DNA from: Deltaproteobacteria bacterium
Lineage (GTDB): Bacteria > JACQOV01
DNA: 16,706 nucleotides
Assembly (NCBI GenBank): GCA_016202395.1
Contig: JACQOV010000108.1
Span: forward strand, 1-16,706
Direction of reading: 5' to 3'
In this document: positions 1 through 16,706 of the stretch, piece by piece
How the letters are laid out: each line of letters opens with the position of its first letter
Position numbering within the stretch: position 1 is the stretch's first letter
Translations under genes and position numbers: made by a program
The notes under the pieces: generated by a model
What the model was told of the DNA's origin: nothing
The model's input: only the letters and a program-made list of their open reading frames with translations
Databases searched by the model: none

Positions 1-1
1 C

Positions 2-298
2 CTCTAAAGGAGGTAGGTCTCTGAACTCGCTAGCATTTCTCGCCTAGCCCGCCAGCAGCGCTTTGCGCAGCAATGCGGGCTGGCCACTGTAGGCTTCGCA
101 AAGCAGCTACGTCCCCCAGTTTCACCCTTGAGGAAACACGCACGGAAAGGGTAGGTTTCTCGGATCGACACCGATTGTGAGCCATCCGCTCCGCTGCTCT
201 GCTCAGCAACAGTGGCCAGCCCGCATTGCTGCGCAAAGCGCTGCTGGCGGGCACGGCTCGAAATGAACCGCTCATTCAGAGACCTACCTCCTCTAGGA
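2..298. repeat. Long imperfect palindrome (MITE-like). Outer inverted termini 2-25 / 275-298 (about 21 of 24 match). Perfect 43-bp core inverted repeat 47-89 / 210-252. About 120 bp central spacer. Left end abuts the window edge.
   Basis: I reverse-complemented the arms by hand. 47-89 (gcccgccagcagcgctttgcgcagcaatgcgggctggccactg) is the exact reverse complement of 210-252. Termini ctctaaaggaggtaggtctctgaa vs ttcagagacctacctcctctagga. Confidence 0.5.
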
Positions 299-405
299 GA
301 CACTCCAAAAAATCTCGTAAACATTCGCTTAAAAAACATCCCATTGAATCTCTTCAACTTGAAAAAGGTGGGAAAAATTCACGGGAATGTTTTGTATGAG
401 CGAAC

Positions 406-537
406 GTCGCAAGATTTTTGGGGTACCCCTCTTGGCGAAGGGAGCGTGCCCAAAGGGCCGATTTCTGCTGTTTGAGGCCGAAGGCCGAGTTCAGAAATCG
501 AGCGACCGAGCCGTAGAGGGGTCGAAAATCTTGCGAG
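406..537. repeat. Nested inverted repeats forming a roughly 130-nt imperfect hairpin (407-418/524-535; 426-431/516-521; 459-467/492-500). Candidate structured RNA or MITE remnant downstream of priA.
   Basis: tcgcaagatttt vs aaaatcttgcga; cccctc vs gagggg; cgatttctg vs cagaaatcg, all read directly from the sequence. Confidence 0.3.
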
Positions 538-628
538 TGAAACGAGAAAAAACATTTCCGTGAGCTTTTCCCACCGATAAGTCCAAAATTTTTTGAAGTC
601 GCTCAAGAAATACCTTGACCTAAAAACT

Positions 629-656
629 GGGGGGTGGGCGAGCGGGGAAATGGGGG
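629..656 (+). other. G-quadruplex-forming motif (GGGGGG-T-GGG-CGAGC-GGGG-AAAT-GGGGG) immediately 3' of the priA stop on the opposite strand.
   Basis: Four G-runs of 3 or more with loops of 1, 5 and 4 nt. Confidence 0.25.
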
Positions 657-661
657 AGTTA

Positions 662-2674
662 TTACAGAATGGATTGGGGGTCGATATCCATATCAAAACG
701 ACACGATCCCCATTGCCGAGGACGATCTCCCAAATGCTGAGACAAACGATTCAACACCACCTCCAGGGGCTTGCGATCGATCGCTTTGAGAACCAGTTGA
801 TAACGATAGCGCCCTGCCACTCGAGTGATTAAAGCGGGGGCAGGCCCCAAGAGCTCAACCTGACCTTCTATCTTGTCCCGAGCCATCCATCTCTGCAACT
901 CTTGGGCGCACTCTCCGGCGGCGGAGGCTACTTTGGGCTCCCGAATTCCCGAAAAATGAAGGCGAGCCAATCGAGAAAAAGGAGGGTATTCCAATCCTTG
1001 CCTCATCTGGAGTTCCTGCTCGTAAAATAGAGAGTAATCCTGCCGGGACGCGGCCTGAATCGCGTAATGATCGGGAGAGAAGGTCTGGATCAAAACACGG
1101 CCTAAGGCCTCTCCTCGTCCCGATCGTCCCGCAACCTGCGTCAACAATTGAAACGTCCGCTCTGCCGCCCGAAAATCGGGAAAATGAAGCGATTGATCGG
1201 CGTCCAGCACCCCCACCAAGGTGAGCCGTGGAAAATCGAGCCCTTTGGTGATCATTTGAGTCCCCACCAAAACATCGAACTTTCCATGAGCAAATCCTTC
1301 AAAAATCTCGCTATAAACTTTGCGAGAAACGATGGCATCTCGATCGATGCGCGCAATGCGGATTCCTGGAATGAGTTGTTTGAGATCTTCTTCGATTCGC
1401 TCTGTCCCTTGTCCTATGGGCAAGAGCGCGCCCCGACATTGAGCACACTGATTGGGAATGGCGATACGACTGCCGCAGTAATGACATTTAAGAATGGACT
1501 CCCTCCGATGGTAGGCCAGGCTCACGCTGCAGGCGGGGCATTCTAGCGCATCCCCACAATCCTCACAAAATAAGGTGGGAGAGAAACCTCGGCGATTGAG
1601 AAAAAGAAGAGTCTGCTCTTTGCGCTCGAAAGTTTCGCAAATCGCTTGAGAGAGGGGAGTGGAAAGCGGGGGATAGTGAGGGCCATGGGTTTGGGGATTC
1701 CGAAGATCGATGAGTGAGACCTCGGCCATCGGACGATTCCCCACACGATAGCGAATCTCAAAGGAACGCCACGGCTTTTGGCCCAATCGATACCGACTTT
1801 CAACCGAAGGGGTAGCCGACCCCAAGATTAAAAGGGAGGGGGTGAGCTGGGACCTCCAGATGGCAAGGTCACGCCCGTTGTAACGAAAACCCTCTTCCTG
1901 CTTGTAAGAAGGATCATGCTCTTCATCCACAATAATGAGCCCGAGATTCTGGAGTGGCACAAAAACGGCGGAGCGAGTTCCTAAAACCACGCGAGCCACT
2001 CCACCCATCGCTCGCATCCATGTTTCAAAGCGAGCTCCCGCTGTCATTCCACTATGATAGGCGAAAACGAGCGGGCCCCATCGAGCTCTGAATTGCTCCA
2101 TGAGCTGTGGGGTCAAAGCAATCTCGGGAACCAACACCAGAGCGGATTTTCCCCGTTCCAATATCTTTTCGGTCGCCCGAAGATAGATCTCTGTTTTACC
2201 ACTCCCCGTGACCCCCTGAAGCAAGAAAGGGGCAAAACGATCCCCTTCCAAAAACGGATTCAACTCGTCCAATATCTTTTCCTGCTCCAAGGTTAAAGCC
2301 AACGAAGGGCTGGATCTTTTTTCAACCTTCCCCTCTCTCTCTTTAGGAAATCGCTTGGCCTTAGGGAGAACCGCTTTTAAGGCCTCTCCTAAAGGGAATC
2401 GATAATAACGGGCCGCGCGCGTATAAAAATCGAGATCCTTGGAACCAAAGAGAGGCTCACCATCGATTATCTTTTGAATCGCCTTGATGGGACCGCTAGG
2501 TTTAGAGGGGGCCGCTCTTACAAGGTAGCCCATCTGCAACTGTCTCCCTACGGTAACAACAACCCGTTTACCGATTTGCGCCAAAGGCTCAAGCTCTTTG
2601 GGAACTTCGTAAGTGAACGGATGGTCGACCGGGATCGGCAAGGCGACCTCGAAAAAACTTTCCCCCATAACCAT
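662..2674 (-). CDS. priA: Primosomal protein N' (replication restart helicase PriA).
   Basis: 670 aa. Walker A GVTGSGKTEIYL and DEEHD box. Cys-rich zinc-binding segment CEDCGDALECPACSVSLAYHRRESILKCHYCGS. N-terminus MVMGESFFEVALPIPVDHPFTYEVP is typical of PriA. ATG at 2674, or 2668 as an alternative. Confidence 0.9.
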   Translation of the reverse strand: MVMGESFFEVALPIPVDHPFTYEVPKELEPLAQIGKRVVVTVGRQLQMGYLVRAAPSKPSGPIKAIQKIIDGEPLFGSKDLDFYTRAARYYRFPLGEALKAVLPKAKRFPKEREGKVEKRSSPSLALTLEQEKILDELNPFLEGDRFAPFLLQGVTGSGKTEIYLRATEKILERGKSALVLVPEIALTPQLMEQFRARWGPLVFAYHSGMTAGARFETWMRAMGGVARVVLGTRSAVFVPLQNLGLIIVDEEHDPSYKQEEGFRYNGRDLAIWRSQLTPSLLILGSATPSVESRYRLGQKPWRSFEIRYRVGNRPMAEVSLIDLRNPQTHGPHYPPLSTPLSQAICETFERKEQTLLFLNRRGFSPTLFCEDCGDALECPACSVSLAYHRRESILKCHYCGSRIAIPNQCAQCRGALLPIGQGTERIEEDLKQLIPGIRIARIDRDAIVSRKVYSEIFEGFAHGKFDVLVGTQMITKGLDFPRLTLVGVLDADQSLHFPDFRAAERTFQLLTQVAGRSGRGEALGRVLIQTFSPDHYAIQAASRQDYSLFYEQELQMRQGLEYPPFSRLARLHFSGIREPKVASAAGECAQELQRWMARDKIEGQVELLGPAPALITRVAGRYRYQLVLKAIDRKPLEVVLNRLSQHLGDRPRQWGSCRFDMDIDPQSIL

Positions 2675-2721
2675 GATGGGATCCTATCGGCAACCGGTCT
2701 TGCCGTCAATCTGTGCGGATA

Positions 2722-2738
2722 TGACAATATTTGACAAT
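2722..2738 (+). promoter_or_regulatory. Tandem direct repeat TGACAAT(A/T)T x2 spaced 10 bp apart (2722-2728, 2732-2738). Candidate upstream activator or operator site about 100 bp upstream of the sigma-54 promoter.
   Basis: atgacaatat ttgacaattt. The one-helical-turn spacing suggests a dimeric binding site. Confidence 0.3.
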
Positions 2739-2780
2739 TTTTCGTATACCAAAAAAGGCCGCCCTTTCAAAAAAACAAAT

Positions 2781-2805
2781 TTACTCATTTAAAATCAATG
2801 AGTTA
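2781..2805 (+). promoter_or_regulatory. AT-rich inverted repeat TTACTCATT-N7-AATGAGTTA. Candidate operator or enhancer-binding-protein site.
   Basis: actcatt (2783-2789) and aatgagt (2797-2803) are exact reverse complements. Sits 20-40 bp upstream of the -24 element. Confidence 0.3.
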
Positions 2806-2819
2806 AAAAATGGCCCTAA

Positions 2820-2837
2820 TTGGCACCGTTCTTGCAT
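2820..2837 (+). promoter_or_regulatory. Sigma-54 (RpoN) -24/-12 promoter TTGGCAC-N5-TTGCAT. GG at 2822-2823, GC at 2834-2835, 12 nt apart. Predicted transcription start around 2847, leaving a roughly 29-nt leader with SD AAAGGAGG (2863-2870) before the ATG at 2876.
   Basis: Matches consensus YTGGCACGrNNNTTGCW apart from one C-for-G; the GG-to-GC spacing matches it exactly. Confidence 0.55.
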
Positions 2838-2875
2838 AACCCTTTCGTAGACAAAAACCTTTAAAGGAGGTTCCT

Positions 2876-4525
2876 ATGAAAAAGTTTCAATTCGTAATAA
2901 CTATTTTAGGCCTATTCGCATTAATTGGTCTTGGGTGCGGAGGGAGCTCAAGCTCTACCAGCGCCTCCACCGATACGGATAGCGATAGTGACACCACAAC
3001 GACCGAGAACGCACTCGCTGCTGAGGCATATCCGTCGGATCTGGTGATCACCTCGCCCACCGCCTCGAGCTCTGGATCGGCACTGAGAGCGGCATTGACT
3101 CGCACTGCGGCCGTAGACGAACCGGCTGGCGAACCAAAGACCATGGATGTATCTACGGAGGAATTTAAACCTCTACCTCCTTCTGAAATGAAGGAGAACA
3201 TTGCAACAATACTCGAGGCGGACTCGGAAGATGGCTGCGCCTTCTCTCTCTACATGGGGGCCCCAACAGGTTCCGCCAACTGTTATGGACCTAGCGTGAA
3301 CTATTCCAACCATCCTAACGCCAGCCAACAGGGGCAAAACCCTGGCCTTCAAACGGCCAGTGGACAACTCCCCTCCGGAGACCTCGGAATCTGGACGGAG
3401 AACGAGGCGAGCACGGGAGAGGCCTGTATCGCCGCTAAACTCAATGCCCAGGTTTCCGAGTTCGGAGCGATGCTCGACATGGCAATCAACTCCTTTGCCT
3501 CGATGATGTGCGTGGGGAAGGTCAATGATCAAGAGCCCCCTTCTGAAGTAGGCGAAGTGTTGGATCTAACAGAGATCTTCGAAGATTCTGGGGCAGCCCC
3601 TTTCACCGTTGAAGAAGCAACGACGACCCGTGAGGAGGATACCGCCGAAGGGAACGAAAACTTTGAATCCACCCTTGCGATGTCGGTTGGAATGGTGACT
3701 GAAGGAGAGACGGTGGATCTGTCGGGAGAATGTACACTGGATCACGTTAAGTTGAATGACGACAACACCCTCTACGAAGGGCACTTGACCTGTGTCATGA
3801 CGCGAGAGGTCTTCCCCGGAGAACCCACGGGGGGTTGCACCGATCCCAATGAGGACACACTCACGGATGCCCTCTCCATCGTTTATGAAAAGGCCACTGC
3901 AGACTCCCTTAATTATGAGGTCCGAAAGGCCACGTTCTGTGGAGAACTCACACTGGCCGATGTGATCACCGACGGGGAAGTGAACACTTCGGGCTGGGCC
4001 GGCAACTATCACTATGCCCTCTTCAATATGGATCCCGATACGTTCGAAGGGAACTTTGAATACGCCTGGCAGGCTGGAAGCGGAGACAGCAACACCCGAG
4101 CGTTTAACCTCTCTCTCACAGAGGATGAAGCAGAAACCGTGAGTGGCTGTGGGTACTTCGGTTACGGCCCGGCGGTGACCTCGGCTAATCTGGGTATGAT
4201 CGACGAGTTTATCTGCAACTGGGCGGGGCCTGGGAATAGTCACGACGGGCTCTTGAAAGCGCAACGCCAATGTATCACCAAATCGGCAACGGATACGGAG
4301 TTCCAATCGGTGAGCGCGAATCTGGATATCGTCTATGCGCCCACGAACAGTTGCGATGCCTCTGCGGGAGGTAACTTCACCTACACTGCCACTGGCACCC
4401 CCGCGGGAGGGACTCCAGGGGTGAGCCTGGATCGCTCTACAGCGACCACTGCGGTCACGCATGATCTCTTTCTGCTCTCGAATATCACCGACTTCACCGC
4501 CCCTACGGCGCCCGACGTTGATTAA
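2876..4525 (+). CDS. Secreted acidic Cys-rich lipoprotein (549 aa). No recognisable catalytic motif.
   Basis: Strong SD AAAGGAGG 5 nt upstream. Signal peptide MKKFQFVITILGLFALIGLGC followed by GGSSSSTSAS linker. Very D/E/T/S-rich with about 18 cysteines (likely disulfides). Coding periodicity is maintained over 1.65 kb. Confidence 0.85.
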   Translation: MKKFQFVITILGLFALIGLGCGGSSSSTSASTDTDSDSDTTTTENALAAEAYPSDLVITSPTASSSGSALRAALTRTAAVDEPAGEPKTMDVSTEEFKPLPPSEMKENIATILEADSEDGCAFSLYMGAPTGSANCYGPSVNYSNHPNASQQGQNPGLQTASGQLPSGDLGIWTENEASTGEACIAAKLNAQVSEFGAMLDMAINSFASMMCVGKVNDQEPPSEVGEVLDLTEIFEDSGAAPFTVEEATTTREEDTAEGNENFESTLAMSVGMVTEGETVDLSGECTLDHVKLNDDNTLYEGHLTCVMTREVFPGEPTGGCTDPNEDTLTDALSIVYEKATADSLNYEVRKATFCGELTLADVITDGEVNTSGWAGNYHYALFNMDPDTFEGNFEYAWQAGSGDSNTRAFNLSLTEDEAETVSGCGYFGYGPAVTSANLGMIDEFICNWAGPGNSHDGLLKAQRQCITKSATDTEFQSVSANLDIVYAPTNSCDASAGGNFTYTATGTPAGGTPGVSLDRSTATTAVTHDLFLLSNITDFTAPTAPDVD

Positions 4526-4537
4526 GAAATCGAACAT

Positions 4538-4567
4538 GGGGACAGGTTTTTTAAGAAACCTGTCCCC
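4538..4567. terminator. Perfect 12-bp-stem hairpin GGGGACAGGTTT-ttaag-AAACCTGTCCCC between the lipoprotein gene and the oxidoreductase gene. No flanking U-tract on either strand.
   Basis: Checked by hand. Stem 4538-4549 / 4556-4567, loop 6 nt. The T-run lies inside the stem rather than after it. Confidence 0.4.
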
Positions 4568-4626
4568 ACAGGGTTGTGGGGAAGTTATCTTGTCAAGAAG
4601 AACGTTCTGAGATAGACTGCGTTTGC

Positions 4627-6213
4627 ATGTCTGAACAAAATACCTTCTATGACTACATTGTTGTCGGTTCGGGGTTTGGAGGATCTGTCTCGGCTCTGCG
4701 ACTTGCGGAGAAGGGTTATAAAGTCGCTGTTTTGGAATCTGGGAAACGTTGGGCGGACCACGATTTCCCCAAAACCAACTGGAACGTTTTTAAATTCCTC
4801 TGGTTCCCCAAAGTATTGATGCGAGGCTTTCAAAAAATCACCTTCTTCAAAAGGGTGATGATCCTCTCGGGAACGGGAGTGGGCGGGGGATCTCTCGTTT
4901 ATGCCAACACCTTGCTCACCCCCCCGGATCGATTTTATCAAGACCCTGTCTGGAAAAATCTCGCCGATTGGAAAAAAGAGCTCGCCCCCCACTACGAAGT
5001 GGCTAAAAGAATGCTCGGTGTTACCCCCTATCCCTCACGAAGTCCCGCCGATGAAGCGCTTAAAAAAGGGGCCGATGCCCTGGGTTATGGTCATACCCAG
5101 TACAATGTGAATGTTGGGGTTTTTTTCGGCGAGCCCGGAAAGACGGTGAAAGATCCTTACTTCGGAGGGAAAGGACCCGATCGCGCCGGATGCACCGAGT
5201 GCGGTGGATGCATGGTCGGCTGCCGTCACAACGCAAAAAACACTTTGGTCAAAAACTATCTCTACTTCGCTGAGAAAAAAGGGGTTCAAATCTTTCCGGA
5301 AACACGGGTCGAAAAAATTATCCCAACCGAGGAAGGCTATCAACTGGCGACCTATCGATCGACACAAGTCCTGGGCAAAACGGAGAAGATTTATCGCGCC
5401 AAAGGGATTGTTCTCTCCGGGGGAGTGCTCGGCACCGTCAAACTTTTGTTCCAATGTCGCGACTATTACAAAACGCTCCCTCACCTCTCGTCGAGGTTAG
5501 GCGATTTTGCTCGAACCAATAGCGAGGCCCTTTTAGGAGTCTTCGCAAAATCGCGGAAGGTCGATTACTCCCAAGGAATCGCGATTACGAGCGGAGTTCA
5601 TGCGAACGATCATACCCATATCGAGGTCGTTCGTTATCCGAAAGGCTCTGGCCTGATGGGACTTCTAGGATGTCTGCTCGTAGGGCCGGGTTCTCGTTGG
5701 ATCCGTCCTTTAAAACTCTTTCTTCACATGCTGCTGCGCCCTTGGGTGTGGCTGCTGACCTATCTCGCTCCAGGTTGGTCTCAGAGATCGATCATCCTTC
5801 TAGTGATGCAAACGCTAGACAATCACATGAAGTTTCGACTCCAAAGAAAGAGACTCACGACTGAGTTTGGAGACTCTCCCCCTCCTCCGTCGTATGTGAA
5901 AGAAGGGAATGAACTGGCCGAACAGATTGCCAAATCGATCAATGGCATTCCGCTAGGCTCCATTTCAGAAACCGTCTTTGGCCTTCCCACCACAGCCCAT
6001 ATCTTAGGAGGATGCCCCATCGGTAAAGACCGTGAGCATGGCGTTATCGATCCTTTCCATAGAGTTTTCGGTTATCCCAATATGTATGTGGCGGATGGTT
6101 CGATGATCCCGGCTAATCTCGGGGTGAACCCTTCACTGACTATCACCGCCATGTCGGAACGGGCGATGAGTTACATCGCTGCCAAAGAGCAAGTTCAAGC
6201 GAAAGCGGCGTAG
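4627..6213 (+). CDS. GMC-family FAD-dependent oxidoreductase (cholesterol/choline-oxidase-like).
   Basis: N-terminal Rossmann motif DYIVVGSGFGGSVSALRLAEKGYKVAVLESG. GTGVGGGSLVYAN. C-terminal GMC signature GYPNMYVADGSMIPANLGVNPSLTITAMSERA. ATG at 4627 chosen over the ORF-track GTG at 4576 because the FAD motif follows directly. No clear SD. Confidence 0.85.
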   Translation: MSEQNTFYDYIVVGSGFGGSVSALRLAEKGYKVAVLESGKRWADHDFPKTNWNVFKFLWFPKVLMRGFQKITFFKRVMILSGTGVGGGSLVYANTLLTPPDRFYQDPVWKNLADWKKELAPHYEVAKRMLGVTPYPSRSPADEALKKGADALGYGHTQYNVNVGVFFGEPGKTVKDPYFGGKGPDRAGCTECGGCMVGCRHNAKNTLVKNYLYFAEKKGVQIFPETRVEKIIPTEEGYQLATYRSTQVLGKTEKIYRAKGIVLSGGVLGTVKLLFQCRDYYKTLPHLSSRLGDFARTNSEALLGVFAKSRKVDYSQGIAITSGVHANDHTHIEVVRYPKGSGLMGLLGCLLVGPGSRWIRPLKLFLHMLLRPWVWLLTYLAPGWSQRSIILLVMQTLDNHMKFRLQRKRLTTEFGDSPPPPSYVKEGNELAEQIAKSINGIPLGSISETVFGLPTTAHILGGCPIGKDREHGVIDPFHRVFGYPNMYVADGSMIPANLGVNPSLTITAMSERAMSYIAAKEQVQAKAA

Positions 6214-6569
6214 TTCAAAATCAACGCAACAAGAGCGGGAAGCGCTTGTATCACCCAAATCGTCCGGTTGGCAGTGAACCCGCCATAGAGGCCCGCGACG
6301 ACAACACAAATCAAGAAAAATAACTTGAATTCAAGGTTATTCGACCCCAGTCCCCACAATAATCCCGCGGCTAGAAATCCGTTGTAGAGCCCTTGATTGG
6401 CTGCAAGCGTGGCCGAGAATTTGGATTGTTCTGGGGTCATTTGGAAGATTTTTCTCCCTACCGGATGATCCCAGAGAAACATTTCCAAAATCAAAAACCC
6501 GATATGGCTCACTGCAACAAAAACTACTGCGACATTTGCGAGTAAACTCACCAACGCACTCCTCGTCAT
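6195..6569 (-). CDS. Small integral membrane protein (4 predicted TM helices), DUF1304-like.
   Basis: 124 aa, ATG at 6569, hydrophobic segments throughout. The 3' end overlaps the convergent oxidoreductase gene by 19 bp. The family name is from memory only. Confidence 0.55.
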   Translation of the reverse strand: MTRSALVSLLANVAVVFVAVSHIGFLILEMFLWDHPVGRKIFQMTPEQSKFSATLAANQGLYNGFLAAGLLWGLGSNNLEFKLFFLICVVVAGLYGGFTANRTIWVIQALPALVALILNYAAFA

Positions 6570-6612
6570 TGTTTGTGATTTATCAAGAACAGTTAAAACT
6601 GATCCCGTCTGC

Positions 6613-6873
6613 TCATACCTTGATCATCTCTATGGGTAGCTCCTTGCCACAATGCTTACAAACGATGGCATCTTCTTTAATGATCTCTGCACAGTAGGGA
6701 CATTTTTTGGTATATCCTGTAGATACCAGAGGTGGAAACACAATAATAACAGCAATAAGTAACGGAACAATGGCGCATAAGAAAAACCACACTATCGGAT
6801 TGCGCCCCTTCCTTCTAGCTATAATGCCACCTATAACGCCTGCAATAGCAAGCAGAATAACATATCTAAGCAA
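6613..6873 (-). CDS. Tiny membrane protein with C-terminal C4 zinc ribbon (CPYC...CKHC).
   Basis: 86 aa. TTG start at 6873 with SD GGAGG 6 nt upstream. Two hydrophobic helices, then CPYCAEIIKEDAIVCKHCG. Confidence 0.6.
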   Translation of the reverse strand: MLRYVILLAIAGVIGGIIARRKGRNPIVWFFLCAIVPLLIAVIIVFPPLVSTGYTKKCPYCAEIIKEDAIVCKHCGKELPIEMIKV

Positions 6874-6924
6874 TGGATGCCTCCAAGATTATTCGTTAAC
6901 GAAGCGCTATTCATAGCGCTTCAT

Positions 6925-7782
6925 TTATCTTTTCTGTATCTCACCTACGCCAATAAATGGCACAGCCCCAGCCCCTGTAACCTGGGGGAGGATTCCGTTC
7001 CATTTATCTATAGCCTTGAGATTGGCCTCTATCTTTCTAAGCTCTATAAGGTCCGGCGAAATATTTGCCCTTTGCAGCCTCAGGGATTCGGCCTCTGCCC
7101 TGGCCGCCGTAATTGTCTGCTCTGCCTCGATCTTTATCCTATCGAGGTCTCTCTTTGCTTTTAGTGCAAGCTGTTCCGCTGTCTGTTTTGACTCAATAGC
7201 CTCCGTAAATACCTTGGAGAAGCTGAATGAGATAATAGAAAACGCATCCACTGCTATATTATATGCCATGAGTCTTTCAGCAAGCGCTGCTCTTATGGCC
7301 TCGCTGACTGCTGCCCTCTTTGTAATAAGTTCTTCTGCGGAGTACTTGGCTGACACCGCTTTCATTACCTCTTGTATTGCAGGGTCTACAATACGCTCCT
7401 TGAAGTGTACCCCAATGGTTTGATAGACAACGTTGACCTTATCAGGTATGACATGATAGTTAAGCGCAACCGCTGAACTCACATCCTGAAGATCAGCCGA
7501 GGCAGATGCGGCGCCTGTCTCTGCCTTCTGCACCTTAACATCCATGATGGAAACCGTCTGCATGATAGGCATCCTGAAATGCAGTCCTTCATTCAACACC
7601 TTATCTTGAACGGCGCCAAAATTGAGGACAATCCCTCTTTCACCTGCCCCAACCTGAACCCATGGATGTAAAAACAGAAAACTGACCAGAATGGCTCCAA
7701 TAATCAGCGCCAGCCTCATAGGTCCTTTTTTCATTGCAGACTGCACCGCCTCCTTAGCCCTGTAAACATCCCTTTCATCCAT
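6925..7782 (-). CDS. SPFH/Band-7 prohibitin-family membrane protein.
   Basis: ATG at 7782 with perfect SD AAAGGAGG 7 nt upstream (the ORF-track TTG at 7800 is rejected). N-terminal TM helix (LALIIGAILVSFLFLHPWV), SPFH core, and C-terminal coiled coil KQTAEQLALKAKRDLDRIKIEAEQTITAARAEAESLRLQRA typical of prohibitins. Confidence 0.85.
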   Translation of the reverse strand: MDERDVYRAKEAVQSAMKKGPMRLALIIGAILVSFLFLHPWVQVGAGERGIVLNFGAVQDKVLNEGLHFRMPIMQTVSIMDVKVQKAETGAASASADLQDVSSAVALNYHVIPDKVNVVYQTIGVHFKERIVDPAIQEVMKAVSAKYSAEELITKRAAVSEAIRAALAERLMAYNIAVDAFSIISFSFSKVFTEAIESKQTAEQLALKAKRDLDRIKIEAEQTITAARAEAESLRLQRANISPDLIELRKIEANLKAIDKWNGILPQVTGAGAVPFIGVGEIQKR

Positions 7783-7897
7783 GATACCGCCTCCTTTCAA
7801 TCGTGAGCCCCGATTTATTTCTGGACTCTCTAGACTTTGAAATCAAAATGTCGCTAAGCACAGTTACCAGAAACTAGGCCCAGGTTCAAGTATTGAA

Positions 7898-7917
7898 CCG
7901 GATCCCAAGCATTTTTT
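7898..7917 (+). repeat. Copy of the dispersed CCGGATCCCA..TTTTTT element (variant CCGGATCCCAAGCATTTTTT), preceded by a 7-bp hairpin GGTTCAA-gta-TTGAACC (7883-7899).
   Basis: Aligned by eye to 14581-14601 (CCGGATCCCATCTTTTTT). Confidence 0.4.
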
Positions 7918-7928
7918 CGTGTCCATCC

Positions 7929-8195
7929 TCATTTATGACTCATCTCTTGACGGGCTTTCTCAGCAAGCCAAATTTTGATGAGTGCCTGATAAGCGATATC
8001 CATCCGAGAGGAAATCCTCTTGATTTGGGTTAAAAGTGGAACAGGAAGACGCAGCGAAATGGATTGTACGGGTGGTTCGTAAATCAGTTCCAACCGCTTT
8101 TGGGAAGATAAGTCTAGGACTTCTGTGGCATCATGGCTATCCCAAAAGTTTGCCACTTCTTCTTCAGGGATTCGTTTTTCTACTTTCTTCTTCAT
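7929..8195 (-). CDS. brnA: BrnA antitoxin (RHH/CopG-like), type II toxin-antitoxin system.
   Basis: 88 aa. N-terminal EEEVANFWDSHD and C-terminal SISLRLPVPLLTQIKRISSRMDIAYQALIKIWLAEK match the BrnA consensus as I remember it. Overlaps the brnT 3' end by 32 nt. Confidence 0.8.
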   Translation of the reverse strand: MKKKVEKRIPEEEVANFWDSHDATEVLDLSSQKRLELIYEPPVQSISLRLPVPLLTQIKRISSRMDIAYQALIKIWLAEKARQEMSHK

Positions 8196-8469
8196 ACCAC
8201 TTTCTCTCTTTCTGGCTCATGGGCCGAGCGCTAATAATTCTGACTTTTTCTTCTCTCATGGTGAAGGCAATTAACAAAGTACGCCCTGGATTGGTTTTCC
8301 CAAAGAGCACATACCTCTTCTCCTCTTCTGTTGAATGTCTTTCATCTACGTAAACCATCGGGCTCCCCAGAAAGACCTCTTCAGCTTCTTGGCAGTTTAC
8401 CTGATGCTTACGAAGACTCTTTTCCCGATTCCCCTCATCCCAATCGAAACCGCAGAACTTGAGATCCAT
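8164..8469 (-). CDS. brnT: BrnT toxin (DUF497 ribonuclease toxin), type II toxin-antitoxin system.
   Basis: 101 aa. FDWDEGNREKSLRKHQVNCQEAEEVF, then RTLLIAFTMREEKVRIISARPMSQKERKWYEE, the classic BrnT pattern. ATG at 8469. Confidence 0.8.
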   Translation of the reverse strand: MDLKFCGFDWDEGNREKSLRKHQVNCQEAEEVFLGSPMVYVDERHSTEEEKRYVLFGKTNPGRTLLIAFTMREEKVRIISARPMSQKERKWYEEESRKTNP

Positions 8470-8497
8470 ATTTTAAAAATACCTCAAAGATATGTCT

Positions 8498-8526
8498 AAT
8501 ATATCAAAAACCTCGTATTTTGTCTA
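8498..8526 (-). promoter_or_regulatory. Candidate sigma-70 promoter for brnTA (minus strand: -35 TAGACA at 8526-8521, 17-nt spacer, -10 TATATT at 8503-8498), with the inverted repeat GATAT-N7-ATATC overlapping the -10 as a possible BrnA operator.
   Basis: Read from the reverse complement of 8470-8552. Downstream SD-like GAGGT 10 nt before the ATG. Confidence 0.3.
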
Positions 8527-8552
8527 GCATAGAACTGGGAATAAAGAAAATG

Positions 8553-8625
8553 TGGAGCGGAGGGGAGTCGAACCCCCGGCCTCGGCGTTGCGAACGCCGC
8601 GCTCTCCCAGCTGAGCTACCGCCCC
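8553..8625 (-). tRNA. tRNA-Ala (anticodon CGC), 73 nt, CCA not encoded.
   Basis: The reverse complement folds by hand as a cloverleaf. Acceptor GGGGCGG/CCGCTCC with the G3:U70 Ala identity pair. D-arm GCTC/GAGC. Anticodon stem CGGCG/CGCCG with loop TTCGCAA (CGC). T-arm GGGGG-TTCGACT-CCCCT. Discriminator A. Confidence 0.85.
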
Positions 8626-8670
8626 AAATCTAGTTGGCATTTTGGGACACGGACCTTTATCAACATCCCA

Positions 8671-9549
8671 CTAACTCCTAAGCAAAAAAGAATTTAAAAA
8701 ACTGCGCAGCTCAGGACCCACATCAGAACGCCTCAAACCTAAAGCGACATTGGCCTGCAAGAAACCGAGTTTGCTCCCAACATCGTACCAGGTCCCCTCA
8801 AAACAATAGCCGTAAAGTTTCCTCTGTTGCGCAAGCTTCGCTAAGCCATCCGTCAATTGAATTTCTCCCCCAACTCCCGGTTGCGCCTCTTCTAAAATCG
8901 AAAATATCTGCGAAGGCAAAATATAGCGCCCCATCACTGCGAATAAAGAAGGGGCTTTTTCTGGAGAGGGCTTCTCAACAATCCTCTCGACTTGATAGAG
9001 ATTTTCAGAGACCACACTCCCCTCAATCACGCCATAGCGATGAATCTGATCTAGAGGGACATGATAAAGAGCGACCGTCGCTGCATCGTTGGGAATCTCC
9101 TCGTAAGAGCTTAACAGTTGGCCCAAACACGGCTCTGAACCGGAGGTGATATCGTCTGGAAGCAAAACAGCAAAAGGCTCCTCCCCCACGGCCTCTTTTG
9201 CGCAAAGAACCGCATGCCCTAATCCCAGAGGAACTTTCTGCTCAACCGATTTCACACGCACTAAAGAGGTGAGCTGCCTTAACTCTTCGAGGAGATCCTG
9301 CTTCCCCTTGGAATCCAAGAATGCCTCCAAGGATGGAGAAGATTCAAAGTGTTCCACAATCTGTCGCTTGCCGGGATTGCTGACAAGAATCACCTCTTCA
9401 ATCCCGGATTGAACCGCTTCCTCGATGACTAACTGGATTACAGGGCGATCGACAATGGGCAAAAGCTCTTTGGGGAGGACCTTGGTGGCGGGCAAGAAAC
9501 GGGTTCCGAATCCTGCCGCAGGGATGACGGCTTTACGAATTTTTCGCAT
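8671..9549 (-). CDS. galU: UTP--glucose-1-phosphate uridylyltransferase.
   Basis: 292 aa. N-terminus KAVIPAAGFGTRFLPATKVLPKELLPIVDRP is the GalU nucleotidyltransferase signature. Start overlaps the upstream GAF gene stop by 17 nt. Confidence 0.9.
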   Translation of the reverse strand: MRKIRKAVIPAAGFGTRFLPATKVLPKELLPIVDRPVIQLVIEEAVQSGIEEVILVSNPGKRQIVEHFESSPSLEAFLDSKGKQDLLEELRQLTSLVRVKSVEQKVPLGLGHAVLCAKEAVGEEPFAVLLPDDITSGSEPCLGQLLSSYEEIPNDAATVALYHVPLDQIHRYGVIEGSVVSENLYQVERIVEKPSPEKAPSLFAVMGRYILPSQIFSILEEAQPGVGGEIQLTDGLAKLAQQRKLYGYCFEGTWYDVGSKLGFLQANVALGLRRSDVGPELRSFLNSFLLRS

Positions 9550-10648
9550 GGGACCCTTGGATCTTTTTCAATTGATCTAAAAGAAAGGCGTGATGGATGG
9601 CCATGCTCGCCGCGCTTGCAAGCATCTGCAACAGCTCCATGTCTTGATCCGAAAAGGAATCTGCCTCAAAACTGTCCACATTGAGAACTCCAATCACCTT
9701 CTCTTCCCAAGCCATAGGAACTGCCAACTCCGATTCCACTTTGGTGTTCGCAATGACATATCGTGGATCTTGCTTGACTCGAGGAACCATCAAAGGCTGA
9801 TTTTCTTTAGCAACCCAACCGGTAACCCCCTCACCAATCCCCAAACGCAATTTCTCGGCAACCCCCGGGGCAAGTCCTTTCTCCGACCGTATCACCAATT
9901 CCATAGTCTCAGAGTCAATTAACATTAAAGAGCCGGTATGGGCCCCCGTCAGCTCTATCGCTTTGGCAACCACGGTATCCAAACGCTCCTGCAAACTTAA
10001 GCCCGAATCCATAATCTGTTTGCCTAAAAGAAAGATAGACCTCTGCCACTCCATTTTTCTTTGCAACCGGGCGATCAAGTTGGCATTCTCCTCCGCAATG
10101 GCCGCCAGGTTCGCGAGCATCGTCAGCAGCCTCAGATCATCCTCCGTAAAATGACTGCTATCGATTTTCGAATCGGCCGTGATGACACCCAAAACCTTCT
10201 CCTTGATTTTGAGTGGAGCCACCAAAAAGCTTTCCACTCCAAGCTCTTTCAACTCCTTCTTTAAAACCTTTTCTTCACGGCTGGCGTCTTTCACCCATGT
10301 CGCCTGCCCTGTTTTGGCAACATCTCCCAAAATTCCACGACCGAGTTTTATTCGAAAGCTGGCGAGAAAATCTTCATCGACCAAACCGCTTCCCGCGCCC
10401 ACAATTAACTCCTTCTTCTTGGGATCGATCAAGAGCAAAACGGAGCGCTTGACCCCCAAAATGACGGTCACCGTTTCTGTAATCAATCGATGGGTTTTGT
10501 CCACGCTCTCCATGGAACTTGCCATGGCCCGACCAATCTCGTAGAGCATGGCGGTTTGAGCATTGGACACGGAATGACGGCCAAAATCAATGAGGCGCCC
10601 CGGCGCAAGGCCAGAGAGGAGCTCACGAATCTCATCAAACAAACTCAT
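9533..10648 (-). CDS. Tandem GAF-domain protein (two GAF modules, no obvious output domain).
   Basis: 371 aa. ATG at 10648 with SD AGGAGAA 7 nt upstream. Two GAF-like segments (each with the typical ...L..P... fold pattern). Translationally coupled to galU. Confidence 0.75.
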   Translation of the reverse strand: MSLFDEIRELLSGLAPGRLIDFGRHSVSNAQTAMLYEIGRAMASSMESVDKTHRLITETVTVILGVKRSVLLLIDPKKKELIVGAGSGLVDEDFLASFRIKLGRGILGDVAKTGQATWVKDASREEKVLKKELKELGVESFLVAPLKIKEKVLGVITADSKIDSSHFTEDDLRLLTMLANLAAIAEENANLIARLQRKMEWQRSIFLLGKQIMDSGLSLQERLDTVVAKAIELTGAHTGSLMLIDSETMELVIRSEKGLAPGVAEKLRLGIGEGVTGWVAKENQPLMVPRVKQDPRYVIANTKVESELAVPMAWEEKVIGVLNVDSFEADSFSDQDMELLQMLASAASMAIHHAFLLDQLKKIQGSHAKNS

Positions 10649-10687
10649 TCAAAGGTTCTCCTGAAAAAAATGGAAAGGATGGATCCC

Positions 10688-11047
10688 TCAGGCTTGTTGC
10701 TCTTCAGCTTCTTGCGTCTCCTTACATTCGATACAAAGGGTTGTTACCGGACGCGCCTTCAGGCGCCCCACAGAGATCTCTCCACCACAGACTTCGCAAA
10801 CTCCAAAGGTCCCTTCATCGATGCGAGCCAGAGCCTCTTGGATCTTGGTAATGAGTCGCCTTTCGCGATCGCGAATACGAAGGGTAAAGTTTCGAGTGGA
10901 CTCCATCGTCGCGCGATCCGCGGGATCGGGAAATGTCCCTTTATTCTCAGTGTTCATGCCATCGCGAGTCCTATCCGCTTCGCTCAAAAGTTCCTTCATC
11001 CAATGATTGAGCTGGACCCGAAACTCTTCCAAAAAGGTCGGCTCCAT
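10688..11047 (-). CDS. dksA: RNA polymerase-binding transcription factor DksA (DksA/TraR C4 zinc finger).
   Basis: ATG at 11047 with SD GGGAGGG 8 nt upstream (the ORF-track TTG at 11074 is rejected). FTLRIRDRERRLITKIQEALARIDEGTFGVCEVCGGEISVGRLKARPVTTLCIECK is a canonical DksA coiled-coil tip plus C4 finger. Confidence 0.85.
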   Translation of the reverse strand: MEPTFLEEFRVQLNHWMKELLSEADRTRDGMNTENKGTFPDPADRATMESTRNFTLRIRDRERRLITKIQEALARIDEGTFGVCEVCGGEISVGRLKARPVTTLCIECKETQEAEEQQA

Positions 11048-11154
11048 ATTCACATCCCTCCCCTTTAAAAACAAGGACTTAGGAGAAACAGCCGAACCTA
11101 GCTAGTCTATAGAATTAAAAGACCAAAGTCAATATTTTTGCCAAGTCGCATCGG

Positions 11155-11583
11155 TCATTCGACGTTGTCTTCTTGACGGAGAAGGAGATAACAAATCAAT
11201 GAAATCAAGGCAATAGAGCCATCGATGGCAAAGTTGAGAAGATAAACGAAGGCGTGGGCGCTCGTGAAATAAAAGGCCAGACAGGAAAGAGAAGAGGCCG
11301 CCTTGGCAAGGGCCAATAATATTAAGAGATTCCCGTAACGCTCCAGATCCTTTTGGATAAAGTAAGCGATCCCTGTCACAGAGACCATAAAAGCGAAGGT
11401 GAGTGAGAGCCAAAACCGGTTGGTGGCTGTCACTACGGGATGAAAATCTCCCAAAAGGGCTCCTGCCTGGTTAACGGCGCGCAGCGTCCCTTCCGGAAAG
11501 AGCAGGAAGATCAATCCCACCACGGCAAAGCAGACCATGAGAATGCGGACAACCCACAAAATGCCTTTTTCTTTAATGGACAT
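11155..11583 (-). CDS. Hypothetical inner-membrane protein with four TM helices, immediately downstream of the porin-cytochrome gene.
   Basis: ATG at 11583 (GTG at 11586 as an alternative). 142 aa. Four clear hydrophobic helices. No SD. Confidence 0.55.
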   Translation of the reverse strand: MSIKEKGILWVVRILMVCFAVVGLIFLLFPEGTLRAVNQAGALLGDFHPVVTATNRFWLSLTFAFMVSVTGIAYFIQKDLERYGNLLILLALAKAASSLSCLAFYFTSAHAFVYLLNFAIDGSIALISLICYLLLRQEDNVE

Positions 11584-11641
11584 CACGTCGCAGGATAAAC
11601 CGACTCGCTATGGGCTGTCAATCTTGCCCTTAAGGGCACCT

Positions 11642-12685
11642 CTAAAAGAAGAGGTGCAATTCGGAAAAGAGCTCATTGTTATCTTGGTTTGGAGACTCCT
11701 CATTCCATCGGTACTTCAATTCAAAGCGCGAAAATCGAACGGGGAAAAACTCAAATCCTGCGCTGTAACGGCGCAAATCATCGTCAGCAATATCCCTGTC
11801 AGGATCCAAAAAATCGTACTTCACTTTGAGATTGATTCCTTGACGAAGAAGCCAATGGAGCTCCACGAGTGATGCGTCGATCTGCGCGATACTCCCCTCC
11901 TCTTCGTCCTCACCCCGATCGATCTCCCAAAGCAACGTTCCATCCCAATAACTCAAAGCGCCAAAGAGTCCATAACGCGTGCTAGTGACGGTGGGTGTTG
12001 GGTTTCGAAAAAATGAACCTCCAATCCAGAGGCGCCGTTTTACAAATCCTCCTTTCACCGTAAAAGCCTTGGCATCGTTTTGATCGTTGCCGGCGAAAGT
12101 CCCGTTGGTTAAAGAGGCGTTCCAAAACCATGGGCCTTGATTCAACCCCACTTCCACGCCATCGTCGGGCAAGCTAAAAGCAAAGCCTAAACTGCCACGA
12201 ACAAAGGAGCTGTCATCGGGGATTCGAAGGCCATAGGGGAGCGTAAATCTTCCAAACTTCGCATAGAACCCCAGAGGCAAATCTGAAATTAAGCCAAAGA
12301 TCTCTTGTGTTCCCGAGAAGAAATCGTTCTCCAGATGAAAAGCAAGGTGTCGGGCAAGATCCACCGTCAAATAGAGATCCCCCTGATAATCCGTAAAGGT
12401 GGCATCTCCACTTTCGGAATGGGTCCACCGAAACTTAAGATCGCTTCCGATAGAGATATTGGGGTTGAGTTGGCTATCCAGCGAAGAAACGTCGGGAAAA
12501 TCTTTCCAATAGGGAAGTTGATTCTCAGCGTACGAAACACCGAAGAGGTTTCGCTGTCCTGCGCCGGTGGGATTGATGTGGCAGAGGTTACAAGTCACTC
12601 CTTCTCTGGCGGCCAGCCGAGGCTCGGCGTGAAGAGACACACTAAAAACGACAAGAAAAATGAATAGAAAAGGTATCTTTTCCAT
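11642..12685 (-). CDS. Outer-membrane beta-barrel protein with an N-terminal single CXXCH haem-binding motif (Cyc2-like fused cytochrome-porin architecture).
   Basis: 347 aa. ATG at 12685 with SD AAGGA 7 nt upstream. Signal peptide MEKIPFLFIFLVVFSVSLHA. CNLCH at mature residues about 12-16. The remainder is alternating amphipathic/aromatic strands (KFRWTH, LKVKYDF, YSAGFEFF, FELKYRWN) ending in the beta-signal ELHLFF. Confidence 0.8.
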   Translation of the reverse strand: MEKIPFLFIFLVVFSVSLHAEPRLAAREGVTCNLCHINPTGAGQRNLFGVSYAENQLPYWKDFPDVSSLDSQLNPNISIGSDLKFRWTHSESGDATFTDYQGDLYLTVDLARHLAFHLENDFFSGTQEIFGLISDLPLGFYAKFGRFTLPYGLRIPDDSSFVRGSLGFAFSLPDDGVEVGLNQGPWFWNASLTNGTFAGNDQNDAKAFTVKGGFVKRRLWIGGSFFRNPTPTVTSTRYGLFGALSYWDGTLLWEIDRGEDEEEGSIAQIDASLVELHWLLRQGINLKVKYDFLDPDRDIADDDLRRYSAGFEFFPVRFSRFELKYRWNEESPNQDNNELFSELHLFF

Positions 12686-12703
12686 GTCGAGATCCTTCGA
12701 CTC

Positions 12704-12757
12704 GGTCCCGCAGCCGCGGGACCTCGCTCAGGATGACCCCCACCAAAGGCGGGGGTC
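12704..12757 (-). promoter_or_regulatory. Two GC-rich hairpins in the 70-bp gap between the lipoprotein and porin-cytochrome genes: GGTCCCGC-agcc-GCGGGACC (12704-12723) and GACCCCC-N9-GGGGGTC (12735-12757, overlapping the upstream stop codon). Neither is followed by a U-tract.
   Basis: Checked by hand. Lies just upstream of the SD of the 12685 gene. Confidence 0.35.
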
Positions 12758-13280
12758 AATTATTGAGTGCGCCGGCATCAATCCAATCCTTGATCGCGTG
12801 AATTTCCTCATCAGATAGGGGGCTTCCCCCTTTAGGCATCTGCGAACTATTTCCCCCCACACTGCCAGCGGTCCCCTCAACTTTATTCACAAGGTAGCTT
12901 GCGCCAGAATCGCCAGATTCAACCCTTTTTAAACTTGGCACTTGTTGACTCGAAACTCCAACAAGATTTTCGAAACTTTTTCCATCGGAGAGATTTAAAC
13001 CTGCTTGAGGGCTGCTGCCAGCGTGACAGCTGGATGAAGCGCAGTTGGGAGTAAAGATATTCTCTTGGATGCTTGAAAGGGTCGCCCCAAGACCCGAATC
13101 GTCCGTTTGGGTTGTGTCACCCGTATCCTCCTCCGCTGTGCCCGGATCGTCTTCCTCTTCATCGGGATTACTTACGCCACTTTCATCGCCACTGCCACCA
13201 CACGAATAGGTAAAGGTAAGCACGCTGAAGACAACTCCAACAGCAAGAAAGGCTCTCCGGAAGGATTTCACACCGTTCAT
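12756..13280 (-). CDS. Secreted lipoprotein with a C-terminal cytochrome-c-like domain carrying an atypical CX4CH motif (NCASSSCH).
   Basis: Signal peptide M(NG)VKSFRRAFLAVGVVFSVLTFTYSC, then GGSG. Acidic low-complexity linker. C-terminal IFTPNCASSSCHAGSSPQAGLNLSDG...MPKGGSPLSDEEIHAIKDWIDAGA resembles planctomycete-type cytochrome-c (PSCyt-like) domains, recalled from memory. ATG at 13280. GTG at 13271 or the ORF maximum at 13313 are alternatives. Confidence 0.75.
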   Translation of the reverse strand: MNGVKSFRRAFLAVGVVFSVLTFTYSCGGSGDESGVSNPDEEEDDPGTAEEDTGDTTQTDDSGLGATLSSIQENIFTPNCASSSCHAGSSPQAGLNLSDGKSFENLVGVSSQQVPSLKRVESGDSGASYLVNKVEGTAGSVGGNSSQMPKGGSPLSDEEIHAIKDWIDAGALNN

Positions 13281-13306
13281 TATAGGAGGTGTTTCACCAA
13301 AGTCAA
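13279..13306 (-). promoter_or_regulatory. Near-consensus sigma-70 promoter on the minus strand: -35 TTGACT (13306-13301), 16-nt spacer, -10 TATAAT (13284-13279). The -10 overlaps the ATG at 13280, so the transcript would start about 7 nt later, essentially at GTG 13271 (leaderless).
   Basis: Read from the reverse complement of 13261-13310. Confidence 0.35.
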
Positions 13307-13319
13307 TTTTCACACTTAC

Positions 13320-13352
13320 AAACCGAAATACCGAAGTCAGATCCCATCTTCC
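13320..13352 (+). repeat. Left copy of the dispersed repeat (AAACCGAAATACCGAaGtCaGATCCCATCTTcc), abutting the -35 of the ATPase promoter.
   Basis: The 15-nt exact match AAACCGAAATACCGA is shared with 14644-14658. GATCCCATCTT is shared with 14587-14597. Confidence 0.5.
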
Positions 13353-13353
13353 A

Positions 13354-13382
13354 TTGACATAAGTCCATATTTATCGTATTAT
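13354..13382 (+). promoter_or_regulatory. Near-consensus sigma-70 promoter TTGACA-N17-TATTAT, only 8 nt upstream of the ATG at 13391, with no SD: a leaderless or near-leaderless transcript of the ATPase gene.
   Basis: TTGACA at 13354-13359, TATTAT at 13377-13382, ATG at 13391, intervening tctggacc. Confidence 0.5.
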
Positions 13383-13390
13383 TCTGGACC

Positions 13391-14554
13391 ATGTTCAGAA
13401 GAATCATAAGTCCTTTAAAAACCTACAGTTTTTTTCTCTTTGGAGCCAGGGGAACGGGCAAGTCGACCTTTCTGAGAAGCTATTTTCAAGGTGAAAACGT
13501 TCTCTGGTTTGACCTTCTCGACCCCGAGAAAGAAGATCTTCTGGAGCGGCATCCCAATGCGTTGACGGAAGAGATCGCGGGTCAAAAAGAAAAGCCCGGA
13601 TGGGTAGTCATTGACGAGGTGCAGAAGATTCCCAAACTGCTCGATCTGGTGCACCAGCTGATTGAGACATCCCATTTAAAATTTGCCCTCACAGGATCGA
13701 GCGCAAGGAAACTTAAAAGAGGGGGCGCGAACCTTCTTGCGGGACGAGCCTTCGTCAATCACCTTTTTCCATTGACCCATGTCGAGATGGGTGAAGAATT
13801 TAATTTGACGAATGCCTTGCACTGGGGAACCTTGCCCAAAATCTCTCAACTCCATACCGACGAAGAAAAAAACGATTTCCTTCGAGCTTACGCCTTGACT
13901 TATCTCAAAGAGGAAGTGTGGGCGGAGCATTTTATAAGAGAGCTTCCTCCCTTCCGCAAATTCCTAGAGGTGGCTGCGCAAACAAACAGTGAGATTGTGA
14001 ATTACACCAACATCGCGAAAGATGTGGGGGCCGATGTAAAAACCGTCCAATCTTATTTTGAAATCCTTGAAGACACTCTTCTGGGGTTTTTATTGGAGCC
14101 GTACCACCGCTCGATCCGCAAACAACAAAGGAAAAGCCCAAAATTTTATTTCTTCGATGTCGGCGTCAAAAGGGCGTTAGATCGAACCCTCCCTCAACAA
14201 CTTCTCCCTCAAACTTCTGTTTATGGGAAGGCTTTCGAACATTTTTTGATGATAGAGATCCATCGTCTCAACACCTATCTTAAAAAAGATTTCCGTCTTT
14301 CCTACTTGTTAACAAAGGACGGGGCGGAGATTGATCTTATTATGGAGAGACCTGGAGCTCCAACGGCATTGGTCGAAATCAAATCTTCAGAACATGTGGA
14401 TGAACGAGACACGCGCATTGTTCAATCTTTCTTAAAAGATTTCGAGAAAGCTCAAGCGTATGTTCTATCTCGAGATCCTCGCCCCAAGAAAATTGGGGAT
14501 GTTTACGCCCTGCCTTGGCAAGAGGGACTTCAAGAGATCGGATTAACCCCATGA
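13391..14554 (+). CDS. AAA-family ATPase of the AAA_14 + DUF4143 type.
   Basis: 387 aa. Walker A GARGTGKST and Walker B VVIDEVQKIP, with the conserved architecture of this widespread ATPase family. The DUF4143 tail is recalled from memory. Confidence 0.85.
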   Translation: MFRRIISPLKTYSFFLFGARGTGKSTFLRSYFQGENVLWFDLLDPEKEDLLERHPNALTEEIAGQKEKPGWVVIDEVQKIPKLLDLVHQLIETSHLKFALTGSSARKLKRGGANLLAGRAFVNHLFPLTHVEMGEEFNLTNALHWGTLPKISQLHTDEEKNDFLRAYALTYLKEEVWAEHFIRELPPFRKFLEVAAQTNSEIVNYTNIAKDVGADVKTVQSYFEILEDTLLGFLLEPYHRSIRKQQRKSPKFYFFDVGVKRALDRTLPQQLLPQTSVYGKAFEHFLMIEIHRLNTYLKKDFRLSYLLTKDGAEIDLIMERPGAPTALVEIKSSEHVDERDTRIVQSFLKDFEKAQAYVLSRDPRPKKIGDVYALPWQEGLQEIGLTP

Positions 14555-14573
14555 GAATAAGTTGAATGAGCGA

Positions 14574-14601
14574 CATACCAAAGCCGGATCCCATCTTTTT
14601 T
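14574..14601 (+). repeat. Right copy 1 of the dispersed repeat (ACATACCAAAGCCGGATCCCATCTTTTTT), 20 bp past the ATPase stop.
   Basis: Aligns with 14650-14680 and 13326-13352. Confidence 0.5.
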
Positions 14602-14624
14602 AATTCACCCTTCGATAAACTCAG

Positions 14625-14636
14625 GACAGGCCTGTC
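14625..14636. repeat. Perfect 12-bp palindrome GACAGGCCTGTC between the two right-hand repeat copies.
   Basis: It equals its own reverse complement. Confidence 0.4.
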
Positions 14637-14643
14637 GAACCAT

Positions 14644-14680
14644 AAACCGAAATACCGAGGCCGAACCCCCATCTTTTTCT
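14644..14680 (+). repeat. Right copy 2 of the dispersed repeat (AAACCGAAATACCGAGGCCGAACCCCCATCTTTTTCT).
   Basis: 15-nt exact match to 13320-13334 plus the related 3' half. Confidence 0.5.
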
Positions 14681-14991
14681 TACCAACAGTGCCAGAAGTA
14701 AATACCATTCCCCTCCCGCCGGCAGTAACATAAACGATCTCCCATGCCATCATCCCTCTGTAAAAATTTTAATCTCCCTCTTTCGGAATTTTCGTTGCAA
14801 TCGGAGGGACTATCACCGCCAGGTTTAAACCAACCCATGTTCCCCATAGATCCCGCATCTGAGCCTGAAGAAGGTTGAAATTGGATATCTCTGGCTTGGA
14901 TGCCTCCACCAGCATGAAAATCTCCGGAACCAAAAAACTGGAACGCTGCTCCTCCATTGTCATAACAAAGGGCACCACCATTTAGAATCAC
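14680..14991 (-). CDS. Possible small Gly-rich protein (103 aa, GTG start) downstream of the tail-fibre-repeat gene. Weak call.
   Basis: Longest ORF in a 470-bp gap. Gly-rich N-terminus like the upstream gene. No recognisable motif. Only a weak SD-like GGGGAAGG 10 nt before the GTG. Confidence 0.2.
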   Translation of the reverse strand: MILNGGALCYDNGGAAFQFFGSGDFHAGGGIQARDIQFQPSSGSDAGSMGNMGWFKPGGDSPSDCNENSERGRLKFLQRDDGMGDRLCYCRREGNGIYFWHCW

Positions 14992-15025
14992 ATCCTTACA
15001 ACCTTCCCCACCAAAACCAGGGTGA

Positions 15026-16264
15026 TCAAACGATCAAGATGTCATTCTCTATAGAAATATCAAAATAATTCCCAGTGCTATCAATGAAACTGATATTTTT
15101 GGACAGAAGCACATCCAAAATAATATCATCCGCTCGAATGTCTCCGTTGACATCGAGTTTGTATTGAGAATTAGGAGAAGTGCCTATCCCCATATTGCCT
15201 GTGATTATTTGAACTCCTTGATCGCTGATCCGAGCAATGTCGGCCTCGCCCACTACAAATGTATGGCTTGTGGACGCTACGACTCCATAGTTCATCCCTC
15301 CTCCATGCCCCAGGACATAGGATGAAACTCCTTCTCCCGTTAAATTCAGTCTCGCGCCAAACATCTGCCCCTCCACATACAAATCCTGATCTGATCGCAA
15401 ACTCCCATACGTGTGGATATCCCCTCCATCCACATCCAGCTTGTAGTCGGGAACCGCCCTCCCAATCCCCACATTGCCAGCATCTAACATAAGATTCGCA
15501 TCGGGATCTCCATTGTAATCTAATGCCCGAATTTTGTATAAATCGGGTGTATCTGCGGTAATTTGCAAACGCCTCCAAGAATCATAATATATCTGCAAAT
15601 CGCCAGGATTAATGTAAGTACTCTTCCCTCCCCCCGCGATACTTAACTTCGCCTCCGGTCTTGTCGTCCCGATGCCCACGTTGCCATTGCCCTGAACAGT
15701 GAGGTAATCGTTCGTTCCAGGAATGCCTCCAGAGGCGCTGATCTTGAATTTATGCACATCGGATCGGTCAACTCCAATCGTCCAAGCGTCCTCACCCCCT
15801 ATGTCTCCCGTGCCAGGATGATCGAATTTGATGATGGTGTCTCCTGCATTAAGACCGCCGTTACTGAGTATTAGTCGAATGTTTTTGTTATCTGTCCCAT
15901 CTCCTCGAATCTGCACCCCCCCATTATCTTGAGTATTTCTAACATCGAGAGCATAACCCGGATCCGCCGTTCCCACACCCAAATTGCCATTGGCCACGAT
16001 AAAATCCCCTTGGGAACCCATGGCGTAAGGGACGGAAACCAGGTGCTGATAAGCTACCTTCTGTGGATCAGAATCCCCATCCATCTTTTCCCATCCACTC
16101 CCATCGGCATCTCCCAACATCACCTGCAAATACAACTCCGATCCCACTATGACATTCTCGTCATCTCCTATGTCATTCCAGCTCCCTAACTCCACGGAAA
16201 AAATCCCTCCACTCACTTCTACCGGTTCCGTCACAGCCGAGGACCATTCCTCCTCCCATACCAC
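15026..16264 (-). CDS. Gly/Asp-rich surface or tail-fibre-like protein with four tandem GN[LVM]G[IV]GT..P..KLDV repeats (phage tail-fibre-type repeat).
   Basis: 412 aa. GTG start at 16264 with SD-like GGGGAGG upstream. Repeats NLGVGTADPGYALDV / NVGIGTTRPEAKLSI / NVGIGRAVPDYKLDV / NMGIGTSPNSQYKLDV. No in-frame signal peptide (see the finding on 16231-16425). Confidence 0.75.
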   Translation of the reverse strand: MVWEEEWSSAVTEPVEVSGGIFSVELGSWNDIGDDENVIVGSELYLQVMLGDADGSGWEKMDGDSDPQKVAYQHLVSVPYAMGSQGDFIVANGNLGVGTADPGYALDVRNTQDNGGVQIRGDGTDNKNIRLILSNGGLNAGDTIIKFDHPGTGDIGGEDAWTIGVDRSDVHKFKISASGGIPGTNDYLTVQGNGNVGIGTTRPEAKLSIAGGGKSTYINPGDLQIYYDSWRRLQITADTPDLYKIRALDYNGDPDANLMLDAGNVGIGRAVPDYKLDVDGGDIHTYGSLRSDQDLYVEGQMFGARLNLTGEGVSSYVLGHGGGMNYGVVASTSHTFVVGEADIARISDQGVQIITGNMGIGTSPNSQYKLDVNGDIRADDIILDVLLSKNISFIDSTGNYFDISIENDILIV

Positions 16265-16425
16265 GCTCCCCTCCCCACAACTCGCATCGATGCATAACCT
16301 AAAAACATCCCTACCGGAGTGGTCACCGGCCCGTTATGACTCTCCAACACCCCTTGGTAGGAGAGACGAGCGGCAAAGGCAGGGAAGGTGAAGAGAAAGG
16401 CCATGAAGAGAAGAATCCCCCTCAC
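16231..16425 (-). CDS. Short ORF encoding a canonical signal peptide (M/V-RGILLFMAFLFTFPAFAA) plus about 45 aa. Possibly the displaced 5' end of the tail-fibre-repeat gene (frameshift). Alternatively a longer ORF from ATG 16638.
   Basis: GTG at 16425 with SD GGGGAGAGG 7 nt upstream. The signal peptide lies in a different frame from ORF 15026-16264, which it overlaps by 34 nt. The upstream ATG 16638 has SD GGAGGT but would add a 70-aa low-complexity extension encoded by the palindrome array. Confidence 0.3.
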   Translation of the reverse strand: MRGILLFMAFLFTFPAFAARLSYQGVLESHNGPVTTPVGMFLGYASMRVVGRGAWYGRRNGPRL

Positions 16426-16625
16426 CTGGAATCCTCTCCCCTTGGGGGAGAGGAAAGAAGGGGAGATTGCTTCGCCCCTCCCAAGGGAGGGACTCGCAAT
16501 GACAGAATCGGAGTAACCCCCTCTAGCTCCCCCTTGTCTCAAGGGGGAGGAAGAAGAGGACGCCCCTCGCTTCAAGGGGGAGAATGCAGAAAAAGCCCCT
16601 TTGGAAAAAGGGGAAGAAGAATGAG
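16341..16625. repeat. Array of six degenerate GC-rich hairpin palindromes of form CCCCT(N3-9)AGGGG (stems 5-10 bp), spaced about 36-92 bp. Stem-loops at 16341-16366, 16433-16453, 16476-16491, 16527-16549, 16563-16579 and 16606-16623.
   Basis: Each unit was folded by hand. Example: cctctcccc-ttg-ggggagagg (9-bp stem). Confidence 0.6.
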
Positions 16626-16660
16626 CATCGGTTTTCATGGGTACCTCCAGTTTTTTATGG

Positions 16661-16684
16661 TCATCCCCGTGAAAGCGGGGATGA
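16661..16684. other. 9-bp-stem hairpin TCATCCCCG-tgaaag-CGGGGATGA just upstream (minus sense) of the SD/ATG at 16638.
   Basis: Exact inverted repeat. The flanking T-run lies on the wrong side for a canonical terminator on either strand. Confidence 0.35.
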
Positions 16685-16706
16685 CGACAAAATGATACGC
16701 AAGAAG

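Follow-up and report, generated by a model that had tools for sequence, protein, structure and literature searches.

What occupies the interval next to the tRNA-Ala gene of this contig, and did it arrive as one element? The window, a 16.7-kb metagenome-assembled contig of an uncultured lineage labelled 'Deltaproteobacteria bacterium' (MAG) in NCBI, contains all the genes and the tRNA that the original prediction had placed at the locus, as confirmed by Pfam and ARAGORN (Table 1), in the order tRNA-Ala(CGC), brnT, brnA, SPFH, two-TM Zn-ribbon and DUF1304. The analysis supports that the stretch of about 2 kb adjacent to tRNA-Ala is a true accessory islet, a composite of at least two modules acquired independently. 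Its cargo consists of the BrnT/BrnA pair and a prohibitin-like SPFH gene with a small Zn-ribbon partner (together the SPFH+Zn module), and the limits of the variable segment are at about 6573-8541.

Table 1. Features of the tRNA-Ala-adjacent locus, with positions in the window and the basis of each assignment.
Feature	Position	Strand	Basis
tRNA-Ala, anticodon CGC	8552..8625	-	ARAGORN; Rfam RF00005, 64.7 bits; proximal anchor of the slot
tRNA trailer and brnT upstream spacer	8470..8551	-	blastn to L082/L081, alignment
brnT, type II toxin (BrnT RNase family), 101 aa	8164..8469	-	Pfam PF04365 BrnT_toxin
brnA, CopG/RHH-type antitoxin (CopG_antitoxin), 88 aa	7929..8195	-	Pfam PF12441
brnTA/SPFH module junction	7877..7928	-	SPFH-module homology to other genomes never passes 7876
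SPFH module own upstream region, SD AGGAGG	7783..7876	-	blastn, alignment
SPFH/Band-7 protein, prohibitin type (SPFH4), 285 aa	6925..7782	-	Pfam PF01145, 113.8 bits
SPFH/Zn-ribbon spacer	6874..6924	-	Repeat search; alignment of module copies
Small membrane protein, Zn-ribbon, 86 aa, TTG start	6613..6873	-	Pfam Zn_ribbon_3, 35.9 bits; PHROG 8436
Distal junction of variable segment	6573..6612	-	Homology limits
DUF1304 membrane protein	6195..6551	-	Pfam PF06993, 131 bits (ORF 6195-6569)

The slot was compared in three genomes including the window, with two informative relatives, L081 and L082. L082 is 88% identical at the nucleotide level over galU, GAF, dksA and the tRNA, and its homology to the window breaks at most about 11 nt from the 3' end of tRNA-Ala (8552). 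Between the tRNA and DUF1304, it carries a type II restriction-modification cassette, with an N6/N4-methyltransferase and a MvaI/BcnI-type endonuclease, which is AT-rich too (43.2% vs 49.2% GC); the L082 sequence stops inside or just past DUF1304, its far flank falling outside the comparison. In L081, at 70% nucleotide identity, the slot is empty: galU, the tRNA and the gene for the GMC oxidoreductase follow one another directly, and one 95-kb contig of this genome preserves the gene order on either side of the block (GAF-galU-tRNA, then GMC-priA). For galU and GAF, both core genes, dS to L082 is 0.41-0.49 and that to L081 is saturated (>2), and core GalU identity drops to 55% beyond three relatives. 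The block begins directly 3' of tRNA-Ala and shows the sporadic occurrence of a tRNA-integrated island, as the window, L082 and L081 all differ in this slot; with three different contents in three genomes, the small genomic islet proposed next to the tRNA was borne out. Copies of the SPFH+Zn module could be present elsewhere in the L081 and L082 genomes.

The AT-richness that had been described for the block is real, with 45.2% GC for 6195-8530 vs 50.4% for the remaining window; however, it had been overstated as 38-45% against 48-63%, and 300-nt windows inside the block measure 41-49% GC. The block is the lowest 2.3-kb GC stretch of the window, with 0.6% of sliding windows equally low. Because positions 13291-15626 are also at 45.2% GC, GC content alone does not single it out. 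The codon-usage calculation, suggested as a further check, gave a divided outcome: relative to the other genes of the window, usage is atypical in SPFH (z=5.3) and in the pool of Zn-ribbon, SPFH, brnA and brnT genes (z=7.5), a signal driven by SPFH. Taken singly, brnT and the Zn-ribbon gene deviate weakly (z about 2), and brnA (z=-0.1) and DUF1304 (z=-0.4, GC3 54%) are host-like.

At the distal end, homology to other copies of the SPFH+Zn module stops at 6579-6619, and the sequence becomes homologous to L082 again at about 6570, at the Shine-Dalgarno sequence (SD) of DUF1304. The start of this gene is more likely GTG 6551 than ATG 6569, because the SD GAGGAG precedes the former; the resulting protein has 118 aa, the same length as the orthologue. 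DUF1304 had been counted within the AT-rich foreign segment; however, L082 has it too (80% nucleotide identity), its codon usage resembles that of the host, and it lies at the distal boundary as a border gene, not as foreign cargo. It is absent in L081. Its dS to L082, which rests on 118 codons, is 1.39 vs 0.41-0.49 for the genes of the other flank, and this raised value was counted as support for a putative recombination in the flank.

The toxin-antitoxin pair is well defined at the domain level, with BrnT scoring 85 bits against PF04365 (cut-off 34.5) and BrnA 63.9 bits against PF12441 (cut-off 28). BrnT also matches PHROG 4399 'ribonuclease toxin' and PDB 7vd7 'toxin' (E=1.8e-6), and BrnA reaches 44.6 bits against the NCBIfam BrnA equivalog, under its cut-off of 60. 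The brnT gene lies before brnA with an ORF overlap of 32 nt, and L094 and L095 likewise have overlapping ORFs with the toxin gene first. Like BrnT/BrnA of Brucella abortus, the pair has both Pfam domains well over threshold, a toxin gene that is upstream and overlapping, and proteins of 101 and 88 aa; unlike it, the window pair is divergent (best homologue 66%) and has a BrnA below the NCBIfam equivalog cut-off. The nearest homologues outside the window's own record are 65-66% identical in amino acids and are solitary pairs amid housekeeping genes, having no SPFH gene; brnTA thus appears to have been acquired independently of the SPFH+Zn module. As judged from family membership, BrnT would be an RNase, and BrnA would block its activity and repress the operon. 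The pair would act as an addiction or abortive-infection module, tending to stabilise the surrounding DNA. In the spacer between the tRNA and brnT, two sigma70-like promoter matches (8526-8498 and 8498-8470) were found by consensus only, with four such matches in the region vs 3.7 expected.

The junction between brnTA and the SPFH+Zn module carries an imperfect hairpin, CCGGTTCAA-TACT-TGAACCTGG, and the upstream region of the module has its own hairpin, GAGTCCAG...CGGGGCTC. In blastn comparisons with copies at Thermodesulfovibrionales-type loci, homology upstream of SPFH extends to 7857 in L086, L087, L116 and L119 and to 7876 in L140. A palindromic hairpin at 6898-6925, in the spacer between the two genes, is a window-specific insertion, missing from the other module copies. 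The prediction of strong SDs for the three membrane-protein genes was confirmed, with AGGAGG for SPFH, GGAGG before the TTG of the Zn-ribbon gene and GAGGAG for DUF1304.

The SPFH protein has one N-terminal TM helix (segment 19-46), its eight PDB matches are all prohibitin 1/2 (best E=2e-35), and its scores against HflC models are far under their cut-offs. The gene downstream of it encodes the Zn-ribbon protein, not NfeD. Having a Band_7 domain and an N-terminal anchor, and being closest to prohibitins and not to HflK/C, stomatin or flotillin, the protein falls into SPFH4. As in the SPFH4 proteins described by Hinderhofer et al. 2009 (PMC2636767), a C-terminal helical region is also present and an NfeD partner is lacking, as that paper reports; unlike in that description, a conserved small Zn-ribbon membrane partner is encoded here, its gene following directly after SPFH in 52 of the 69 loci with room for it, and no mention of such a partner was found in the paper (zero occurrences of 'zinc'). 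This partner has two TM helices with an RRKGR loop between them and a C-terminal CxxC...CxxC zinc ribbon (TM analysis), and, by the positive-inside rule, the soluble domains of both proteins are predicted to face the outer side of the membrane. By analogy with other SPFH proteins, the SPFH protein probably builds an oligomeric membrane scaffold, with the Zn-ribbon protein as its probable partner or client. A comparable arrangement is known from the Bacillus subtilis PspA-YdjGHI (SamGHI) system, in which an SPFH protein and a Zn-ribbon membrane protein act in the membrane-stress response (10.1101/2021.02.15.431232; 10.64898/2026.02.06.704340). In both cases, an SPFH (Band 7) gene adjoins the gene of a zinc-ribbon membrane protein partner; however, YdjI is soluble and has its own zinc finger, the zinc-ribbon families differ (TF_Zn_Ribbon vs Zn_ribbon_3), and homologues of PspA and YdjH are lacking here; the two systems resemble each other by analogy only.

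The distribution of the SPFH+Zn module differs from that of its neighbours. Homology at 77-90% nucleotide identity to 84 other loci, in at least 51 distinct flank contexts, is confined to the stretch from 6579/6617 to 7797/7876 and never takes in brnTA, the tRNA or DUF1304. While the GC content of the flanks of these copies ranges from 33.9 to 63.4%, that of the gene is constant at 42.8-49.1% (slope 0.08); in L137, the gene stands out as a one-gene trough of 43-46% GC within DNA of 63-68% GC. More than 120 SPFH homologues at 82-89% amino acid identity are found in MAGs named as several phyla, with source names including Deltaproteobacteria, Thermodesulfovibrionales/Nitrospirae, Elusimicrobia, Syntrophaceae and Desulfobacterales. 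Between the window and other copies, SPFH dS is 0.35-0.65, much lower than the saturated values of the core genes relative to L081, and therefore the module entered after the split of the window and L081 lineages. These comparisons, the deviating SPFH codon usage and the contrast with core GalU demonstrate a horizontal acquisition, and the module would have come from a pool of near-identical copies among sediment and groundwater anaerobes. Lateral transfer of SPFH genes had already been inferred by Hinderhofer et al. 2009 (PMC2636767); however, the recent cross-lineage spread is much greater here than in the SPFH4 cases of that paper (78-90% nucleotide identity, 51 contexts).

Other copies of the module do not adjoin tRNAs. 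Their recurrent neighbours include MscS channels, P-type cation ATPases and trehalose-synthesis genes, in a census of the 25 commonest families that is possibly dominated by related Nitrospirota-like hosts and that rare integrases or transposases may escape. Because these neighbours recur, a role of the module in membrane, osmotic or ion stress is suggested. One Mutator-transposase fragment was seen in L139. In the window and in L083, the module is found in defence-type slots beside TA and R-M genes.

Taken as a whole, the locus is quite probably explained by a hotspot slot, two separately acquired modules and exchange of the cargo through recombination in the flanks, and this reading was weighed against four others. 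The block had also been proposed as the remnant of an integrated element, that is, a single prophage, satellite or integrative mobilizable element that entered tRNA-Ala via a tyrosine integrase and has since lost its integrase, its distal att repeat and most of its genes, with brnTA and SPFH+Zn as surviving cargo. The location directly 3' of the tRNA and the AT-richer content, variable between relatives, are consistent with such an element, as are the frequent use of tRNA loci as island hotspots (PMC10121019) and the presence of prohibitin-family and BrnT-like genes on phages (PHROG 200 and 4399; phage matches at no more than 51% identity). At the same site, L081 carries a 45-nt partial second tRNA copy, from the anticodon loop to the 3' end, and the trailer after it resembles the first ~14 nt of the window spacer (ATTTTCTTTATTCC). 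According to Williams in 2002, a partial duplicate of this extent is reportedly what an att scar should look like. However, no integrase, recombinase or transposase domain was found by Pfam scans of all substantial window ORFs, in agreement with the absence of an integrase noted originally, and the search for a repeat of the tRNA 3' end at the far boundary detected no copy in the whole window, on either strand, with up to 13 mismatches in 45 nt. Mobility genes, att repeats and terminal repeats were likewise not found in the window or around the other SPFH+Zn copies examined, which lie away from tRNAs, have no integrase among their 25 commonest neighbour families and have no close counterpart in IMG/VR, GenBank phages or PLSDB plasmids. 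In addition, brnTA is rare (at most 66% identity) vs a ubiquitous SPFH+Zn module (80-90%), and the two are never linked elsewhere, which divides what had been presented as one element into at least two modules. A single integrated element is accordingly rather unlikely, and the label of integrated-element remnant is unproven, the partial tRNA 3'-half copy in L081 being its sole hint.

It is very unlikely that the five genes are ancestral core, lost in L081 and overwritten in L082, with a low GC content reflecting only the composition of membrane-protein and small genes. The host-like codon usage of DUF1304 and brnA, the small GC dip that is matched elsewhere in the window and the resident appearance of SPFH+Zn among ion and osmotic homeostasis genes in many Nitrospirota-type genomes would agree with this history; however, the SPFH dS to unrelated genomes is far lower than that of the core genes between the window and L081, which is saturated, the composition of the module is independent of host GC over 34-63%, its homology ends at the module borders, and the SPFH codon usage is atypical. 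For SPFH+Zn, an ancestral origin was largely refuted by dS, constant GC and homology borders. An assembly or binning artefact, in which the widely conserved SPFH gene made a false join in a chimeric MAG contig, is hardly credible. The window is a metagenome-assembled contig, and the SPFH gene is highly conserved over many co-occurring organisms; however, since both flanks are syntenic with one 95-kb L081 contig, the two sides belong to one genome, whereas a chimera would change genome at SPFH and not return to the same one, and L082 independently has the tRNA, a cassette and DUF1304 in the same order. The reading of SPFH+Zn as a self-contained, unusually mobile two-gene cassette, which would cross phyla by an undescribed mode of spreading and with no recognisable mobility gene, is doubtful. 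The homology of the module ends almost precisely at the ribosome-binding site on one side and at the stop codon on the other, and its spread could reflect repeated cross-lineage allelic replacement, cassette-type capture or a strongly selected function; the latter could be membrane-level phage exclusion or stress protection, explaining why the module lands in defence-type slots.

Under the preferred explanation of a hotspot slot with two modules, the interval from tRNA-Ala(CGC) to the DUF1304 and GMC oxidoreductase genes would be a recombination hotspot of the lineage, with cargo swapped or lost between relatives, and the slot at about 6573-8541 would hold two unrelated modules, the brnTA operon and the 1.2-kb SPFH+Zn membrane module. 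The DNA would most likely have entered by homologous recombination within the conserved sequences that border the slot, galU-tRNA at one end and DUF1304/GMC at the opposite end. An integrase that targets tRNA genes may have opened the site beforehand, a possibility that the incomplete second tRNA copy of L081 suggests.

Hotspots of similar organization have been described in Escherichia coli (PMC10121019) and Pseudomonas aeruginosa (PMC10250203). As in those, there is a fixed slot between conserved genes, one of them a tRNA, the cargo differs among close relatives (TA in the window, type II R-M in L082, nothing in L081), and the cassettes in the slot are richer in AT. Of the occupied sites at E. 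coli hotspot #37, 68% have no detectable MGE (PMC10121019), and the window islet likewise has no visible mobility genes. Unlike those hotspots, the islet is tiny (2 kb, four genes), half of its cargo is a membrane-scaffold module, the comparison comprises only three genomes, and no protein is recognised by PADLOC, as the five block proteins and hyp549 had no match in PADLOC-DB 2.0 at E up to 0.01.

Islets of this type next to tRNAs are ordinary, and this one is a routine variable slot whose main use is the correct annotation of an uncultured deltaproteobacterial lineage; it also provides a small case of TA and R-M cassettes replacing each other at one site with mobility genes not visible. The spread of SPFH+Zn among unrelated bacteria is unusually wide, the module being very abundant in anaerobic sediment and groundwater metagenomes, at 78-90% nucleotide identity over hosts of very different GC. 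It can be put to the test as a specific candidate for a membrane-stress function that is traded horizontally, and, with the Zn-ribbon protein, the bacterial prohibitins, whose function is poorly understood, gain a defined partner.

Every gene identity in the original prediction, which had read an AT-rich accessory block beside tRNA-Ala as a small genomic islet or the remnant of an integrated element, was correct, as determined with ARAGORN and Rfam for the tRNA, the sole Rfam match in the window, and with Pfam and NCBIfam for the proteins. Its remark that no integrase is present also held, as none of the window ORFs had an integrase, recombinase or transposase domain in Pfam. The true start of the DUF1304 gene is probably the GTG at 6551, which has a GAGGAG Shine-Dalgarno (SD) sequence and gives a product of 118 aa, the same length as the orthologue in L082, a contig from a relative carrying the same locus.

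Features of the window discussed in the text
Feature	Position	Strand	Remarks	Identified by
priA			beyond the GMC gene and the 549-aa ORF	
549-aa ORF	2876-4525	+	between the GMC oxidoreductase gene and priA	
GMC/cholesterol-oxidase-like gene	4576-6213	+	convergent with DUF1304	
DUF1304 protein	6195-6569	-		Pfam/NCBIfam
Variable segment	~6573-8541			
86-aa protein, two TM helices and Zn ribbon	6613-6873	-	TTG start	Pfam/NCBIfam
Near-perfect palindrome	6898-6925		spacer between the SPFH and Zn-ribbon genes	
SPFH/Band-7 protein	6925-7782	-		Pfam/NCBIfam
brnA	7929-8195	-	32-nt overlap with brnT	Pfam/NCBIfam
brnT	8164-8469	-		Pfam/NCBIfam
tRNA-Ala(CGC)	8552-8625	-		ARAGORN, Rfam
galU	8671-9549	-		Pfam/NCBIfam
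GAF protein	9533-10648	-		Pfam/NCBIfam
347-aa ORF	11642-12685	-	no Pfam match	
AAA_14/DUF4143 ATPase gene	13391-14554	+		

The base composition and codon usage of the window are not uniform. The block (6195-8530) has a GC content of 45.2%, compared with 50.4% in the remaining window, and ranges from 41 to 49% in 300-nt windows; the lower GC content was therefore as predicted, whereas the contrast of 38-45% against 48-63% had been overstated. No 2.3-kb stretch of the window has a lower GC content than the block, but that of 13291-15626 is equally low, so that GC is suggestive for the block and not decisive. Synonymous codon usage, compared with the other window genes under a null that preserves each protein sequence, deviates strongly in the SPFH gene (z=5.3) and in the pooled Zn-ribbon, SPFH, brnA and brnT genes (z=7.5), weakly in brnT and the Zn-ribbon gene (z about 2 for each), and not at all under the same null in brnA (z=-0.1) and DUF1304 (z=-0.4), the latter also having a host-like GC3 of 54%. 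The segment 13291-15626, with the same GC content as the block (45.2%), holds the ATPase gene and unannotated ORFs, and may be another accessory segment. Synteny between the window and L081, a second relative's contig with the same locus, is already lost upstream of dksA.

Among GTDB species representatives there was no near relative (top GalU match 52% identical), giving no usable synteny. A GalU search of 5.8 billion proteins retrieved three relatives with identities of 91, 90 and 75%, two of which have informative contigs, the 91% relative (P0001) being a 1.4-kb contig that ends directly after galU. In L082 (a 6.2-kb JGI contig), nucleotide identity to the window is 88% across dksA, GAF, galU and the tRNA, breaks off no more than about 11 nt from the 3' end of the tRNA, and restarts at the SD/start of DUF1304. 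Between these points (L082 4330-5758), brnTA and SPFH+Zn (the SPFH gene and its Zn-ribbon partner) are replaced by an N6/N4 DNA methyltransferase (N6_N4_Mtase) and a MvaI/BcnI-family restriction endonuclease, a complete-looking type II restriction-modification pair that is AT-rich as well (GC 43.2% vs 49.2%). In L081, part of a 95-kb contig with ~70% nucleotide identity to the window, GAF, galU and tRNA-Ala directly adjoin the 3' end of the GMC oxidoreductase gene, with priA next after it, and all five block genes are missing. Because the content differs in the window, L082 and L081, these are three states of one slot; the block is not conserved among the relatives, which supports the islet interpretation. 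The original prediction was thus largely confirmed, with DUF1304 to be taken out of the foreign block: homology with L082 resumes there, its composition is host-like, and it is the distal boundary gene of the variable segment. A chimeric contig was considered and rejected, as both window flanks are syntenic with L081.

Other differences between these contigs were seen outside the slot. The 549-aa ORF, without match in Pfam, NCBIfam or PADLOC, has a relatively high GC content (55%) and is missing in L081, where the GMC gene adjoins priA; it is another indel relative to L081, the second one. The region of the 347-aa ORF (window 11627-12685 vs L082 785-1131) is present as fragments only in L082, which lacks window segments ~12074-11627 and ~12599-12308, and this would reflect either gene decay in L082 or insertions in the window.

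BrnT and BrnA, with Pfam scores far over threshold and 7vd7 as a distant solved homologue, are members of the characterised BrnTA type II family, comprising an RNase toxin and a CopG/RHH antitoxin. The closest BrnT homologues reach just 65-66% identity; at E<=1e-10, and leaving aside the record of the window itself, the search retrieved no more than 17 relatives. Two brnTA homologues examined (L094 and L095) each consist of a lone brnT-brnA pair surrounded by housekeeping genes; the toxin comes first and the ORFs overlap, as in the window. The 82-nt spacer upstream of brnT has two sigma70-like matches, a frequency no higher than chance. No SPFH gene was found near brnTA in L094 and L095, and no brnTA beside SPFH among 84 fetched SPFH loci. 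The islet is composite, with independent histories for brnTA and SPFH+Zn.

Regarding how the block entered, the direct repeat of the tRNA 3' end suggested for the far boundary was not found across the window: a second copy of the 3' part was absent on both strands with exact k-mers of at least 12 nt and with a fuzzy search allowing up to 13 mismatches in 45 nt, and a general repeat search gave short chance-level pairs only. No such repeat was found within the 6.2 kb of L082 either. L081 has a 45-nt partial tRNA-Ala copy (11133-11195, equivalent to window 8538-8595) 30 nt past the intact tRNA that starts at the anticodon loop of the tRNA and extends to its 3' end. This copy matches L081's own tRNA at 37/45 positions and the window at 84% including flank, and its trailer, TTTTTGTTCTTTATGCC, resembles the window tRNA trailer ATTTTCTTTATTCC, and that of L082 less closely. 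The acceptor 3' strand of the copy, CCGCTCC, pairs with the 5' strand of the window and L082 tRNA and not with that of L081. Integrases crossing over in the anticodon loop, as Williams is said to have described in 2002, leave duplicates with these same limits, and the partial copy looks like an att scar of this kind. It is evidence for the tRNA as a past integration target in the lineage and carries none regarding the window's own block.

The scar in L081 is what favours reading the block as an integrated-element remnant, a reading that is nevertheless rather unlikely given that the window has neither integrase nor att repeat and that brnTA and SPFH+Zn have independent histories. Cassette exchange via homologous recombination in the conserved flanks would fit the precise breakpoints at the tRNA and the DUF1304 start, the cassette-for-cassette replacement in L082, and the greater divergence of DUF1304 from L082 (dS 1.39, which rests on 118 codons, window 6195-6551 vs L082 5853-6209; 80% nucleotide identity) than of the genes on the slot's other side (dS 0.41-0.49; 88-90%). 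The high dS of DUF1304 would be consistent with a foreign allele having entered together with a cassette. Hotspots with defence-type cargo and without a detectable mobile element have been described in E. coli (PMC10121019) and P. aeruginosa (PMC10250203).

For the SPFH protein the picture is the reverse of that for BrnT: 5591 homologues were retrieved at E<=1e-20, and over 120 of its homologues share 82-89% amino acid identity with it, under source names including Deltaproteobacteria, Thermodesulfovibrionales/Nitrospirae, Elusimicrobia, Syntrophaceae and Desulfobacterales. When the 84 fetched loci were compared with the whole window (blastn), the match was confined to 6579/6617-7797/7876 at 77-90% identity, starting at the SD (or 60-95 nt upstream of it in a few loci) and ending at the stop codon of either the SPFH or the Zn-ribbon gene. 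These loci represent 51 distinct flank contexts, and of the 69 with room for a Zn-ribbon gene behind the SPFH gene, 52 have one. GC content ranges from 33.9 to 63.4% in the flanks and is steady at 42.8-49.1% in the SPFH gene (slope 0.08); in L137 the SPFH gene alone drops to 43-46%, a clean trough in DNA of 63-68% GC, with typA/bipA on one side and a rubrerythrin-like gene on the other. Nei-Gojobori dS between the window SPFH gene and other copies is 0.35-0.65, whereas that of core galU and GAF, 0.41-0.49 against L082, is saturated (>2) against L081; the module was therefore exchanged between unrelated genomes much later than the split of the window and L081 lineages.

As for a vehicle, no close SPFH+Zn copy was found in phages or plasmids (identities up to 43% in IMG/VR, 51% in GenBank phages and 47% in PLSDB), nothing consistent was found as terminal inverted or direct repeats at the single-gene SPFH insertions L137, L139, L144 and L084, no tRNA lies beside the module in five loci checked, and no integrase or transposase is among its 25 commonest neighbour families. 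The sole mobility gene noticed next to the module is a Mutator-family transposase fragment (L139 99-725) directly upstream of an SPFH-only copy, on a contig of 57% GC. Another SPFH copy without the Zn-ribbon gene, L084, has two perfect tandem copies of a 15-nt sequence, ATGGATGAGAGAGAT (8001-8030), at the gene start. In the window, the palindrome AACGAAGCGCTAT/ATAGCGCTTCATT is an insertion particular to this copy and not present in other aligned copies. In L083, another 'Deltaproteobacteria' MAG, a toxin-antitoxin-like pair (1906-2420) precedes SPFH+Zn, parallel to brnTA in the window, and encodes a 103-aa protein with a weak PBECR2-like nuclease match and a DUF2283 protein.

Every PDB match of the SPFH protein is prohibitin 1/2 (E=2e-35), and it belongs to the prohibitin type, corresponding to SPFH4, a group for which no NfeD partner was found; for SPFH genes in general, lateral transfer has been inferred (Hinderhofer et al. 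2009, PMC2636767). The protein has a single N-terminal TM helix, and its partner has an RRKGR loop between the two TM helices and a CxxC...CxxC ribbon at the C-terminus; the positive-inside rule predicts the SPFH domain and the ribbon together on the outer face of the membrane. A census of neighbours, with 141 ORFs from one representative locus per flank context, gave P-type cation ATPases (7), MscS channels (7), trehalose synthase (4), carbonic anhydrase (4), M23 peptidases (4) and OmpA (3) as the commonest families, which suggests a role of the module in membrane, osmotic or ion stress. PspA-YdjGHI of B. subtilis is a precedent, by analogy only, for an SPFH protein working with a Zn-ribbon membrane protein; PADLOC models had no match to any block protein. 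The islet is a known kind of feature and of modest interest by itself, and it is the promiscuous SPFH and Zn-ribbon module that is worth following up.

Follow-up and report, generated by a model that had tools for sequence, protein, structure and literature searches.

Cyc2, as exemplified by Cyc2PV-1 of Mariprofundus ferrooxydans, Cyc2 of Acidithiobacillus ferrooxidans and Cyt572 of Leptospirillum, is the main marker from which iron oxidation is inferred in genomes and metagenomes. Haem attachment has been shown in Cyc2 and OprP was reported as its structural homologue; most Cyc2 proteins are at least 400 aa long and published pipelines, namely that of the Cyc2 authors as well as FeGenie, discard proteins shorter than 365 aa (Keffer et al., 2021, PMC8406198). 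A "Cyc2 cluster 3" of FeGenie is further reported in Ignavibacteriales and Zixibacteria. Besides Cyc2, the foxEYZ pathway for Fe(II) oxidation has FoxE, from Rhodobacter ferrooxidans SW2 (PDB 5MAB/5MVO), as its dihaem cytochrome (PMC10654088, Table 1). In porin-cytochrome complexes, namely MtrCAB and MtoAB/PioAB, a barrel and c-type cytochromes are encoded side by side and carry electrons through the outer membrane.

The locus presented here lies in a window, i.e. the whole stretch of DNA analysed, of 16,706 nt and encodes a candidate two-gene outer-envelope electron-transfer module, in which both proteins resemble known Fe(II) oxidases, Cyc2 for a monohaem cytochrome-porin and FoxE for a lipoprotein. 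The initial annotation had described three consecutive minus-strand genes, which the ORF coordinates bear out with gaps of 70 bp (between the 185-aa and 347-aa ORFs) and 55 bp (between the 347-aa and 143-aa ORFs), as follows:

12756..13313, minus strand: lipoprotein cytochrome gene, 185 aa from the GTG start of the ORF list
12686..12755, minus strand: 70-nt spacer with two GC-rich hairpins and no U-run in the RNA fold
11642..12685, minus strand: monohaem cytochrome-porin gene, 347 aa, ATG start
11155..11586, minus strand: gene for a membrane protein with four transmembrane segments (4-TM), 143 aa, GTG start, placed outside the module

In the whole window, the 185-aa and 347-aa ORFs are the only ones of at least 80 codons with a CX2-4CH motif, and no oxidase, bc1, ccm or multihaem cytochrome genes were found. 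The pair is an accessory insertion, close relatives being devoid of it at the same position; no compositional island was found around the two cytochrome genes and a tblastn search of the barrel protein against plasmids gave no match. Housekeeping genes flank the pair. Regarding the 70-nt spacer, its predicted fold is very stable (-47.3 kcal/mol, z -5.2, with 0 of 200 shuffled sequences equally stable) and no canonical terminator between the lipoprotein and porin genes was found in 12686..12755.

The 347-aa protein presents the following features:

12626..12685, minus strand: signal peptide, residues 1-20, ending in SLHA, as read from the sequence
12551..12628, minus strand: haem peptide AEPRLAAREGVTCNLCHINPTGAGQR, with the A-x-P-x-[FL]-A motif, CNLCH and the CH[VI]NPTGGGxR signature
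12578-12592, minus strand: CNLCH, residues 32-36, the single CXXCH of the protein
11645..12457, minus strand: beta-barrel of 16 strands over residues 77-347, with the beta-signal-like LHLFF at its end (AlphaFold)
12194..12280, minus strand: conserved stretch LPLGFYAKFGRFTLPYGLRIPDDSSFVRG, residues 136-164, covering strand 5 and most of an L3-like loop

A signal peptide, a single N-terminal CNLCH and a terminal LHLFF had been claimed for this protein and all three are present. Over the family alignment, a hydrophobic N-terminus is followed by a conserved A-x-P, and AlphaFold confidence is low over the signal peptide, as expected of a cleaved peptide. CNLCH stands some 12 residues past the start of the mature chain, where it would carry a covalent haem c. 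As C32, C35 and H36 are invariant in an alignment of 33 sequences with a mean column identity of 33%, the CXXCH of this family is not considered fortuitous; among 196 family proteins, 180 have a CXXCH within the first 110 residues and 175 have exactly one.

The AlphaFold model (pLDDT 82) is a closed barrel of 16 strands, which agrees with the barrel first proposed, and its best structural match is OprP (2O4V), with Omp32 and OmpT, which like OprP are non-redox porins, also among the best matches. Between strands 140-147 and 174-183, a loop of 26 residues bears a short helix, and P137, Y141, K143, G145, F147, G152 and R163 of LPLGFYAKFGRFTLPYGLRIPDDSSFVRG are invariant or near-invariant in the alignment, from which we infer that this L3-like stretch holds the haem peptide.

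The lipoprotein is characterised by the following features:

13200..13211, minus strand: lipobox-like TYSC (Cys38), putatively lipidated, followed by an acidic Gly/Ser/Asp/Glu linker
13023..13043, minus strand: CASSSCH (CX4CH), residues 91-97, predicted haem-attachment motif
12834..12842, minus strand: QMP with an invariant Met-Pro (M78-P79 in alignment A4)

With the ATG at 13280 as start, the signal peptide is closer to the canonical lipoprotein form than with the GTG at 13313, and this ATG is the more likely true start of the 185-aa ORF. A second lipoprotein encoded in the window begins in a similar manner, with LGC-GGSSS. Within a domain of about 100 aa, the haem site, the Met-Pro and a C-terminal W-[IV]-x-x-G-A helix are all present; the second Cys, the His, the M-P, the W and the G-A are invariant in alignment A4, where CASSSCH aligns to the CX2CH of the homologues as a two-residue insertion. 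Such a CX4CH recurs in the partners at loci L001, L005/L006 and L022, and the MP is found in 70 of the 74 partner domains, its Met being the probable distal haem ligand by analogy with class I cytochromes c.

The cytochrome-c-like domain attributed to the lipoprotein at the outset was recovered below threshold in Pfam, residues 85-179 weakly matching Cytochrome_CBB3 (E 0.0018; 19 bits for a cut-off of 27) as well as Cytochrom_C, and was upheld by homologous PSCyt1/FoxE-like genes beside barrels. At related loci, the small partner cytochromes score 27.2 and 24.3 bits against PSCyt1, above its gathering threshold of 22. Against the PDB, a phmmer search with the window lipoprotein alone yielded weak c-552 matches only and no match to FoxE, which was reached via the family profile; this partner-family profile, with the window lipoprotein as its first sequence, finds FoxE (5mab) over its two haem domains (E 6.4e-11, 45.9 bits). 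The window lipoprotein scores E 2.2e-36 against a local HMM built from five seeds, a value that is partly self-matching because the protein is itself among these seeds. The single-sequence AlphaFold model of the domain was unusable (pLDDT 47). On these alignments and profiles, the lipoprotein is taken as a probable PSCyt1/FoxE-type cytochrome c with one haem.

Linkage across genomes carries the argument from two proteins to a module. For 49 of 75 distinct barrels, distributed over many phyla, the immediate same-strand neighbour of the barrel gene encodes a c-type cytochrome, and the two-gene module is therefore regarded as real; no cytochrome neighbour was in view for the other 26. These 49 partners comprise 34 PSCyt1/FoxE-like proteins, nine Temptin_C proteins with a T9SS sorting domain and six dihaem cytochromes. 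An HMM of the C-terminal domain of the lipoprotein likewise recovered homologues beside barrel genes at 39 of 89 loci, and one to three extra small cytochromes are linked to the barrel gene in many genomes. The CH[VI]NPTGGGxR signature of the barrel proteins is common to the T9SS-secreted Temptin_C-type surface cytochromes, with which the haem peptide aligns by hhalign at 97.5% probability (E 5.5e-12).

The reading that we favour, at a probability of about 0.55, is that the cytochrome-porin and the FoxE-like lipoprotein form an outer-envelope electron-transfer module most likely oxidising dissolved Fe(II), with electrons directed inwards. The 347-aa protein would be exported, would carry one covalent haem c at CNLCH near its mature N-terminus and would form an OprP-like porin of 16 strands in the outer membrane, its haem peptide probably docking against the L3-like loop, inside the barrel or at it, so that a single haem would bridge the cell exterior and the periplasm, in the manner proposed for Cyc2. 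The lipoprotein, presumably co-transcribed with the porin, would hold one haem attached through CX4CH, probably with His/Met ligation, on a flexible acidic tether, and from this putative position would probably connect the barrel haem with carriers, either soluble or in the inner membrane, whose genes lie elsewhere, and relay electrons between them. Dissolved Fe(II) would most likely be oxidised at the cell surface, whence electrons would move inwards. Several observations weigh against this reading: the missing Cyc2 motifs and the unrelated barrel sequences, the mostly heterotrophic hosts, the surface-sorted partners of Melioribacteraceae, the 26 barrels lacking a cytochrome neighbour, the FoxE match obtained through the family profile only, and a window devoid of oxidase, bc1 and ccm genes.

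More tentatively, and short of even odds, the barrel proteins could constitute an unrecognised family separate from Cyc2, that is a general one-haem trans-outer-membrane conduit found in Ignavibacteria, Bacteroidota, Zixibacteria, Nitrospirae and others, with interchangeable FoxE-like lipoprotein, surface T9SS or dihaem partners. The family counts 1013 representatives at 50% identity, typically of 345-415 aa, with a median length of 375 aa and with 36 of 180 members (family proteins with a length of 330 aa or more) below 365 aa. No Pfam or NCBIfam model describes it, and its members are "hypothetical" in every source that names one. The protein had been suspected of being a compact, undescribed variant of Cyc2: it is indeed unannotated and shorter than Cyc2, but it is no one-off, its length being ordinary within this large family. 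In a genome survey seeded with a 14-sequence subset of the alignment, and hence biased towards CxxCHINPTG members, hosts were concentrated in heterotrophic Ignavibacteria/Melioribacteraceae and Bacteroidota rather than among established iron oxidisers; Rosettibacter primus and Roseateles paludis are cultured carriers. The FeGenie "Cyc2 cluster 3" calls in Ignavibacteriales and Zixibacteria may correspond to this same family.

Alternatively, the same conduit could work outwards, passing respiratory electrons to Fe(III), humic substances or a surface cytochrome as a minimal analogue of the porin-cytochrome complexes, a direction that we deem unlikely but that retains some appeal. The family is enriched in Ignavibacteria/Melioribacteraceae, called iron-reducing taxa in the literature, and iron reducers too carry genes of Cyc2 cluster 3, which FeGenie labels possibly reductive. 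In Melioribacteraceae, the partner is a T9SS-sorted CXXCH protein sharing the CH.NP.GGG.RN.FG motif of the barrel protein, and as its sorting domain implies a location at the cell surface, outward electron transfer also fits there. Inward oxidation of Fe(II) is nonetheless preferred, since known reducers use multihaem conduits, beside which one haem per protein would conduct poorly, the window is devoid of multihaem cytochromes and the type of partner encoded in it is related to FoxE, an oxidase.

A non-respiratory role in envelope redox, be it iron redox chemistry for uptake or detoxification, scavenging of peroxide or oxygen, or sensing of the external redox state, appears improbable. The isolation of the module among housekeeping genes, with neither oxidase nor quinol-oxidoreductase genes nearby, would suit such a role, as would its status of accessory insertion missing from close relatives and the mostly heterotrophic lifestyle of carriers; against it, the extra small cytochromes linked in many genomes look like a relay rather than a sensor, and no regulator was consistently adjacent among the loci read.

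Far less probable still is the three-gene unit originally put forward, in which the 4-TM protein would be the inner-membrane electron acceptor. The 143-aa ORF does have four hydrophobic segments, lies on the same strand at 55 bp without any terminator-like site in the gap, and shows a weak NCBIfam likeness to the gamma subunit of formate dehydrogenase, a membrane cytochrome b (E 0.04). Yet a homologue was found at none of the 88 other related loci examined, and only eight homologues were found in 5.8 billion proteins. Relatives encoding 4-TM homologues at 84% and 61% identity hold the same 4TM-DksA-GAF-GalU synteny in the absence of the cytochrome genes, the start and stop of the 4-TM gene overlap GMC oxidoreductase and aldehyde dehydrogenase genes in another genome (locus L172), and a promoter-like site stands at 11621-11592, in the gap preceding the gene. 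Membership of the 4-TM protein in the module is rejected on this synteny and, as judged from sequence and gene order, the gene is an unrelated neighbour.

That the 347-aa protein could be an ordinary diffusion porin, with a CXXCH that is fortuitous or binds a metal or a disulfide, may draw on the non-redox nature of OprP, Omp32 and OmpT, on weak Pfam porin matches in a few members and on the resemblance of the post-CXXCH motif to the Temptin_C domain (animal temptins are not known to be haem proteins), but is hardly credible given that both Cys and the His are invariant in a family with about 30% identity, which rules out a fortuitous motif, that the CXXCH is always at the mature N-terminus, that 49 of 75 barrels neighbour cytochrome c genes and that the A-x-P-x-F-A motif is common with Cyc2, where haem attachment was shown.

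Regarding surveys of iron metabolism, a large sister family of Cyc2 is at present either missed, by the 365-aa cut-off and the motif filters, or counted as "Cyc2 cluster 3" without functional basis; because of these filters, part of the family is invisible to Cyc2- and Mtr-based surveys. The linkage to FoxE-like cytochromes, or to T9SS-sorted cytochromes in Melioribacteraceae, offers the first testable functional context for the family, and experiments are feasible in the cultured carriers Rosettibacter primus and Roseateles paludis. Should the family be active, the part that common heterotrophs of soil and groundwater play in iron or humic redox cycling would have to be reassessed; should it be a separate conduit, extracellular electron exchange would be far commoner in "ordinary" heterotrophs than those surveys suggest.

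Among known systems, the porin-cytochrome complexes would be functional analogues, and the partner of the 347-aa family is, like MtrC, predicted to be surface-exposed in some lineages. OprP/OprO and the general porins with 16 strands are also close to the barrel protein. Classical PSCyt1 domains occur in large planctomycete multidomain proteins and are not known from proteins of 120-230 aa beside a porin. The small partners align full-length with the window domain and score as PSCyt1 (PF07635, Planctomycete cytochrome C domain), whereas the window protein itself is unreported as PSCyt1 by Pfam, probably because of the CX4CH insertion. As for FoxE, the partner profile covers its CH site, its Met-Pro region and its C-terminal W-I-x-x-G-A helix; the window protein differs from it in having one haem domain rather than two, a CX4CH instead of a CXXCH and a lipoprotein anchor on an acidic tether, and in having a cytochrome-porin gene, not foxY and foxZ, linked to its own.

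For Cyc2, the comparators were 55 Cyc2-motif proteins of 414-524 aa from a metagenome scan, assigned to the Cyc2 type by the published motif alone and none of them biochemically validated. Over N-termini, hhalign relates the 347-aa family to these Cyc2-motif proteins at 94.6-96.4% probability (E 6e-8 to 1e-9; best 96.4%, E 1.3e-9), and the profile comparison is significant over the N-terminal 33-34 columns only. No barrel relation was detected, local hhalign outside the N-terminus giving a probability of 3.6%; the global comparison reaches 90% but with an unconvincing barrel alignment, and HMM-to-sequence scores between both sets are weak (7-26 bits). A protein-database probe, namely a peptide drawn from the Cyc2 N-terminal consensus, matched only fragments of at most 100 aa, two of which, on long contigs, are broken genes, probably through frameshifts.

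At the motif level, the family departs from Cyc2 in several respects. Where Cyc2 has AXPXFAR[Q/K][T/Y], the window sequence reads AEPRLAARE, and the R[Q/K][T/Y] past F-A is absent from the family: 143 of 180 members have A-x-P-x-[FL]-A in register and none of the 180 has PXFAR[Q/K][T/Y], nor does any have the PXL found in Cyc2 four residues past the CXXCH. CH[VI]NPTGGGxR is instead the signature of the family, whose hosts are mainly FCB-group heterotrophs and which is partnered not by Cyc1 but by PSCyt1/FoxE-like, Temptin_C/T9SS or dihaem cytochromes. The protein was rightly noted at first as shorter than Cyc2, its 347 aa (family median 375) falling below the 365-aa cut-off, the comparators and the length of most Cyc2 proteins. 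The Cyc2 architecture ascribed to it stands as well: in common with Cyc2, it has a signal peptide, a single conserved CXXCH at about residue 12 of the mature protein, A-x-P-x-[FL]-A-x3-G-x2-CxxCH in the same register, an F/Y-G shortly past the haem site and a 16-strand barrel with OprP 2O4V as best structural match. We thus read the 347-aa protein as a Cyc2-like variant, not a demonstrated Cyc2, paired with a FoxE-like lipoprotein.

The contig of 16,706 bp originates from a groundwater MAG named 'Deltaproteobacteria bacterium', and the three minus-strand ORFs considered here were re-read as follows:

12756-13313, minus strand: lipoprotein ORF, 185 aa, in which a lipobox-like TYSC precedes a low-complexity acidic linker and the CX4CH motif CASSSCH
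11642-12685, minus strand: barrel ORF, 347 aa (locus tag HY538_09260), with a hydrophobic N-terminus, a single CNLCH at residues 32-36 and a C-terminal LHLFF
11155-11586, minus strand: 4-TM ORF, 143 aa, with four hydrophobic segments

The positions, with gaps of 70 bp (185-aa/347-aa ORFs) and 55 bp (347-aa/143-aa ORFs), are exactly those of the initial annotation, whose description is correct, and every other ORF of at least 80 codons in the window is devoid of CX2-4CH.

The 347-aa protein has no match among Pfam and NCBIfam models, yet despite this lack of a family model it is no orphan. A word-indexed search returned 47 relatives, labelled 'hypothetical' in every source naming one, and an exhaustive search 1013 cluster representatives at E <= 0.001, 127 of which at E <= 1e-30, with lengths typically of 345-415 aa; rather than a unique short variant, it is thus an ordinary representative of a large family that lacks curation. 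Since C32, C35 and H36 are invariant in a 33-sequence alignment (33% mean column identity) and an N-terminal CXXCH, i.e. within the first 110 residues, is carried by 180 of 196 family proteins (exactly one CXXCH in 175), a chance occurrence of the motif is excluded. AlphaFold2 on the family alignment gave a confident model (pLDDT 81.7, pTM 0.79) with 16 strands running from residue 77 to the C-terminus, and a Foldseek search against the PDB agrees with a porin-type structure; no solved cytochrome-porin was present among these Foldseek matches. The refuting outcome named in the initial annotation, a predicted structure lacking a closed barrel, thus did not arise. Strands 5 and 6 are joined by a 26-residue loop including a short helix, a stretch where most of the conserved non-haem residues fall (P137, Y141, K143, G145, F147, G152 and R163) and whose positional counterpart in porins is the constriction loop L3.

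The C-terminal domain of the lipoprotein, some 105 aa long, can be aligned from end to end with proteins encoded beside other barrel genes. Invariant among them are the second Cys, the His, Met-Pro and W-x3-G-A, and compared with the CX2CH of most homologues the CX4CH has two residues inserted. Small homologues reach the Pfam PSCyt1 gathering score, and the family profile matches both haem domains of FoxE (5mab, E 6.4e-11) and, more weakly, the C-terminal haem domain of hydrazine synthase alpha; unlike this profile, the window lipoprotein as single query yields only weak class I cytochrome matches. FoxE is the dihaem cytochrome of the foxEYZ iron-oxidation system of Rhodobacter ferrooxidans (PMC10654088). 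At the 5' end of this ORF (13279-13313, minus strand) lies a strong sigma-70-like site, TTGACT-16-TATAAT (11/12 matches). A possible alternative to the GTG start at 13313 is the ATG at 13280, from which the lipoprotein signal peptide (MNGVKSFRR...TYSC) would be more canonical. Besides, the 70-nt spacer ahead of the barrel gene (12686-12755, minus strand) folds as a pair of GC-rich hairpins (-47.3 kcal/mol, z -5.2), a stability matched by none of 200 shuffles. No U-run comes after the hairpins, and the spacer could act as an intercistronic stabiliser or attenuator setting the lipoprotein:barrel ratio.

Gene linkage was surveyed in 88 loci that encode family members, taken from assemblies and GTDB species genomes; with the window added, there are 89 loci, whose barrels fall into 75 distinct ones at 90% identity.

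Table. Cytochrome neighbours of the 75 distinct barrels.
PSCyt1/FoxE-like gene beside the barrel gene, same strand: 34/75; often present as two or three copies in tandem, Ig-like domains occurring in some
Temptin_C protein of 222 aa, with a single CXXCH and, at the C-terminus, a T9SS sorting domain: 9/75; Melioribacteraceae only, the isolate Rosettibacter primus among them
Small dihaem cytochrome: 6/75
No cytochrome neighbour in view: 26/75; 4 of the 26 with a cut flank

This linkage recurs in Ignavibacteria, Bacteroidota, Nitrospirae, Gamma- and Betaproteobacteria, Zixibacteria and others, and provides the strongest support for a barrel that works together with cytochromes; the closest barrel relatives (L001 and L005) have CX4CH partners as in the window. 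The genes of the Temptin_C/T9SS proteins, whose sorting domain is of T9SS type A, lie immediately upstream of the barrel gene in Rosettibacter primus (L058, 4313-4981) and in ten further loci of Melioribacteraceae (L027, L033, L034, L043, L046-L048, L050, L054, L055). The proteins would be cytochromes secreted by the type IX system, which suggests a partner sorted to the cell surface in this lineage. These partners and the N-terminus of the barrel have the motif CH.NP.GGG.RN.FG in common (97.5%, E 5.5e-12), a hint as to where the fused haem peptide came from. The place of the PSCyt1-type partner is taken, in Kryptoniota and some Bacteroidetes MAGs, by dihaem cytochromes of 81-171 aa, of reaction-centre/c7-like type, encoded upstream of the barrel gene (L075, L077, L082, L083, L085, L088).

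The core of the initial proposal stands, namely a cytochrome-porin that resembles Cyc2 and has a cytochrome lipoprotein as partner. Best supported is a relay of two proteins, in which a Cyc2-type one-haem outer-membrane conduit would exchange electrons with a tethered FoxE-like cytochrome c, itself presumably connecting onward to carriers encoded elsewhere. As both the barrel and the lipoprotein resemble known iron oxidases, inward flow from dissolved Fe(II) would be the most likely use; the attachment and position of the haem, the location of the lipoprotein and the direction of flow are all inferred. According to papers based on FeGenie, a 'Cyc2 cluster 3' occurs in Ignavibacteriales, Zixibacteria and related groups, and two barrel-family loci stem from the same deep-mine MAG set as FeGenie-surveyed genomes; longer members of the family may therefore already have been counted in this cluster. 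Outward flow and a non-respiratory role of the pair would be less likely alternatives, for which room is left by the heterotrophic and partly iron-reducing hosts, the surface-sorted partners of Melioribacteraceae and the acknowledged ambiguity of cluster 3.

The proposed three-gene unit is reduced to two genes, membership of the 4-TM protein being ruled out by its lack of a homologue in all 88 loci, a cytochrome-free synteny in its relatives, gene overlaps in a third genome and a promoter-like site within the 55-bp gap ahead of its gene. Only eight relatives were found in a 5.8-billion-protein database. The 4TM-DksA-GAF-GalU order of the window is kept in L171 (61% identity), where GMC oxidoreductase and PriA genes also follow, and in an 84%-identity relative, the genes upstream in both being unrelated and including no cytochromes; in the third genome, L172, the 4-TM gene (5001-5432) overlaps by start/stop codons the upstream GMC oxidoreductase and downstream aldehyde dehydrogenase genes. 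The 4-TM gene belongs to a conserved housekeeping block and the cytochrome pair is an accessory unit at a synteny break, for which no compositional signature and no plasmid relatives were found. A GMC oxidoreductase gene lies within a few kb of the 4-TM gene in the window (4576-6213) and L171, and the 4-TM protein might serve a GMC-type dehydrogenase as its membrane subunit or anchor. Elsewhere in the window, a 549-aa predicted lipoprotein (2876-4525, plus strand; LGC-GGSSS...) contains a long acidic linker of Ser/Thr/Asp and is unmatched in Pfam, and a 412-aa ORF (15026-16264, minus strand), matching no Pfam or NCBIfam model, has repeated GN[VLM]G[IV]G(T)...P...KL[DS][VI] units resembling fibre- or adhesin-like repeat proteins.

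Concerning known systems, Cyc2 is defined by five features, i.e. a signal peptide, a single CXXCH, a porin of 16 strands with OprP (2O4V) as the model and two motifs, the upstream consensus AXPXFAR[Q/K][T/Y] and a downstream PXL four residues past the haem site (Keffer et al., PMC8406198). Most Cyc2 are of at least 400 aa, the reason given for the 365-aa cut-off below which this pipeline and FeGenie drop sequences (PMC8406198). In the long contigs L089 (3001-4390) and L090 (3001-4366), Cyc2-motif genes are called as 83-86-aa fragments with a separate ORF downstream, probably by frameshift errors, and many 'short' Cyc2-like database entries are likely artefacts for this reason. The 55 complete metagenome proteins chosen by the published motif definition are of 414-524 aa, with the consensus AVPSFARQTGxxCxxCHTVFPELTPFGRxFKLNGY. 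The barrel family differs in that PXFAR[Q/K][T/Y] and PXL are both found in none of 180 members, CH[VI]NPTGGGxR-x2-[FY]G following the haem site instead, and profile comparison detects no relation between the barrels proper (local probability 3.6%); even among recognised Cyc2 clusters, identity is just 15-20%. That the family would constitute a distinct, widespread conduit family in common heterotrophs is less likely than the Cyc2-type relay. The barrel family and the Cyc2-motif proteins share A-x-P-x-[FL]-A-x3-G-x2-CxxCH in the same register (in the barrel family, position -10 is P in 96%, -7 is A in 79% and -3 is G in 80%), and their haem peptides align by hhalign with 96.4% probability (E 1.3e-9). 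Of the Cyc2-type assignment, the full motif, PXL and length thus fall away for the 347-aa protein, which is Cyc2-like in architecture and in half of the signature.
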